This document shows positions 1 through 64,000 of a stretch of DNA of 64,000 nucleotides, one piece after another. The stretch comes from an uncultured Pseudobdellovibrionaceae bacterium (GTDB taxonomy: Bacteria; Bdellovibrionota; Bdellovibrionia; Bdellovibrionales; JAGQZY01). Both the position numbers and the translations under genes were made by a program. How positions within the stretch are numbered: the first letter of the stretch is position 1; each line of letters opens with the position of its first letter. The stretch lies in the NCBI GenBank assembly GCA_964400355.1, contig CAYNTO010000003.1, forward strand, positions 84,706 to 148,705. The letters run 5' to 3'. The notes under the pieces were generated by a model, which saw nothing but the letters and a program-made list of their open reading frames with translations, did no database searches and was not told the DNA's origin.

Positions 1-270
1 GCCCACATCACTCTTAACAATTCCGCTTTCGATGGCTTTGAGAACCGAGGCTTCCCACGGTGCGATCATAAATGAACGGGCGTCGGGAGTGGTGATTGAG
101 GCAACTTGATTGAGCGGTGTTGGGGTGCCGTAATAGTCCACGCGAATGTTATCGAGCATGGAGATCTGTGCGCGACCGGTACGGATTTTTTTAAATTCGT
201 TTCCCAGTGCAGCGACGGCGGCTTTCATTTTTGCTTCGGTGCTGGCTACCATATCTTTTGCAGCAAACAT
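1..270 (-). CDS. frr: ribosome recycling factor, N-terminal 90 codons (3' end runs off window start)
   Basis: Absent from the ORF track. Manual minus-strand translation from ATG (complement of 268-270) gives MFAAKDMVASTEAKMKAAVAALGNEFKKIRTGRAQISMLDNIRVDYYGTPTPLNQVASITTPDARSFMIAPWEASVLKAIE..., a typical RRF N-terminus. Canonical rpsB-tsf-pyrH-frr order; starts 10 nt after the pyrH stop. Confidence 0.9.
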   Translation of the reverse strand, partial: MFAAKDMVASTEAKMKAAVAALGNEFKKIRTGRAQISMLDNIRVDYYGTPTPLNQVASITTPDARSFMIAPWEASVLKAIESGIVKSDVG

Positions 271-280
271 GTGGACTCCT

Positions 281-994
281 TTAGTTGATGAGCGTTCCAA
301 CAGTCTCACCCTTAAGAATACGGATGATATTGCCTTTTTCCATCAATTTAAATGTAATAATTGGTAAGCGGTTGTCCATGCACAAACTCAGAGCAGTTGA
401 ATCCATCACTTTTAAACCCTTGTTGAGCGCGTCTTTGTGAGTGAGTTGGTCAAATTTAACAGCATCTTTGTGTTTTGCCGGATCTTTATCGTAAGTGCCA
501 TCCACATTGGTGGCTTTTAACAGCACTTCTGCATTGATTTCCATGCCACGCAGAGCGGCTGCAGTGTCGGTTGTGAAATAGGGATTACCCGTACCAGATG
601 CAAAGATCACCAAACGCTGCTTTTCCAAGTGGCGCACGGCTTTTCTGCGAATATACGGTTCTGCGATTTGAGCCATTTCGATGGCCGATTGAACGCGGGT
701 TTGAACGCCGCGCTTTTCCAGGGCGTCCTGGAGTGCAAGGGCATTGATACTGGTTGCGAGCATTCCCATGTAATCAGAACTGGCGCGATCCATGCCTTTG
801 GTAGAAGCAGCAACACCTCTAAAAATGTTGCCGCCGCCAACCACAATAGCGATCTCAGCACCAAGACCGTGGGCTTCACAGATCTCAGAGGCCACTTGAG
901 CAAGAACGTCGATGTTGATTCCAAACCCCTGATCACCGGCAAGAGCTTCGCCGCTGAGTTTGAGCAGAATCCGTTTGTATTTCAAGGTGGCCAT
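281..994 (-). CDS. pyrH: UMP kinase
   Basis: 237 aa. N-terminus [22 protein letters not shown] and amino-acid-kinase fold motifs; synteny with tsf and frr. Confidence 0.95.
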
Positions 995-1015
995 CTGTGG
1001 TGCTCCCGGATGAGA

Positions 1016-1666
1016 TTATTGTTTGAGTGTTGCTGCAACTTCCGCTGCGAAATCAACGCTGTCCTTCTCGATGCCTTCGCCAAGTTCAAAACGAACAAAG
1101 CGACGGATCACAATATTCTCACCGATGTGAGCGATTGTATTTTGCAAATGCTCAGTCACCGTGATGTCGGGGTTCTTGATATACTTTTGGCTCATAAGCA
1201 CGCTCTCAGCGAGCCACTTCTTGATTTGACCATCGACGATTTTGTCGACCATCTCGGCTTTTTTACCGGCCTCAAGGTTAGTAGCTTTAAGAACGGCGCG
1301 TTCTTTTTCGATTTTATCGGCGGGGATTTCAGCCTCTGTCACTGCCAGAGGGTTCGCTGCAGCAATGTGCATTGCGATGTCTGCTGCGAATTTTTTGAAA
1401 CCTTCGTTGCGAGCTACGAAATCTGTCTCTGAATTGATCTCCACCATCACACCAATGCGGCCTTCGCCGTGGATGTAGGAATAGACAAGGCCCTCAGCTG
1501 CCGTACGACCCGCTTTTTTTGCGGCCTTGCTCAGACCTTTTTGTCTGAGCCAGTCGATGGATTTTTCAAAGTCACCTGCGTTTTCTTCGAGAGCTTTTTT
1601 GCAATCAAGCATTCCCGCACTTGTTCTATCGCGGAGTTCGCGAACCATTTGCGCTGTTACTGCCAT
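1016..1666 (-). CDS. tsf: translation elongation factor Ts (short 216-aa form)
   Basis: N-terminal UBA-like MVRELRDRTSAGMLDCKKALEE signature; lies immediately downstream of rpsB. Confidence 0.95.
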   Translation of the reverse strand: MAVTAQMVRELRDRTSAGMLDCKKALEENAGDFEKSIDWLRQKGLSKAAKKAGRTAAEGLVYSYIHGEGRIGVMVEINSETDFVARNEGFKKFAADIAMHIAAANPLAVTEAEIPADKIEKERAVLKATNLEAGKKAEMVDKIVDGQIKKWLAESVLMSQKYIKNPDITVTEHLQNTIAHIGENIVIRRFVRFELGEGIEKDSVDFAAEVAATLKQ

Positions 1667-1669
1667 GGA

Positions 1670-2650
1670 TTACTCCTTCTCAGTTCCAGGCGTAGTGGCG
1701 CCTTCAGCATCCTCTGCAGGTGCCGCTACTTCTTGTTCAACTTCAGCTAAAATCTCGATGTCATCTGCAGTGCCGGCCGCAACAAGCTTACGGCCTTTAG
1801 CTGCTTTAACAACCGAAGGTGCCGGAGCTGGAGTTTTTGCGTCTTTGCGCTCATCTTTACCGCCGCCGCGAGCAGGTTTGCCTTTAGCAGGCGCTTTTTC
1901 AGCAGCCAATTCTTTTTGCTCTTTTTCAAGATCGGATTTCTTATCCGTCATTTCGCGAGCTTTCGATTCATACTTCGCAGCGCCGGCCAAATAGGCTTCT
2001 GCGACGAGGTCGCTGAATAACTTGATGGAGCGGATAGCATCATCGTTTGCAGGGATTGGATAATCGATTGTCGATGGATCAGAGTTGGTATCGCAAAGGC
2101 CAACAACTTTGATTCCCAGTTTTTTAGCTTCGAGAACAGCGATGTGTTCTTTGTTGATATCAACTACAAACAGCAAACCAGCTGGTTCTTTCATTTCGCG
2201 AATACCTTGCAGATATTCGTTTAATTTTACGTATTCTTTCTCCATGGAGTGGCGTTCTTTTTTAGAGAAGTACTCGAGTTCGCCTTTTTCGCGCATTTGA
2301 TCGATCTTTTTTAAACGATCGATCGATTGCTTGATGGTTACAAAGTTAGTGAGAGTTCCACCCAACCAGCGTTTAGTCACAAAGTACTGACCGCACTTAT
2401 TTGCTGCTTCTTGGATTGTCTCTTCTGCTTGTTTTTTAGTACCAACAAAAATCATGCGCTCGCCGTTAGCAGCCATGTTCTCAACGAACTGGATCGCTTC
2501 TTTAGCTTTTGCGAGTGTTTTTTGTAGGTCGATAATGTGAATTCCGCCACGGGATGTGTATACGAAATTCTTCATCTTCGGATTCCAACGTTCTTTCTGG
2601 TGACCGAAATGTACGCCGGCGTCCAACATGTTTTTCATGTTTAGATTCAT
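1670..2650 (-). CDS. rpsB: 30S ribosomal protein S2 with about 90-aa Ala/Lys/Glu/Pro-rich C-terminal tail
   Basis: ML(D)AGVHFGHQKERWNPKM signature. I place the start at the ATG at 2650 (MNLNMKNM...), preceded by GGAG 6 nt upstream, rather than the track's 2704. Confidence 0.93.
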   Translation of the reverse strand: MNLNMKNMLDAGVHFGHQKERWNPKMKNFVYTSRGGIHIIDLQKTLAKAKEAIQFVENMAANGERMIFVGTKKQAEETIQEAANKCGQYFVTKRWLGGTLTNFVTIKQSIDRLKKIDQMREKGELEYFSKKERHSMEKEYVKLNEYLQGIREMKEPAGLLFVVDINKEHIAVLEAKKLGIKVVGLCDTNSDPSTIDYPIPANDDAIRSIKLFSDLVAEAYLAGAAKYESKAREMTDKKSDLEKEQKELAAEKAPAKGKPARGGGKDERKDAKTPAPAPSVVKAAKGRKLVAAGTADDIEILAEVEQEVAAPAEDAEGATTPGTEKE

Positions 2651-2866
2651 AGTGTTCTCCTTCTGGTTAATCCGCCCTTTCAGATACCCTCCTTGCGGAG
2701 GCACCAGTGGAGTCTGAAAGGTGTGAATTTGTTGAGGTACTTGTGTACCAAGAACGGGTGGGGCTGTCGAGAATTAATGCCCCCGCGGGCACTAATTTCT
2801 AGGAGTGGAAGAATGGGATTTACGGCCCTCGTTCAAATAGGGCCTTCGAACGAATAACAATATGCG

Positions 2867-3994
2867 TTAAGTTGCAGATTCTTCAGCTGATTTTATGGCG
2901 GTGCCGGCGAACAACGGCTCCAGAGCCAGGTAGGACGCGGCCTCCCCGGTGAACGCCATCTCATTGGCATAATGCTGAGACCCCAAATAAAGAATGTGGT
3001 TTTTGAACAAATCGGGATGATTGGCAACGGCGTGCAGAGCATGACCATACGCCTCGGGAGCCACCACGATAAACTCTTTATGGATGGAATCGTAAAAATT
3101 GGGATACATGCGTTTGATCTGTTTTTTCATTTCTCGAATCGCAAGCCCCAGCTGTTCCGCATCTGCAAAATTTTCGGAGCTCAAAATGCTCAACCACTGC
3201 GATACAGTTTCTCCATCTGTGGTTTTCGAGAAGGCGCCCACACACGGAATATCTTTAGCTCCGTAGAGAACGTGCATCGCCTTTGAATCGGTGAGCTCCG
3301 CCTTGTGCCAATAGGTCAGGTTGACAACAGCCCAGGTTTGCGATTTAGAAACTTTTTGTACCGTGGCTTTCGGGAAATGGGCATTGTCCGTGGGTATAAT
3401 TTTTCCCAGTTTCGCTGCGCTCTCGAAATAATAAATGCGTTCTGTACCGTAGATCTCGGTGCCGTTGGTTTGAATGCCGGCAATGTTGTCTGTGACCTGG
3501 AGCTGGGTGACCTCATGGTTGGTGAGGATTTCGCCGTCGAACTGACTCAAAAGCTTTTGTACAATTTGTGTGAGAGAAATATTGAGCTGGAGCTGATTGG
3601 TTGCGGTAAAGTAGCTGTAAAAATCAATGCCATCTACGGAGTGTGCACCAAAACCCAAAAAGGGTTGCACGGTACCATTCTGAAAAGTCAGCGGGCCTAT
3701 TTCCACCTCTGTCCAATCCAACTCGGGAACATATTTTTTGATGCGCGCTAAAAACTCGATGGTTTGCTCGCTCTCCACAATATAATTCACATGCGTGTCA
3801 ACCCAACGGGGTGGATGTTCGGACGTCTCCAACTCCGCGTCCAGGTTAACGCCGCGATGGAGTCCACCCAGGGTTTCCGAACCGCTAAAAATGGCACCTT
3901 TCAAGCCGCGAGTTGAATTTTCAACCGCCGTAAGAATCGCAGGAAGAGAGTCACCGATGACGACGAAATCGAACTTTTTGTTATTTTTTGCCAT
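2867..3994 (-). CDS. hypothetical protein with degenerate N-terminal dinucleotide-binding (Rossmann-like) motif
   Basis: 375 aa. N-terminus KFDFVVIGDSLPAILTA resembles the beta-alpha-beta FAD/NAD(P) motif, but GxGxxG is degraded to GDSLPA. Starts 10 nt downstream of the preceding gene, so probably co-transcribed. Confidence 0.5.
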   Translation of the reverse strand: MAKNNKKFDFVVIGDSLPAILTAVENSTRGLKGAIFSGSETLGGLHRGVNLDAELETSEHPPRWVDTHVNYIVESEQTIEFLARIKKYVPELDWTEVEIGPLTFQNGTVQPFLGFGAHSVDGIDFYSYFTATNQLQLNISLTQIVQKLLSQFDGEILTNHEVTQLQVTDNIAGIQTNGTEIYGTERIYYFESAAKLGKIIPTDNAHFPKATVQKVSKSQTWAVVNLTYWHKAELTDSKAMHVLYGAKDIPCVGAFSKTTDGETVSQWLSILSSENFADAEQLGLAIREMKKQIKRMYPNFYDSIHKEFIVVAPEAYGHALHAVANHPDLFKNHILYLGSQHYANEMAFTGEAASYLALEPLFAGTAIKSAEESAT

Positions 3995-4004
3995 ACCCTA
4001 ATGT

Positions 4005-4877
4005 CTAAGAGCGGCGTCCCACTTTCAAGCTGAAAACGCGTTTTAGACACAGAGCAAATGGGGGCAATACCGCTCTGAGTGCGGATTTGACCCAATTGTA
4101 GTGCTGAAGACGATTGGCGAGGCCGGGAGACCAGCGATAATAGGTGCGAATGAACAACCGTCCGGGAGTGTTTGTCGCGAGCACCTGATTGCGAAACGCG
4201 CGCAATAGAACCAAAGTTGGATCATTGCGCGATTCAAAGGCTATAGAGGCTATAAAACAATTGCCGGTTTTAACATTCGCTGCTTTTAAGAGCGCTTTGT
4301 AGGCACGCGTGTTTTTTGCCACCTTTTTTTTGAATGAGGCGGTTTTCACGATGGATGTGAACATATTGGTGTACGAAACCAGCTCGCCAAGCTTCTGAGC
4401 ACACTGTTCTTGCTTTTGCATGTAGTTGGGATGTAGGTCGTAGATTTCTACCAATGCCCACAATGCTCCAACTATTAGAGTGATTTCGCGCGGGTTGTCT
4501 TTGAACATCTCTGGACGAAATTCTATGCGTTTTTTTTCGGTGGCTAGTTCGATGATGCGCAAATATTTTTCGTAACAAATTGCGGCTTCGGCGTGGTTTT
4601 TTAATACTAAGTGTCCGCGCGCTTGTTTAACCAGTGATAATCGATTTTTCCACAAACTTTTTTTGTAGTTGTCTTGAATGATTTGTTCTGAGGCCAGGTA
4701 ACTGGCGTTGGATAATTTTTTGGAGAGATCCTTAAAACACGATGTGCAGACCGCAGCATGGCTCACGAATTGGCCTTCTTTTTCCAGACGCAAACGCATG
4801 CCTGAATCGATGGCATGGAGGAGACTGGTGCTAGCGTTGCACAATGGGCAACCGGATAGGGCCTGCAGTTCGGACAT
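4005..4877 (-). CDS. hypothetical protein: N-terminal CxxC...CxxC zinc-ribbon-like pair, helical middle, C-terminal CFIASIAF...YYRWSP motif
   Basis: 290 aa, no signal peptide. CPLC (aa 10-13) and CTSC (aa 44-47). C-terminal CFIASIAFESRNDPTLVLLRAFRNQVL...FIRTYYRWSPGLA resembles the widespread CFIATAAYG...LRxFRD...YYxxSP C-terminal module (recalled, not searched). Confidence 0.55.
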   Translation of the reverse strand: MSELQALSGCPLCNASTSLLHAIDSGMRLRLEKEGQFVSHAAVCTSCFKDLSKKLSNASYLASEQIIQDNYKKSLWKNRLSLVKQARGHLVLKNHAEAAICYEKYLRIIELATEKKRIEFRPEMFKDNPREITLIVGALWALVEIYDLHPNYMQKQEQCAQKLGELVSYTNMFTSIVKTASFKKKVAKNTRAYKALLKAANVKTGNCFIASIAFESRNDPTLVLLRAFRNQVLATNTPGRLFIRTYYRWSPGLANRLQHYNWVKSALRAVLPPFALCLKRVFSLKVGRRS

Positions 4878-4951
4878 GGAATAATTCTAGGCTGCTCTTC
4901 CACCAGGAGCAAATGATTATTGCGCTCTCGGGGGAGGCGCGCGCGGAATTT

Positions 4952-6940
4952 CTACATGAGGCTGTAGGGATCCACGTCGATCTGAACTTTCGTTTTCCGA
5001 TCTTTTTGCGTGAGATGCGTGACAAGTTGGAGCAGGCGATGCAATTCGAACGACGATTTGGATTTGAGCAAAACTTGAAATCGATAGCGATTGCGAATGC
5101 GATAGAGAGGAGCTGGCGCTGGACCTAGAATTTGCGAGTGCTCAAACTTTTCTTTTTCTCCGTACAGACGCAGTTGTTCCGTCAGCTCGAAAGAAACGTC
5201 TCGAGCCTCATCTTCGCGTAGGGAAGAGATGCGAACACACGCTGTTTTTGTAAATGGCGGGTAAAACAGTTCTTGGCGTTGGGCCAGTTCTTGCTCGATA
5301 AATCCGCGCACATCGTGGTGCTGGGAGTAGACGAGGCTCGGATGATCGGTTCGGTAAGTCTGAATGATCACCTTCCCGGCGCTGTGACGACCAGCACGGC
5401 CCGCCACTTGAGTGAGCAATTGGAAGGCTCGTTCGGAGGCGCGAAAATCGGGGAGGCTTAGGGCCACGTCGGCGAGAACAACACCAACGAGCGTGAGTTT
5501 TTCAAAATCGAGACCCTTGGCAATCATCTGTGTGCCAACCACAAAATCCAGCTCGTGATTCTCCATTCGATTTACAAACTCTTCCATGCGCTCACGAGAG
5601 TCGACTTCGTCCCGATCGACGCGAGCGATGCGCGCCGAGGGAAAGAGCTGTTGGATATCTTCTTCCACTTTTTCGGTGCCCAGACCCAATGGTTTCGGAT
5701 CGCCGACTTTGCAATCCTGGCAATTTTTTGTGAGAGATTGCGAATAGTCGCAGTAGTGACACACCAAATGCTGTTTACCGTGGAGAGTGAGTGAGATATC
5801 GCAGTTCGGGCAACTGTAAATGTAGCCGCACGAATCACAGTGCACGGCCTGAGCGATGCCCCGGCGATTGATAAAGAGCGCGGTCTGTAAACCTTTCGTG
5901 TAATTGGCGTGAATGGCATCGTAAAGAGACTGCGACAGCCAGTGAGGCAGAGTGGTGCCATTTTCCTTTTTTCGTTCTTTCTCGACTGCAAGGTCGATAA
6001 GTTCAACCGAAGGCAATACCATGTCGGAAGCGCGTTCAGAGAGAACATGCATCTGATATTTCCCATCATTGACATTCTGCCAGGATTCGAGACTCGGGGT
6101 TGCACTGCCGAGTACGACGGGAACCCTTTCAAAGTGCGCGCGCATCACTGCCGCATCGCGAGCATTGTATTTGAACGATTCCTCTTGTTTGTAGGAGCCG
6201 TCATGCTCCTCATCTACAACGATAACACCCAGATTCGGCACCGGACAAAACAGCGCCGAGCGCGCACCAATGAGAACTTTCTTTTCGCCATTGATAACAC
6301 TCCACCATTGGTCGGTGCGTTCACGTTCGGTCAATCCCGAGTGGAGTACGGCAACCACCTCGCCTAAGCGTTTGCGGAACCGAGAGACCAGCTGCGGGGT
6401 GAGCGCAATTTCGGGAACAAGCACGATCGCGCTTTGCCCGAGCGCCATCTTTTTGCGGATAACGTCGATATAAACTTCGGTTTTTCCAGAGCCAGTAACA
6501 CCCCAAAGTAGATGGCTCGAAAAGCCGCTCGCCATGTTGAGAGTGTCGGCGATTTTCTGCTGTTCTTTGTTGAGTTCTACAATCTCGGTATTCGCCATGT
6601 GCTGAAAAATATTTTTAGGCTCCGAGCGCCCCTTTTTTTTAAGTGGCGGGAAGAATAGCGAGAGCACTTCTCCGATAGGGTGATGATAATATTTTGCGAT
6701 CCACTGACTCCATTGTAAAATCTCGGATGAAAGACGCATACGATCTTTCGCGATTCCGATTATTTTTTTGTAGTCTATGGATTTGTCAGGTAGCGGGTCT
6801 GCCGCATCGATGACAATGCCACCAATGGTGCGTTTGCCAAAGGGAACCGATACCGAATCTCCGGGGGCAACAGGTATATCGCTGAGATAAGTAAAAAATT
6901 TTGGTAAGGGCGCCTCTACAGCGACTTTCCAAAGATTCAT
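4952..6940 (-). CDS. priA: primosomal replication-restart helicase PriA
   Basis: 662 aa. Walker A GVTGSGKTEVY, DEEHD box, Cys-rich zinc-binding insert CDSCGYIYSCPNCDISLTLHGKQHLVCHYCDY...CQDC. Confidence 0.93.
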   Translation of the reverse strand: MNLWKVAVEAPLPKFFTYLSDIPVAPGDSVSVPFGKRTIGGIVIDAADPLPDKSIDYKKIIGIAKDRMRLSSEILQWSQWIAKYYHHPIGEVLSLFFPPLKKKGRSEPKNIFQHMANTEIVELNKEQQKIADTLNMASGFSSHLLWGVTGSGKTEVYIDVIRKKMALGQSAIVLVPEIALTPQLVSRFRKRLGEVVAVLHSGLTERERTDQWWSVINGEKKVLIGARSALFCPVPNLGVIVVDEEHDGSYKQEESFKYNARDAAVMRAHFERVPVVLGSATPSLESWQNVNDGKYQMHVLSERASDMVLPSVELIDLAVEKERKKENGTTLPHWLSQSLYDAIHANYTKGLQTALFINRRGIAQAVHCDSCGYIYSCPNCDISLTLHGKQHLVCHYCDYSQSLTKNCQDCKVGDPKPLGLGTEKVEEDIQQLFPSARIARVDRDEVDSRERMEEFVNRMENHELDFVVGTQMIAKGLDFEKLTLVGVVLADVALSLPDFRASERAFQLLTQVAGRAGRHSAGKVIIQTYRTDHPSLVYSQHHDVRGFIEQELAQRQELFYPPFTKTACVRISSLREDEARDVSFELTEQLRLYGEKEKFEHSQILGPAPAPLYRIRNRYRFQVLLKSKSSFELHRLLQLVTHLTQKDRKTKVQIDVDPYSLM

Positions 6941-6949
6941 CGAAAAACC

Positions 6950-7741
6950 TTAGCGAAAGCGAGAATAGAATTCTTTGATATTCTCGTTTTCGGGCAAAGT
7001 GGATTTTTTATTCTCGAATTTGAGACGAGCCATGGCAGTGTTCTGGGCAATCTTTTCCAGCGATTCGATTTTGGTAACCACAGTCGTGTTTTTCCACAGA
7101 ATTGTTTGCTGAGTCGGCTGTTTAATAGCTCCCTCATCGATGGATGTGGTGTCGGAAAACTCCACTTCAATTTGTGAGCCTAAACGCAGCCGCCGTGGAA
7201 CAAAACTATCTTGTTCAACCATCAACACAGGCGGTGGTTGAGCGTTTTTCGTTTCCTGGGCGCCAAATTTATAAACCACCCCTCCGCGATAACGGTCGAG
7301 CGATACGTAAGAGTTTGCCGCGCTTGCACCGGCGTTGTTCGGTAACATTTGATAGTTTTCGAGACGGCTCTGGAGGGCACGCGCACTCCGGTAGTGTAGA
7401 AGCTGTTCAAAAAATTCCGGGCTAATCGGAAACGTTTTAGTTTCGCCCGATGTGGTTGTGGTTTGGCGCTTCCCACTTTTATAAATGATTTCGAAGGACC
7501 AATCGGTTTGGTCCGCATTTTTCCCACTCACGACAACTTTCATGGCGTCGGCGTTAACCACGTACCAGGTTTCATGGCAAGCCACGTTGTCATCTTTAAA
7601 AAACACCGAACGTTTCAGTAGGAGCCCATTGGTCGCACCGTTGTTGGTGGCCATGCGGCCGAGAATCGTGCTGAGTTTGGGAATGTAAGCCTCGGAAAAG
7701 AGAGGGAACAAAATTAAAGCGGTAAGGATCCATTTTTTCAT
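6950..7741 (-). CDS. hypothetical secreted/periplasmic protein
   Basis: 263 aa with signal peptide MKKWILTALILFPLFSEA. Its start ATG shares one nucleotide with the galU stop (TAATG at 7741), indicating translational coupling. Confidence 0.55.
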   Translation of the reverse strand: MKKWILTALILFPLFSEAYIPKLSTILGRMATNNGATNGLLLKRSVFFKDDNVACHETWYVVNADAMKVVVSGKNADQTDWSFEIIYKSGKRQTTTTSGETKTFPISPEFFEQLLHYRSARALQSRLENYQMLPNNAGASAANSYVSLDRYRGGVVYKFGAQETKNAQPPPVLMVEQDSFVPRRLRLGSQIEVEFSDTTSIDEGAIKQPTQQTILWKNTTVVTKIESLEKIAQNTAMARLKFENKKSTLPENENIKEFYSRFR

Positions 7742-8622
7742 TAAAGTTTTCCTGCAAAGTTTTTGAGGTATTCACGAAAGCTTTCACCAATTTGTGGGTG
7801 CTTAAGGCCAAGTTCCACATTGGCGATAAGGTAGCCTAGTTTGTCGCCGGCATCATAGCGAAGACCATCGAAGAACCGCGCAATCAGTTTTTTATCTTGA
7901 GCTAATTTGCACATGGCATCGGTGAGTTGAATTTCACCGTTGCGACCAGGAGCCAGGTTTTCTAAATGCTTAAAAATTTCTGAAGAAAACACGTAGCGGC
8001 CGGGGAGCGCCCACAGGCTGGGTGCGTTTTGCGGCTCTGGTTTTTCAACCACATCGTGAACGCGTATCCATTTTCCTTCTTTTGCTCCGGCAACAATTCC
8101 ATATTTAGAAACTTCGGAGTGCGCCACTTCCATGATGGCGACCGTCGATTGCTGCGTTTCCTCAAAGGTATCACACAACTGTTTAGTGACGGTTGGTGTT
8201 TCCGGTGTGGGTTGAATCATAAGTTCGTCCCCAAGCAGAACTGCGAAGGGCTCGTCACCGATGACTGGTTTGCCCATATATACGGCGTGGCCCAGACCGA
8301 GCGCTTGTTTTTGGCGGATACTAATAATATTCACCATATTGCGAATCTCGTTGAGGCTTTCGAGCATTTCGAGCTTGCCTGTGCGCTCCAGGGTTTCTTC
8401 GAGCTCAACGTGGCGATCAAAGAAATCTTCGATAGCTGTTTTGCGACGGCCAGTAATGAGGACCACATCTTCGATGCCTGCCTTAGCCACTTCGCGAACA
8501 ATGTTCAGCAATAACGGCTCATCGACGATAGGCAGCATTTCCTTTGGAACGGAGCTGGTGATGGGCAGAAATCGAGTGCCGAGGCCGGCTGTAGGTATAA
8601 GCGCTTTTTTAATATTTCCCAT
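7741..8622 (-). CDS. galU: UTP--glucose-1-phosphate uridylyltransferase
   Basis: 293 aa. KALIPTAGLGTRFLPITSSVPKEMLPIVD nucleotidyltransferase signature. Confidence 0.92.
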   Translation of the reverse strand: MGNIKKALIPTAGLGTRFLPITSSVPKEMLPIVDEPLLLNIVREVAKAGIEDVVLITGRRKTAIEDFFDRHVELEETLERTGKLEMLESLNEIRNMVNIISIRQKQALGLGHAVYMGKPVIGDEPFAVLLGDELMIQPTPETPTVTKQLCDTFEETQQSTVAIMEVAHSEVSKYGIVAGAKEGKWIRVHDVVEKPEPQNAPSLWALPGRYVFSSEIFKHLENLAPGRNGEIQLTDAMCKLAQDKKLIARFFDGLRYDAGDKLGYLIANVELGLKHPQIGESFREYLKNFAGKL

Positions 8623-8829
8623 GCCGAGAGATTATTCGAAATACGGTGTCTAAACAAGCTTTTAGCAGCGAGCAAAATTTGTGCGACTCCGCAAAAAATA
8701 TCTGCGCCCTGTGCGCCTATCGCCCCCTCCATCTCCAGATTCCATTAAATCACTGTCCGGGCGTCTCAAAATAGGATTCGTCTCAAATGAAGACGCTCAA
8801 TCAAATCTCGCCTTCTTCCGATAAGAAAA

Positions 8830-8838
8830 TGGTATGAT
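8830..8838 (+). promoter_or_regulatory. candidate extended -10 promoter element (TGgTATGAT)
   Basis: TGGTATGAT lies 31 nt upstream of the ATG at 8869. The -35 region is poor, which is typical for extended -10 promoters. Sequence-only call. Confidence 0.35.
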
Positions 8839-8868
8839 GAGAGATAGATTTGTACGTGGGGGAATCCA

Positions 8869-10203
8869 ATGAAAAGACAGCTGAATATATTGATTTCATC
8901 AGCATTTTTTTTGGTGATTATGATTTCCTATCAGAACTGTGGAGTCACCCAACAAGGTAGCTTGTTCGATAAAGCCACTTATTCGATAATGCCCTATGAA
9001 ATGAAGGTCAATCAGCTTGCTTATCTTTCCTGTTCCGAGCAAGGCAATGTGGCCAATGATGCAGGCGTTTTCTTTACGTTTCGTAGTGGCGCTTATGGTA
9101 GCTCCGCGGGCGTGCGAATCACCGAAGACTTCCTTTATAAAACGCGCAAGATGAGTCAAACGCAAATCATGGATCTGTTGTACGAGGATCCCGGTACCAG
9201 CCTTTCTCGTTTGCAGCTAGCCACGCGCCGCTCGGGTTCACTGAGCTCGATGTTCATCAATGCCGACAGCGGTGGTGGGTCTGAGGAAATAGATTTTGAT
9301 TATGTAATGGGTGATTTTGGTTCGGACGAGATGTCGGCTTCGCTCTTAACAGCGCCCGATATGTCCTATCTCAACTACTGGAGTCCTGCTGGTGTCAACA
9401 AAGACGCCTATTTTGAAGGAACACTGGTTTACAACTCTTCTGAATCGCTTTCGAACCAATTGCGCCAGTTCTTTGCACAAGACGGAATTTTAGCCTGGGC
9501 CTACGCTGATGCCGCCAAGCCCGCCAACGTGCGTTCGCCGTCGCTCTACGATGATCCCGACAGTGATGAGGACACCGACAACTCCGCCACCAACAAAGCT
9601 CTCGGTGTCGGCATGCGTATTGGCTTTAAGCAGCCACTTGCGGCCAACTGGTATGCAGGTACGGCGGGGCCTACGGATACTACAGTGCCAAAACGCGTGC
9701 TCTCGTCGGTTTCAACCTATGATCTCGCAACGTTAAAATCCACAGGCAACTGGCAGTGTCCTAACACATTGCAGTTTCGAGTGATCTATCCGGACGATAT
9801 TTGGGAACTCAATGTTCTCTCAAATCCCAATGATGATGCTCCTCACGATCCATCAAACGATGCAAACTTTGAGACCAACCCCATCAAGGACAATGTATTA
9901 CATGCAGATGATCTTCCAAAGCTTTGTCCGCAACGTTTAGACAATCATGCCGACAATACAGGCGCCTACGCCGCACGCCTGGCGATTGTGCGTCGATCTC
10001 TGCCAGCTTCTGACTGGTTTGTGAATATACGCTACCAGTGCATTATTCCAAAAAAATCCGTCAAAGGAAGTTGCTATGGCATCGATGCGGGTACCAATGA
10101 AACCCGCTCAGTGGCCTACAATCCGATGGGTGCTTGTAATCCCGCTATCAGCTCTTCGGGTTTGCTTGTTTGCGGTCATTATATGAGCATCTGCTACCAA
10201 TAA
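8869..10203 (+). CDS. hypothetical lipoprotein, Asp-rich, Cys-containing C-terminus
   Basis: 444 aa. Signal plus lipobox-like ISYQNCG; acidic tract DDPDSDEDTDNS; no recognisable catalytic motif. Confidence 0.6.
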   Translation: MKRQLNILISSAFFLVIMISYQNCGVTQQGSLFDKATYSIMPYEMKVNQLAYLSCSEQGNVANDAGVFFTFRSGAYGSSAGVRITEDFLYKTRKMSQTQIMDLLYEDPGTSLSRLQLATRRSGSLSSMFINADSGGGSEEIDFDYVMGDFGSDEMSASLLTAPDMSYLNYWSPAGVNKDAYFEGTLVYNSSESLSNQLRQFFAQDGILAWAYADAAKPANVRSPSLYDDPDSDEDTDNSATNKALGVGMRIGFKQPLAANWYAGTAGPTDTTVPKRVLSSVSTYDLATLKSTGNWQCPNTLQFRVIYPDDIWELNVLSNPNDDAPHDPSNDANFETNPIKDNVLHADDLPKLCPQRLDNHADNTGAYAARLAIVRRSLPASDWFVNIRYQCIIPKKSVKGSCYGIDAGTNETRSVAYNPMGACNPAISSSGLLVCGHYMSICYQ

Positions 10204-10252
10204 CAGTCTCTGCACTATAGACTTCTGCGCGGGTTGCGTTTAAGTTTTGAGA

Positions 10253-11089
10253 ATGATTATATTCTCCGTTTTGCTTTTTTCCTTTTTCAATCACGCACAA
10301 GTTGGATCGACCTCGGACGCCATGGGTGGAACCGGCATCGCGCAACCGCACGGTAGTGATTCCGCATTTTTAAATCCAGCCGGTATTAGTTATTTTAGCG
10401 AAGTGCATGCCACCGGTGGATACCGTTACGGAAAAACCGCGATCGGTAACGTCAAACAATTTCATGCGGTTATTATGGACTCTAACGAAGAAAATATTTT
10501 TAAAGGCGCGATTGCTTACCGGGAAAGAAAGTACGAGTCCGCACTCTTCGGTGATGCGCGCGAAAAAGATTTTATCGCAAACGGCGCCTATCAGATCAAT
10601 CCCAACCTGTCCGTGGGACTCCGTGGATATAAAAAGCAAACCGACATTCCACTGGAGAGCATCGATCAATACAATGGAGATTTGGGCGCGCACTGGATCG
10701 TTGTTAAAGATTTTGCATTAGCGATCACGCAGTTTGGTATGTTCAGCACAAAGGATAGCGTCGTTCAACCGCTAGGAGTGTTGCCAATGACCACTGTGGG
10801 CGCACTGTATGTGATTCCTGATATTGTTGTTTTCACCGCTGATCTGGCCTACGCCTACAAAGAGAATGACCGGGATCGATTTTCCCACGCAGTGGGCGTG
10901 GGTTTTATAAATGTAGAGTTTTTCCGAACCAATTTTGGCGCTCGCTTCGATGACCGGGCTGGAGAGGCGTATTACAGCGCAGGATTCCAATTTGCCGGCC
11001 CTAGGCTCAAAATCGGCTATGCGTATCAAAAAGAAAGCCGGAAAGACCTCGGCGAGGTGCATACATTTGACATCTCCGTAAACCTTTGA
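10253..11089 (+). CDS. putative outer-membrane beta-barrel protein
   Basis: About 278 aa. Signal peptide MIIFSVLLFSFFNHAQV, an N-terminal GGTGIA...DSAFLNPAG motif as in PorV/FadL/TraF-like barrels, and alternating amphipathic strands. ATG at 10253 preferred over TTG at 10247. Confidence 0.5.
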   Translation: MIIFSVLLFSFFNHAQVGSTSDAMGGTGIAQPHGSDSAFLNPAGISYFSEVHATGGYRYGKTAIGNVKQFHAVIMDSNEENIFKGAIAYRERKYESALFGDAREKDFIANGAYQINPNLSVGLRGYKKQTDIPLESIDQYNGDLGAHWIVVKDFALAITQFGMFSTKDSVVQPLGVLPMTTVGALYVIPDIVVFTADLAYAYKENDRDRFSHAVGVGFINVEFFRTNFGARFDDRAGEAYYSAGFQFAGPRLKIGYAYQKESRKDLGEVHTFDISVNL

Positions 11090-11127
11090 TAGCTCACTGC
11101 AACACAGGACATGAACTAGGAGAACCT

Positions 11128-11259
11128 ATGGCATCTAAAACGAACCGCACGAACAAAATCCGCTCCAACAAAAGGACCAAAAAAGGCAAGGTTCGCAAAG
11201 CCGCCAATCGCAATAAAGGCACAACCAAGTCTGCCGCTAAATTGTTCGGCGATAAGTAG
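11128..11259 (+). CDS. small highly basic protein (43 aa), below the ORF-track length cutoff
   Basis: AGGAG 6 nt upstream of the ATG. Translation: MASKTNRTNKIRSNKRTKKGKVRKAANRNKGTTKSAAKLFGDK (16 of 43 Lys/Arg, 1 acidic). Followed 12 nt later by a hairpin plus T-run. Confidence 0.5.
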   Translation: MASKTNRTNKIRSNKRTKKGKVRKAANRNKGTTKSAAKLFGDK

Positions 11260-11271
11260 TCCCATTTAAAG

Positions 11272-11307
11272 AACCGCAGAGTAGAGTTCATTGCTGCGGT
11301 TTTTTTA
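11272..11307 (+). terminator. intrinsic terminator (possibly bidirectional, between convergent genes)
   Basis: AACCGCAG...CTGCGGTT 8-bp stem (14-nt loop) followed by TTTTTTT. Confidence 0.55.
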
Positions 11308-11331
11308 TTTCAGTGCAGATCTGCGAATCTT

Positions 11332-13155
11332 TTATAACGGAATTTCTATATTAAATGTTATTCGACGTTGCGGCTCTGGAAAATCAAACGTGAGTTGGCG
11401 TGGATTATTAAACATATTAAATACGCCAAATCCCAACGACACCTGGTTGTCCATTTTTCTAAAAATTAAAAAATCAGTTCCTTCCCACGGGGCCATCCGC
11501 ACAACACGTGCTGTATTGAAATCGGTGTCATAAAAAGAGCTCCACAGTGTATGCTGCAGGCTAAAATTCCACGAGTGTCGGGCATAGGTCAAAGACACAA
11601 ACGATTGGTTGTCTGGTGAAAACTGCAGGGGCGCGTTGGTCGATAGTTCCCGTGCTGACATTATCGTATGGCTCAACTGCAGTTGCCAAAAGGGGTGGAG
11701 TTCCAACTGCCCGTTCATATTCATACCGATTGTCCGCGCTTTACCCACATTGACCTTGGTGGAAACACCTGGCTGGAGAGAGAGACTCTGAAACAGATTG
11801 CTGTAGTCGGTGCGAAAAACACTTGCGGAAACAGTGGCGGCAGAGATATCCCACGCTAAACCTATCTCGGACTGGAGTGAACGCTCCGGCAGCAGATCGC
11901 GATTGCCAATGTAATAAATATTCTGGGCATAGAGATCGGTGAGCGCCGGTGGGCGAAATCCCTGCCCGGTGCTGAACCACACACGTGCATCACGCATACG
12001 ATAGGGCACATGCAACTGACCTAAAAACTTTTGGTAGCGAGTGAGGTAGCGAAGAGTGGGTTCCAAAGTGAGTTCGTTATTGGGCTGGTAGATCAGTGTT
12101 TGCGCCACCTCTGGCTCGACGCGATCAAATGTTTCCTCGCCAGTATAACTACTTTGATAGCGGTTCCAGTTAAAGTCCACCAGCGTTTGAGAAAGTAGTG
12201 TATCGGCTAGGCGATATACAAAGATTTCACTAGCGAAGAGTTTGTCGGAGTTGGAATGATTGAGGCCAAAATCTTCGTACCTGGAGCGAAACCTAGAGAC
12301 CGACAGTACGGAATTGGAAGTCGTATTTTTAGTTTTGTAGTTCGCGGTGATGGCTGCAAACAGTACGTCGGACTGCTGTTGAGTGATCAGCGGAGTGTGC
12401 AGTGGGCCGGGAGTGGTTTTATCCAAGCTCGAATAAAGGCCAAGAGTTTTTAATTGCCAAGAGCCCAGCGAGTGGCGGCTACCCAGCGTGAAGCGCGCAA
12501 GGTTTTGCGAGTTATTTTTCCGCCGTTCTTCCCGCCCATCAGTCGTGTGCTTAAAGTTCCCTAAATCCTTATCAAAAAAAGCACTCGCCTGTACGGAATG
12601 ATTGTCGTTGATCTGGTACGGAACAACAATGGATGCGGCAGTGGCATTTTTTTCGCCGATGGGATTGAGATCTGATCCCGTAAACGTGCCGCGAACCCGA
12701 GGCCTATCAAATTTCTTAGTGCGAAAATGAAGGGCGCCAGCCATGGCATTGGCTCCGTAAAGGGAAGACGTCGGTCCTTCCACCACTTGGATCGTGTCAG
12801 TGAGCTCTAGTGGAACAAACAATGAGGAGCCGCCAAACCCATCGGCAAAGTTTAATGGTACTTCGTCCAAAACGTAGAGCACACGCGCAGCTTGATTGGA
12901 TCCGCGAACGGAAACTGTCGGTGAACCTTGTGAGCGCGCCTGAATGGAAGTGTTGGCAAAAAAGATATTTTCGAAACTACTGTTGGTGAGAAGGAGAGGG
13001 TGGGGTTCTATCTCTGTGAACGGCGCACTCGAAGTGCGATTTGAAAAATCACCGGTTTCGCGATCCGCAAATACGTATTGTTTTGGGAGTTGGTAGTTGG
13101 GTTGGAAATCGTCGGCCTCAACCAGCAAAAAAAATAGGATCAGTGACAGGAGCAT
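11332..13155 (-). CDS. btuB: TonB-dependent outer-membrane receptor, BtuB-like (cobalamin)
   Basis: About 607 aa. Plug-domain motifs (RGSNQ..VLYVLDEVPLN, IQVVEGPTSSLYGANAMAGALHF) and a barrel. Substrate is inferred from the upstream cobalamin riboswitch. ATG at 13155 (GAGG 8 nt upstream) preferred over TTG at 13161. Confidence 0.8.
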   Translation of the reverse strand: MLLSLILFFLLVEADDFQPNYQLPKQYVFADRETGDFSNRTSSAPFTEIEPHPLLLTNSSFENIFFANTSIQARSQGSPTVSVRGSNQAARVLYVLDEVPLNFADGFGGSSLFVPLELTDTIQVVEGPTSSLYGANAMAGALHFRTKKFDRPRVRGTFTGSDLNPIGEKNATAASIVVPYQINDNHSVQASAFFDKDLGNFKHTTDGREERRKNNSQNLARFTLGSRHSLGSWQLKTLGLYSSLDKTTPGPLHTPLITQQQSDVLFAAITANYKTKNTTSNSVLSVSRFRSRYEDFGLNHSNSDKLFASEIFVYRLADTLLSQTLVDFNWNRYQSSYTGEETFDRVEPEVAQTLIYQPNNELTLEPTLRYLTRYQKFLGQLHVPYRMRDARVWFSTGQGFRPPALTDLYAQNIYYIGNRDLLPERSLQSEIGLAWDISAATVSASVFRTDYSNLFQSLSLQPGVSTKVNVGKARTIGMNMNGQLELHPFWQLQLSHTIMSARELSTNAPLQFSPDNQSFVSLTYARHSWNFSLQHTLWSSFYDTDFNTARVVRMAPWEGTDFLIFRKMDNQVSLGFGVFNMFNNPRQLTFDFPEPQRRITFNIEIPL

Positions 13156-13159
13156 CGAC

Positions 13160-13295
13160 AAAACCTCATTGCGCGTGAGCTTTTTGGGGATCGGACTTTA
13201 CTGCGAAGGCAGTAACACCGTTGCGCGACAGTTCCGGAATCTCACCGGATTCACCCTTTGGCACGCATCATGGCATATGCGCTGACCAAAGGAAA
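13160..13295 (-). promoter_or_regulatory. cobalamin (B12) riboswitch in the btuB-like leader
   Basis: The minus-strand leader reads CAAAGGGTGAATCCGGTGAGATTCCGGAACTGTCGCGCAACGGTGTTACTGCCTTCGCAGTAAAGTCCGATCC. This is co-linear with the conserved core as I recall it from the E. coli btuB leader (AGGGAATCCAGTGCGAATCTGGAGCTGACGCGCAGCGGTAAGG...ACTGCC...). The SD GAGG (13164-13167) sits at the 3' edge. Boundaries are approximate. Confidence 0.7.
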
Positions 13296-13318
13296 GCCAC
13301 TGGATGCTTTGTGTTAGC

Positions 13319-14446
13319 CTAATCTTCTCCGGGATCTTGGAGGTATTTTTCTACCTTTTGGGCGGCCACTGCTTCTGCAAACTCTTTATGTTCAGGGCGA
13401 TGGATCACTTCGAGAGCCTTCTCGAGAGGGAACGGATTCTGTGGAGCACTGATGTGTTTTTTCTTAAAAGTTAAAATTGCGGAGTAATTTTTTTCGATGG
13501 TTTCCACCGATATTGTCTTTTCTTTGATAGCGCGGGCGACCGCGTTGAGCGCTTTCCCTGGCGAATCAAAATCATTGCAGTACAAAAGAATGTTAGCCCC
13601 GGCCTGCAGCGCGCGCACCGGAATTTGATCTTTTGGAAAGTATTTCGCCAGAGCTTTCATGTCGAGATCGTCAGTAATAATCAAGCCCCGAAAGCGAAGA
13701 ACATCGCGTAGGATTTGTTTGAGAAAAGTTTCCGATAGTGTGACCGGCCATTTAGAATCAATTTTCTTAAAATGAATGTGCGCGGTCATCACTAAGTCAC
13801 AACGCGATTTAAAAATTTTCTTAAAAGGTTCAAGACTCTGGCTTTTGTCTAAATCCAAAAGAGTTTCTTCCGAAATGGGTAATTCAAAATGGCTATCCAC
13901 CTCTGTAGAACCATGGCCCGGGAAGTGTTTCGCGCAAGGAATGATCCCGGCCTTCAAATATCCGCGCACCAGCGCTGATGAAAGCTGTGTCACCACGGCT
14001 GGATCAGTGCTGAGCGCGCGATCACCAATCACTTCGTTTTTGGGATTCAAGAGCACATCTACGGAAGGAGCGAAATCCAGATTAATACCGAATGCGCGCA
14101 ACTCTTCACCCATATGGAGGGCAAAACGAAAAGCAAGCGAGCTCGAACCGATATCGCCTATATTCTTTAGTGCCGGCCAGATGGTAAACGGCTTTTTAAG
14201 GCGATGGACGCGTCCACCTTCCATGTCAATACTCACGATGAGAGGCGCGTGATCTTTAGTGTGTTCACGTAGTGAATGAAGTTCCTCAGTGAGCGCGTGG
14301 AGTTGTTCGGGAGATTCGATGTTGCGTGAAAATAAAATAACGCCGCAAATATTATACTTGATGATAAATTCGCGCTCTTCAGGGAGGAGCTTTGGCCCGC
14401 GAAGACCAATAATAATATGCTGACCCACTTTTTCTATCACAGTCAC
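13319..14446 (-). CDS. nagZ: beta-N-acetylhexosaminidase (GH3, NagZ-type)
   Basis: 375 aa. SIDMEGGRVHRL and AKHFPGHGSTEVDSH motifs of GH3 NagZ. Confidence 0.87.
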   Translation of the reverse strand: MTVIEKVGQHIIIGLRGPKLLPEEREFIIKYNICGVILFSRNIESPEQLHALTEELHSLREHTKDHAPLIVSIDMEGGRVHRLKKPFTIWPALKNIGDIGSSSLAFRFALHMGEELRAFGINLDFAPSVDVLLNPKNEVIGDRALSTDPAVVTQLSSALVRGYLKAGIIPCAKHFPGHGSTEVDSHFELPISEETLLDLDKSQSLEPFKKIFKSRCDLVMTAHIHFKKIDSKWPVTLSETFLKQILRDVLRFRGLIITDDLDMKALAKYFPKDQIPVRALQAGANILLYCNDFDSPGKALNAVARAIKEKTISVETIEKNYSAILTFKKKHISAPQNPFPLEKALEVIHRPEHKEFAEAVAAQKVEKYLQDPGED

Positions 14447-14526
14447 TCATTCTAGCAAGGAGTTGTGGCAGGAGCAATGTGATCCTGAAAGTAGTGCTGT
14501 GGTCCAGGCTATGCGTATATTATTTA

Positions 14527-15336
14527 TCAATTGCGGCCGCGACTATCTAACGATTCACGCAGCCCATCTCCCAATAGATTAAAGCCCAACACCAGTACTA
14601 CAATCCCAAGTCCGGGAAAGATACTCATCTGTGGAGCTTCGATAAGGTACTGTCTGCCCGCACCCAGTAACGATCCCCAGCTTGGAGTGCTCGGAGGCAC
14701 GCCCAAACCTAAAAAGCTAAGACTGGATTCGGTAATAATTGTAGCGGCCATATTGAAGGACGATTGAATCAAAAGTGGAGCTGATAGATTGGGCCAGATG
14801 TGGCCCAACAGAATGCGTGATTGGCTAAATCCCATGGAATGGGCGGCGAGTACAAACTCCCGTTCTTTTAAATGGAGGATTTCACCACGCACGAGACGAC
14901 TGTAAGACGCCCAGCCTGTAACACACAGTGCAAATATAACGCTAAGAACAGAGGCTTGCTGCATCACCGCTGCAACGGCAAGAACAAGTAAGAAGCCAGG
15001 AAAACCAAACACCATATCCACCAGACGCATTATTATTAGGTCGGCGATCCCGCCAAAAAAACCGGCGATGGACCCAATCACTAAGCCAAGGATCACATTT
15101 AAAAGTACGACCAGTATAGAAATCATTACGCTCACGCGCGCGCCATAAACCATTATACTCAATATATCGGAGCCGTTGTGATCCGTACCAAACCAATGTT
15201 GCCATGATGGTGAAAGAAACCGAGACTGTAAGTTGATGTCCTGAGGAGAGTGGGAGAGGAACAGTGGCCCCAGAAGGGCTATCAGAATAATGGTGCTCAC
15301 AATAAGAATCCCAGAACTGAACTTTTTATTCTTCAT
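14527..15336 (-). CDS. ABC transporter permease, OppC/DppC family
   Basis: 269 aa, multi-TM, with EAA-type loop region (AAHSMGFSQSRILLGHIWPN). Confidence 0.87.
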   Translation of the reverse strand: MKNKKFSSGILIVSTIILIALLGPLFLSHSPQDINLQSRFLSPSWQHWFGTDHNGSDILSIMVYGARVSVMISILVVLLNVILGLVIGSIAGFFGGIADLIIMRLVDMVFGFPGFLLVLAVAAVMQQASVLSVIFALCVTGWASYSRLVRGEILHLKEREFVLAAHSMGFSQSRILLGHIWPNLSAPLLIQSSFNMAATIITESSLSFLGLGVPPSTPSWGSLLGAGRQYLIEAPQMSIFPGLGIVVLVLGFNLLGDGLRESLDSRGRN

Positions 15337-15339
15337 CGA

Positions 15340-16257
15340 TCACTCCTGCCGAATCCGTGGATTGAAAAATCCATAGGCGAGGTCCGTGAGAAAATTCGAA
15401 AATACATAGATGACGGAGACAAACAACACACAGCCTTGAACGACTGGGTAGTCGCGATTTTGAATGGCTTGGAACATCAAGAGACCAATGCCGGGCCAGT
15501 CGAAAATCGTCTCTACAATCACCGCACCAGTCAGCAGCGCGCCCATAACCAATCCCAAAACCGTAAGAATGGGAATGATGGCATTAATCAGTGCATGCTT
15601 AAAGTACATAAGCCACGGTGGTAACCCTTTTGCCTTGGCGACGCGAATATAGTCCTCAGCAAGGACATCGAGCATCGAACTTCTGGTCATTCGCGTGATC
15701 AATGCAACAATGCCAACACTGAGCGAGATCGAAGGAAGAATGAGATTCCAAAAATTCTCCCGCTCTCCCATGGGTAGTACATCCCATTCGATGGCAAATA
15801 GCCAAATCAAAAGCGGTCCCGACCACAATGCCGGGAAAGACAGTGCAAACACACTGCCCAGCAAAATTCCATGATCTGTAGGTGTTGATTCCTTAATGGC
15901 GGCAAGAACTCCCAGTGGAATGCCGATAGCAATGGCAAGGAAGAGCGCGGCAGCGCCAAGTTCCAACGACGCGGGTACTCGCGCAAATATTTCTTCACTC
16001 ACCGGTTTTTTAGATTGTAGCGAGCGCCCCAGATTGAGTTTAAAAATATTCTTGATTTGAATAGCGTACTGTTCGGCGATCGGTTTATCGAGACCCAGTT
16101 CATGACGGAGGGCTTCGCGGTCGGCAGTGCTGGAGTAGTCGCCGAGCATAATTTCTACAGGATCCCCAGGAATCATATGGATGAGAAAAAAAGTAATCGT
16201 AAAAACGCCAAACAGTACGGGTATTAATAAAAAGAGGCGCTTTGCGAGGTATATCAT
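15340..16257 (-). CDS. ABC transporter permease, OppB/DppB family
   Basis: 305 aa. N-terminus MIYLAKRLFLLIPVLFGVFTITFFLIHMIPGDP is typical of OppB/DppB; AKAKGLP motif present. Confidence 0.87.
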   Translation of the reverse strand: MIYLAKRLFLLIPVLFGVFTITFFLIHMIPGDPVEIMLGDYSSTADREALRHELGLDKPIAEQYAIQIKNIFKLNLGRSLQSKKPVSEEIFARVPASLELGAAALFLAIAIGIPLGVLAAIKESTPTDHGILLGSVFALSFPALWSGPLLIWLFAIEWDVLPMGERENFWNLILPSISLSVGIVALITRMTRSSMLDVLAEDYIRVAKAKGLPPWLMYFKHALINAIIPILTVLGLVMGALLTGAVIVETIFDWPGIGLLMFQAIQNRDYPVVQGCVLFVSVIYVFSNFLTDLAYGFFNPRIRQE

Positions 16258-17036
16258 TTTGTTAACATGTGATTCTTCCCTTCGGGGATGTTGCCGAAAA
16301 GAAGTTTGATCGAGCTTTCATTGAATGGAAAATTTTTGTACGCTTCTTTGGGGTCGCGCACGAGTTCGGCTGTAATATTGTGTGACGGCACTAACGTCTT
16401 TATGGATTCACCTTTGATGTCGACCCAATTTATAAACTGTTCTTTCTTAAATGTGTTGAGCGTGCGGAAAGTGTCGAGCCCGGCCTCTTTCACTTGTTCT
16501 TTTACGTAAATCTCGCCGCTACCTATATTGCCATCCTCTTCCGCTACAGCATCATAGGTAAACTTATTTCCAACAGACAAGCCCTGTGGAGTTTTCAGGA
16601 TCAGGTAGGGCAGGAACGTGCTTAAGAAAACTTTGTCGGTGAGGGTGATTTCACGCACATTGGCTTTGCCGTTTTCGACGGTTTTGAGAACTAGCTTTTT
16701 ACCCTTCATCACCGCATCGATAGCTTTGGTCTTTTTACCGTCCAGTTGAGAGTACTGATAGCTATGGGGTTCAAACTTTGTGGTCGCTTTTGCATTGAGA
16801 CTTTCGATAGTAGAAGTGTCTCCATATTTGAGTACCATATAGTGGGTGGAGGAAAACAGCTTCGTCTGTCCATCCAGTGCATACCGCTGAATGTAGTAAC
16901 CGATGTGTTGTCCTTCGGAGGAAACTTTATAGTAGCCCTCGAAAACAGTTTCCGCGAACACCGCACCAGGAAGTATTATAAGAACTATAACTAGGACTTT
17001 GGTCAGGATATTCGTTTTTAAAATGCGTGAAATCAT
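16254..17036 (-). CDS. hypothetical secreted protein, translationally coupled to the permeases
   Basis: About 260 aa from the ATG at 17036, with signal peptide MISRILKTNILTKVLVIVLIILPGAVFA. Its stop overlaps the permease start (ATGA at 16254-16257). Far too short for a canonical cluster-C peptide SBP. Confidence 0.5.
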   Translation of the reverse strand: MISRILKTNILTKVLVIVLIILPGAVFAETVFEGYYKVSSEGQHIGYYIQRYALDGQTKLFSSTHYMVLKYGDTSTIESLNAKATTKFEPHSYQYSQLDGKKTKAIDAVMKGKKLVLKTVENGKANVREITLTDKVFLSTFLPYLILKTPQGLSVGNKFTYDAVAEEDGNIGSGEIYVKEQVKEAGLDTFRTLNTFKKEQFINWVDIKGESIKTLVPSHNITAELVRDPKEAYKNFPFNESSIKLLFGNIPEGKNHMLTK

Positions 17037-17159
17037 AAACTCTAGCGTCTCTATTCTGCCCGAAGTTGTCAAAGTCAATTGATGCGTTAATCACGCAAAT
17101 GGATTGGCCTTCAATTTGCGGTACTTGAATCACTTTGCGAGATAGTGTTGAATAGAAGT

Positions 17160-19190
17160 ATGTCGTCTCCCTTAAAATCCCAGCGCGGTCAGATTGCCGT
17201 TTTTCTCGTCTTGTTGTTCCAAGTGCTGTTCGTATTTTTTGCCATGTCCATGAATATGGGCTTAGTTGTTTACGACAAAATCAATTTACAGAATTCTGCC
17301 GACCTATCTGTTTACTATGCCGCTCAAAAGCAGTCCGAGTTGCTCAACCAAATCGCGCATATCAATTATCAGATGCGCCAGGCCTACAAGCTTTTAACAT
17401 TTCGCATTCGAGTCATCGGTAGCGTGTCTATCGGAATTGGGCCAGAGGCGCGCCTTGCACCACATCCCATTCGGGTTGGACCAACTATCGGTTCTGAGAA
17501 CACCTCGTTTTTTGAACGCTTGGGATCGGGTCGTTATGCACCGGGTGTTTGTATCGGGAGCTCCTTGTGGCATGAGTACAAAATTACCGAACAAGATGCG
17601 ACAGTTTCATTGTGTCAAAACCTCACATCGTTTTCAGCAGTTCCTCCCTCAGGTGGTAGCGATCCCTTTGGATTTACATCGGGTCTGAATGCGTTTCTGG
17701 ATCGCGTGCGCGGAGAGATCGAAGAAAAATGCAAAGTGGTGGGCGTGCTCAACTGGCAGCTCGCCGCGAGCTGGTATTACGCCTATATTTGGGAAGTGAT
17801 GGAGCGCAAAAAACTCATCGATGCGATTGCGAGCAACATGAGCTTGCCAGCCGCAAGCATGAAAGACTTCACCGGCCAGTCGGTGGAGGTGGGCGCACGC
17901 AATACTTTTATGAAAAACCTTACGCAGCCCCAGCGCGATTCCGTTGGCGAGTTCAAGCTGATCAATTCCCTTTCTCCGGATGTCAGTGGTGCATGTTCCA
18001 CCAAAGAAGGATGGTTAGCGAACATTGATATATACCCTGTGGTTACTTACGTCAGTATGATTTGGAGTGGTCTTACCTGCTCCACGCGCGTAGTGCCTAA
18101 TCGTGGCAACGTTCCACCGAATGATTATCTGTCGATGGTGGGTGGGCGCAACAATGGAACCCTGGCGCAAATCTGGAACTCCGGGTCTCCAGTCACTTAC
18201 GGAGTAGAGAAAAATCCGTGGTGTATGCCGTACATGGGGTTAAAAGTCAGCACTCAACCACGAAAGATTTTTTCGCCATTTGCCACTCCGCCCATCTTAA
18301 AAGCGCACGCGTATGCAAAACCTTTCGGTGGTCGTATCGGTCCGTGGTATAGCTCCCAGTGGACATCCGGGAGCAGAAGCTCCACGGGAATTTCGCGCCC
18401 CGATAATTTATTGCCAGCGCGTTCGATCAACGGAGCGCGTGCCTCGGGAGCTATGGCCGATGATTTGGTGAACTATTCTAAATATCCAGGCGACAAAAAT
18501 GGTTTGAACTCTACATATGCACTGGGCGTGATGAGCAATCATTTCGCTGGGATCGTCGGCACGCCAATGGGGTCGAGTATGCAAACTGCTTTTGCGCTGG
18601 CGTTTTACAATCACGTGGGTGATTCCGCCCAATTTGATAGTGGCGGCGATTCCTTGGCACGACAGAATGGATTGTCCGGTCCTTCCGGCATGAAGGTGCG
18701 GCAAATGGAAGAGGCTGCGGTTGCGCCCGATGTGTTTGACGCAACTTATTACTCCATCGAGTCGCAGTTTTCGTACAACTACAATCATCCAAGCAATGAC
18801 AAATTTCAGTCGGGAATCACAGCTAAACCCATTCCCGATATTGGGTCAGCCAACTTTGCAGCGTATTCAACGTATGAACAGATTCAAAAAATGATGCCCG
18901 TATTCCAAAACAAGCCTCCGTTTTATGTGGTCAAACATCCCGATCTTCTACTGACAGGGTGGACTCAAAATTCGGCAACAAACTATGACTTTCCCACTGC
19001 CGATTTTGGTGTATGCGACGAGCGTCGCGACGGTGAGATTGCTAACTCTCCCAGTCCCAGTGGTTGTCCTCATGGTGGCCGTACCGGTTACTCTGTAAAA
19101 CTTGTGTCGCAAAACTATTTGCGCAAGGTGGATGCGGATTTGGGTGGGCCTGGAGTTTCGGGTGCCATTCTCAATCCGCCCGAAGAGTGA
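17160..19190 (+). CDS. large TadE/TadG-like (Flp pilus-assembly N-terminal domain) protein
   Basis: About 677 aa. N-terminus SQRGQIAVFLVLLFQVLFVFFAMSMNMGLVVYDKINLQNSADLSVYYAA matches the TadE/G-like membrane-anchor pattern (GQxAV..hydrophobic..LQxAADaaalAAA). The rest is unrecognised. Start is ATG 17160 or GTG 17145. Confidence 0.55.
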   Translation: MSSPLKSQRGQIAVFLVLLFQVLFVFFAMSMNMGLVVYDKINLQNSADLSVYYAAQKQSELLNQIAHINYQMRQAYKLLTFRIRVIGSVSIGIGPEARLAPHPIRVGPTIGSENTSFFERLGSGRYAPGVCIGSSLWHEYKITEQDATVSLCQNLTSFSAVPPSGGSDPFGFTSGLNAFLDRVRGEIEEKCKVVGVLNWQLAASWYYAYIWEVMERKKLIDAIASNMSLPAASMKDFTGQSVEVGARNTFMKNLTQPQRDSVGEFKLINSLSPDVSGACSTKEGWLANIDIYPVVTYVSMIWSGLTCSTRVVPNRGNVPPNDYLSMVGGRNNGTLAQIWNSGSPVTYGVEKNPWCMPYMGLKVSTQPRKIFSPFATPPILKAHAYAKPFGGRIGPWYSSQWTSGSRSSTGISRPDNLLPARSINGARASGAMADDLVNYSKYPGDKNGLNSTYALGVMSNHFAGIVGTPMGSSMQTAFALAFYNHVGDSAQFDSGGDSLARQNGLSGPSGMKVRQMEEAAVAPDVFDATYYSIESQFSYNYNHPSNDKFQSGITAKPIPDIGSANFAAYSTYEQIQKMMPVFQNKPPFYVVKHPDLLLTGWTQNSATNYDFPTADFGVCDERRDGEIANSPSPSGCPHGGRTGYSVKLVSQNYLRKVDADLGGPGVSGAILNPPEE

Positions 19191-19228
19191 TTCATTTTAA
19201 ATCGTTTTGAAATATGAAAAGAAATATG

Positions 19229-19251
19229 TGTCTCAAGTTGAGACAGTTTTT
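19229..19251 (+). terminator. intrinsic terminator after the TadG-like gene
   Basis: TGTCTC-aagtt-GAGACA hairpin followed by GTTTTT. Confidence 0.5.
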
Positions 19252-19333
19252 AGCGGAAATTCTGCGAAACTGGTAAATTTGTTTAAGAAACTTAGACTTC
19301 GGTCCGATACTAATAAAGGTACCCGGGGGAATT

Positions 19334-20326
19334 ATGAAAACTATTCTTAAGAGTGTGATCACCATATCATTAGTGCTTACTAGCCCGTATGGCTATGCCG
19401 ACGAACTTAAAAGTTCGACATGTGAAACTGCGATCAACTGTACGGTAAACCAGGGCGATACCACGCAAACCACTACGACTACCGAAACCGGTGATGATGG
19501 ATCGGAAATTCGCCGTCGTTCCTCGGGCAATACCTCCACCACAACTACGACCACGACAAATTATGGTAGCGCCGGGAGCGCAGGTAGTGGAGCGTACACT
19601 CAAGCCAAAGACGCTAAAAACCAGGCCAACATGACAATGATCGCAGCATTTGCGATGGCTGCGATTATGGCAGCTATGTGTAATCCCCCGACAAATGTGA
19701 CTCCTTGTATTCTGGCGCCAATTGCCGCGATCGCGGGTATCATGGCAGGGCAAAAAAAGAACGAAGCTCAAAAAGTTATGGACAGTTTAGGGAATCCTGA
19801 AACGACGACCGACTCAACAACCACAACAACAGATGGTACGGGCACATCCGATAACGCTGACACATCCGTTGCCGCGATCAAAGCAGATTTGGCGAAAAAA
19901 GGTTATAAGATGAATGACGACGGAACGACAACGTTGCCGAACGGGTCGACTGTCGCCTCAGATCTGAACGCTGCGAGTTTGCAAGCGGCGGGCATGTCGG
20001 GTTCGCAAATTAGCGATATTCAAAGCGGGCTCGCAAAAATGAAAAAAGACATTGCTGACAAGGCCGCCGAAGGTGCGGCGACAACTGCAGATGCCGGTGC
20101 CGGAGGTGATCAGTATGGCGGTAGTGGCGGCGGATCTGGAGATAGCAATGATTTGAGCGTGGCCGGTTCTGGTGTTGAAGGCGAGCGCACGGGCAATCGC
20201 GATCCCGCAGCGTGGACTGGTTTTGGGAAACAGCATGGCGATTCACTTATTGGCGTAGCTCAAGCGGATATATTTTTAATGGTTGAAAAGCGCGTTGAAT
20301 CCGAACGTAAACCCATGGGGCAGTAA
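19334..20326 (+). CDS. secreted Thr/Gly/Ala-rich low-complexity protein with internal hydrophobic hairpin
   Basis: 330 aa. Signal peptide ending GYA|DE; poly-Thr tracts; hydrophobic segment MTMIAAFAMAAIMAAMCNPPTNVTPCILAPIAAIAGIMAG; C-terminal DIFLMVEKRVESER motif. Confidence 0.55.
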   Translation: MKTILKSVITISLVLTSPYGYADELKSSTCETAINCTVNQGDTTQTTTTTETGDDGSEIRRRSSGNTSTTTTTTTNYGSAGSAGSGAYTQAKDAKNQANMTMIAAFAMAAIMAAMCNPPTNVTPCILAPIAAIAGIMAGQKKNEAQKVMDSLGNPETTTDSTTTTTDGTGTSDNADTSVAAIKADLAKKGYKMNDDGTTTLPNGSTVASDLNAASLQAAGMSGSQISDIQSGLAKMKKDIADKAAEGAATTADAGAGGDQYGGSGGGSGDSNDLSVAGSGVEGERTGNRDPAAWTGFGKQHGDSLIGVAQADIFLMVEKRVESERKPMGQ

Positions 20327-20327
20327 T

Positions 20328-21410
20328 ATGAAGAAGATGATGTTTTTATCTTTTATTTCCATAGTGTTCGGTGCACAGTTGGCGCAAGCTTCTGGCCAGT
20401 GCAGCAAAGAAGAACAAGCGGCGCAGCAGCAGTGTTCCGACGAAAAATTCACAAGCTACAAAGCGCAACTTGCTGCCTTGAATTCCAGTATGGCCGGTAA
20501 AGGCGCCGCAACTCAGGCGGCTGATGGTGCAGCCGGTGTATCGGAGCAAAAGGCCAATCTGGATAGCTTGATTGCACTCTGTGAGGAAAAACGTCAGGGT
20601 TGTATTAAGACTTGCCAATCCGACGCTCAACAAAAACGGGCACGAACTCCAGTTCCTGATGAGCAAGGTGCCACTCAAGATGATCAAAAGCGCAAAAAAT
20701 GCGAAACGGAAGTAAAAGAGAAAAAAGATAATGCACAGAAGACCAGCGATGGGATGGGCGAAGCTATTAAGGGCTTATTGGGCCTCCTGCAAGCTCTCGG
20801 CGCCAGCAAAGACGATGTGGCTGTTGAACCAACAAAGCCGTTTTGTACGGAATATCCAAACGACCCCGCATGTAAAACGGATACAGCAAATGACACAAAC
20901 TCAACGTTAACCGCGGGTGAATTCCGTAAAGGCGACGAGGGCACTTTTGCCGAGGGTGAAGTGGGTAGCGAAAACGCACCAGCTGGCGGTCCCGCCGCAC
21001 AAACCTCGATGTCGTCGCCAATGGGCGGCATGGGTATGGCTGGTATGGGTGGTGGTGGCGGCGCTCCCGCAGGCGGAAAGGCCGAAAAAGAATCAGGCAA
21101 GAAATCAGAATTCGATGGCTCGCCTAAAATCAATCTGGCCGGTGGAGCTATGGGTGCTGGTGGTGGTGGCGGTAATAAAGGCGGCGGAAGTTCACTGGGT
21201 AAAGGCTCAGGTAATCCCATCGCAAGTCGCACAGGCTTAAACGACGAGAACGCGGCGAACAAACTAGCGGCTGTTGCGGAAGAGCGTCTGCGTGGTCCGG
21301 CATCAAACAATGAACCACTGGGCGGCATCTCTTCGGTGTACTACTTGGACAACTTCACCAAAGTAGAAAAGCGCATCATCAACGAGCGCAACACACTTAA
21401 AGAACACTAA
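20328..21410 (+). CDS. secreted Gly-rich low-complexity protein
   Basis: 360 aa from the ATG at 20328, 1 nt after the upstream stop codon (20324-20326). Signal MKKMMFLSFISIVFGAQLAQA; GGMGMAGMGGGGGAPAGG tracts; C-terminal NFTKVEKRIINER motif paralogous to the upstream gene. Confidence 0.55.
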   Translation: MKKMMFLSFISIVFGAQLAQASGQCSKEEQAAQQQCSDEKFTSYKAQLAALNSSMAGKGAATQAADGAAGVSEQKANLDSLIALCEEKRQGCIKTCQSDAQQKRARTPVPDEQGATQDDQKRKKCETEVKEKKDNAQKTSDGMGEAIKGLLGLLQALGASKDDVAVEPTKPFCTEYPNDPACKTDTANDTNSTLTAGEFRKGDEGTFAEGEVGSENAPAGGPAAQTSMSSPMGGMGMAGMGGGGGAPAGGKAEKESGKKSEFDGSPKINLAGGAMGAGGGGGNKGGGSSLGKGSGNPIASRTGLNDENAANKLAAVAEERLRGPASNNEPLGGISSVYYLDNFTKVEKRIINERNTLKEH

Positions 21411-21436
21411 TTGCTGGGACACAGTTTTAATAGATG

Positions 21437-21462
21437 AAAGCAGGGACTACCCTGCTTTTTTT
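21437..21462 (+). terminator. intrinsic terminator (overlaps the convergent anmK stop)
   Basis: AAAGCAGGG-acta-CCCTGCTTT followed by a T-run. Confidence 0.65.
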
Positions 21463-22552
21463 ATTCGCCGCAGATTTGACCGAGGAGCGCTGGAGTTTTA
21501 TTGCCCGTAATGTTGTCGAGCCGAATCTTTTGCTCCTGGACGCGTAGATAGGCGAGCAAGGCAAAAGTGGCGCCTTCTATGGCCGATTCGGGCCAACCCA
21601 GATCCGCGCTGGTGCCGATTTTAATTTTCGGCATGACCATTCGTAAGCGTTTCATTAGAAACGTGTTTTGCGTGCCGCCTCCAGCGCAGTAAACGTTTTT
21701 CATGGCCCGCGGAAGGTGTTTTTCGTAAGCGTCACGAATGGACAGTGCTGTAAAATCGGTAAGTGTGGCTAACTGATCTTCCAATGAAAGCCTGAGAAAT
21801 TCTTTGGGAACATTCTTCTTAATAAATTCTAAATTGTAGAGTTCGCGCCCGGTGCTTTTCGGAGGCGCCATCTTTAAAAAGGTCGTATTGAGTAGTTTTT
21901 TGAGTGTCGCGAGATGAGGTAGTCCTTTTGCAGCTGTAGCGCCATCTTTATCAAAAACCTTTTTACCGTTTGTTTTGTGAGTGATCCAAACGTCGAGTAG
22001 CGTGTTGGCGGGGCCCGTATCAAAGGCTCTGATGTCGTCGCCCGATACATAAGTGATATTGCCAATTCCGCCCAAATTTTGAAAACCTGTGGGTGAGGCG
22101 GGAGATCCAAGGAGCGCCTTGTGAAAAATGGGCGCGAGAGGAGCGCCATGGCCGCTCAATGCCACGTCACCGGCGCGAAAATTAAAAATCACCGGCGTTT
22201 GCGCCTCGAGGCTTAAAAATGTGGGCTCGCCAATTTGCCAAGTGGCGATGCGACCTTCATGAAATATTGTTTGTCCATGAAGACCAATCAACTGAGTTTT
22301 CTTCTTCCAGATCTTAAAAGTGCGAAAGTGGGAGGCGTACATGCGTCCCACTTCGTAGTTCAATAGCGATAAATCGTAAGTCGTGAGTTTATTATTTATA
22401 GCCGCTTCGATTTTTGCTTTTAATGGTTTAGGTATTGTGCGATGTTCTTGATGTAAAAATTGAATCTCGAGGCCTTCATTGAGTTCAAGATTGATCCACA
22501 CATAATCCACACCGTCGGCACTTGTGCCACTCATAACACCTAAGATGATCAT
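21461..22552 (-). CDS. anmK: anhydro-N-acetylmuramic acid kinase
   Basis: N-terminus MIILGVMSGTSADGVD is the AnmK signature. Start ATG 22552 overlaps the upstream stop (ATGA); the track's longer 22603 start is rejected. Confidence 0.88.
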   Translation of the reverse strand: MIILGVMSGTSADGVDYVWINLELNEGLEIQFLHQEHRTIPKPLKAKIEAAINNKLTTYDLSLLNYEVGRMYASHFRTFKIWKKKTQLIGLHGQTIFHEGRIATWQIGEPTFLSLEAQTPVIFNFRAGDVALSGHGAPLAPIFHKALLGSPASPTGFQNLGGIGNITYVSGDDIRAFDTGPANTLLDVWITHKTNGKKVFDKDGATAAKGLPHLATLKKLLNTTFLKMAPPKSTGRELYNLEFIKKNVPKEFLRLSLEDQLATLTDFTALSIRDAYEKHLPRAMKNVYCAGGGTQNTFLMKRLRMVMPKIKIGTSADLGWPESAIEGATFALLAYLRVQEQKIRLDNITGNKTPALLGQICGE

Positions 22553-23544
22553 TTCATATCCTTCAAAAACATAGCATTGGTGGTGGACGCCGTAACATGA
22601 CATCCAGAATTGACGACGACATCTTTGAGCTGAACATTGGCGTCGATGTTTGTATTGTCGTCGATGAACGCTGAGCCAGATATGGCGTTTAACGGAATAG
22701 CGCTCGACGAGTGTAGAAAAACAATATCATCGCCCTTTTTGTGTATCGAGAAAACCAGACTTTTGCGTGCCCAAGTATAAATATGCTGAAAGAAGGAATT
22801 GTCTTTCTTGTCCGAAATAAGATGCATAGCTTCCTTAGTGGCTTTGAAAAACGCATCAAAGTTCCCTGTTTCCCACCAAAAACCTTCTTCAGTGGTAGTG
22901 GCGACCACCTCGCCTTTTTTGATCGCGGGTCCGAGCACATCGCTGAACAAACTTGTCACCCCACTGGGGATATATTGAAACACTCGGTTCTGAAAAACTT
23001 TAACTCCCAGATAGTGAACCGGACGGCAGTTGGGATCGCTGGGTTTTGCGCCGATGCTCACTACGTGCCCCTGACCATTGATCCATAAAGGATTAAACTG
23101 TCGAACGAGTTCTGGGTCTTCCGAGACAACTAAGGTGCATAAAGCATTTTGCGACTGATGATACGTATACAGATCACGAAAAAGGTTCTCGTTCTTTGGA
23201 ATAAAAACCGTATCGCCATTGATCACAAAAAAATCAGTGGCACCATCGAGTAAATCTTTGGCGTGATAAAGTGCTCCACCACTTCCCTTGGGTTCGGAAT
23301 CTTCGTGAGAGTACTGAATGTGAAATTCGGAATGGTTGTGGAGGTCCACGGCGGCGTGAATTTTGTCGGCCATCGGATGAGTGTTGAGTATCATCTCCGA
23401 TACTCCGGCATTGTGTGCAAGATACATGGGGTAACCCAAAAGTGGAATTCCCATGAATGGTACCGCGGGCTTGGGAACATACTGGGTATATGGACGAAGA
23501 CGAGTACCTAGGCCTGCTGCGAGAATAAAAGTTTTTAAGGCCAT
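22549..23544 (-). CDS. sugar-1-phosphate nucleotidyltransferase, MurU-like, with C-terminal extension
   Basis: 331 aa. ILAAGLGTRLRPYTQYVPKPAVPF signature. Sandwiched between and overlapping the AmgK-like and AnmK genes. The C-terminal approx. 100 aa look hexapeptide/beta-helix-like. Confidence 0.7.
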   Translation of the reverse strand: MALKTFILAAGLGTRLRPYTQYVPKPAVPFMGIPLLGYPMYLAHNAGVSEMILNTHPMADKIHAAVDLHNHSEFHIQYSHEDSEPKGSGGALYHAKDLLDGATDFFVINGDTVFIPKNENLFRDLYTYHQSQNALCTLVVSEDPELVRQFNPLWINGQGHVVSIGAKPSDPNCRPVHYLGVKVFQNRVFQYIPSGVTSLFSDVLGPAIKKGEVVATTTEEGFWWETGNFDAFFKATKEAMHLISDKKDNSFFQHIYTWARKSLVFSIHKKGDDIVFLHSSSAIPLNAISGSAFIDDNTNIDANVQLKDVVVNSGCHVTASTTNAMFLKDMK

Positions 23545-24569
23545 GCTTCTAAATCGGGAAGCTGCACGTTCTCGATCATCCTTTTGATAAGAGGGAACTC
23601 TTTTGTATTCCCTAATGCGGTACGCACCTTGCTCAACGTGTGAGGAAGATATTTGAGATAACGAGTGTCACCGCGCTGAGCTTGTATTGCGGCAAAGGTT
23701 CCACATGCCTTAAAACAGCGCTGTAGCATCTGTAAGTTAAAATAATGAAGAAACATTTTTTTGTCGTCGTAGAGTTTGAGTGCTTCCGGAAAAACATTCA
23801 AATAGTAGTCGAGAAGAGCCGCTTGAGATACTTCTGAGAGTTGCACGTAGGAGTCGTGGAGTAGGCTCACCAAATCGTATTGTGGAGGTCCCATGCGCGC
23901 ATCCTGAAAGTCTATAAGATAAATCTTATTGTTTTTAATCATCAGATTTCTCGAATGAAAATCGCGGTGAGTGAGCACGCTCGGAATTTGCGCCAGTGTG
24001 CTGGCAAGAAGCTCAAACTCTTTCTGCAAAGCCTCTTCGTTCTCGGGCTGAAATTTTAAAAATGTCTTAAACAGATAAGTGAGCGTGTAGTTGAGTTCCC
24101 ATTTAAATTTTTCAGTATCGAAGCGCACGGAATACGCAGTGCACTTGTTGAGATTGGTTGTATCCAAAGATAGGCGGTGCAGGAGAGCTAGCTGATCTAA
24201 AGTCACCTTATAAAACGGCAATACGTTTTCCTGATGCAGATTTTCCCAGAATTTGCGCTCCAGCGTGAGGTCGCCAAGATCTTCTTGGATGTATAGACCA
24301 GAAGCGTAGTCGGCCGCAAAGATTTTTGGAACATTGATTTGATTCTCGAAGAGATGTTTTTGAATCGAAATAAAAGGATACTTTTCTGGATCTGCCACCG
24401 GCTCCCACTTGGCGAGTACCCAGGAGTCTTCGCCACTGGCTACCCGATAGTATTTTCTAGAGGATGCGTCCCCCGCTAATGGAAAAATCGTGAAGTCTTT
24501 GAGCGAAAGACTGTTTCGGACAAAGTCATGGAGCTGAGAATCTTCTTCGATAATAAATTGCGCCATCAT
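23535..24569 (-). CDS. aminoglycoside-phosphotransferase-fold sugar kinase, AmgK-like (MurNAc/GlcNAc anomeric kinase)
   Basis: 344 aa. HRDFHSRNLMIKNNKIYLIDFQDARMGPPQYDLVSLLHDSY is the APH/AmgK catalytic loop. Overlaps the MurU-like gene by 10 nt. Confidence 0.72.
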   Translation of the reverse strand: MMAQFIIEEDSQLHDFVRNSLSLKDFTIFPLAGDASSRKYYRVASGEDSWVLAKWEPVADPEKYPFISIQKHLFENQINVPKIFAADYASGLYIQEDLGDLTLERKFWENLHQENVLPFYKVTLDQLALLHRLSLDTTNLNKCTAYSVRFDTEKFKWELNYTLTYLFKTFLKFQPENEEALQKEFELLASTLAQIPSVLTHRDFHSRNLMIKNNKIYLIDFQDARMGPPQYDLVSLLHDSYVQLSEVSQAALLDYYLNVFPEALKLYDDKKMFLHYFNLQMLQRCFKACGTFAAIQAQRGDTRYLKYLPHTLSKVRTALGNTKEFPLIKRMIENVQLPDLEAWP

Positions 24570-24629
24570 TCAATTAATGGTCCATGAAGACGCCATGAAA
24601 TGCAACTTTAAAACACCCCTCAGCGGGTA

Positions 24630-25592
24630 TTAGTGGATTGTGGGGAAGAGATCATTCAGCGATGGAATCAGATGGTAACTCTTAGTGCGAATCTGAATCG
24701 AAGGCTGGCTGGTGTTGTTCGAACCCAATATGGCTTGGGCACACTGGCGAATAGAGGCCAGATTCGCTTTTGCCCCGGCATCGTCTGCGTTGTCACGGAG
24801 GACATTAAAAACGTTCAAATGCTTGAGCAAATCCAAGGATGCATTCCCTGCGGCGCTCATTTGCGTAATGGTGTTTACTGATCCGCAAACGACGACCACA
24901 TGGTTTTCCTTCGGGTTGCCGATCATTAAGTAGGTGGCGAGGTTTTTTTGTTGCTCGCTAGTGAGAGACTCAATGCTGGGTATGTAGACAGTGGTGCGTG
25001 AAAGATTGAGCAGGTCGGTCATGGAGCACATAAAATTTGCCGCCATGTAGTCGGAGCGAATAAAGAAGTGGTTATTAACTGTTTGATGGAGTTCAAGGGC
25101 CAGTTGGTCCAATGTCGACTGATTCTTGCAGATCAATAAGAACTCTGAGCTGGAAATGGCTGGGATATCTTTTGCCACAATGTCGGCGGTGAGTGGGCTC
25201 GTTTTGGCTGGCAAATCCGCCTCATTGACCTTCGCGGATCGCAGACGAATCACTTTCTTAGGATTGAGTTCGACTTGCAAATAATTGAGTAAACTATCGG
25301 CCACATTGAGCTCTTCCAACAGGTTTATATGAGATTGCAGTGTGATATGTACAAGGTCACACAGGCGGTTGTGTTGATCGGTGTTGTCACTATCCACATC
25401 ATAGACTTTAAACAGGGCGATAGGGTGCTTGGTGCGCGGTTCGTACAGAGGAATAGTCAGACTATTATCGACAGAGGAGAAAACCTCTCGTTGGAGGGTC
25501 TGATAGGAGTGGCACGGCTTTAGCTCAATTTCGCTACTCAAGCCGTAGTAAGTTTTAATCATTTGCTGTAATTCACTGACAAGTAGTTGCAT
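24630..25592 (-). CDS. hypothetical protein with degenerate sigma-54-activator-like AAA+ core
   Basis: 320 aa from ATG 25592 (AGGA 8 nt upstream). By eye it aligns to the NtrC central domain: EFLLICKNQSTLDQLALELH vs VLINGESGTGKELVAHALH; TTVYIPSIESLTSEQQKNLATYL vs [23 protein letters not shown]. Walker A, Walker B and GAFTGA are all lost. Confidence 0.4.
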   Translation of the reverse strand: MQLLVSELQQMIKTYYGLSSEIELKPCHSYQTLQREVFSSVDNSLTIPLYEPRTKHPIALFKVYDVDSDNTDQHNRLCDLVHITLQSHINLLEELNVADSLLNYLQVELNPKKVIRLRSAKVNEADLPAKTSPLTADIVAKDIPAISSSEFLLICKNQSTLDQLALELHQTVNNHFFIRSDYMAANFMCSMTDLLNLSRTTVYIPSIESLTSEQQKNLATYLMIGNPKENHVVVVCGSVNTITQMSAAGNASLDLLKHLNVFNVLRDNADDAGAKANLASIRQCAQAILGSNNTSQPSIQIRTKSYHLIPSLNDLFPTIH

Positions 25593-25952
25593 GGCTTTGT
25601 CCTTCAAACGTTCTATAGAGCTCCAATTATTACAGATTTATTACAATCCCTGTGCCGTTTATTGTTCCTGTGCCACCGTCCAAAACGGGTCCAAATTGAA
25701 GGTCTATAAAGTGTGGAAATGCGTTTAATAATTGCTGTGGTCAACGTTCTGTAGGAATTACCCCTTCGTAAACAAGATCGACGTTTTCATAACCAAGAAA
25801 TAATTACCACCATGCCAAGAAATTAGATAAGAAATTGAAGCGGTTGGCGAATCCTGTTTTAGGCAGTTTTACCATGCCACAAGTGCCTAAAGGTTGAAAA
25901 CGCCCGCAGTCGGGGATACTCTTGAGGCACTTTAAATAGGTGCGGGCTATAT

Positions 25953-27551
25953 ATGAGAATCGGATTAGCACAAATAAATCCTACGATGGGCGACATCGAG
26001 GGCAACACTCAAAAGATCATCGAATATATCGAGCGTTCTCGCGACAAGCATTGTGAGCTTGTCGTCTTTCCGGAGTTGTGCATTTTGGGCTACAATCCCA
26101 ACGATCTTTTGGAGCGCGGGGAAGTTATAGAGAGCCTGCAGAGGGCGGTTAAAAAGATAGCCAAAGCTGTTCCTTCGAAGATGAATGTGATCATTGGCAG
26201 TGTAACCGCTTCCAAGAAAAAAACGACCAAGCCATACCACAATTCCGCAATCGTCCTCGGTGGCAAAGAAACCGTGATATCCAAAACACTTCTACCAAAT
26301 TACGATGTATTTGATGAGGCGAGGTTCATTACTTCTGGTGAGCCGCAAAACCACCTGGTTAAAATTGGTGGGAAGAATGTTTTAGTATTGGTGTGCGAGG
26401 ACATTTGGGGATGGGAACGTACGGAACATAATAATTTCTTGTCACTGTATAAAAATAAAAAAGTGGATGTGGTGATCAACATCAATGGTTCGCCCTTTGC
26501 GCTTTCAAAGCACAAGCGGCGCGAAGCAGTCGTGTCTAGCACTGCTAAATATTTTAAGACCCCGGTAGTGTACGTCAATTGCGTCGGCGGGCAGGACGAA
26601 ATTATTTATGACGGCGGAAGTTTCGTTATGAATGCCAAGGGACAAACTATCGCGCAATCCGCGCGTTTCGTAGAAGATCTCAATGTCGTCGACCTGGGTA
26701 AGAATATCGGAGGCGTGCGCGCCAATGTACAGAAGGATATAGAGACTTTGCAAAACGCTCTCGTTTTAGGAATTCGCGACTTTGCACAGAAGAATAATTT
26801 TAAACATATTCATCTAGGCGTCAGTGGGGGAATCGATTCTGCGGTAGCATTGGTATTAGCTGCAGGCGCCATCGGCCCGCGCAATGTGACAGGCATCGCA
26901 ATGCCAGGGCCATTTTCAGCGGCGGAAAGCTATTCGCAGGCGCAGAAACTGTGTGCGAATATTGGTTGTGGTTTTCACAAATTAGAAATCAAGGAGTCTT
27001 ACGCCTTGATGATGCGCGAGTTTGAGTCGGTTTTTGGTAAGCAGGAGTTTGGTGTACTTCACGAAAACGTTCAGGCTCGGTTGCGCGGTATGTATCTCAT
27101 GATGTATTCAAACCTTAAAAATAGTTTGTTGATCGCAACAGGCAATAAGAGTGAATTCGCTACTGGTTATTCTACTCTTTATGGGGACATGTGTGGCGGT
27201 CTCGCACCGCTGGGAGATTTACTTAAGAACCAAGTTTATGCTATCGCTAAAATTTATAATAAAGAGCATGAATTGATCCCTCCTTATATTATTGAGCGCC
27301 CACCAAGTGCAGAATTGCGCCCCAATCAAAAGGACCAAGACACACTTCCAGCTTATGATGAGCTCGATAAATCTGTGCGTGCGATAGTAGAACAGATAAA
27401 ACCAGCACGCGGAAAAACGGATCACTGGTTGCTTAAAAGGCTAGCAGGTTCAGAATTTAAAAGATGGCAGGCACCTCCTGTGTTGCGTGTTTCTGATCAT
27501 GCTTTTGGCCGCGGCCGACGCATGCCTATTACAAACGCATTTTACCGATGA
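25953..27551 (+). CDS. nadE: glutamine-dependent NAD+ synthetase (CN-hydrolase plus NAD synthase domains)
   Basis: 532 aa. N-terminal nitrilase-like MRIGLAQINPTMGDIEGN...VVFPEL; C-terminal SGGIDSA PP-loop. Confidence 0.93.
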   Translation: MRIGLAQINPTMGDIEGNTQKIIEYIERSRDKHCELVVFPELCILGYNPNDLLERGEVIESLQRAVKKIAKAVPSKMNVIIGSVTASKKKTTKPYHNSAIVLGGKETVISKTLLPNYDVFDEARFITSGEPQNHLVKIGGKNVLVLVCEDIWGWERTEHNNFLSLYKNKKVDVVININGSPFALSKHKRREAVVSSTAKYFKTPVVYVNCVGGQDEIIYDGGSFVMNAKGQTIAQSARFVEDLNVVDLGKNIGGVRANVQKDIETLQNALVLGIRDFAQKNNFKHIHLGVSGGIDSAVALVLAAGAIGPRNVTGIAMPGPFSAAESYSQAQKLCANIGCGFHKLEIKESYALMMREFESVFGKQEFGVLHENVQARLRGMYLMMYSNLKNSLLIATGNKSEFATGYSTLYGDMCGGLAPLGDLLKNQVYAIAKIYNKEHELIPPYIIERPPSAELRPNQKDQDTLPAYDELDKSVRAIVEQIKPARGKTDHWLLKRLAGSEFKRWQAPPVLRVSDHAFGRGRRMPITNAFYR

Positions 27552-27592
27552 AGCTACTTGAGTAATCGCAGTTTCTTTGTTACCCCCAATGT

Positions 27593-28207
27593 ATGCGCTT
27601 TATTGCTTTCGACTTAGAAACTACGGGAACTGTGCCAGGGGTGGATCAAATTGTAGAGATCGGAGCTGTCCGCTACAATAACGGTGCTCCGGAGGCCACT
27701 TTTTCTACTCTCGTAAACCCGCGCCGAAGCATTCCGCCGGGAGCTTCAGCCGTGAATGGCATTACGGACGACATGGTTGTAGGCAAACCATTTATTGAAG
27801 ATCTGTTGGAATCCTTTGCTGAATTCTGTGGAGATCACCCCACTGTCGCGCACAATGCACCCTTCGATGCTCAATTTCTCACTGCCGATATAAAGCGCTT
27901 TGAATCCTCTGCGCCCAAAGGTGTGATCTTGGACACTCTTCCCATTTCACGCAAAGTTTTCCCGGGCTTGGCCAATTATAAATTGGGAACTATTGTTGAT
28001 CATCTCAAGATCCCCGCGGGCACATTTCACCGAGCAGAAGAGGATGCTGGATATTGCGGCCAGATTCTCATCGCTGTGCTTAAAAAGATTTTTGCCAATG
28101 GCGAAGAGATCCGCCTGGACAACCTCATCGCCTTAACAGGCAAAGCCGAATACCGCTTCCCCCAAATCGTAAAGCAACCCAAACAAATCAGCCTCTTCGA
28201 CCTCTAG
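27593..28207 (+). CDS. DEDDh 3'-5' exonuclease, DNA pol III epsilon-like
   Basis: 204 aa. Exo I FIAFDLETTG, Exo II VAHNAPFDAQFL, Exo III HRAEEDA. Confidence 0.85.
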   Translation: MRFIAFDLETTGTVPGVDQIVEIGAVRYNNGAPEATFSTLVNPRRSIPPGASAVNGITDDMVVGKPFIEDLLESFAEFCGDHPTVAHNAPFDAQFLTADIKRFESSAPKGVILDTLPISRKVFPGLANYKLGTIVDHLKIPAGTFHRAEEDAGYCGQILIAVLKKIFANGEEIRLDNLIALTGKAEYRFPQIVKQPKQISLFDL

Positions 28208-28214
28208 GGTGCCG

Positions 28215-29432
28215 CTAACGGATGTAGAAGTTGTTGGTGTAGATCCAGGGTATCCAGCGCAACTCTCCCGGAATTGGAAGTTGTACGCGAACGCGCACTT
28301 GTACACGGTAGACACCAGGCTCAGTGATGTTTATCTCTGCTTTGGAGTCACGAGTCTTTTGAAGTTCCAAGCCGTCTTTATATATTCGAATTTCAACAGC
28401 TTTGGTATTGAGAGCGGGGACATCGACAATCAAGGTGGGTTGAGAGACGAGAGGTACACTGTCCCCCATCAAATAGTCGCGATCCTTGGTCTTAATGTAG
28501 GCGGCGAAGCCTCTCGGATTCGCAACAGCATCAAGCGCAAAATAAAAATTTCCTGCCGTAAACGCATTGTGAATTTTTTCTGCATCCAATGCGTATACCC
28601 CAGTCAGTTCTGACTTCATTAACAGATGGTTGCTGCCAAAGCGGAAGGAATCCTCGTAGCGAGGAAATGGGATTTTGAGCGAGCCTACGTTGAACAACTG
28701 ACCGGTAGCGTGGCTCCCCAGAAGGCCCAGGGTCTTTTGCTTTTGATTGAGCGTATCCCACAATTGCAATTCACGCTGAGGCTCCTGGACCAGTCTCAGT
28801 AGGGCAATTTTGGGGTTGAACAAATACAGTAGGCAGCTCCACGCAAATGATACTTTGCTAGAAATCCACTTCTGTTGCCACATATGACGGAGGTTCATCA
28901 CCTCAATACCCTGGAGCCCTGATGGGTAACCATCACTGGTCCACTCATTTCCTTTTTTAAAGGGGTGGGCCAGGACAGTGAGAGTGGCAGCGGTTTCTCC
29001 GGGAACCTTGTTCAATAAATCGCTCAGCACAGCATGAGACGCACCAATGGAATCCACGTGGGATAAGTTTTGCAAACTGTAAACGAGAAAATGCGAATCT
29101 AGGTAGCTGAGCTTTTTCGCGGTGAATACGGCCACATCGTCGTTGTAACTAAAGTTTGAATGAGTGGAATCAAAATCATTGTAGTCCGTAATGTAAACAA
29201 AATCCATTCCCGCGCTATCGGCATCAATGAGCATCTCAGCGGGAGTTGATCCGCCCTGAGAATAAGACGTCATAACGTGGGTAGTACCGCGGTAGTCATA
29301 AAATTTTTTATGTGGATTTGAAATGGCATCGGCATTGAGTTGCAAATCATAGCGGCTTAAGAAAATGCCGAATATTAAAAAGCCTATGATCAGTAGACCA
29401 AAAGCAAGTGTTAGAAAGCGAGCTATACGCAT
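28215..29432 (-). CDS. membrane-anchored protein with degenerate PHP-like domain
   Basis: 405 aa with an N-terminal TM. GTTHVMTSYSQGGSTPAEMLIDADSAGMDFVYITDYNDF parallels the PHP consensus DLHVHTxxSDG...G.dfiaiTDHN, but several metal-binding His residues are replaced (M, Q, Y). 15 nt downstream of rodZ. Confidence 0.4.
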   Translation of the reverse strand: MRIARFLTLAFGLLIIGFLIFGIFLSRYDLQLNADAISNPHKKFYDYRGTTHVMTSYSQGGSTPAEMLIDADSAGMDFVYITDYNDFDSTHSNFSYNDDVAVFTAKKLSYLDSHFLVYSLQNLSHVDSIGASHAVLSDLLNKVPGETAATLTVLAHPFKKGNEWTSDGYPSGLQGIEVMNLRHMWQQKWISSKVSFAWSCLLYLFNPKIALLRLVQEPQRELQLWDTLNQKQKTLGLLGSHATGQLFNVGSLKIPFPRYEDSFRFGSNHLLMKSELTGVYALDAEKIHNAFTAGNFYFALDAVANPRGFAAYIKTKDRDYLMGDSVPLVSQPTLIVDVPALNTKAVEIRIYKDGLELQKTRDSKAEINITEPGVYRVQVRVRVQLPIPGELRWIPWIYTNNFYIR

Positions 29433-29447
29433 AAAACTGAACGGACG

Positions 29448-30332
29448 CTAATCAAAGTTCATTGTCTTTGGCTGACCAAGTTCTCCGGGAACGCCGATTT
29501 CCTTTTCGTGAGTGGTAATACCAACGCCGCCTGCATTATTAATCTGTAATTTTAATTTGTCGGCGTAATAGAATATATGTTTACCGTTGTTTTTTAGCTT
29601 AACGCTTTCCTTTTTTCCGGTACTCCAACTGGCCTCGATCTCAACACTTTCGAATGCCTCGATCGTCACCATTTTTGGCTTTGCGGGAGGGGCGGCGGCC
29701 TGAGGTTTTTCTTCGACAGCTTTGTCTTTGGCCTTTTCCGTTACAGGCGTTGTGGTTGGTGCTGCGGGTTGGGGTAAGGATAAGCTTTCTTCTTTGACTA
29801 GCTCTTCCGATGCTGTGGAACTCGAGGGCGAGCTGGCGGCAACTGCGGCGGCAGTGGCATCTTTATCCTCGGTCAGGTCCGAAGTGGCCACATCGGTGCG
29901 CGCCTCCTGTGAGTACGAAATCAGTTTCATACTAAAAAAGTAAATGGCGGTAACTAACGCAAAAATCACTAACACGCCACCGGCGGTCAAAAATTTGGAA
30001 GAGGTGCGGAACCACAGCACATTGGTTTTGTTGCGAATCTCGTTGTCATCAAGCTTGGCCACAGGTGCGGCAGTATTCTTGGGTTGCGCTCCGGTTATTC
30101 CCGAATGCTCCTGTTCAAACATCTTAACAATAGAAACAGGGTCGAGGCCTAAAGCTTGAGCATACTGTTTTAAAAATCCTTTTACAAAAATGACACTGCG
30201 AAAATCACCCAGCTCGCCATCTTCGAGAGACCGGAGAATATGCAATTGGATCTTCGTTTGCGAAGATATTTCCTCAAGCGATAAGTGCTTTTCGGCCCGT
30301 GTTTTTTTTAAGAGTTCGCTAGTTTCGTTCAT
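29448..30332 (-). CDS. rodZ: cytoskeleton/cell-shape protein RodZ (HTH plus TM plus C-terminal domain)
   Basis: 294 aa. N-terminal XRE-type HTH LSLEEISSQTKIQLHILRSLEDGE..VFVKGFLKQYAQALGLD; central TM; Pro/Ala-rich linker. Conserved pilF-rodZ neighbourhood. Confidence 0.75.
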   Translation of the reverse strand: MNETSELLKKTRAEKHLSLEEISSQTKIQLHILRSLEDGELGDFRSVIFVKGFLKQYAQALGLDPVSIVKMFEQEHSGITGAQPKNTAAPVAKLDDNEIRNKTNVLWFRTSSKFLTAGGVLVIFALVTAIYFFSMKLISYSQEARTDVATSDLTEDKDATAAAVAASSPSSSTASEELVKEESLSLPQPAAPTTTPVTEKAKDKAVEEKPQAAAPPAKPKMVTIEAFESVEIEASWSTGKKESVKLKNNGKHIFYYADKLKLQINNAGGVGITTHEKEIGVPGELGQPKTMNFD

Positions 30333-30334
30333 AA

Positions 30335-31108
30335 TTACAATTTATTAAGTTTCATGAGTTCAAGCATCTCGCGACTTTTCTTCTCATAGTCACCTTGATT
30401 ATAGAGTAATATAGTCTCGTTCATCAAAGCAATGCCTTTGGTTCTTTGACCCGCCTTAAAATAGGCTATAGCGGCGTAATAATGGGCCTCGTCAAAGTTG
30501 ATTTTCTGGCACATAGGCATAGCCAAATCAAATAACGGCAGGGCTCGCTTGTAATCTTTAATTTCAAAGTAGGAGCGAGCATAAAGTGTCATGGCAAAAC
30601 ACGAATTTTTGTTTTCGCGCAGCGATTTTTCTAAATAGGGGAGGCCATCGCGGTACCGCTGCTGTTTAAAGTAACTGTATCCGAGGTTCATATTTGCAGC
30701 CGAGATATTTTTGTAGGTGAGATCAGCAAATACAATTTGCAGTTCTTTCCGCGCTTTTTCCTCTTCGCCCTGTTCGATGAGAGTGCGTGCGAGATTGTTG
30801 CGAGCCTCTGTATAGTCGCTGTCGATGGATAAGGCGCTATGAAAGTGCTTGTTGGCGATGGCGAATTTTTTGAACAACAGGTAGCAAATGCCCAGGTAGT
30901 TTTGGATTTCTTTGTTATTGGGATCCAGTTTTTCTGCTTTTAGAAAGGCGCCAAGCGCATCTTGTTTTACCCCGGCGGAGAGGTGTTTAACTCCCAGATC
31001 CATATACAATAGCGCTGTTTTTGGATCTTGATGGGCAGTCTGGCATGCGGAGAGCCCAAAAACCAAAGTTAGGGAAACTAAGACGGAGAAAACAAGGTGT
31101 CTATACAT
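30335..31108 (-). CDS. TPR-repeat lipoprotein, PilF/PilW-like
   Basis: 257 aa. Lipobox VFGLSAC and multiple TPR repeats. The ndk-(pilF/pilW)-rodZ order is as in gammaproteobacteria. Confidence 0.55.
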   Translation of the reverse strand: MYRHLVFSVLVSLTLVFGLSACQTAHQDPKTALLYMDLGVKHLSAGVKQDALGAFLKAEKLDPNNKEIQNYLGICYLLFKKFAIANKHFHSALSIDSDYTEARNNLARTLIEQGEEEKARKELQIVFADLTYKNISAANMNLGYSYFKQQRYRDGLPYLEKSLRENKNSCFAMTLYARSYFEIKDYKRALPLFDLAMPMCQKINFDEAHYYAAIAYFKAGQRTKGIALMNETILLYNQGDYEKKSREMLELMKLNKL

Positions 31109-31183
31109 ACCAATAGTATATCGGGCATTTTAGATACGATGAAGCTGTGCTGCGCTAAAATTCCTACAGCTCAGGAGTGGAGC

Positions 31184-31208
31184 AAAAAAAGGAGACCGCA
31201 AGGTCTCC
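31184..31208 (-). terminator. intrinsic terminator downstream of ndk
   Basis: Minus strand: GGAGACC-ttgc-GGTCTCC followed by TTTTTTT. Preceded by a second GC-rich hairpin (31224-31250). Confidence 0.75.
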
Positions 31209-31259
31209 CCAGTCACGTTCGACTGCCGGGCTGGAAGGGTTCCCAGCCGGCGATGCAAA

Positions 31260-31685
31260 CTATTTATTTACGAACTCTGTCTCTTTAAAGAACAGGTTCA
31301 GTTCGCGCATAGCACTTTGGGGGCTGTCTGATCCATGGACGGCATTCTCGCCCACATTGTCTCCGTAGAGCGCGCGAATCGTGCCAGCATCGGCCTTTTT
31401 GGGATCTGTCGCACCCATAATTTCGCGATTTTTGGCAACGGCGTTTTCACCAGACAAAGCCATGAGTAACACTGGACCGGAAGTCATGAATGTAACGAGT
31501 TCACCGAAAAATGGACGCTCTTTGTGTTCTGCGTAGAATTCTTCGCACTGTGCTTTTTCGATGCGAGCCAATTTTGCAGCCGCAACTTTTAAGCCGTTTT
31601 TTTCGAAGAGCGCGATGATCGGCCCTATAGCGTTCTTTTTAACGGCGTTTGGCTTAATGATACTAAATGTAAGTTCTGTTCCCAT
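31260..31685 (-). CDS. ndk: nucleoside diphosphate kinase
   Basis: 141 aa from ATG 31685 (AAGGAG upstream). [10 protein letters not shown] and NAVHGSDS active-site motifs. Confidence 0.95.
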
Positions 31686-31741
31686 GTTATCTCCTTTTAA
31701 GTTTTTCAATTTATAAAATTCAATCTTCTCTTTGTGGAAAG

Positions 31742-32611
31742 CTAGCGCAGGCTAGCTTTCAGGGTCGTTCCCAGGTCTGCTGGACTGCGAGAAACACTGC
31801 AACCGGCGGCCGCAAGGGCTTCGAATTTTCCTTCAGCAGTATCATTGCCACCCGTGACGATCGCACCGGCGTGGCCCATACGTTTGCCTTTAGGTGCAGT
31901 GGCGCCGGCAATAAAAACTGTGACGGGCTTTTTGAATTCACGCTTGATGTACTCCGCCGCATCGAGTTCCGCGCCGCCGCCGATTTCACCGATCATGATC
32001 ACTGCGTCCGTATCTTTGTCTTTATTAAAGAGTTCCAACACGTCAACGAAGTTTGTGCCATTGACAGGGTCGCCACCAATGCCCACGCAGGTGCTCTGCC
32101 CCAAACCGACAGCAGTGAGTTGATGAACCGCTTCGTACGTCAGAGTGCCCGAACGCGACAGAACACCAATGCGTCCCGCTTTATGAATGTGACCCGGCAT
32201 AATGCCGATTTTGCACTGGTCGGGGGTAATCACGCCAGGGCAGTTGGGTCCTACGAGACGCGATTTTTTGCCCTTCATGAACTGGCGCACTTTCACCATG
32301 TCGTTGATGGGAATGCCTTCTGTAATACAAACAATCAACGCGATCTCAGCAGCAACCGCTTCCATAATAGCATCGGCTGCGAACGGAGGTGGAACGTAGA
32401 TTACCGATGCGTTGGCGCCGGTGCGCTCCTTGGCCTCGCCAACGGTATCAAAAATAGGAAGGTCTAAGTGCTTCGTGCCGCCTTTTCCAGGAGTCACGCC
32501 ACCGACCATTTTAGTACCGTACTTAATAGCTTGTTCGGTGTGGAATGTACCTTGGGCGCCAGTGATGCCCTGGCAAATCACTTTGGTGTTGGAATCGATC
32601 ATAATAGCCAT
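31742..32611 (-). CDS. sucD: succinyl-CoA synthetase alpha subunit
   Basis: 289 aa. [13 protein letters not shown] and SRSGTLTYE motifs; phosphohistidine loop MGHAGAI. Confidence 0.95.
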
Positions 32612-33780
32612 TATTTACCTGCCTTTACTGCTGCAGTGATTTTTTTAGCAGCGTCCGCGAGGTCGTCTGCCGGAGTGATGTTGAGACCGCTATTTGCAAG
32701 TATCTTTTTACCCAGGTCCACATTTGTACCTTCGAGGCGCACCACGAGGGGAACTTTTAGGCCGACTTCTTTAGAAGCCGCAATCACGCCTTCGGCAATG
32801 ATGTCGCACTTCATGATTCCGCCAAAGATATTCACGAGAATGCCCTTAACGTTCGGATCCTTAAGTATGATCTTAAACGCCGCCGTCACTTTTTCTTTAT
32901 TCGCACCACCGCCAACATCGAGGAAATTGGCAGGAGCACCGCCATGGAGCTTAATAATATCCATGGTCGCCATTGCAAGGCCAGCGCCGTTCACCAAACA
33001 GCCGATGTTGCCATCGAGCTTAATAAAGGCAAGATCGTATTTGCCGGCTTCGGTTTCAGAAGGTTCTTCTTCGGTGACATCACGCAGTTCGGCGAGAGAG
33101 GGGTGGCGAAAAATGGCGTTGTCATCGAAGCTCACTTTTGCATCGAGTGCAAGGACGTTGCCGTCTTCTGTTGTTACGAGGGGATTGATTTCGATCATGG
33201 CGCAGTCGTTAGCCATATAAGTCTTGTAGAGACCAACAAATAAAGCAGCCGCTTTGATCGCCGTTTTACCTTCCATGCCGAGTGCAAACGCCAAGTCGCG
33301 CGCTTGGAAATCTTGAAGACCCACAGTCGGATCCACATTGACGTGGAAGATCTTCTCTGGGGTTTTTTCCGCGACTTCTTCGATGTCCATGCCGCCTTCT
33401 GGGCTAGCCATAATGCCGACTCTGCCTTTATCGCGATCGAGGAAAAGGGCAGCGTAGTATTCTTTTTTAATCGCGCAACCTTGCTCAATATAAACTTTGT
33501 GAACTTTTTTGCCCTCAGGTCCAGTTTGCGGAGTGACGAGCGTCATGCCGAGGATCTTGGAGGATAGCGATTCCACCTCTTCAAGGCTCTTTGCGACTTT
33601 CACACCGCCGCCTTTGCCGCGTCCGCCAGCATGGATTTGAGCCTTTACAACCCAAACACTGCCACCCATTTCTTTTGCGGCGGCAACAGCTTCATTGGGA
33701 GTGTGGGCAAGCTTGCCCTTAAGGACCGGCACCCCGGTCTGTCTAAAAATTTCTTTTGCTTGATACTCATGAATATTCAT
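32611..33780 (-). CDS. sucC: succinyl-CoA synthetase beta subunit
   Basis: 389 aa. [13 protein letters not shown]-terminus and ATP-grasp motifs. 1-nt stop/start overlap with sucD. Confidence 0.95.
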
Positions 33781-33801
33781 TCGTTTTTACTCCAGTAGTG
33801 T

Positions 33802-34746
33802 TTAGTAATCCAGCTTGTTCACAGCTTCCACGAGGTCCACCACGGCTTTGCGGGAAACTTCGAGACCTGCTTTTTCTGTGTCATTGAGTTTGAGTTCGAT
33901 CACGCGCTCAAGGCCATTGCCACCAAGCACACACGGTACACCAATAAACAGATCGTTGATGCCATACTCTCCGCTCAGCGAGGCTGCGCACGGGAGAATA
34001 CGATGTTGATCCTTTAAGATCGCCTCTGCCATCTGTACCGCACTGGCGGATGGAGCATAATAGGCGGAACCGGTCTTGAGGAGTTCAACGATCTCGGCTC
34101 CACCTTTGCGAGTTCTTTCCACCAGGGCATCGATCTTCTCTTTGGGTAAATACTCAGTGAGTGGCACGCCGCCGATGGAGCAATGTCTTGGCATTGGCAC
34201 CATGGTGTCGCCGTGGCCACCTAAAACGAACGCCTGGATGTCTTTTACACTGATACCGGTGGCCTCAGCGATGAACGAGCGGAAACGAGCGCCATCGAGA
34301 ACGCCGGCCATTCCAAGCACACGATTTTTAGGAAAGCCTAAAACTTTTTGCGCAACGTAAGCCATTGCATCGAGAGGGTTGCTCACCACGATCACAACGG
34401 AGTTGGGTGCGTATTTTTTTACACCTTCGCACGCTGTTTTCATAATTTTCGCATTGGTTGCCAAAAGATCGTCGCGGCTCATGCCCGGTTTACGAGGAAT
34501 TCCAGCAGTAATGATCACAACATCTGAATCAGCGATATCTTTGTAATCGGCGGTGCCGGTAACGCGCGAATCGAAACCCTCAACAGGAGACGCCTCAAAC
34601 AGATCGAGCGCTTTCCCTTTTGCAGCGCCATCGTTGATATCTAGAAGAACAACATCAGCCAGTTCTTTGGCCGCGGCCCAGTGGGCACACGTGGATCCAA
34701 CGAATCCAGCACCAATGACAGCTAGTTTTTTGCGCGTATGTTTCAT
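33802..34746 (-). CDS. mdh: malate dehydrogenase (LDH-like family)
   Basis: 314 aa. [13 protein letters not shown] Rossmann motif, [25 protein letters not shown]. Confidence 0.92.
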
Positions 34747-35034
34747 AAAGACTCCTCCTCAAGAGTATAATGTGCGAGCGTCGAGCCCGGGTCGGGGCGC
34801 GGCTCCGTTAAACTGTAAGAACAGAAAAAATGCAAATTTAGAACAGTTAGTCTTCTCATAATTTCATTCGCAAAACACTCATTTTTGAAAGTTTCTGTAG
34901 GTAAATATTAACGCCCCGCTCAAGGTCATAGACCCATCGACAACGCCAACCATTTCTGAATATATTGTCCCATTATCTAATCGCTCATTTCCACGACTTC
35001 GGCTGTGGAAGTGGCTTTGCGCAGGAAGGAATTC

Positions 35035-36258
35035 ATGACAAAAATCAAAGTGGCAAATCCGGTTGTGGAGCTCGATGGTGACGAAATGACTCGTATCATT
35101 TGGCAGTTTATTCGCGAAAAACTCATCACACCGTATCTTGATGTGGATATTAAGTACTTTGATCTTGGTATGGAGAGCCGCGATAAAACCGACGACAAAA
35201 TCACGGTAGAGGCCGCCGAAGCGATTAAAAAATACAATGTGGGCATTAAATGCGCGACCATCACTCCCGATGAAGCCCGCGTGAGTGAGTTCAAGCTCAA
35301 ACAGATGTGGAAGTCGCCCAATGGCACGATTCGTAACATTCTCGACGGCACCGTGTTTCGCGAGCCGATCATTATTAAAAACATTCCACGCTTGGTGCCT
35401 CACTGGAGCCAACCGATTTGCATTGGGCGTCACGCATTTGGTGATCAGTACCGTGCCACGGATTTCGTCACCAAAGGCAAAGGCAAACTGACCATTACTT
35501 TTGAGGGTGAAAATGGTGAAAAAATATCCCATGAGGTCTACAACTTTAAGGGCGATGGCGTGGCGCTTGCCATGTACAACACCGACGAATCCATTCGCGG
35601 ATTTGCTGAATCGTGCTTTAACGTGGCATTGCAAAAAAAATGGCCGCTGTATCTTTCCACCAAAAATACGATTCTAAAAAAATACGACGGTCGCTTTAAA
35701 GATATTTTCCAAGACGTATACGACACAAAGTTTGCCGGGAAGTTCAAAGAATTGGGTCTCAGCTATGAACATCGTTTGATCGACGACATGGTCGCAGCTG
35801 CTATCAAATGGAACGGTGGTTTTGTTTGGGCCTGTAAGAACTACGATGGCGACGTGCAGTCCGACATCGTCGCGCAAGGTTTTGGTTCGTTGGGATTAAT
35901 GACCTCTGTGTTGGTGACTCCGGACGGAAAAACGATGGAAGCGGAGGCCGCTCACGGAACGGTGACTCGCCACTATCGCATGCACCAACAAGGGAAACCC
36001 ACGTCGACCAATCCTATTGCGTCCATCTTTGCGTGGACTCGTGGCCTCGAGCATCGTGGAAATCTCGATGGCAACAAAGACCTCATTCGCTTTTGCCACA
36101 CTCTCGAGCGCGTATGTATCGAAACTGTCGAATCGGGAAAAATGACCAAGGACTTAGCGGCCTGTATCCACGGTGACAAAGTAACGCCCGATAAATACAT
36201 GAACACGGTCCCGTTTTTAGAGGCCATCGACGATAACCTGAGAAAAGCATTGAATTGA
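35035..36258 (+). CDS. icd: NADP-dependent isocitrate dehydrogenase (IDH1/2-like homodimeric type)
   Basis: 407 aa from ATG 35035 (AGGAAGGA upstream). [23 protein letters not shown] and NYDGDVQSD motifs. Confidence 0.92.
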
Positions 36259-36272
36259 TCTTAACCGTTTGG

Positions 36273-36300
36273 GCTGCTGATAGATTCAGCAGCTGCGCAT
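36273..36300 (+). terminator. candidate terminator after icd
   Basis: GCTGCTGA-tagat-TCAGCAGC 8-bp hairpin. The downstream T-tract is weak (tgcgcATTTTc). Confidence 0.4.
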
Positions 36301-36345
36301 TTTCACATATATATAGACAAGGATAATGTCTATGGAGGCCGTTCT

Positions 36346-37107
36346 GTGCGTTCGTATTCAAATATAAAGTTGGTGGGCATCTTGGCCGTGATGCTTGTTT
36401 GCTCGCAGTGTGCCCTGTTGCCGTACAGTCCTCACACGCAAATGTCTAAAGAGGTAAACACGCACCTCTACAAAAAATCACTTCAGGAACTGAAGATGGA
36501 TCTGGTTGCCGCTATGCCGGTGCTCTACTCCCCGAAAACTCCAGTCATTACGATTTACGAACAAGGATCGGGTCTTCGCGTCTTCTCGAACCCGACAACC
36601 TTGGATGTGTGGCAAAAGGGCATTACCCATAACGGGAAATTTTACTACACGGCCGCAAAACCTGTATCGTTGGAAAAACTCAAAGAGGTTGAGAATTCGG
36701 AGAGTTGGAGATCACAAGTGGAAAGCACGTTCGTAAATGGCCCATTCCATATCATTGAAGACACTCCCGAGAATTTTATTATCATCAAGGGCAACGAAGT
36801 TTTCAGCGGAAAGGCCGTGGACGGCGGAAGCCAATTGCATGTTTTTTCGATGACGAAATTTCAAAGAGGACCCATTGAGCAGGGTGTACAGTTGGATCCT
36901 GTGGAGAACACTCAGGTGAAGTGGTGGAACCTTGTCGAGGTGAGACAAGATCCCATCATCTTTGAAAAGTCTTATAAAGACTTTGCGAAGCCCTTCCCCG
37001 CACGCGCCTTGGCAGCTCTGTATTTATTAGACCCTGAGTATGCAAAGAGCCGCGCGAAGCATTTGCACGACGAACATGTTAAAGCCGTTCAGGCATCGGG
37101 TTTTTAA
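36346..37107 (+). CDS. hypothetical exported protein (possible lipoprotein)
   Basis: 253 aa. GTG start with GGAGG 7 nt upstream. Signal-like LVGILAVMLVCSQCALL. Confidence 0.5.
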   Translation: MRSYSNIKLVGILAVMLVCSQCALLPYSPHTQMSKEVNTHLYKKSLQELKMDLVAAMPVLYSPKTPVITIYEQGSGLRVFSNPTTLDVWQKGITHNGKFYYTAAKPVSLEKLKEVENSESWRSQVESTFVNGPFHIIEDTPENFIIIKGNEVFSGKAVDGGSQLHVFSMTKFQRGPIEQGVQLDPVENTQVKWWNLVEVRQDPIIFEKSYKDFAKPFPARALAALYLLDPEYAKSRAKHLHDEHVKAVQASGF

Positions 37108-37144
37108 GGGCTCCCTACGACACCTGCTTAATTCGAACACTCGC

Positions 37145-38818
37145 CTAAAAAGACTGAACTGAATATTCAAAAGTGCTAGGACTTAAACCAGTGCTCGTCA
37201 TGTTGAGCGTTGCGCTCGTAGAGGGAGTCGACGATTTTATGTAAAAATAGGCGCCACTTTTACCAGATCCAATGGACCGAGACATGGACGATGCCGCAGT
37301 GTCGGTGCAGGTGGCGGTTGCGTGAAGCACCGGGGAAGAGCTATTGATCAGTAAAGCGACGCTGTTAGCGGAACTATTAATGAGGTGTGCACCATCAGAA
37401 TTTTTAAGATGCACCATAAACGGTCCTTCACAGCGGCCCAAAGCAAGTGTTCGTGCGCCAACGATAGAGGTACTGGTAGGGTTGGAGTTACCGAGCGCGT
37501 ACATCGTTAGAAATCCAATAGTAGTTCCGTTCTGCACAACCAGGTTGGAGCGGCCTGCTCCGGGGCCGTAAGGGAATTTAACGTATATAGTCTCCAGAGT
37601 GAGATGACTTTGAGTGGTAATATCGTTTGTACAGCCACTGTCACTATAAACACTGTAGTTGCGTTGAGCACTGCCGGCCGAGTAGTTACTAAAACTGTAG
37701 GGTGCTGTGCTCAACGAATACTGTGCACCACCGAGATCGTGTAGGCTCACTTTGTAAGCGTAGCAGACATCTTTCTGGATGAGCTCTGATCCCAACAGCG
37801 AAAAGGTCTTGTTGCTACTGCTTCTGGGATAGATAGACCAGTACGCATTTTGAGACGAAGAGAAAAAAGCGGGTACCAATGATGCCGTATCAGGAACCAT
37901 CTGGAGCTTGTAAGCGGTTTCTACGGTGGGATCGATTTTCATCCAGCGAGTGGTCGTTTCCACTCCGGCCAAAACAGAAAAGCTGCTCGATCCACTCATA
38001 CTATCGACACAATCGGCTGCCGACGAGTAAGTTTCGATAGGTTCATTGCCGCCAGCTTCTAATAGGCGTTTGGTCTGAACCACACTGTCAGAGGTCAGTG
38101 GCTTGTTTTTCCAGAAGATATTTTTTGGCGTCACATGAAAAGGCTCGCACGCATTTGCGCGAAACCGATTCGAAGTGGGAAACGTCTGCTTGTCGACATA
38201 CAGGACCGCTGCAGCTGCATCGGTGTCTCCGCTAATTTCCCCGTTCGTCACACCATATTTGAGGCACTGATCGACCCAGTTCTGTGGTTCCAACGTTGTG
38301 GGTATGGCAATCTCTTGTGTATTGCCAGAGCCGAGGGAGCGGTTGAGAACACTGCCAATGAGATAGGCGTTAGAAGAGGTTACAGTTTTGATATTCAGTG
38401 AATAAAACGATACCCCGTATTGCCGACACCCCAGTGGCGGGACACTTTTCGTACCAAAAAGATAAAAGTGGCGGTTGTCACCGACCGGTACATCCATTTG
38501 AATCACGGAGTTTTGGCCTTTTTCGATACCGCCGACAAGCAAACCCGCCGAAATGGCATTGCTCAGGTCGCCGTTAGCCATCTTTTGGCCACACGCCATC
38601 GTGTTCATGTAGTCCTCTGGACCACCTACGAGTACGTAGTAACAGTTGATCTCATTAAGATTTGTCGGTTCGGAGGTGGATGTACTTTGAGTGAAGGCTT
38701 TATCCGCTTGGATCCGGATGCTTACCGGAATGGTTTCCCCTTTTTTCCGTGCGCACGCCAAGAGAACGATGAAAAGGGGGGAAAGTAGAAGAATATTTTT
38801 AAATGCAGATGGTTTCAT
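37145..38818 (-). CDS. large hypothetical lipoprotein (Ser/Thr-rich)
   Basis: 557 aa from ATG 38818. MKPSAFKNILLLSPLFIVLLAC lipobox. The track's 38908 start would run across the upstream terminator. Confidence 0.6.
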   Translation of the reverse strand: MKPSAFKNILLLSPLFIVLLACARKKGETIPVSIRIQADKAFTQSTSTSEPTNLNEINCYYVLVGGPEDYMNTMACGQKMANGDLSNAISAGLLVGGIEKGQNSVIQMDVPVGDNRHFYLFGTKSVPPLGCRQYGVSFYSLNIKTVTSSNAYLIGSVLNRSLGSGNTQEIAIPTTLEPQNWVDQCLKYGVTNGEISGDTDAAAAVLYVDKQTFPTSNRFRANACEPFHVTPKNIFWKNKPLTSDSVVQTKRLLEAGGNEPIETYSSAADCVDSMSGSSSFSVLAGVETTTRWMKIDPTVETAYKLQMVPDTASLVPAFFSSSQNAYWSIYPRSSSNKTFSLLGSELIQKDVCYAYKVSLHDLGGAQYSLSTAPYSFSNYSAGSAQRNYSVYSDSGCTNDITTQSHLTLETIYVKFPYGPGAGRSNLVVQNGTTIGFLTMYALGNSNPTSTSIVGARTLALGRCEGPFMVHLKNSDGAHLINSSANSVALLINSSSPVLHATATCTDTAASSMSRSIGSGKSGAYFYIKSSTPSTSATLNMTSTGLSPSTFEYSVQSF

Positions 38819-38913
38819 ATTTGCAGTACTCCCGATGAGTACAAGAATATTGCAGAGCCATCTGCTCCGGCTACGTATATTCAGTTTCCCATAGGAAGGA
38901 CTAGGCAAAGTGG

Positions 38914-38950
38914 TAAAAAAAAAGCCTCTAATTTTGCAATTAGAGGCTTT
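38914..38950 (-). terminator. intrinsic terminator of the poly-Lys micro-ORF
   Basis: Minus strand: AAAGCCTCTAATT-gcaa-AATTAGAGGCTTT (13-bp stem) followed by a run of 10 T. Confidence 0.75.
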
Positions 38951-38976
38951 ACAGATTTCAAATTGAAATCAAAAAA

Positions 38977-39048
38977 CTACTTCTTTTTCTTTTTAGCAGC
39001 TTTTTTCTTACCAGTTTTCTTCTTAGCTGCTTTTTTCTTCTTAGCCAT
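38977..39048 (-). CDS. 23-aa poly-lysine micro-ORF (MAKKKKAAKKKTGKKKAAKKKKK)
   Basis: Perfect SD AAGGAGG (complement of 39054-39060) 5 nt from the ATG. 15 of 23 codons are Lys. Stop TAG, then two hairpins, the second a strong terminator. Below the ORF-track cutoff. Confidence 0.45.
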   Translation of the reverse strand: MAKKKKAAKKKTGKKKAAKKKKK

Positions 39049-39201
39049 TGATGCCTCCTTGGATGCATTAGTTATTGTTGTTACTATTGTTGTCACTAAT
39101 GCTTTCAGTTTACTCATGTGACTATATTCGTCAATAGGAAATTATAACTTTAGTACTTTTTTTGAATATTGATCGATTTTTTATTTGGAAAGGTGCTGTT
39201 A

Positions 39202-39945
39202 ATGAATTTTTTTGTGCAAATGTTCGGAATTTGCATCGGATATTTCGTAATTCGAAACTTTCAGCGACAATTTTTTATTCCATCATCGATAATGACAAAA
39301 ATTGTCAGCGGTTTTTTCTTCGTTCAGTGGATCACATTTCACTTTTCGACAAAAATTCTTTCCATAATTGTTTTGAATGTCGTGTATGTGGGTGGAATTC
39401 TCATCGCGCTTTTTATTTTTCATAAACGACGGGAGATTCAATTCCAGCGCGGCTTTCCGGACATTCTTACGGCGATGATTCTGCAAATGAAAATTGGAAA
39501 GTCGTTTCGCGTGAGCTTCCAAAACGCGCTCACCACGCTGCCCGAGTACCAGCGGGAGACATTAAGGAAAATCCAACAGAATGTGGCTTTTTTGCCACAA
39601 ATGACGGACAAAAAAATGACGAGAGATCGATCATTTCGCGCATTTTTGCTGCAAGAATTCTTAAAAATCGATCAATCACAGCACAAAACGATCGAAAAAC
39701 TGGAAAATTTTCGCGGCAGGTTAATTATTGCCAATAATTTCCGACGTAGGTCCGGCCGGATACGCGAAAATATCTACGTTCAGGTGGGTATTATGGGATT
39801 TTTTTATGTCGCGGCGTTTGTATATGTCATCACGACGATGAATTTTGCCGCTGTCCGCGATGTGATTTTGATGTCGATGACACTTTTCGTGCTGGGTTTA
39901 TTGGGTGCAATCGCTTTGGGTAGGAAAATAAAATGGACGCTATAG
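39202..39945 (+). CDS. TadB-like inner-membrane protein (single T2SS-F domain)
   Basis: 247 aa from ATG 39202 (AAGGTG 6 nt upstream; the track's TTG 39169 is less likely). FPDILTAMILQMKIGKSFRVSFQNAL and the C-terminal FRRRSGRIRENIYVQVGIMGFFYVAAF match the GspF/TadB-C domain pattern. Confidence 0.55.
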   Translation: MNFFVQMFGICIGYFVIRNFQRQFFIPSSIMTKIVSGFFFVQWITFHFSTKILSIIVLNVVYVGGILIALFIFHKRREIQFQRGFPDILTAMILQMKIGKSFRVSFQNALTTLPEYQRETLRKIQQNVAFLPQMTDKKMTRDRSFRAFLLQEFLKIDQSQHKTIEKLENFRGRLIIANNFRRRSGRIRENIYVQVGIMGFFYVAAFVYVITTMNFAAVRDVILMSMTLFVLGLLGAIALGRKIKWTL

Positions 39946-40367
39946 CTTCGCCATATATATTTGTTGAGAGTTTGCGCTACGAACTGGAGTCGGGAGGTAC
40001 ACTGTTGCCAATTGTTCGTAACCTTTCACAGGAAATCTCTGGTGAATTTGGTTTGCAGATAGAGCAATGGCTGGCGAATACCCAAACGAATCGCCTCGAA
40101 GTGGGAGAGGTGCAAAAATCCTGGTCACTTTACAGAAAATCCATATTTGATCTGCTAGATATGTCGCGAGCGGGGGTCAGCATCATTGAACCGCTCAAGT
40201 CCATGGAGAAAGAGATGCTACAAATATGCGAAAACGATCTGCAACGCCATTTGGATCGCTTACCTTTTAAATTAATGGTTCCCATGCTGTTTTTCCAGTT
40301 TCCCGGTGTGATGCTATTAATTGTGGGGCCACTGATGGTGCAGTTTTTTACGGAGATAGGGTCATGA
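39933..40367 (+). CDS. TadC-like minimal T2SS-F domain protein
   Basis: 144 aa. LLDMSRAGVSIIEPLKSMEKEM...RHLDRLPFKLMVPMLFFQFPGVMLLIVGPLMV matches the T2SS-F C-terminal pattern. Overlaps the upstream gene by 13 nt. Confidence 0.5.
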   Translation: MDAIASPYIFVESLRYELESGGTLLPIVRNLSQEISGEFGLQIEQWLANTQTNRLEVGEVQKSWSLYRKSIFDLLDMSRAGVSIIEPLKSMEKEMLQICENDLQRHLDRLPFKLMVPMLFFQFPGVMLLIVGPLMVQFFTEIGS

Positions 40368-40846
40368 AACACGCTTTAGCGATTTTTACTGGTTGTATAG
40401 TGCTCATTGTGGTTCAAAAGGCATGGGCACAGGACGACTCTGCAGAAAAGGTGTCGAGTTTACAGAAAAAATGTATGGTGGAGCTTCGCCATCAATTTAT
40501 ACCAAAAAACTGTTATAGATGGGTGGAATTTGCTGCGCTGAGGCCTGAGCGCCGAAAATATCTCCATCAATGGTTTGATTCGGTCTGTAAAAAAGCTCTC
40601 TATAAGAATGAGAGTCTGGTGCAACATCATGTGCACGATCTCTCACAATTTAGCCAAGACTGTCAAAAGCATCTCGAGCTGGCTTTTACCCAGTGGAGCT
40701 ATAAATCTAAATCCGAAAATCCCGAAAAGGTGATCCAACTCATGGTCACAAAGAATGGCAAGGAACTTGAATACAGTTCCGTACATGATCAAAACCAACC
40801 ACGATCGCACAGAAATACTCGAAGTCCTCGGCGAAGGCTTAACTAG
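40364..40846 (+). CDS. hypothetical periplasmic 4-Cys protein
   Basis: 160 aa. ATGA overlap with the upstream gene. Signal MKHALAIFTGCIVLIVVQKAWA; four Cys in the mature part; basic C-terminal tail overlaps the kinase start. Confidence 0.45.
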   Translation: MKHALAIFTGCIVLIVVQKAWAQDDSAEKVSSLQKKCMVELRHQFIPKNCYRWVEFAALRPERRKYLHQWFDSVCKKALYKNESLVQHHVHDLSQFSQDCQKHLELAFTQWSYKSKSENPEKVIQLMVTKNGKELEYSSVHDQNQPRSHRNTRSPRRRLN

Positions 40847-41921
40847 TCGAGTTTACAAAGCTATTAGGAAACACAGTGCGCTCAACGTGCAGCAGGTAGT
40901 GGCGCTAAAGGTCTTGCATTCCCAGGAACTGATCCACTCTCTAAAAAATGAGATCGAACTACTGCTCACGGTAGACTCCCCGAATTGCGTGAAATTGCTG
41001 GGCTGGGAAGAGACAGGTATGGGGCTTGCGTTGGTGCTCGAATTTCTCGATGGGGTTTCCCTCGAAGATCTCTGCCGCTATCGTTCCTTGAGCGCCTTGG
41101 AAGTGGAGGACATAGTCTTTCAAATTCAAGAAGGCCTAAAAGAACTTCACAAAAAAGGCATCATTCACGGTGATCTAAGTCCCAAGAATATTTTTGTGAC
41201 TACTTCGGGACAAATTAAAATCATCGATTTCGGCTTTAGCACTCGAGAACAAAAACCTTGCGAGTTTGCCACACCCAACTGTATGGCACTCGAAGCCTGG
41301 GCAGGCCGAGCCCTTACGCCTTCTTCAGATTTGTTTTCGCTGGGTTTACTCCGTGAGACACTGCTCAATGACGAAGCGTCGATAAATTTTAAAAACTGGA
41401 AGCTCCGTGCAGAGAATTTAAAAAATAAAAATGTTTTGTTGTGTGAAGACCCCAATGATCGCATGTTTATGGAGCTCACTGCTCAAATTTCGGAGCGCAC
41501 CAAAATTGGTAAATACGTCAGCGAGATGATGCGCTGGCGTCAGCAGCAGCAACCGACCATTAAACTACAATCCTCTTTGAATGTTGGAGTGGGGGTGGGT
41601 TGTCCTGTTTACAAACGCGTTATTTTTTGGTGTTTGGCACTTATAGCTTCCGCATCCGTCTCTGCAGTGGCTTATGTTCCGTCGACGACAGATCTCCAGT
41701 CCTCATATTCATTAGACATGCGTGCTCCGGTTTGGGTCAAAACAAAACTCTATCGGCGGAGCGCCGGGCAACAATGGCTTTACCATGAAGGCTATGTGCC
41801 AATTGTCATCTCAACACTGCCATCTGGCGACTACGTACTGAGCTGGACATCGGAAAAAAAATCGGGGATGATAAATCTACAAATGCATGAAAACAGAAAA
41901 ATCGTTTTTGATGCGCAATAA
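40785..41921 (+). CDS. membrane Ser/Thr protein kinase (Hanks-type, non-RD) with C-terminal PEGA-like domain
   Basis: About 378 aa. Gly-loop LGEGLTSRVYKA, VALKVL Lys, catalytic HGDLSPKN, IIDFG, TM VIFWCLALIASASVSAVAYV, then a beta-rich tail with LPSGDYVLSW. Start is 40785 or 40755. Confidence 0.82.
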   Translation: MIKTNHDRTEILEVLGEGLTSRVYKAIRKHSALNVQQVVALKVLHSQELIHSLKNEIELLLTVDSPNCVKLLGWEETGMGLALVLEFLDGVSLEDLCRYRSLSALEVEDIVFQIQEGLKELHKKGIIHGDLSPKNIFVTTSGQIKIIDFGFSTREQKPCEFATPNCMALEAWAGRALTPSSDLFSLGLLRETLLNDEASINFKNWKLRAENLKNKNVLLCEDPNDRMFMELTAQISERTKIGKYVSEMMRWRQQQQPTIKLQSSLNVGVGVGCPVYKRVIFWCLALIASASVSAVAYVPSTTDLQSSYSLDMRAPVWVKTKLYRRSAGQQWLYHEGYVPIVISTLPSGDYVLSWTSEKKSGMINLQMHENRKIVFDAQ

Positions 41922-41941
41922 TCATCGCATGGAGAGTTGCC

Positions 41942-42712
41942 ATTTCATTTTTACAAGCCATCATTTTGGGAATCGTTCAGGGAATCACCGAGTTTTTACC
42001 TATCTCCAGTGATGGTCATTTAGTTCTTTTTCAAAAATTTTTTTCTATGGATTCAGGCACTTTAACTCTGAACATTATTCTTCATTTTGGCACTTTGTTG
42101 GCGGTGATTATCTACTTTTGGAAAGATCTGGTAAAGGTTATCGATTGGAGATTTATTAAGCTTGGCGTAGTCGCCTCTGTGCCAACCGCAGTGATTGGAC
42201 TGATTATTAAAGAGCTTTTTGATTTCGATCACGTCGCATTACCAGTAGTTGCCGCTTTTTTTGTATTGTCGGGCTTAGCAATTTATTTGGCCCATCGGAA
42301 GATGTACGGCAAATCCTATGCACCATTTTCAGTGGAGACAATGTACGCTGAAATTAACTATAAATATGCGTTTTTGATCGGCGTGGCGCAGGGCCTAGCA
42401 GCACTTCCAGGCTTGAGCCGCTCGGGGAGTACCATTGCTGTCGCAGTGTTGTGCTCAGTTTCGGGACCATCTGCTCTCTTTTTTAGTTTTGCGATCTCTA
42501 TTCCAGCAATTGCCGGTGCTGTGGCCCTCGAGTTAAAAGACGCTATTATCGCTCCGGAACACATCCCAGTGTATGGTGTTGGCGCTTTTACCGCATTTGT
42601 CGTGGGTATGGTTTGCTTGGCGGTAATGAGATACTTGTTTTCGGGCCGCGCGCGGCTCGATTTTTTTAGTTACTATCTTTGGGCACTTGCGGTAGTGCTC
42701 TGTATTATTTAA
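41942..42712 (+). CDS. uppP: undecaprenyl-diphosphatase (BacA/UppP); start codon unresolved
   Basis: LQAIILGIVQGITEFLPISSDGHL is the UppP N-terminal signature. The conserved residues FLQAII lie upstream of the only canonical start (TTG 41966). ATT at 41942 has GGAGAG 5 nt upstream. Confidence 0.8.
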   Translation: MSFLQAIILGIVQGITEFLPISSDGHLVLFQKFFSMDSGTLTLNIILHFGTLLAVIIYFWKDLVKVIDWRFIKLGVVASVPTAVIGLIIKELFDFDHVALPVVAAFFVLSGLAIYLAHRKMYGKSYAPFSVETMYAEINYKYAFLIGVAQGLAALPGLSRSGSTIAVAVLCSVSGPSALFFSFAISIPAIAGAVALELKDAIIAPEHIPVYGVGAFTAFVVGMVCLAVMRYLFSGRARLDFFSYYLWALAVVLCII

Positions 42713-42724
42713 GTTCTATTCTTT

Positions 42725-43837
42725 TCACTTGAGTGTTGGGCGACTGGTGAATGCCGTACTCCAGGAAGGTCCACAATATTCTTTTTTAAAGTCGCGCTTA
42801 CTTCCATGAACCGTTCCCACGCCATCAATGATCGCGGTCTTGCGGGCGCGCACATCTTTTACATACACCGATTTTACCAAAGTAAGACGGTATTCCAGCA
42901 GTTTTTTTAATTTGGCAGTCTCGCTGGCTTTTGCGTTTGTTTTGAGCCATGTGGCAAATTTGCTCTCTACGCCCGAAGTTAAACTCCCATTTTGAACGAC
43001 AATATCAAAAAAGAACAAATAAGAGCGCATTTCTTTAAGGTTGTACTTGGTCATGTAAGCGATTGCCCGGTTATGAATTGTTTTTGCGGCCTGTATTTGC
43101 ACAGAAACATAGGCGGGCGTGCTAGCAAGGTTCTGCAAAGAATTTTTCCAAGCTGCTTTGAAGGAGCTTCCCGAGTATAGATTTTGTACCGCCCAATTCA
43201 CTGATGCCTGATTGCGGTTGCTGGACGCTTTTTGAAGCGGAAGATTTTCGCCGGCCGCATCGAGGAGTTCAGGATCATCGAGTGATGAGGTGGGGTTGTC
43301 GTACACGTCTAAATCTTCTTTGCTGGCTTTTGAGAGCAAGCTTCCGCCATTCCATGTTTTCAACATACCTGTCATTGAAGTGAACTGTGCGGACGTGAGA
43401 TTTGTCTTAAAACTACTTTCATTTTTCTTAAGCAACTGTAAGAGAAGAGTTTGCAGCGAACCCTGGCCCAAGTTTTGATTAAACAGACCCAGGCTCACAC
43501 CTTGTCCATCAAAGTTGTTGGAGAGGTTTTCCCAACCTTCATGACCTTCGAAGCTTCCACTCATATTCATAGCCAAACCGAAAAGCGTCGCTGTGATTTG
43601 ATTGGTGCCAGTAGGCCAGGTCACTTTGTCGAAGTTGAGATCAGAACAAATATTAGGCTTGAGATTTGACGTCACCGAGTTGTCGCTCGATTCACTAGAA
43701 GAATCGGAATCATCGGTTGCGGAGTTTTCATCATCGCTCAACAGAGTTGACGTGTAGAGACTGGGATCGGCGTTTTTTCCGCAAGAAATGCTCACCAGTG
43801 AAGCCAGTACAATAAAGGCGAAAAGTGTAAAACGCAT
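42725..43837 (-). CDS. hypothetical lipoprotein (possible lysozyme-like glycosidase)
   Basis: 370 aa. Lipobox LVSISCG and an acidic Ser/Asp linker. FEGHEGWENLSNNFDGQGVSLGLFNQNLGQGSL resembles an E...DGxGxSxGxxQxN motif of some muramidase/chitosanase-like families (recalled only). Confidence 0.4.
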   Translation of the reverse strand: MRFTLFAFIVLASLVSISCGKNADPSLYTSTLLSDDENSATDDSDSSSESSDNSVTSNLKPNICSDLNFDKVTWPTGTNQITATLFGLAMNMSGSFEGHEGWENLSNNFDGQGVSLGLFNQNLGQGSLQTLLLQLLKKNESSFKTNLTSAQFTSMTGMLKTWNGGSLLSKASKEDLDVYDNPTSSLDDPELLDAAGENLPLQKASSNRNQASVNWAVQNLYSGSSFKAAWKNSLQNLASTPAYVSVQIQAAKTIHNRAIAYMTKYNLKEMRSYLFFFDIVVQNGSLTSGVESKFATWLKTNAKASETAKLKKLLEYRLTLVKSVYVKDVRARKTAIIDGVGTVHGSKRDFKKEYCGPSWSTAFTSRPTLK

Positions 43838-44267
43838 ACCTCTTTAACGGTATCAGGACTCGACTTATGAATGGTCCTGGATTCGTCGAAATTTTGGTCG
43901 ATTTAGACTATTAGCCTGATATTTAAATCGAATTGGCTGCCGGTAAACCCTATTTTTTTACTGCGAGATTGGGAAATTTCGTTGAAATCCTTTCCAAAAG
44001 AGGTGGGTTTGTAATCGATAAGTTTTCAATTAGGACGATCGGTTAGCTCAAACGCGCATCAGCGAGGTGACCATTTCAGATCTTAAATGGTGGGATAAGT
44101 GAATGGATTTGCGTGAGAATAGATAAGTGGAAAACGAACCATAATAGGATCTATCAAAATTATTCATAGATACAATGTTTGATTAAAAGTGGTCGTTCGA
44201 CAAATCTCGACCTTGTACCAGGACGAGTTTCTTGGACCACCGGGAAGGGTGAATGGGAGGGAAGAAT

Positions 44268-44876
44268 ATGAAGGGATTATTATTAACAGCACTATTGGGG
44301 TTGGTTTCATTTGGCGCACACGCGGATGATATTGCATTGGGCGAACCATCTTATGGAGGCACGGGGTGTCCGCAAGGAACAGTGGGAATTACGCTTTCAC
44401 CAGATTCAAAAGTTCTAAGCATGATTTTTGATTCTTACGTTGCCGAAGCCGGCAAATCGATTGGTAAGACTTTGCAAAGACAAACATGTAATTTGTCGGT
44501 GCCAATCCATGTGCCACAGGGCATGAGCGTGAGCGTCCTTAAAGTGGACTATCGTGGATATGTGTATGCTCCTAAAGGAACATCAGCGCAGTTCAATGTG
44601 GAATATTTTTTAAAAAGCTTTAATGGTTCGACGACTGGTCCAAAAGTGTCCAAGTCATTCTCAAACTACGACAATGATTACTTGATCTCTAACCAATTGG
44701 GCCTTCAAGCCGTGGTTTGGTCGGCGTGTGGTGAGGACGTGAACTTGCGCGTAAATTCGTCGATGACGGCAAAATCAAATGCTAAAAAAGACGATGTGCT
44801 TGCAACTGTAGACAGCGTAGACATCGCTGGCGGCATCATCTACCAACTTCAATGGCAAACGTGTAAAAAGAAATAA
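44268..44876 (+). CDS. secreted DUF4360-like protein
   Basis: 202 aa from ATG 44268 (GGGAGGG upstream). Signal MKGLLLTALLGLVSFGAHA. The GGTGCPQGT motif and overall size fit my recollection of DUF4360. Confidence 0.55.
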   Translation: MKGLLLTALLGLVSFGAHADDIALGEPSYGGTGCPQGTVGITLSPDSKVLSMIFDSYVAEAGKSIGKTLQRQTCNLSVPIHVPQGMSVSVLKVDYRGYVYAPKGTSAQFNVEYFLKSFNGSTTGPKVSKSFSNYDNDYLISNQLGLQAVVWSACGEDVNLRVNSSMTAKSNAKKDDVLATVDSVDIAGGIIYQLQWQTCKKK

Positions 44877-44896
44877 TTCGTATCGCACACATTTGT

Positions 44897-44925
44897 AAAC
44901 GGCCCAAGCAGGGCCGTTTTTTATT
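44897..44925 (+). terminator. intrinsic terminator
   Basis: AAACGGCCC-aagca-GGGCCGTTT followed by TTTT. Confidence 0.72.
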
Positions 44926-44975
44926 TCACGGAAGACGAGTTTTAAATCCAGATCCATACTGAGGGGGAAAAGGTC

Positions 44976-45845
44976 ATGGAGTCGCTTTTAAAAACTGTTG
45001 TGTTCGTTTCCATTGTATTAACGTCATCGCAAGTCTTTGCGCAATTCAACAATCCAGGTAAAAATAAAAAGCCACCAGGTATTAAAGATATTATTTCTGT
45101 TATCGGAAAAAAGAAGAAACCAATCATGGATCTTGCCGAGAAGTTGGATCCCGTCCTTCAAGGCGATGAGGACGTCTCCGATTTTATCAAGGGCAAGGGC
45201 AATGGTCCCGCCAATCAAGGTTCAGCATTAGTGAGCGGCGTGAAACTTAAGAAACCGCTCTTAGGTGGAACGGGTTGCCCAGAGGGCACAATTGGTGCTT
45301 CGATGTCGCCAGATGCAAAGACTATTAGTCTCTTATTTGACAATTATATCGCTGAAGCGGGCCAATCCTCTGGAGTAAAGCGTGATATTAAGAACTGTTC
45401 GGTGCAATTGCCAATAGAGGTTCCGGCTGGCTACCAAATGACCATCGTAAAACTCGATTACCGAGGTTTCAATTCGATTCCTGACGGTGGCCGTGCACGG
45501 TATGTGACGATGTATTCATTCTTCGACGGCCAAACGAATAAGCAAATTGGTAAGCGCATCCGCAGGAACTACATTTTTAACGGGCCATTGGAAGAAGATT
45601 ATACGATCTCCAGTGATGTATCGAACAAACCCGTTTGGTCTGCCTGTGGTAAGAGCCTCACGTTCCGGCTTGATACGCGCGCTATTGCTGTAACCAACGA
45701 AGAGGGCGAAGATGTCGTCGCGACGATTGATTCCGTCGATGCTTCGGTCGGCACCGCCGTCGAGTATCACTTGTCGTGGAGAGAGTGTTCAACAGACGTT
45801 TCGGGGGTTAAGCCCAAGCCAAAAAAGCCCAAATTTGGATTCTAA
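44976..45845 (+). CDS. secreted DUF4360-like paralog with about 85-aa N-terminal extension and Lys/Pro tail
   Basis: 289 aa. The GGTGCPEGTIGASMSPDAKTISLLFDNYIAEAG...VKLDYRGF block is co-linear with the upstream gene (GGTGCPQGTVGITLSPDSKVLSMIFDSYVAEAG...LKVDYRGY). Confidence 0.55.
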   Translation: MESLLKTVVFVSIVLTSSQVFAQFNNPGKNKKPPGIKDIISVIGKKKKPIMDLAEKLDPVLQGDEDVSDFIKGKGNGPANQGSALVSGVKLKKPLLGGTGCPEGTIGASMSPDAKTISLLFDNYIAEAGQSSGVKRDIKNCSVQLPIEVPAGYQMTIVKLDYRGFNSIPDGGRARYVTMYSFFDGQTNKQIGKRIRRNYIFNGPLEEDYTISSDVSNKPVWSACGKSLTFRLDTRAIAVTNEEGEDVVATIDSVDASVGTAVEYHLSWRECSTDVSGVKPKPKKPKFGF

Positions 45846-45994
45846 TGGTCTTACGAAACGTATCACTTTGAGGCGATCTTGCGTATCTTTCAGCAACGTG
45901 CGGGAGATGCCGATATAAATATATGATGATTATCCAGATCCTAATTTTTTTAAGCGCCGGCGAAATCACATACTTAGAAAAAGGTGGTCCAAAA

Positions 45995-46537
45995 ATGAGT
46001 GATGGCTTTGCCAAGTCATTTTGCACGAAACGTCGTCAGGAATTCGCGGCCAAATCGCCATGCAACACTACTGTTAACTTTGAACCCTTGGCGGTGAATA
46101 GTGGTGAGGGATGGAAGCGCACATGCGGATCCGAAGAGGTTACCTTTGAACTTTCTAATGATGTGAAGAGTGAATGTAGAGGCCCGTCAAAAGCATGCAA
46201 AGTAACTATAAAAAGAAATGGTGTGGTTTCTGAAACGAAAACGTACTACTCGAATGGCACTTACCAGTACATCAAGCATGGTAAAGATAAAAAAACTAAA
46301 ATCATGTGGGCCGACAATACGGACGGCGCCGAACTGACTCTTCACTACGACGAGAGTAAGGAATTTAGTAAGGGCGTCGGGCGCTTAAAATTGAAGGACA
46401 CCGATAAAGATGCAAAAGTGGACAACGCTCTCCTATCTAAAGACAACATCGTTCAGTTCTGTCGAGGAAATACACAAGCTCTAATCTCGGCCGGAGCGCC
46501 CGCAGTTGCATCAGACGGCACGACACTCGAAAAATAA
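45995..46537 (+). CDS. hypothetical protein
   Basis: 180 aa from ATG 45995 (AAAGGTGG upstream; the track start at 45923 is less likely). Cys- and Lys-rich with no recognisable motif. Confidence 0.4.
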   Translation: MSDGFAKSFCTKRRQEFAAKSPCNTTVNFEPLAVNSGEGWKRTCGSEEVTFELSNDVKSECRGPSKACKVTIKRNGVVSETKTYYSNGTYQYIKHGKDKKTKIMWADNTDGAELTLHYDESKEFSKGVGRLKLKDTDKDAKVDNALLSKDNIVQFCRGNTQALISAGAPAVASDGTTLEK

Positions 46538-46609
46538 AATAGGGTTACAGTGAGAATGACATTAGTGATATTAATTGGTTTTTAGACGATTTGTCGCAAT
46601 TAGGGAAAC

Positions 46610-46685
<76 letters not shown>

Positions 46686-46787
46686 AGTCAAATTACGAAG
46701 ATCTCATAGCTACTAATTGCGAGGATTGAAGTCAAGAATTCGAACCTCGCCTGTCGATTATTTATGGCTCTTTTGTATGCTTATAAA

Positions 46788-47945
46788 TTAAGCAAGTGCG
46801 TTATTAAGATCCCACAGCAAATCGTCGATGTCCTCAATGCCCACGCTAATGCGCACTAAATTGTCGTCTATTCCTAGGGCTTTACGATTCTCAACAGGAA
46901 CACTTGCGTGGGTCATTATAGCAGGATGTTCGATCAAAGATTCCACACCGCCTAAGCTTTCGGCCAATGCAAATATAGAAACTTTTTCGAGAAAGCGGCG
47001 CGACTCCTCAAGGCCACCTTTTAGATAAAAAGTGATCATTCCACCGAAGCCCAACATCTGTTCCTTTGCCAATGCATGCTGCGGATGACTCGGCAATCCC
47101 GGGTAGAGAAGTTTTTCTACCTTGGGATGGCTCTCGAGGAACTTGGCGACGGCCATGGCGTTTTCGGCGTGCTTTTGCATACGTAGCGGGAGTGTTTTCA
47201 GGCTGCGCATGCAGAGGAATGCATCGAATGTGGATTGAATAGCTCCCGTGGAATTACTGATAAAGGCGATTCGCTCCGCGACGTCGGTGTTCGAAGTGAT
47301 CAACGCCCCGCCGACCACATCGCTGTGACCGCCAATATACTTTGTTGTGGAGTGGAGGACCACCGTAGCACCTAACTCCAATGGGCGCTGAAAGTACGGG
47401 CTCATGAACGTGTTGTCCACCACTGAGATCAGATTCTTTTTATTTGCTTCCGCGCACACCTTGCGAATATCGATGAGTTTAAGCATCGGGTTTGTGGGGG
47501 TTTCGATCCATACCATTTTTGTGTTCGGTTTTAAAGCGGCTTGGTAATTTTCGATTCTTGAGAGATCGACAAAAGAAAATTCGATACCATGATGTTTGAT
47601 CACTTTATCGAACAATCGAAACGTACCACCGTAGAGATCATCGCTAGCGATTACGTGATCTCCCGCTTTTAAGAGATGCATCATTACCGTAGTCGCTGCA
47701 CAACCAGAAGCAAATGCAAAACCGTGTTTGCCGGATTCAAGGCTGGCGAGGCAGTCTTCATACGCCTTGCGAGTGGGGTTGGCGGTGCGACTGTACTCAT
47801 AACCTTTGTGAACGCCGGGTGACTCTTGCACATAGGTGGATGTGAGGTACACGGGAGTCATGATGGCACCTGTGGTGGGGTCAGGAGTTTGCCCAGCATG
47901 AATGGCTCGGGTGGCGAATGCTGTTTCTTTGTCGATCGTTTTCAT
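46788..47945 (-). CDS. cystathionine gamma-lyase/synthase family PLP enzyme (probable gamma-lyase)
   Basis: 385 aa. Cys/Met-metabolism PLP family (HSTTKYIGGHSDVVGG with the PLP lysine). Lies immediately downstream of CBS, which implies reverse transsulfuration. Confidence 0.82.
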   Translation of the reverse strand: MKTIDKETAFATRAIHAGQTPDPTTGAIMTPVYLTSTYVQESPGVHKGYEYSRTANPTRKAYEDCLASLESGKHGFAFASGCAATTVMMHLLKAGDHVIASDDLYGGTFRLFDKVIKHHGIEFSFVDLSRIENYQAALKPNTKMVWIETPTNPMLKLIDIRKVCAEANKKNLISVVDNTFMSPYFQRPLELGATVVLHSTTKYIGGHSDVVGGALITSNTDVAERIAFISNSTGAIQSTFDAFLCMRSLKTLPLRMQKHAENAMAVAKFLESHPKVEKLLYPGLPSHPQHALAKEQMLGFGGMITFYLKGGLEESRRFLEKVSIFALAESLGGVESLIEHPAIMTHASVPVENRKALGIDDNLVRISVGIEDIDDLLWDLNNALA

Positions 47946-47953
47946 AATAGCCT

Positions 47954-49330
47954 CTACTGAGTCACGTTGTTAGTGATAAAGTCCAAAAGATCAATCTTAG
48001 TGATAAGGCGAACGGTGCCCGTTTTGTCGCGCACAAGGGCGATAAATCCTTTTTGGAAATGGTCCGAGAGACTCTCTAAGGTGTCTTCCTCATCGACCCA
48101 GATAATATTCCCTTTGATCAGGTGAATGATCGGCTCATCCGGCTTTAGTTTACCGGTTGCCAACGGAAAAATCAGATCGGATTCGTCGAGGATACCGACG
48201 ATTTCGCCTTCCGAGTAAACTGGAACCTGTGAAATGTTGTGGGTTTTAAGAAGTTTCACCACATCGAGAACAGTTTGTCCTACTTTAGCAAAGATCAACT
48301 CGGGCTGATTCATCTCGTGAACAAGCTTCCGAACGTTGTTCGAGCGCATTGGAGATGGTAAGAAATTGTTGTCCTTCATCCAGTCGTCGTTAAAGGCCTT
48401 GCTGAGGTAAGCGCGACCGCTATCAGCCATCATGACTAAGAATGTTTTTGGCTCTTTGAACTGCTCGGAATATTTGAAGGCGCCGGCAAGTGCCATGGCC
48501 GAGGATGGACCAACACAAATGCCCTCTTTCGCAACGATTTCGCGCACCAAATGAAACGATTCCTTGTCCGTCACGCGTACGAAATCATCGATCACATTAA
48601 AGTGAACATTATCGGGGAGCATGTCTTCACCAACACCCTCCACTTTGTAGGGTTGCGCAGCCTCACGCACTTCTTTGTGGTAATAAAGATCATATAGAAT
48701 ACTTCCCACAGGATCTGGGCAAAGAATTTTTACATTTGGATTTTTTTCTTTAAGGTATTTTCCAACTCCCGACACAGTACCACCCGTTCCAGCGCCGGCG
48801 ACGAAAACATCGACCTTGCCTTGAGTTTGATTCCAGATCTCCGGTCCTGTGGTCATGTAATGTTGTTTGGTGTTGTCGGGGTTGTGGTATTGATTCGTGA
48901 TAAAACTATTGGGCGTAATCTCTGCCAACTTGTTGGCAACCGACATGTGACTGCGCGGATCAGTGGGTTCAACGGCAGTGGGTGTGATCACAACTTTTGA
49001 CCCAAAGGCACGAAGAGCCGCACGCTTCTCTTCGCTGATTTTGTCGGGCATGACAAAGATAGATTTATAACCTTTCACCGATGCCACAAGTGCGAGACCC
49101 ATACCGGTGTTGCCGGAGGTGGCCTCAATGATCGTACCGCCAGGCTTGAGGTCGCCGCGTTTTTCGGCGCCTTCGATGAGAGAAAGGGCAATGCGATCTT
49201 TGACGCTCATTCCGGGATTGAAGTATTCCAACTTCACCAAAAATGTGTGCGGTGAATTTTTAGGAACTACTTTGTTGAGTTTTACGATGGGCGTATTGCC
49301 TATGGTTTCGAGAATATTATTGTAGATCAT
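47954..49330 (-). CDS. cystathionine beta-synthase (CysK-like catalytic domain plus tandem CBS domains)
   Basis: 458 aa. IGNTPIVKLNK, SVKDR (PLP Lys), GTGGT loop and a C-terminal CBS pair. Confidence 0.86.
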   Translation of the reverse strand: MIYNNILETIGNTPIVKLNKVVPKNSPHTFLVKLEYFNPGMSVKDRIALSLIEGAEKRGDLKPGGTIIEATSGNTGMGLALVASVKGYKSIFVMPDKISEEKRAALRAFGSKVVITPTAVEPTDPRSHMSVANKLAEITPNSFITNQYHNPDNTKQHYMTTGPEIWNQTQGKVDVFVAGAGTGGTVSGVGKYLKEKNPNVKILCPDPVGSILYDLYYHKEVREAAQPYKVEGVGEDMLPDNVHFNVIDDFVRVTDKESFHLVREIVAKEGICVGPSSAMALAGAFKYSEQFKEPKTFLVMMADSGRAYLSKAFNDDWMKDNNFLPSPMRSNNVRKLVHEMNQPELIFAKVGQTVLDVVKLLKTHNISQVPVYSEGEIVGILDESDLIFPLATGKLKPDEPIIHLIKGNIIWVDEEDTLESLSDHFQKGFIALVRDKTGTVRLITKIDLLDFITNNVTQ

Positions 49331-49523
49331 TCATCTTTCCTTTTACGGGGTTGCGGGGATCAAAGGCCAACACAGCCGACAGACGGTCCACTTTACCTTC
49401 CTTGTACTCGATCCCCAGCTGCGCCATCAATTTTTTGATGAGCTTTTCATCCTGGTTATCGGACAACAGATGATCAACAAGTGTCTTGTAAACTGAAAGC
49501 ACGTCCATGCGTTCCGGTGTCAT
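49317..49523 (-). CDS. small hypothetical protein (68 aa)
   Basis: ATG 49523 with GAGGGAG 5 nt upstream. Overlaps the CBS start by 14 nt. No recognisable motif. Confidence 0.4.
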   Translation of the reverse strand: MTPERMDVLSVYKTLVDHLLSDNQDEKLIKKLMAQLGIEYKEGKVDRLSAVLAFDPRNPVKGKMNDLQ

Positions 49524-49632
49524 GCGGTCTCCCTCTATTTGCCGTAAGGCAATACCGGAAACGACCATATCAATTTAGGGATGGCACTGCAATTTATCAG
49601 TCGTAGAGGACGCTGTGTCTAGGGCCTGCGGC

Positions 49633-50205
49633 CTAACGCACAATCTCTACTTTTCGGATAATAATAGGGACTTGCGGCTGGAGAGAGGTATCGGTGGGGG
49701 CTGATGCGATTTTCATCACTACGTCCATGCCACCTGTGACCTTGCCGAATATGGTGTATTTCCCGTTCAGGCGCGTATTTTCGGTGGTTGTTATAAAAAA
49801 TTGGCTACCTACACGCGTATCACCAGGAACCTTCGCCATAGCCACCATGCCAGGTTGGCTAAAATCCGAGCGATCTGGTGCCTCATCAAACATGTAGTAA
49901 CCGGGCCATCCGCGACCGGTACCCCAAGGACAGCCGGTAAAAATTCCGAGAGAGGGGTGGGCGCGATGAATTTTTAGACCATTGTAAAATGGCTTATTTG
50001 ATTTTTGCCCAGTGATGTCGATGTATTTCTGTTCGCCGATGGCCAATTTCACAAAATTTTCTACGGTTTTTGGCGCCACTAAGGGCATTAAACTAATTGT
50101 GATCGTGCCCTGATCTGTAACAATGCGCGCTTGCGGATCTGCAAAAACATTCTGTGAGATTGCGTTTAAAACCAAAAAGACGACGAATAATAGGGCGGAG
50201 TTCAT
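49633..50205 (-). CDS. secreted peptidyl-prolyl cis-trans isomerase (cyclophilin type)
   Basis: 190 aa with a signal peptide. FHRAHPSLGIFTGCP / GSQFFITT cyclophilin motifs. Confidence 0.88.
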   Translation of the reverse strand: MNSALLFVVFLVLNAISQNVFADPQARIVTDQGTITISLMPLVAPKTVENFVKLAIGEQKYIDITGQKSNKPFYNGLKIHRAHPSLGIFTGCPWGTGRGWPGYYMFDEAPDRSDFSQPGMVAMAKVPGDTRVGSQFFITTTENTRLNGKYTIFGKVTGGMDVVMKIASAPTDTSLQPQVPIIIRKVEIVR

Positions 50206-50264
50206 AATCTTATTTTACGGAAAATTTGCCGATGATAGCAACTGAATTCGCCAGTCTGCAGGTA

Positions 50265-52679
50265 TCAGTGTCTGTAGATACTATCGAGAAGAGTTCGTTG
50301 CCGCAGGAGAATGGCAGCAATCTGTTCGAGCACGACTTTCGGCGTGGTTTGGGTGATCAAACACATTTTCTGAACGTCTTTGTGCTCTTCATTGAGGGTG
50401 ATGTCGGAAGTTCCACTGATCAGAAGGAGAAGTTGTTGATAGGTGCGTAGCAATTGGTAATTGGCTTCGATTTCGAGGCACAAATCCTCGTCATACTCCA
50501 ATTTTAGCACCTCACACAAACCCGAGACGTTGGGTGTTTTTGCAAAGAGACCTTTGTTCAAACACGCGGCCTGCAAAATCAGTTCGGTGTGTAATAGAGC
50601 CCCCTTCGACTTTTTTAAACGAATTTCTGGTTCGTAGTGGTGCAGAAGTTTTTCCTGCACGGAACCCAAGAGCGCCTTGTCCTCATTGGAGAGTGGTCGT
50701 GGGGAGAAGAGTTGAAGGGTGTGGCCCGACGAGAAACGACGATTCATGAGGTACGCTTGTCTTTCCCAAGCTTGGCCCTTGCTATTGAGGTACTCTGTCA
50801 ATTCGCTCACGGTGGACATAAGTGGACCGGCGCTTCCGCTGGGCCGCAAGCGAAGATCAATGGAGTACAATGCGCTGCCTGAGGACGGCGACTGCAAAAA
50901 ATTTATAAACCGGCGCGCCAATTTCGTGGGAGGCTCACTGCTGTCTTCCGAGCGCAACATAACAAAATCCAAATCCGAGGTAAGTCCCATTTGTCGACCA
51001 GCCCACTTGCCCAATGTAAGAATGTCCATCTGCAAATTGAGTTTTGATGACAGGTAGTGCAGCAAATGGTTCACGATAGTGTCTGTCGTTGTAGACAGCG
51101 TTTTGGTAAGAGCTTCCACGTCTCGTTTGCGTAGGAATTGGGAACTGGCGATGACTTCGGAGAGGAGTTTGTGATCGTGAAGAGTGGAATAGAAATTTTC
51201 GTCTGAAGACTTGTCAATTTCCACGCTTTTTAACAAAAAACTATCGATCAGTTCCGGTTTGTAGATCAAAATACTGGAGATCATCGGCGAACACGAGAAA
51301 ATCCACGCCAGTTCCTTAAGAATTTCATCGTAATTATTAAATACTGTGTAGAGACTTGCTTTGGCTTTAGAGCTTGCTATGAATTTTTCCAAATGCACAA
51401 TGGCAAGAGAGTTATCCACATTGCATTCGCGAACCACTTCGACAAAGCGTCGCAGGAATATTCTACGTTGCTGCTCATCGCGATCTTTGGTTTTGGACTT
51501 TGATTCATCTCGAATCAGATTTTCCCAGACACTCAAACTCTCCGGGGTGTCGGTCGTCAAATCTTTAAAAGTTGCGAGCAAATCCTGCTGGGTCAAGAAC
51601 GATTGGTTCCCGGTATAGGGTTTGAGCAGTCCGCGAATGAGAAGATCCGTCTTTTCGGCACGCTCGTTAAACTGCTTTACGTCGTCCATGGATAGAAAGT
51701 TATCAGCGGAAGGAATCAAATCATAGGTGTGCCGGTCGTTGACGAGATGGATGCGATTTTCGATGTCACGAAAAAACCAGTAGGTCTCCAGCAAAGCGTT
51801 CGCACTTTTGCGATCCATCAAGCCAAGGTCGGCCAGTTGTTGAAGGGCTAACGTTGTCGATGGGGTACGCATGGTGGAATGTTTGCCGCCATGAATGAGT
51901 TGCAATGCATGAACGAGAAGCTCCAATTCACGAATTCCGCCCACATCGAACTTGATATTGGTTATCTTGGAGGGTGCATGTTGCGCGCGGATCCGCTCGC
52001 GCATAAGGACGAGATCGCCAAAGAGGTTGAGATCTAGATGTCGACGATAGGAAAACTTGCGCAGGAATTCACTGGTCTCTTGGCGCAAACTGTCCGATCC
52101 AAAATGAATACCGTGCCGGATCAAGGCACTACGTTCCCACGTTTCGCCGTGATTGCCATAGTGATTCATCACCTGTTCTAAAGAACTGATCAGCGGTGCC
52201 GTCGCGCCACCTGGACGTATCGTGAAGTCCATGCGATGGCCAAATCCAAAGGGTGTCGTTTGCGAAACGAGCTGTATAAAACTGCGGACTTTTTTATGCA
52301 TGAATTTAGAGGGCATCTCGGCCGATACAAAAAACAAATCGATGTCGGAACTCAGATTGAGTTCCTGTGCGCCCAGTTTTCCCATGCTGATCATGCACAT
52401 ATTTTCGCTGTCGAGTTCGGCGGAATTCCACGCCGTTTGCAAGAGATCCAGTGTGGCGATCGACCAGTGCCGGCACGATTCCTCGGCCGAGCATTTTTTA
52501 AAGATCACTGACAGGGCTGTCTCGATCCAGGCACGATGGCGTCGTTGGCGAAAAAGATCTATGGGGCTCGAAACATTTGTATTTAGGAGCGATAGATAGT
52601 GGCGAATGGCCGGCGAAATATCGCAGGCCCTGTTCAACTCATTTTGCGAATAGGAACTTAGTTCAGGAACGGTGACCAT
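50265..52679 (-). CDS. glnE: glutamine synthetase adenylyltransferase / adenylyl-removing enzyme
   Basis: 804 aa with two nucleotidyltransferase repeats (GKLGAQELNLSSDIDLFFV and GKWAGRQMGLTSDLDFVML). The start overlaps the tolB stop by 22 nt. Confidence 0.85.
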   Translation of the reverse strand: MVTVPELSSYSQNELNRACDISPAIRHYLSLLNTNVSSPIDLFRQRRHRAWIETALSVIFKKCSAEESCRHWSIATLDLLQTAWNSAELDSENMCMISMGKLGAQELNLSSDIDLFFVSAEMPSKFMHKKVRSFIQLVSQTTPFGFGHRMDFTIRPGGATAPLISSLEQVMNHYGNHGETWERSALIRHGIHFGSDSLRQETSEFLRKFSYRRHLDLNLFGDLVLMRERIRAQHAPSKITNIKFDVGGIRELELLVHALQLIHGGKHSTMRTPSTTLALQQLADLGLMDRKSANALLETYWFFRDIENRIHLVNDRHTYDLIPSADNFLSMDDVKQFNERAEKTDLLIRGLLKPYTGNQSFLTQQDLLATFKDLTTDTPESLSVWENLIRDESKSKTKDRDEQQRRIFLRRFVEVVRECNVDNSLAIVHLEKFIASSKAKASLYTVFNNYDEILKELAWIFSCSPMISSILIYKPELIDSFLLKSVEIDKSSDENFYSTLHDHKLLSEVIASSQFLRKRDVEALTKTLSTTTDTIVNHLLHYLSSKLNLQMDILTLGKWAGRQMGLTSDLDFVMLRSEDSSEPPTKLARRFINFLQSPSSGSALYSIDLRLRPSGSAGPLMSTVSELTEYLNSKGQAWERQAYLMNRRFSSGHTLQLFSPRPLSNEDKALLGSVQEKLLHHYEPEIRLKKSKGALLHTELILQAACLNKGLFAKTPNVSGLCEVLKLEYDEDLCLEIEANYQLLRTYQQLLLLISGTSDITLNEEHKDVQKMCLITQTTPKVVLEQIAAILLRQRTLLDSIYRH

Positions 52680-54067
52680 TGTGGACGCGAGTAATTGTGT
52701 TTATCAAAAGTAAGCCGATATTCACTTTTACCGTCCACAGTCGATGTATAAAGCTGGTGTTCTCCGCTGCGATCACTGCGAAAAAGAATCATGCGTCCAT
52801 CGGGTGAAAACGATGGATCCTCATTGTTTGCAGCGCGACCATTTTGCTTTTTAGCAGAGGTGATTTTTTTCATGTTTTTACCGTTTGCATCCATCACATA
52901 TATATCGAAGTGGTTATCGAGATAGCCCGCGAATGCGATTTTCGATCCATCTGGAGACCAAGCTGGCGAGGCGTTGTATTGTCCGGCAAACGTGAGCCGC
53001 GTGTCTTTTTGAGTGGCGACATCGTATATGTAAATCATTGCTTTACCGCTGCGATCCGAAGAATAAGCGATCTTTTTGCCATCGGGACTTATCGCGGGCT
53101 CCACGTTCATAGCCCCACGGGGTCCATGAGTCAGTTGCTGCTTTTTACTTCCATCGAAAGATAGTTTGTAGAGGTCTGAGGTTCCATTGCTAGGAGAAAT
53201 ACGCATTACGACGCCGCTCATGTCAGGCATAAACGAGGCCATAGTATTTAAACCTTTTACAGCAGAGAGGATCGTACCCTTTTGTTTGCTGAGATCGTAA
53301 ATATAAAGATCGGCATTTCTCGCTTTGATCCGTTGGTGGTAGTTAAAGATCGAGTAGGCGATAAATTGTCCATTGGGAGACCAAGTTGGTGACACGGCGA
53401 TGCTTCGGCTGGAAGTGATTTGTTTTTGGTTGGCGCCATCCCAATCCATCATAAAAATTTCCGAAGCTCCTTTGCTAGTGGAGCGCGACACAATAAATTT
53501 TGTAAGGAAGAATGCTTTTTTTCCAGTGAGTTTTTCGATCAGGTCGTTGCAGAATTTATGACCAACACTGCGCAAATCTTTGAGTGGTGCATTGTAGGAG
53601 CGCCCGAAAATGAGTTCTTTGCGAGAAACGTCATACACGTATGTGTCCAAGGTCATCTTGTCGCCGCTCACGTTAAAACCGGTCTTGATTAAAAATTCTG
53701 TGCCGATCGAATGCCAAGCGCCAAAATCAAATCCATCCGAATCTACGCCGCTGGGTCGCAAACCTTTGTCCGGCGATTCCAAATACGCTTTAGAGTCCTG
53801 AATAGTAAAGTAAGACGCCACAGTAAAATCTTTTTCGATAATGTCTTCCAAATCTTTTTGGTACTTTACATAAGATTTTGCCAAAGCGGGCGTGCCCATA
53901 AATTTCATTGCAGGAATAGCGGCAAGGCTCTTTTTCACCGATGCCTGACCGACGTTGATATAGGCGCTATCATTGGCCCCTGTTTGAGCGCGTACAAGTT
54001 GGGCGGTAGTGAGTATGACGGCTGCGAGTAAAATTATAATGGTGGGAAGTGCAAATTGTTTTTTCAT
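52658..54067 (-). CDS. tolB: Tol-Pal system beta-propeller protein TolB
   Basis: 469 aa. Signal peptide and repeated SPxWSPDGxxIAY propeller blades. Confidence 0.9.
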   Translation of the reverse strand: MKKQFALPTIIILLAAVILTTAQLVRAQTGANDSAYINVGQASVKKSLAAIPAMKFMGTPALAKSYVKYQKDLEDIIEKDFTVASYFTIQDSKAYLESPDKGLRPSGVDSDGFDFGAWHSIGTEFLIKTGFNVSGDKMTLDTYVYDVSRKELIFGRSYNAPLKDLRSVGHKFCNDLIEKLTGKKAFFLTKFIVSRSTSKGASEIFMMDWDGANQKQITSSRSIAVSPTWSPNGQFIAYSIFNYHQRIKARNADLYIYDLSKQKGTILSAVKGLNTMASFMPDMSGVVMRISPSNGTSDLYKLSFDGSKKQQLTHGPRGAMNVEPAISPDGKKIAYSSDRSGKAMIYIYDVATQKDTRLTFAGQYNASPAWSPDGSKIAFAGYLDNHFDIYVMDANGKNMKKITSAKKQNGRAANNEDPSFSPDGRMILFRSDRSGEHQLYTSTVDGKSEYRLTFDKHNYSRPQWSPFLN

Positions 54068-54125
54068 AGAAGACCTTCTTTTGCTGTAAATTTATTCGGC
54101 AGTTCGAACACTCTTGAATACGGTG

Positions 54126-54917
54126 TTACTCCGGAAATCTTAACTCAATCCCGCGCACTTTGAAATAACTAACTAAATGTTCGGGGGGCTCGGGAAACGG
54201 CACTGAATTGGCAATCGCCTGCATCGCTTCAGAATCAAACGCGGAATTCCCAGAGCTACGCACCACGCGCTTTTCTAAAACTAGACCTTTCTCATCAAAT
54301 TTTACAAGCACGGCGGTGGAATAGGGTTTGTTGGCAAGCCACGCAGGAAGTCGCCAATTGTTTTTAATATGAGCATCCAGTTTCCCCAAATACTGGTCGT
54401 GTTGAAGTTTCTCAACACCTGTCAGGGAATTGCCTTCACTGAGAACATTGCCCTTGTACTGCTGGCCTTCACCTTCGCCAGCCTTCGCTTCGGCCTCTTT
54501 TTTGCTCTTCATCTCTTTAATTTTAGCCAACGCTTTTAGCCGATTGAGCGCCGCATTTTGTTGCTCCGCCACTTTTGGTTCTTCTTTTTTGGGCTCTGGC
54601 TTTTTCTTTTCGTCTTCGGTTTTTTTCTTTTTGTCGGTTTTCTTTTCGACAAACGTGTTTTCTTCCGGCTTTTTCTCAGCCGCTTTCTCTTTGGGTTTTT
54701 CTTTTGCTTTTTCTTCGGCAGCGGGAGGTGGAGGAGTGCCCTTTGGGCCTTCTTGCGGGTCTTTGTCCGGCAGAGCCACTAGATCGACGCGCACCGATTT
54801 TATCATCTCAGGGCGTTCAGATGGAAAAATGAATATACGAAACAGCAGCACGAGCACCAAAAGCAAGTGCAGGAAGAGTGAGGTGAGTAAATAAATAAGG
54901 TCAGACGTCGTTTTCAT
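54126..54917 (-). CDS. tolA: TolA/TonB-family energy transducer (TonB_C-like C-terminus)
   Basis: 263 aa. N-terminal TM, Lys/Glu/Pro-rich spacer, and a C-terminal domain ending GIELRFPE. Its position between tolR and tolB supports the call. Confidence 0.7.
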   Translation of the reverse strand: MKTTSDLIYLLTSLFLHLLLVLVLLFRIFIFPSERPEMIKSVRVDLVALPDKDPQEGPKGTPPPPAAEEKAKEKPKEKAAEKKPEENTFVEKKTDKKKKTEDEKKKPEPKKEEPKVAEQQNAALNRLKALAKIKEMKSKKEAEAKAGEGEGQQYKGNVLSEGNSLTGVEKLQHDQYLGKLDAHIKNNWRLPAWLANKPYSTAVLVKFDEKGLVLEKRVVRSSGNSAFDSEAMQAIANSVPFPEPPEHLVSYFKVRGIELRFPE

Positions 54918-54933
54918 TTTTATTCGGCAATCT

Positions 54934-55344
54934 CTATTTGGGCAACGTCACAAGTCCCACATTTTGAATGCCCGCGGCTTTCACATCCGCGATCACTTCA
55001 GCGACGATGCCATAATCCACTTTTTTATCCGCTCGAATGTAGACCTGTTTGTCGGTTCGAGTTTTAAATATACCGATAATTTTTTCGCGCACGGAGGCTA
55101 TGTCTACTTTTGTTTCACCGATCAGAACATTGTGATTCTGTTTGATAGTAATAATCAAAGGTTCCGACTTAGTCTCAATTCCGGAAGCAGCTGTCTTTGG
55201 AAGTTGAATGTCGATTCCTTGCTGCATCATTGGTGCTGTGATCATAAACACAACTAGTAAGACCAGCATCACGTCCACCAATGGAGTTACATTTATTTCG
55301 CTGAGGACCATGCGCGATTTTTTGGAAGAAGTATTCATGCCCAT
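54934..55344 (-). CDS. tolR: biopolymer transport protein TolR/ExbD
   Basis: 136 aa. EINVTPLVDVMLVLLVVFMI signature. Confidence 0.86.
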   Translation of the reverse strand: MGMNTSSKKSRMVLSEINVTPLVDVMLVLLVVFMITAPMMQQGIDIQLPKTAASGIETKSEPLIITIKQNHNVLIGETKVDIASVREKIIGIFKTRTDKQVYIRADKKVDYGIVAEVIADVKAAGIQNVGLVTLPK

Positions 55345-55366
55345 GACGAGCCTCCCTTGCGGACTA

Positions 55367-56095
55367 CTAGTTTTTAAAGAAATTGCGACGGGCTATGTTC
55401 AAAAAGTCGGAATTGAATCCGCTCAGCTGATTTTCTACTTTTTTGATTTTATTCACTAGGTAGTTGTAGGCCACCACTGCTGGAATTGCCGCGAATAAGC
55501 CCACAGCCGTTGCAAACAGTGCCTCTGATATTCCCGGTGCCACCACAGCTAAACTTGCTGAACCAGATGCGGCGATGTCGCCAAATGAATTCATAATACC
55601 GATCACCGTTCCGAGCAGTCCGATAAAAGGTGCCGTGCTCCCTGTTGTCGCCAATATACTGATATTACTTTCCATGTTTGCCACTTCGTCGTCGTGTGAT
55701 TTGCGAATAGAACGTTCGAGGTTTTCCATCCCGCTCATCATCGAGCCTTGATCTTGGGCGCCGATCACGCGTTCGATCTCCTGATACCCAGATTTAAAAA
55801 CTCGCGCGAGCGGGCTGTGAACGAAGTTATCTGTTTTTGTTTGTATCTGCTGAAGATTTGAGGCCGCCCAAAACATATTGAGGAACTCTTCATTCTCAGC
55901 GGCAATTCTTTGGAACTCACCACGCTTCTTAAAGATGATGAACCAGTTCCATACCGAGAGCACGATCAGCGACAGCAGCAATATCTGTACGACAAAACCG
56001 GCGTGCGCGATGCCCTCAAGGAGATGGTTGCCGCTAACGGCAGTTGTTGTTTTTGCGGATTGGGCCCATGCTGTTTGAAATAATAAAAATGTCAT
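55367..56095 (-). CDS. tolQ: proton-channel protein TolQ/ExbB (MotA family)
   Basis: 242 aa from ATG 56095. TAPFIGLLGTVIGIMNSF motif. The track's 56185 start is rejected because it overlaps the upstream gene. Confidence 0.87.
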   Translation of the reverse strand: MTFLLFQTAWAQSAKTTTAVSGNHLLEGIAHAGFVVQILLLSLIVLSVWNWFIIFKKRGEFQRIAAENEEFLNMFWAASNLQQIQTKTDNFVHSPLARVFKSGYQEIERVIGAQDQGSMMSGMENLERSIRKSHDDEVANMESNISILATTGSTAPFIGLLGTVIGIMNSFGDIAASGSASLAVVAPGISEALFATAVGLFAAIPAVVAYNYLVNKIKKVENQLSGFNSDFLNIARRNFFKN

Positions 56096-56153
56096 AACTT
56101 CAGGGTACTTAGCGCACACTCCCTTGGCCAGACACAGCGAGTTATTAACGACT

Positions 56154-56810
56154 CTATGGTAGAAGAATATTGATGGATGGCGCAATCACAGGCGCCTTCG
56201 CCGGACTCATGAATAGGGGCACACGGCGGGATTTAAATTCGGCCATGAACTCGGGCACATCTTTTTTAAAAACATCTTCATCAAGATAGGCGGCGCTCAT
56301 ATTGGTTTTCATAAGGTTGGAGAGCCCCAGCTGTCGCAGCATACGCAGGCGCACCAGATAGGCCTGACCACAACTCATTTGCATATTGGGATCGTAATAT
56401 TGCATGTCGCGCAGAAATCCATCGGTGGAACTCAGCAGAAGCACCGATGACGTCGCGTTTTTATCTTTTAAGTATTTGTAAAGTTGAGAGGCGGCTTTGG
56501 GGCCGAGAGCCTCCACCAAAAAGATTGTTTTCTTAATCCATGTGGGAATGTCGTCCAGTGGAGCGAGTGTGTTCGCATCTCTTTGCCATAAGATCTCGCC
56601 ATCTATTGTAACGATTTTAAACCAGCCATTTTCAGGAGCGTTTCTGGCGAACATTTGTGGGGCGTCCACCAGACTTTGAATCCAAGGATCTGGGTCGTGA
56701 GCGGAGGATGAATTGTGTGCCAGACTCTTCAGCAAAATCCAGGTAAAGAAGGGCGTAATTACGCCTATAGTTAAAACTAGTATCGAGCGTTTAAAATTTT
56801 TCTTTTCCAT
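56154..56810 (-). CDS. hypothetical membrane-anchored protein
   Basis: 218 aa with an N-terminal TM (SILVLTIGVITPFFTWILL). Occupies the position of ybgC in classical tol operons but shows no thioesterase motif. Confidence 0.45.
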   Translation of the reverse strand: MEKKNFKRSILVLTIGVITPFFTWILLKSLAHNSSSAHDPDPWIQSLVDAPQMFARNAPENGWFKIVTIDGEILWQRDANTLAPLDDIPTWIKKTIFLVEALGPKAASQLYKYLKDKNATSSVLLLSSTDGFLRDMQYYDPNMQMSCGQAYLVRLRMLRQLGLSNLMKTNMSAAYLDEDVFKKDVPEFMAEFKSRRVPLFMSPAKAPVIAPSINILLP

Positions 56811-56990
56811 AACTACCTGAATTTTAAAGGTTTATGTTAAACTCTCGCAGCACTTGTGGGCGATCTAAATACGTATTTAGTGAGGGTTTTTTAAATCGGA
56901 CTATTTTAGCCCTATATATTGACTAGATGAACACTAAATGAAATACCAGTACCTGCAATCGCAGCCAAAGTATCTGAAACGAGGTTAATT

Positions 56991-57482
56991 GTGAACAAGA
57001 TTCATCGAAAAATGGAATACGCCCTCATCGCGCTCAAACATATGAGCCAAAAAAGGCCTGGCGAACTGACAACGGTAAAAGAAATCTGCCAAAAATATGG
57101 GACACCTTTTGATGCCACTGCACGTGTGATGCAGCAAATGGTTCAAGGCAAATTCTTAAAATCAGAACAGGGTGCTTACGGCGGCTACCTGATTATGAAG
57201 GATCTCACCAAAGTTACAGTGAAGGATTTAATTGAACGTGTGGTGGGACCAGTGGAAATTGTAAAATGTATGAGCAGCGAATCCACGACGACGCCCGAGA
57301 GCGCTTGCGAATTGAAACAGAGCTGCAATATTAAACAACCACTCATCCAATTGAACGAGCAGTTGATTCAGTTTTACGAAAGCATCAATTTGCATCAGCT
57401 CTTAAATGTACGTCGCTACCCGGAGGAAATGATTGTGGTTCCTCCTCCTGAGGCGGTCATCGCCGAGGCGGTCACCCCATGA
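56991..57482 (+). CDS. Rrf2-family transcriptional regulator (IscR/SufR-like)
   Basis: 163 aa. GTG start with GAGG 6 nt upstream. [11 protein letters not shown]...[24 protein letters not shown] winged-helix region. Three Cys (C93, C106, C112). ATGA overlap with sufB. Confidence 0.8.
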
Positions 57483-58924
57483 GCCAAGACAATCCGGCTC
57501 TGGAAATTGGTGACTATAAATACGGCTTTACAACCGATATCGAAACAGAAAGTGTTGCGAAAGGTTTAAACGAAGACGTCATTCGCACTATTTCCGGCAA
57601 AAAAAATGAACCTGCTTGGATGCTTGAGTACCGACTTAAAGCTTTTCAATATTGGAAAACTCTCACCGAGCCGCAATGGGCGGATCTGCGCTTTTCACCG
57701 ATCGACTATCAGGATATTTCGTATTATTCGGCGCCAAAGAAGCGCAATGAGAACGAGCCTAAGAAAACTTTAGAGGATCTCGATCCCGAGTTGATCAAAA
57801 CGTTTGAGCGTTTGGGAATTCCTTTGAGTGAGCAAAAGCGCATTAGTGGAGTTGCCGTCGATGCCGTGTTTGATAGCGTTTCCATAGCGACGACTCACAA
57901 AGAGGAGTTGGGCAAAGTTGGAGTCATCTTCTGTTCCATCTCCGAGGCACTGCACACACATCCTGAGTTGGTAAAAAAATACCTCGGCACCGTGGTGCCG
58001 TATAAAGATAATTTTTATGCAGCCTTAAATGCGGCTGTATTCACCGATGGATCATTTGTTTATATTCCGAAGGGTGTGACGTGCCCTCTCGATTTATCGA
58101 CATACTTTCGTATTAATGCACAAGACACTGGGCAATTTGAGCGAACCTTAATAATCGCCGAAGAGGACAGCTACGTGAATTACCTCGAGGGCTGTACGGC
58201 TCCCATGCGTGATTCGAATCAGTTGCATGCAGCGGTGGTAGAGCTGATCACCTTAAAGAACGCCGAGATTCGTTACTCCACGGTGCAAAACTGGTACACC
58301 GGGGACAAGAATGGCAAGGGTGGTATTTATAATTTTGTAACCAAGCGTGGAAAATGTATCGGAGAAAATTCTAAAATTTCCTGGACACAGATTGAATCGG
58401 GTTCAGCGATCACGTGGAAGTATCCCAGTTGCATTCTTCAAGGCGATGGTTCACAGGGCGCGTTTTACTCGGTAGCCCTCACTCACGATTACATGCAGGC
58501 GGATACCGGCACTAAGATGATTCATATTGGTAAAAACACTAAGAGCACTATTATTTCTAAAGGCATTGCGGCCAATCATTCGCGCAATAATTATCGCGGA
58601 CTCGTAAAGATCATGCCGGGCGCAGAAAACGCGCGGAATTATTCGCAGTGCGACTCTATGCTTGTTGGGGATCGCTCCACTGCAAATACTTATCCGTATT
58701 TGGAGGTTAAGAATGAATCGGCCATTCTCGAGCATGAAGCAACCACTTCGCGCCTGAGCGAAGAGCAATTGTTTTACCTCCGCTCGCGCGGGATGAGCAG
58801 TGAAGAATCGATTTCCATGCTTGTGAATGGTTTTTGTAAAGATGTATTTAAGCAACTCCCACTGGAATTCTCAGTGGAAGCCGTGAAATTGATCGAAATG
58901 AAATTGGAAAATAGCGTAGGATAA
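57479..58924 (+). CDS. sufB: Fe-S cluster assembly scaffold SufB
   Basis: 481 aa with typical SufB sequence throughout ([29 protein letters not shown]). Confidence 0.95.
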
Positions 58925-58927
58925 AAA

Positions 58928-59677
58928 ATGTTAAAGATAACAAATTTGCATGTATCGATAAATGATAAACCGGTATTAAAGGGTTTGAATCTGGAAGTGA
59001 AGGCGGGCGAAGTGCACGCTATCATGGGGCCTAACGGATCGGGTAAGAGTACACTTTCTAAAGTGATCGCTGGCCATCCAGCCTACCAGGTAACCGCGGG
59101 CACAATCGAATACGATATTAATTTTAGTATGAAGAGCATCCTCGATATGCCCGCCGACGAGCGCGCCCGAGAAGGCATTTTTCTGGCATTCCAATATCCT
59201 GTTGAGGTGCCTGGAGTGACCAATTTTGAATTCCTAAAAGCCTCCTACAACGCGGTTGCCAAGCAGCAGGGATTTCCAGTGATGGACGACGAAAAATTTG
59301 CAACCTTTGTTCGTAAAAAATTGGATATCGTAAAACTCAACGAAAGTTTTTTGTACCGCGCCGTTAACTCTGGTTTTTCGGGAGGCGAGAAAAAGAAGAA
59401 TGAAATCGTGCAAATGGCGGTGATGTCACCGCGTTTGAGTTTTCTCGACGAGACGGACTCGGGCTTGGATATCGACGCGCTAAAAGTTGTTTCTGATGGA
59501 ATTAATAGTTTAAAGAATAAAAACAATGCATTTGTTCTCGTGACCCATTACCAGCGTCTTTTGGATTATGTGCAGCCAGATGTGGTACATGTTCTCTCCG
59601 CAGGCCAAATTGTTAAGACCGGCGGTAAAGAGTTGGCATTAGAGTTGGAAAAGAAAGGCTATGAGTCGTACGTGTGA
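58928..59677 (+). CDS. sufC: Fe-S cluster assembly ATPase SufC
   Basis: 249 aa. Walker [10 protein letters not shown], signature FSGGEKKK, Walker [12 protein letters not shown]. Confidence 0.95.
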
Positions 59678-60921
59678 TGATGTTTAATGATTCTTTGCGC
59701 CAAAATTCAAAAAATATTCCTGCGGCTCACGCCAACGCGTGGACGGCGTTTTTACACAAACCGCTTCCTTCGCGCAGCGACGAAGACTGGAAATACACGG
59801 ATATTTCTTTTTTAGACAAACAGAATTATTCTGCGGACATTGAACGTACTATGAATGTGTCTGTAGATACAGCACAGCCCTTCACGTTCAATATCTCCCG
59901 TGGCTTGGGGAAACAGGGTTTACCGCCATCAGTGAAAGGCCTGATGATTGCGGGTCGCGAAGAGGCTTTAAATCTGCTCCGCGCCTCCAGCACTCAAATA
60001 CTGTCACCGCCATGGTCCTATTCCAATTATTTTTCGGAATTGTTTGATGTGAGCGACGCCGCGGAAGTGTACTTTATTTTTGATTCTCAGTGGGATGCGG
60101 AAAAGGTCTGCCAGCTTCGCTTCTCCACGGATCTTATGCAGAACACCCTTTCGTCTGTCGGCGTAAAGATAGTGCTATTGCCCAATGCCAACGTGCGATT
60201 GCATGAAATGTTCAACGGCGAGGAAAACACTTTACTCAACGCCACTGTGAGCTACTACTTGGGCGAAAACGCCGCTTTAACCACGTTGAAACTAGATAAA
60301 ACCCTCAAGGGCCGCGTGATGTCCACGACGCGTGCACGCGTGGCAAAGAACGCGCGATTGCATTCAGTGCATTTTACCGGAGATGCGCTTTGGGCTCGGC
60401 ACAACGCTTACGTCGAACTGGCCGGAGAGAATGCTCACGCCGAACTGAGCGCGAGCTACTTAGGCGATGAAGGGCATTTTGTCGATCACCATACATTTCT
60501 CGATCACAAAGTGGCGCACACCACGAGCAATCAGGAGTATTCCGGCGTGCTTGCGGCCAAAGCCACGGGCGTCTTTAATGGCAAAGTTTGGATTCAAAGA
60601 GATGCTCAAAAATCAAATGCCGAACAGCTGAGTCGCAACCTTTTACTTTCGAAAACTGCAGAGGCAAATGCCAAACCAGAACTCTTGATCGATGCGGACG
60701 ACGTTAAGGCCAAACACGGCGCCACAATCGGACAGATGGATCAGGAAGAGTTATTTTATATGCAAAGTCGTGGGTTGTCTCCGTTGCAGGCCCGCGAAAT
60801 GGTTCTTAAGAGCTTTGTGTTTGCATCCGCTGACAAGCTTCCCGATTCTCTCAAGCAGATTTACTTTGCCAAAGTGGGGCAGGAGATCGCGCGCTTCATT
60901 ACGGACTTGAGAAATGTTTAA
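59674..60921 (+). CDS. sufD: Fe-S cluster assembly protein SufD
   Basis: 415 aa. SufBD beta-helix C-terminus ([36 protein letters not shown]). ATGA overlap with sufC. Confidence 0.9.
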
Positions 60922-62134
60922 TGTTGAAAGTTTTCGCCAGCAGTTTCCGGTATTAGGTTCCAAAGTTGACGGTAAAGATTTTTACTACTTTGATACAGGT
61001 GCGACATCTTTAAAACCAAAAGTGGTGGCGGATAGGATTCATCAATACTATCTCTATGAATCCGCGAACATTCACCGTGGATCGCACTATTTGGGGCGCA
61101 TGGGAACACAAAACTTTGAAGCTGTTCGTGGTAAGGCCGCACGTTTTATCAATGCAACATCAGAAAACGAAGTTGTCTATGTTAAAGGGGTTACCGAAGC
61201 CATCAACTTGCTTGCCTACAGCTATGGCCAGTCCTTGACGGCAAGAGACACTGTTGTTGTGAGTGGCAATGAACACCATTCCAACATAGTGCCATGGCTG
61301 CTATTACGGGATCGCGTCGGTTGCCAAGTGCAGACGCTTACCTTTAATGAAGACGGGTCCATTGACGACAAAGAAATTGCTCGAGTAAAAGCCCTGGCGC
61401 CCGCGATTCTTTCCATGATCATGTACTCCAATGTAACCGGTGTGCGTTTCGACGTGGAAAAGGTGCTCAGCGCTTTTGCAGGAACGTCGACAGTGACTGT
61501 GATCGACGCCGCTCAGGCTGTGTTGCACGAGAAATTAGATGTCCAAAAATTGGGAGTGGATTTTCTCACGCTCTCTGCTCATAAGATGTTTGGTCCGTTC
61601 GGCACAGGTATTCTATTCGGAAAAATGGACCGGCTCGAACAATTGCCACCATTTATGGGTGGCGGGAGTATGATCTCCCAAGTGACGTGGGATAAAGTGA
61701 TTTTGCAAAATCCTCCGCACAAATTCGAAGCGGGCACTCCCAATATTGCCGATGTTATTGGTTTTGGCGTGGCAATTGATTTTATTGAACAGTGGAAGCT
61801 GGATTCGTGGACGCCGCACACTCGTCAACTGGTTTCGAAACTGGAAGACGGTCTCAAAGAATTTAAGCGAATTCGACAAATTGGCCCGCGGGCTCAGGAT
61901 TGCAAAAAAGCCGACATTGTTTCATTTGTTTTTGATGGTGCTCATCCTTCCGATGTGGGAGAGATTTTAGATCAGATGGGTGTGGCAGTAAGAGCAGGCC
62001 ATCATTGTGCGCAGCCGCTTATGGGCACCTACGGAATCACAGGGACTGTGCGTGTTTCATTTGGTCCCTATAATACTTTGGGTGAAGTGGAGTATCTGTT
62101 GGAATGCCTTACTAAGACGGGGAGTATCTTATGA
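60914..62134 (+). CDS. sufS: cysteine desulfurase SufS (class II)
   Basis: 406 aa. SAHKMFGP PLP-lysine motif and RAGHHCAQP active-site Cys loop. Confidence 0.93.
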   Translation: MFNVESFRQQFPVLGSKVDGKDFYYFDTGATSLKPKVVADRIHQYYLYESANIHRGSHYLGRMGTQNFEAVRGKAARFINATSENEVVYVKGVTEAINLLAYSYGQSLTARDTVVVSGNEHHSNIVPWLLLRDRVGCQVQTLTFNEDGSIDDKEIARVKALAPAILSMIMYSNVTGVRFDVEKVLSAFAGTSTVTVIDAAQAVLHEKLDVQKLGVDFLTLSAHKMFGPFGTGILFGKMDRLEQLPPFMGGGSMISQVTWDKVILQNPPHKFEAGTPNIADVIGFGVAIDFIEQWKLDSWTPHTRQLVSKLEDGLKEFKRIRQIGPRAQDCKKADIVSFVFDGAHPSDVGEILDQMGVAVRAGHHCAQPLMGTYGITGTVRVSFGPYNTLGEVEYLLECLTKTGSIL

Positions 62135-62700
62135 GTTTATCCTACGACGTAATGGTGCGCACTTTGCCCACCCCAAATCCGGCAGCGATCAAGTTTATCG
62201 TCAACGCTCCTTTAAAAAATACCGGGAAAGCAACGTTTTATAAAAAAGAAGACGCTCAAGGAATCACTTTGGCGGAATCCATTTTTATTTTACCGGATGT
62301 GCTGCAGGTGCACATTTTTGAAAACGTGATGACTGTTACTTTTACTGAATCTGCGCCGATCGAAGCACTTACCGAAGAGGTCGAAGCTATTTTAAAAACC
62401 CGAATGGCTATTCACGACCCCAACTTTAAAATGCCCGACGAAAAAGAGGCCAAAAAGAACCGCGAGAATTTATCACCCGAGATGACTCAGATTGAAGAAA
62501 TTTTAGATCGCACAATCCGCCCCGGTTTACAGGCTGATGGCGGGGATTTAGAAATTTTGGCTTATAAAGAAAACACGCTCACGATCAACTACCAGGGCGC
62601 GTGTGGCACGTGCCCCAGCTCCATGTACGGCACTTTGGATGCCATTCAATCTATTTTACAAGATGAGTTCAATCCGCAAATTCGCGTGGAAATTGGCTAG
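62131..62700 (+). CDS. NifU/Nfu-type Fe-S scaffold/carrier (Nfu_N plus NifU C-terminal domain)
   Basis: 189 aa. TPNPAAIKF N-terminal domain and CGTCPSS motif. ATGA overlap with sufS. Confidence 0.8.
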   Translation: MSLSYDVMVRTLPTPNPAAIKFIVNAPLKNTGKATFYKKEDAQGITLAESIFILPDVLQVHIFENVMTVTFTESAPIEALTEEVEAILKTRMAIHDPNFKMPDEKEAKKNRENLSPEMTQIEEILDRTIRPGLQADGGDLEILAYKENTLTINYQGACGTCPSSMYGTLDAIQSILQDEFNPQIRVEIG

Positions 62701-62705
62701 TTAGA

Positions 62706-63197
62706 TTATTGAACGGGCGAAACCTTCCGTGCTCTCATTTTAGCGCGGATTTTTTCAACGTGTTCGGTTTCTTCCTCAGTTTTATTCCATTTGTAAACCC
62801 GGCTGTGCCCCAAACGCTCGTTATTTTTTTCGACAAAGGCCATAAATGCTATCGGCTCGTCTTTGGCGTTAGAGACATCCACTTTAATCACATTTCCGGC
62901 ATAACTTCCGTCTGCTGATCTTGTGGCTGTACCGGTCAGTTCACCTTCGAGAAGAGTCGCGCCGTCAGGAAGCTTCCACTCTACTTGCAGATTTTCTTTT
63001 TTAGATCGAATCATTCCCATGATTTCCACAACTTTATCCGTTTTAGAGATCTCTTTAATACGCACGTGGACAGCACCCTGACCTTTACCCCAGGACTGCG
63101 ATTCAGAGTCGCGGGCTGTAGTGGTTTCCGAAGAAATGGAAATGCCAATAAAGATAAGAAGAGTCAAAGCGGCAATAGTGATGTTTAATTTGGACAT
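62706..63197 (-). CDS. hypothetical secreted protein
   Basis: 163 aa. Signal/anchor MSKLNITIAALTLLIFIGISI. Overlaps the upstream gene by 13 nt. Confidence 0.45.
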   Translation of the reverse strand: MSKLNITIAALTLLIFIGISISSETTTARDSESQSWGKGQGAVHVRIKEISKTDKVVEIMGMIRSKKENLQVEWKLPDGATLLEGELTGTATRSADGSYAGNVIKVDVSNAKDEPIAFMAFVEKNNERLGHSRVYKWNKTEEETEHVEKIRAKMRARKVSPVQ

Positions 63198-64000
63198 AAT
63201 GATTGTCCTCCTAATGTCATGGTGTAATTAGCGGCGTTACCGAGAACGCCACCCGTGGTGTTAACGCGCACGTTGATCATGTAGTATCCCGCCGCCAAAT
63301 TGGCAGTGATTGTTTCTGTTCCGCTGCTGGCGCTGGTCACCACGGCTGTTTTTGCCTGAGCTAGCGCTGGTTTGGTGAACACGTAGTTTTCCGCGAAAAG
63401 ATACACATCCAGATCCGCGGCCGGATTGGGCGTGGTAGTGTAATTGAGAGTGAATGAGAATGTGCCACCTGGATGGTAGTACGCATAGAAATCGTTAGAT
63501 GCAAACTGATTGGAGTTTGCGGCTTGGCCGTTTTCCGTTTGCGTGGAACTGCTGGCGGCTTGGATGTTGATCGGCGAGCAGGAGCCACCGCGGAGGACGG
63601 CACGAGCATAATCGGCTTGGGAGCCTACGTGATTTTCACCTGTACGAATCGAGGACCAGTCTTGAGCATTAGGTAGTGCCTGTTGAAGGGTGTGAAAGAG
63701 TCCGATGTTGCGAAAACGATGGCTCGTTGATGCAAAACCATTGATGGGATCTGCAAAGATCGTCCACAATTCCGAGAAAGGACTGGTGACTTGATCGATA
63801 CCTGCGCCTTCATTTATGGAATCAATGGCATCCCAAAGAATTCGACTGATGGAAAATTCTCTAAAATTTCCTTCGCCCATGGTGGAGGCGATATCGTCTC
63901 CTGGTACTTCGAGGCTCTCATTAAAGTAGACTCCCGTAGTTCCTCCGTTTCCCCAAGTGTCGCGGTAGAGCGGAACACCAGTGATGGCGGCCTGAAAAAA
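63185..64000 (-). CDS. secreted protein with C-terminal PPC (pre-peptidase C-terminal)-like domain; 5' end beyond window
   Basis: The reading frame stays open from 63880 to the window edge (FFQAAITGVPLYRDTWGNGGTTGVYFNES...). The C-terminal approx. 100 aa (DLDVYLF...GYYMINVRV...YTMTL) look like a PPC beta-sandwich. No catalytic motif is visible in the part present. Confidence 0.45.
   Translation of the reverse strand, partial: FFQAAITGVPLYRDTWGNGGTTGVYFNESLEVPGDDIASTMGEGNFREFSISRILWDAIDSINEGAGIDQVTSPFSELWTIFADPINGFASTSHRFRNIGLFHTLQQALPNAQDWSSIRTGENHVGSQADYARAVLRGGSCSPINIQAASSSTQTENGQAANSNQFASNDFYAYYHPGGTFSFTLNYTTTPNPAADLDVYLFAENYVFTKPALAQAKTAVVTSASSGTETITANLAAGYYMINVRVNTTGGVLGNAANYTMTLGGQSLCPN

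Follow-up and report, generated by a model that had tools for sequence, protein, structure and literature searches.

A micro-gene on the minus strand of the DNA analysed here, a 64,000-nt stretch from an uncultured Pseudobdellovibrionaceae bacterium (the window), was found to be a real unit, bounded by a promoter and a terminator and, as judged from the substitution patterns among its orthologs, held under strong purifying selection that acts at the level of the protein. By the same comparison the selected core of the unit is its reading frame, which encodes a 23-residue oligolysine peptide. The product is most likely an abundantly made nucleic-acid-binding polycation, whose target would be either the ribosome, in the manner of bS22 and eL41, or the nucleoid.

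Layout and conservation of the unit

All of the elements that a preliminary description of this DNA had listed on the minus strand are present in the sequence (Table 1). The promoter hexamers were confirmed, but their coordinates had been 1 nt off and are corrected here. The transcript folds with a minimum free energy of -49.8 kcal/mol, against -35.0 +/- 4.0 kcal/mol in shuffled sequences (z = -3.7; 0/200 shuffles as good). Consensus scans returned 3 promoter-like sites where 1.8 were expected and 4 terminator-like sites where 1.0 was expected, and taken alone they are weak evidence for a micro-gene; the observation stands above chance because the unit is conserved in orthologs. An in-frame ATG at 39117, which had been missed earlier, would give a 46-aa ORF. 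Since a TAG interrupts this extension in one ortholog (L007-L009), the upstream ATG was rejected as the true start, and the start preceded by the Shine-Dalgarno sequence is the only one conserved among orthologs. Neither the extended 46-aa ORF nor the IDH gene gave a match in exact look-ups, and a homologue search with an annotated 53-aa version returned itself alone. The sole annotated ortholog carries a wrong start.

Table 1. Position of the micro-gene elements and neighbouring genes in the window
Feature	Position	Strand	Basis or remark
-35 hexamer TTGACG	39129..39134	-	consensus scan; invariant in 11/11 orthologous loci
-10 hexamer TAAACT, 16-nt spacer	39107..39112	-	consensus scan; retained in 10/11 orthologs
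TATAAT	39146-39141	-	seen in sequence
5'-terminal stem-loop, 8-bp stem GCATTAGT/ACTAATGC	39065..39102	-	folding
Arms of the 5' stem	39102-39095 and 39072-39065	-	22-nt loop between
Shine-Dalgarno AAGGAGG, 5-nt spacer to ATG	39054..39060	-	sequence; core AGGAGG invariant in 11/11 orthologs
polyK ORF MAKKKKAAKKKTGKKKAAKKKKK, 23 codons + TAG	38977..39048	-	translation; ATG at 39048, TAG 38979-38977
Post-stop hairpin GATTTC(A)-loop-(T)GAAATC, 6 nt past stop codon	38954..38970	-	folding
Intrinsic terminator: 13-bp stem, GCAA loop, T-run	38915..38950	-	consensus scan
Terminator stem; T-run reaching 38915	38950-38921	-	
Shared divergent control region, incl. TATAAT (39146-39141) and TAAAG (39155-39151)	39135..39201	.	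kept in close orthologs
247-aa membrane protein gene, divergent	39202..39945	+	first gene of neighbouring operon
Lipoprotein gene	37145-38818	-	same strand as micro-gene, 96 nt beyond terminator

Orthologs were compared at 11 loci from Pseudobdellovibrionaceae-type genomes, seven of them close and four distant (L139, L130, L132 and L040). Among the seven close orthologs diversity was 0.020 differences per site in the promoter, 0.033 in the 5' hairpin, 0.062 in the linker carrying the Shine-Dalgarno sequence, 0.084 in the ORF and 0.085 in the post-stop hairpin, which amounts to 0.02-0.08 from promoter to stop codon, and it went from 0.187 in the terminator to 0.693 directly past the T-run. In these alignments the micro-gene is conserved far better than its neighbours: the locus is 93-98% identical to the window at the nucleotide level, against 70-83% for the adjacent protein gene and 48-65% for the 4-fold sites of that gene, which is also given as only 57-78% identical with 4-fold sites near-saturated. 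The distance from the -35 hexamer to the ATG is 86 nt in 9/11 orthologs. The distant orthologs, whose neighbour protein is 25-43% identical, retain the Shine-Dalgarno sequence, the ATG, a basic ORF and a terminator, and have an altered UTR sequence.

The hairpins were followed through the same loci. The 5' stem is retained in eight of them; in L139 the same stem closes a loop of 11 nt, and in L132 another hairpin occupies the equivalent place. The stem of the post-stop hairpin is the same in nine loci, with varying loops, and L040 carries a different hairpin at the equivalent position; in L132 a weak 5-bp stem was seen by eye, which the fold of that locus did not return. Hairpin cells were 90% paired (87% in the post-stop hairpin), seven pairs were altered on both sides, and 0/500 shuffles attained the covariation score. 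Among orthologs at least four different sequences stand in for the terminator stem, and the changes are compensatory. The preliminary description had proposed to compare the conservation of ORF and structure in relatives; the reading frame and a terminator are kept across the 11 loci and the other two hairpins in most of them, and the claim of a self-contained functional micro-gene as opposed to noise is strongly supported by the comparative data. Low-complexity micro-ORFs, commonly discarded as noise, can rank among the most constrained sequences of a genome.

The neighbour that invariably accompanies the micro-gene is the gene for the 247-aa membrane protein, a protein with no match in Pfam or NCBIfam; the two are linked in 11 loci, even where protein identity falls to 25%. 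At the far end of the operon that this gene opens lie a Ser/Thr kinase gene and UppP, the kinase and BacA being identified by Pfam. Of the earlier label, a divergent TadB/C-kinase operon, the kinase was upheld and TadB/C was not: no match was found in Pfam or NCBIfam, and the AlphaFold2 model of the "TadB-like" neighbour was of low confidence (pLDDT 66) and had no meaningful match in Foldseek. A sequence TAAAG-N16-ACGAAT is similar to the FliA consensus published for Bdellovibrio, TTAAG-N16-CCGATA; this FliA-like motif of the attack phase, a candidate lead, may coincide in part with the promoter. The lipoprotein was tried and rejected as a synteny anchor, as only two relatives exist in 5.8 billion proteins and the ortholog contigs stop at the terminator of the micro-gene. 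A scan of metagenomes with a profile of the neighbour protein gave four loci only.

The oligolysine peptide and similar micro-ORFs in other phyla

The peptide has 15 Lys among its 23 residues and a net charge of about +15, and follows the pattern KKKK-AA-KKK-TG-KKK-AA-KKKKK, a periodicity of KKK and two small residues. Ortholog peptides of 22, 23, 25 and 28 aa were found, and every indel is in frame. Lys was replaced by Arg in L132, L040, L130 and L139 through multi-nucleotide changes, and codon differences among the orthologous ORFs comprised 292 synonymous versus 131 non-synonymous ones, although of the possible single-base substitutions in a Lys codon just one in about 9 is silent. No signal peptide was found in the oligolysine peptide, and no position-specific motif past the basic periodicity in its family. 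Searches with the peptide against Pfam, NCBIfam and PDB sequences returned no match at E <= 10, with power limited by low complexity, and because of this low complexity homology of the peptide is not demonstrable.

The longest A-run in the ORF of the window is 6 nt, and its A-runs are shorter than with permuted codons. In a sample of 90 distinct polyK micro-ORFs (maximum run 9) the summed longest A-run was 442, compared with 548.8 +/- 13.3 when the Lys codons were permuted, and 0/1000 permutations were as low. The avoidance of A-runs in polyK ORFs fits the finding that ribosomes slide on A-stretches (PMC4363877).

A degenerate DNA scan revealed at least 88 similar ORFs beginning MAKKKKAAKK, of 11-51 aa, in many phyla and in loci of 29-73% GC. 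A Shine-Dalgarno core precedes 67% of the 88 micro-ORFs (background 9.8%), and a terminator-like element lies within 130 nt in 80% of them (background 14%). As this wide survey preselects the motif MAKKKKAAKK, the similarity across phyla may be convergence. The same scan returned Lys/Ala-repeat proteins of 70-270 aa with the identical first ten residues, which form a continuum with the micro-ORFs. One member, in a metagenome-assembled genome under the name Phycisphaera mikurensis (L090), carries MAKKKKAAKKAATKKTAKKKSK. None of ten sampled micro-ORF peptides was present in a collection of 15 billion proteins, and no paper printing such oligolysine peptide sequences was found in the literature. 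Seven matches were obtained in a viral scan, and since these were mostly N-termini of long proteins no link to phages is drawn. Among 158 flanking ORFs synteny was lineage-specific only, with no common functional partner; neighbours recurring across phyla were SecA, MurB, DFP (CoaBC-type), LysA and M16 peptidases.

The micro-gene seems to be one member of a large set of comparable genes that lack annotation and are spread over several bacterial phyla. We tentatively suggest, at somewhat less than an even chance, that these form a widespread unannotated class of oligolysine micro-proteins synthesised on ribosomes (11-50 aa, typically with a MAKKKK start), genetically encoded polycations that would be the peptide counterpart of polyamines or protamines, or else a new component bound to the ribosome or the nucleoid. 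Such a class would range over Bdellovibrionota, Planctomycetota, Verrucomicrobiota, Patescibacteria, Methylomirabilota, Acidobacteriota and other phyla, and in Pseudobdellovibrionaceae the gene also has an ultraconserved structured leader, which may add an RNA-level function. Should the peptide be produced, bacteria of several little-studied phyla would possess the gene for an abundant polycation invisible to annotation pipelines, and models of ribosome composition or nucleoid compaction would gain an extra component. How compaction comes about is a recognised puzzle in Planctomycetes and in the attack-phase cells of Bdellovibrio.

A cytoplasmic polycation as the proposed product

We consider it somewhat more probable than its negation that the micro-gene is a monocistronic, independently transcribed and efficiently translated gene whose product is a cytoplasmic oligolysine polycation binding polyanions. 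Having neither a signal sequence nor a motif beyond its basic periodicity, the peptide is most likely such a polycation; its high expression, cytoplasmic location and polyanion-binding mechanism are what we infer. The selected product would be the oligolysine peptide of 22-28 residues (in the window 23 aa, about +15), and its mRNA seems to be built for stability and output. A stem-loop at the 5' end of an mRNA is a known protection against 5'-end-dependent decay, and the one at the extreme 5' end of this transcript would provide such a shield. It would be followed by a G-poor, A/C-rich leader with a consensus Shine-Dalgarno sequence 5 nt from the ATG, by Lys codons interleaved in such a way that no slippery A-run arises, and past the stop codon by a spacer hairpin and then a strong intrinsic terminator; the roles given to these elements are general knowledge of bacterial mRNA. 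The peptide would act as a non-sequence-specific polycation on RNA, ribosomes or DNA, neutralising charge and compacting or stabilising the polyanion, and it probably coats RNA or DNA. Speaking against the polycation, a +15 peptide diffusing freely could be toxic if unregulated, the genomic neighbours across phyla offer no consistent functional clue, and the strong conservation of the 5' loop hints at an RNA-level function as well.

A protamine- or H1-tail-like peptide was among the possibilities raised by the preliminary description, and a Lys/Ala-rich nucleic-acid-condensing peptide, compatible with all observations, is the explanation that we favour. Like chlamydial Hc1/Hc2, AlgP-type repeat proteins and protamines, the peptide has a repetitive, basic, K/A-rich sequence with a pentad-like periodicity, and it shares MAKKKKAAKK with the 70-270-aa KA-repeat proteins. 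Nucleic-acid condensation is the activity expected of H1-like and protamine-type proteins. Unlike H1-like proteins, of about 100 aa or more, the peptide is 4-10 times shorter (22-28 aa in 11/11 orthologs), has no folded domain and is encoded by one small transcription unit, whose leader is ultraconserved.

Alternative readings

The peptide might instead be a stoichiometric ribosomal micro-protein, an analogue of bS22, eL41 and mS38 seated in a specific rRNA pocket, although we regard this as unlikely. For bS22 the pocket is the one that h2, h27, h44 and h45 make up in the 30S subunit. The protein bS22 has 30-33 aa, consists in Borrelia of 61% K/R, had previously been unannotated there, and is analogous to mS38 and to the 25-aa eL41; its authors predicted more such proteins (PMC10618245). 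Counted from its sequence, eL41 has a K/R content of 68%. These proteins share a size of about 25-33 residues, 60-70% Lys/Arg and tiny genes missed by annotation pipelines (PMC10618245), and the 22-28 aa of the orthologs and the 65% basic content of the peptide match bS22 and eL41. Genes of the translation apparatus typically have a strong Shine-Dalgarno sequence and terminator and are very highly conserved in nucleotides, as here, and weak hints come from micro-ORFs that adjoin rpmB in Methylomirabilota or precede hpf/secA in Patescibacteria. Against this, the middle of the peptide is free in length and residues within its family, whereas bS22 is nearly invariant across Borrelia; the peptide consists almost only of K, A, T and G, without the His, Met and Leu positions of bS22, and at 11-13 aa some members would appear too small to fill that pocket. 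Genes for r-proteins were not enriched near the 88 micro-ORFs, and no similarity to bS22 sequences was detected, the database searches described above having power limited by low complexity and a tblastn search of the window with bS22 and eL41 as queries giving composition noise only. bS22, eL41 and mS38 bind RNA electrostatically (PMC10618245), a mode of binding that the oligolysine peptide would share.

It was also considered, as a rather improbable case, that the locus makes mainly a regulatory or dual-function RNA, whose loop and U-tail dock an Hfq-like protein or pair with targets, the peptide being secondary. The A/C-rich 22-nt loop contains seven A-R-N triplets in succession (7-10 in the seven close orthologs), the 5' hairpin is near-invariant where 4-fold sites are saturated, and the 3' end has two hairpins and a U-tail. 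The transcript, of about 185 nt, resembles SgrS/SgrT and SR1/SR1P in its structured conserved 5' part, small ORF and terminator. This loop is conserved beyond the need of a stability element, a hint of an added RNA-level function, and its near-invariance in close relatives may leave room for an extra role of this kind. Yet L139, L130, L132 and L040 lose the loop, with runs of 2-3 triplets, and keep the Shine-Dalgarno sequence, ATG and basic ORF, the terminator being present in all loci, and the substitution patterns are those of selection on the amino-acid sequence. Unlike SgrS/SgrT and SR1/SR1P, distant orthologs here keep the ORF and not the structured 5' part. No Rfam family reached its gathering threshold (the best was Yfr10, 32 bits versus 43), the weak sub-threshold matches all falling on the terminator region, and no hfq signature or motif was found within the 64-kb window. 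APsRNA5, a 176-nt attack-phase sRNA of B. bacteriovorus, was rejected as an ortholog, the small protein that it encodes being unrelated; polylysine coding was found in none of the eight published attack-phase sRNAs. The earlier suggestion of a small RNA with an incidental ORF finds no support in that form, the 5' UTR of the distant orthologs diverging where Shine-Dalgarno sequence, ATG, frame and basic composition persist.

Polylysine peptides are membrane-active and the host lineage is Bdellovibrio-like, and an exported or released antimicrobial or prey-directed effector would suit the constant pairing with a membrane-protein/kinase operon and the candidate FliA-like motif that may overlap the promoter. 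Such a role is quite improbable, as no signal peptide is present, no transporter, maturation or immunity gene adjoins, and phyla that are not predatory, among them Planctomycetota, Verrucomicrobiota, Patescibacteria and Methylomirabilota, have micro-genes closely resembling this one.

The preliminary description had further offered a leader peptide for the lipoprotein gene, sensing Lys codons and controlling by its translation the read-through of the terminator, which we hold to be very improbable. Like trpL, hisL and pheL leaders, the short ORF is rich in codons for one amino acid (15 Lys codons) and is followed by hairpins and an intrinsic terminator, with a same-strand gene beyond it, and similar ORFs in some Planctomycetota lie directly upstream of a true lysA (TIGR01048, 459 bits) or beside dapB. 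However, the downstream gene is not conserved, being in the window the lipoprotein, which has only two relatives, DUF2007 in L006 and convergent genes in L007 and L135, and the orthologs share no downstream operon for the same amino acid. Neither folding nor ortholog comparison found an upstream segment complementary to the terminator, or any mutually exclusive antiterminator conserved among orthologs; the terminator arms vary while the upstream sequence stays constant, and with a stem that changes independently of an invariant upstream sequence no antiterminator can be conserved. The micro-gene is therefore in all likelihood not a leader of the lipoprotein gene. The lysA-linked copies are trailed by a strong predicted hairpin, by eye their own terminator, and TTGCA...TATACT before lysA is by eye a separate promoter. 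Unlike in trpL-type leaders the peptide sequence itself is under selection, and the codon arrangement favours smooth translation.

That the true gene lies on the plus strand, a hydrophobic type-I-toxin-like peptide (LKSKNYFFFFLAAFF..., 38963-39121) with the polyK frame as its mirror image, is scarcely credible and was rejected: the 52-aa ORF is open in 9/11 orthologs and has a weak ohsC_RNA match on its strand (E = 6.7), but TTG is its sole start codon, a Shine-Dalgarno sequence is lacking, and the ORF is absent in L138 and L130, and is of a kind that AAR codons read backwards leave open automatically, and the conserved promoter, Shine-Dalgarno sequence and terminator all face the other way.

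Anatomy and conservation of the micro-gene

In the window, sequence inspection of the minus strand turned up all the elements named in the preliminary description, and both promoter hexamers are there, 1 nt away from where it had placed them. Simple scans alone were barely above expectation, for promoter-like sites (3 vs 1.8 expected) and for terminator-like sites (4 vs 1.0 expected). The RNA of the micro-gene folds better than its shuffled versions (z = -3.7, 0 of 200 shuffles as good). Since the 5' stem-loop begins 4-5 nt past the -10 hexamer, it would be 5'-terminal in the RNA, and such hairpins are known to stabilise bacterial mRNAs. A candidate motif, TAAAG-N16-ACGAAT (39155-39124, minus strand), overlaps the sigma-70-like -35 and is similar to the FliA attack-phase consensus published for B. 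bacteriovorus, TTAAG-N16-CCGATA; most orthologs have TAAAG or TCAAG as its -35-like part.

Features of the micro-gene and of other genes in the window
Feature	Position	Strand	Basis or remark
-35 TTGACG	39134-39129	-	consensus scan
-10 TAAACT	39112-39107	-	16-nt spacer from TTGACG; consensus scan
8-bp inverted repeat GCATTAGT/ACTAATGC	39102-39095 and 39072-39065	-	encloses 22-nt loop
SD AAGGAGG	39060-39054	-	5 nt, then ATG
ORF MAKKKKAAKKKTGKKKAAKKKKK	ATG 39048, TAG 38979-38977	-	translation
GATTTC/GAAATC hairpin	38970-38954	-	
Terminator, 13-bp stem	38950-38921, T-run to 38915	-	scan
First genes of divergent operon	39202-40846	+	"TadB/C" label unsupported
Ser/Thr kinase, divergent operon	40755-41921		confirmed
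UppP/BacA, divergent operon	41966-42712		confirmed
Second stand-alone small basic gene, 43 aa	11129-11260	+	SD TAGGAGAA; own hairpin and T-run, terminator about 11271-11300

For the lipoprotein gene downstream, a search of 5.8 billion proteins gave only two relatives, one of them from the window's own genome. The divergent membrane protein gene (39202-39945) has 18, one of the 18 from a MAG named Bdellovibrionaceae or Pseudobdellovibrionaceae, and with this neighbour as anchor ten further distinct loci were recovered (L004, L005, L006, L007, L135, L138, L139, the metagenomic L130 and L132, and L040, which came from an independent DNA-pattern scan), making eleven with the window. The micro-gene divergently adjoins the neighbour in 11/11 loci, with neighbour protein identity down to 25%. 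The only annotated ortholog (L138 3781-3942; GCA_020635085.1, H6623_02340) is a 53-aa "hypothetical protein" called from an upstream, non-conserved ATG, so that its residues 1-23 are translated 5' UTR, and a homologue search with the 53-aa product gave no called homologue.

From promoter to terminator, nucleotide identity to the window is 93-98% in six relatives, in which the neighbour gene has 70-83% nucleotide, 57-78% protein and 48-65% 4-fold-site identity. Among seven close sequences the pairwise differences per site were 0.020 in the promoter, 0.033 in the 5' stem-loop, 0.062 in the SD linker, 0.084 in the ORF, 0.085 in the post-stop hairpin and 0.187 in the terminator, and reached 0.693 in the 20 nt past the T-run, bearing out the description of a self-contained micro-gene. 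TTGACG is the same in all eleven loci, TAAACT in ten of them, and the distance from the -35 to the ATG is 86 nt in 9/11, including loci with differing UTR sequence. As judged from these alignments, strong selection acts on the unit, whose bounds are its putative promoter and terminator. Several Logan contigs of related organisms end inside or beside the micro-gene (L002 1-30, L003 1, and L134, L136 and L137 at position 1, which is 62 nt upstream of the neighbour gene), which fits assembly graphs collapsing on a near-identical segment common to co-occurring species.

Reading frame and RNA structure

A second in-frame ATG, absent from the preliminary description, lies upstream at 39117 and would give a 46-aa ORF; since a TAG breaks this extension in L007-L009, the SD-ATG is taken as the start. 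The orthologous peptides are 22, 22, 23, 22, 28, 28, 25, 25, 28 and 25 aa long, every length change being in frame, and in distant orthologs, where the 5' UTR diverges, Lys gives way to Arg through changes of several bases (AARKKK in L040, ATRKKAAKKR in L132). Over all pairs, codon differences were 292 synonymous vs 131 non-synonymous, with only about 1/9 of the single-base changes of a Lys codon being silent. This excess, together with a frame kept where distant UTRs diverge, led us to reject a small RNA whose ORF is incidental, and the reading frame is the conserved core of the micro-gene. A mirror-image hydrophobic ORF on the plus strand was also rejected, as it starts with TTG, lacks an SD and is absent from L138 and L130.

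When the three hairpins, a structure itself derived from the window sequence, were imposed on the 11-sequence alignment, 90% of cells paired, falling to 25-54% with partners slid along the alignment; seven pairs were changed on both sides, and the covariation score was reached by 0/500 shuffles. The terminator stem has at least four different versions among loci, and the post-stop stem is kept with differing loops in nine; L040 forms a different hairpin there, and for L132 only a weak 5-bp stem was read by eye, one missing from the per-locus fold. Runs of 7-10 consecutive A-R-N triplets in the 5' loop are confined to the close group, and the near-invariance of the loop is only partly explained. 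Taken together, the comparisons show that the micro-gene is a discrete protein-coding unit, terminated independently and subject to strong purifying selection.

Polylysine micro-ORFs in other lineages

A degenerate DNA pattern, ATGGCNAARAARAARAARGCNGCNAARAAR, was scanned over one genome per species and gave at least 120 stretches, against our own estimate of about 0.004 random matches in the whole collection. Among the matches listed, all came from MAG records, and at least 88 were complete ORFs of 11-51 aa, representing 61 distinct peptides with a mean K+R of 63%, at loci of 29 to 73% GC. In the same listed matches an SD core at -18 to -4 was present in 67% of micro-ORFs vs 9.8% of random windows, and a terminator-like element within 130 nt in 80% vs 14%. 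The hosts listed were Planctomycetota, Verrucomicrobiota (including Udaeobacter), Patescibacteria, Methylomirabilota, Acidobacteriota, Gemmatimonadota, Bdellovibrionota and a few archaea. Other listed matches were N-termini of longer proteins, many of them Lys/Ala repeat proteins of 70-270 aa. Proteins of 49-271 aa that consist almost wholly of KKKxA-type repeats open with the same MAKKKKAAKK (L014, L051, L071, L046, L107, L043, L056), and they and the tiny ORFs form a length continuum. In two Acidobacteriota genomes a 14-aa version, MAKKKKAAKKAKKR, stands in two tandem copies 243 nt apart (L069 7310-7582, L094 5815-6100).

Ten micro-ORF peptides had no exact match in 15 billion proteins; in the literature searched, MAKKKK was not found printed in a bacterial context and KKKKAAKK-type strings were not found printed at all, and searches by topic gave nothing. 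There is a fair chance, though short of even, that the micro-gene marks a widespread, undescribed class.

Neighbours among the listed matches are lineage-specific: SecA, HPF and MurB in Patescibacteria, a DFP (CoaBC-type) protein in Udaeobacter and a convergent rpmB in Methylomirabilota. The micro-ORF lies between murB and hpf/secA in very divergent Patescibacteria (L025, L027, L073, L092, L034, L084, L028, L033), a placement that suggests old, vertically kept synteny. In one planctomycete clade (L011, L053, L106, L117) lysA, a true lysA (TIGR01048, 459 bits), is immediately downstream, and in another (L016, L044, L072, L096) a divergent dapB is immediately beside the micro-gene, so that both clades have a gene of lysine biosynthesis next to it. 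Read by eye, a strong predicted hairpin follows the lysA-linked micro-genes and TTGCA...TATACT precedes lysA, so that the micro-genes appear to have a terminator of their own and lysA a separate promoter.

Across 90 distinct polylysine micro-ORFs the longest A-runs sum to 442 vs 548.8 +/- 13.3 with AAA/AAG permuted (0/1000 permutations as low), the longest single run being 9. Ribosome sliding on A-stretches has been described (PMC4363877), and the Lys-codon arrangement, which keeps A-runs short, fits selection against it.

The predicted product and other genes of the window

The anatomy of the micro-gene would yield a stable, heavily translated mRNA and a cytoplasmic peptide with a charge of about +15, which, because it has neither a signal sequence nor a position-specific motif, would bind polyanions non-specifically. 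We lean, by a modest degree, towards this polycation reading, which would place the peptide among the small basic nucleic-acid-binding peptides. Some lineages carrying polylysine micro-genes are known for compact nucleoids; this occurrence, as well as the continuum with H1-like Lys/Ala repeat proteins, speaks for a possible role on the nucleoid or on nucleic acids in general.

The main rival, a specific ribosomal role, has as its attraction that bS22/eL41/mS38 are the closest documented kind. bS22 is 30-33 aa long, and the Borrelia protein (61% K/R) was unannotated and found only by cryo-EM, its authors predicting that more bacteria have bS22 (PMC10618245). However, family members differ in peptide length and in their central residues, similarity to bS22 was not detectable and gene neighbours are neutral, r-protein genes not being generally enriched among those of the listed micro-ORFs, so that we consider a strict ribosomal role unlikely. 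A Lys leader for the lipoprotein gene was rejected, as the gene downstream varies (lipoprotein in the window, a DUF2007 protein in L006, a 51-aa ORF in L138, convergent genes in L007 and L135) and the arms of the terminator co-vary without regard to the upstream sequence, which is invariant, indicating that no antiterminator is maintained.

The published attack-phase sRNAs of B. bacteriovorus include none that encodes polylysine. APsRNA5, the second most abundant attack-phase "sRNA" of strain HD100, holds an SD and an ORF starting MAKKHVVRKEY... (PMC3627812, supplementary Figure S1) and could be the mRNA of a small protein; it bears no relation to the polylysine gene.

Of the "TadB/C-kinase operon" in the preliminary description, the kinase stood and the TadB/C identity found no support: the first genes have no Pfam or NCBIfam match, an AlphaFold2 model (pLDDT 66) found no Foldseek match, and the sole naming as TadB is one JGI record for a 45%-identical relative. 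The second small basic gene, whose product had no Pfam or NCBIfam match, encodes MASKTNRTNKIRSNKRTKKGKVRKAANRNKGTTKSAAKLFGDK.
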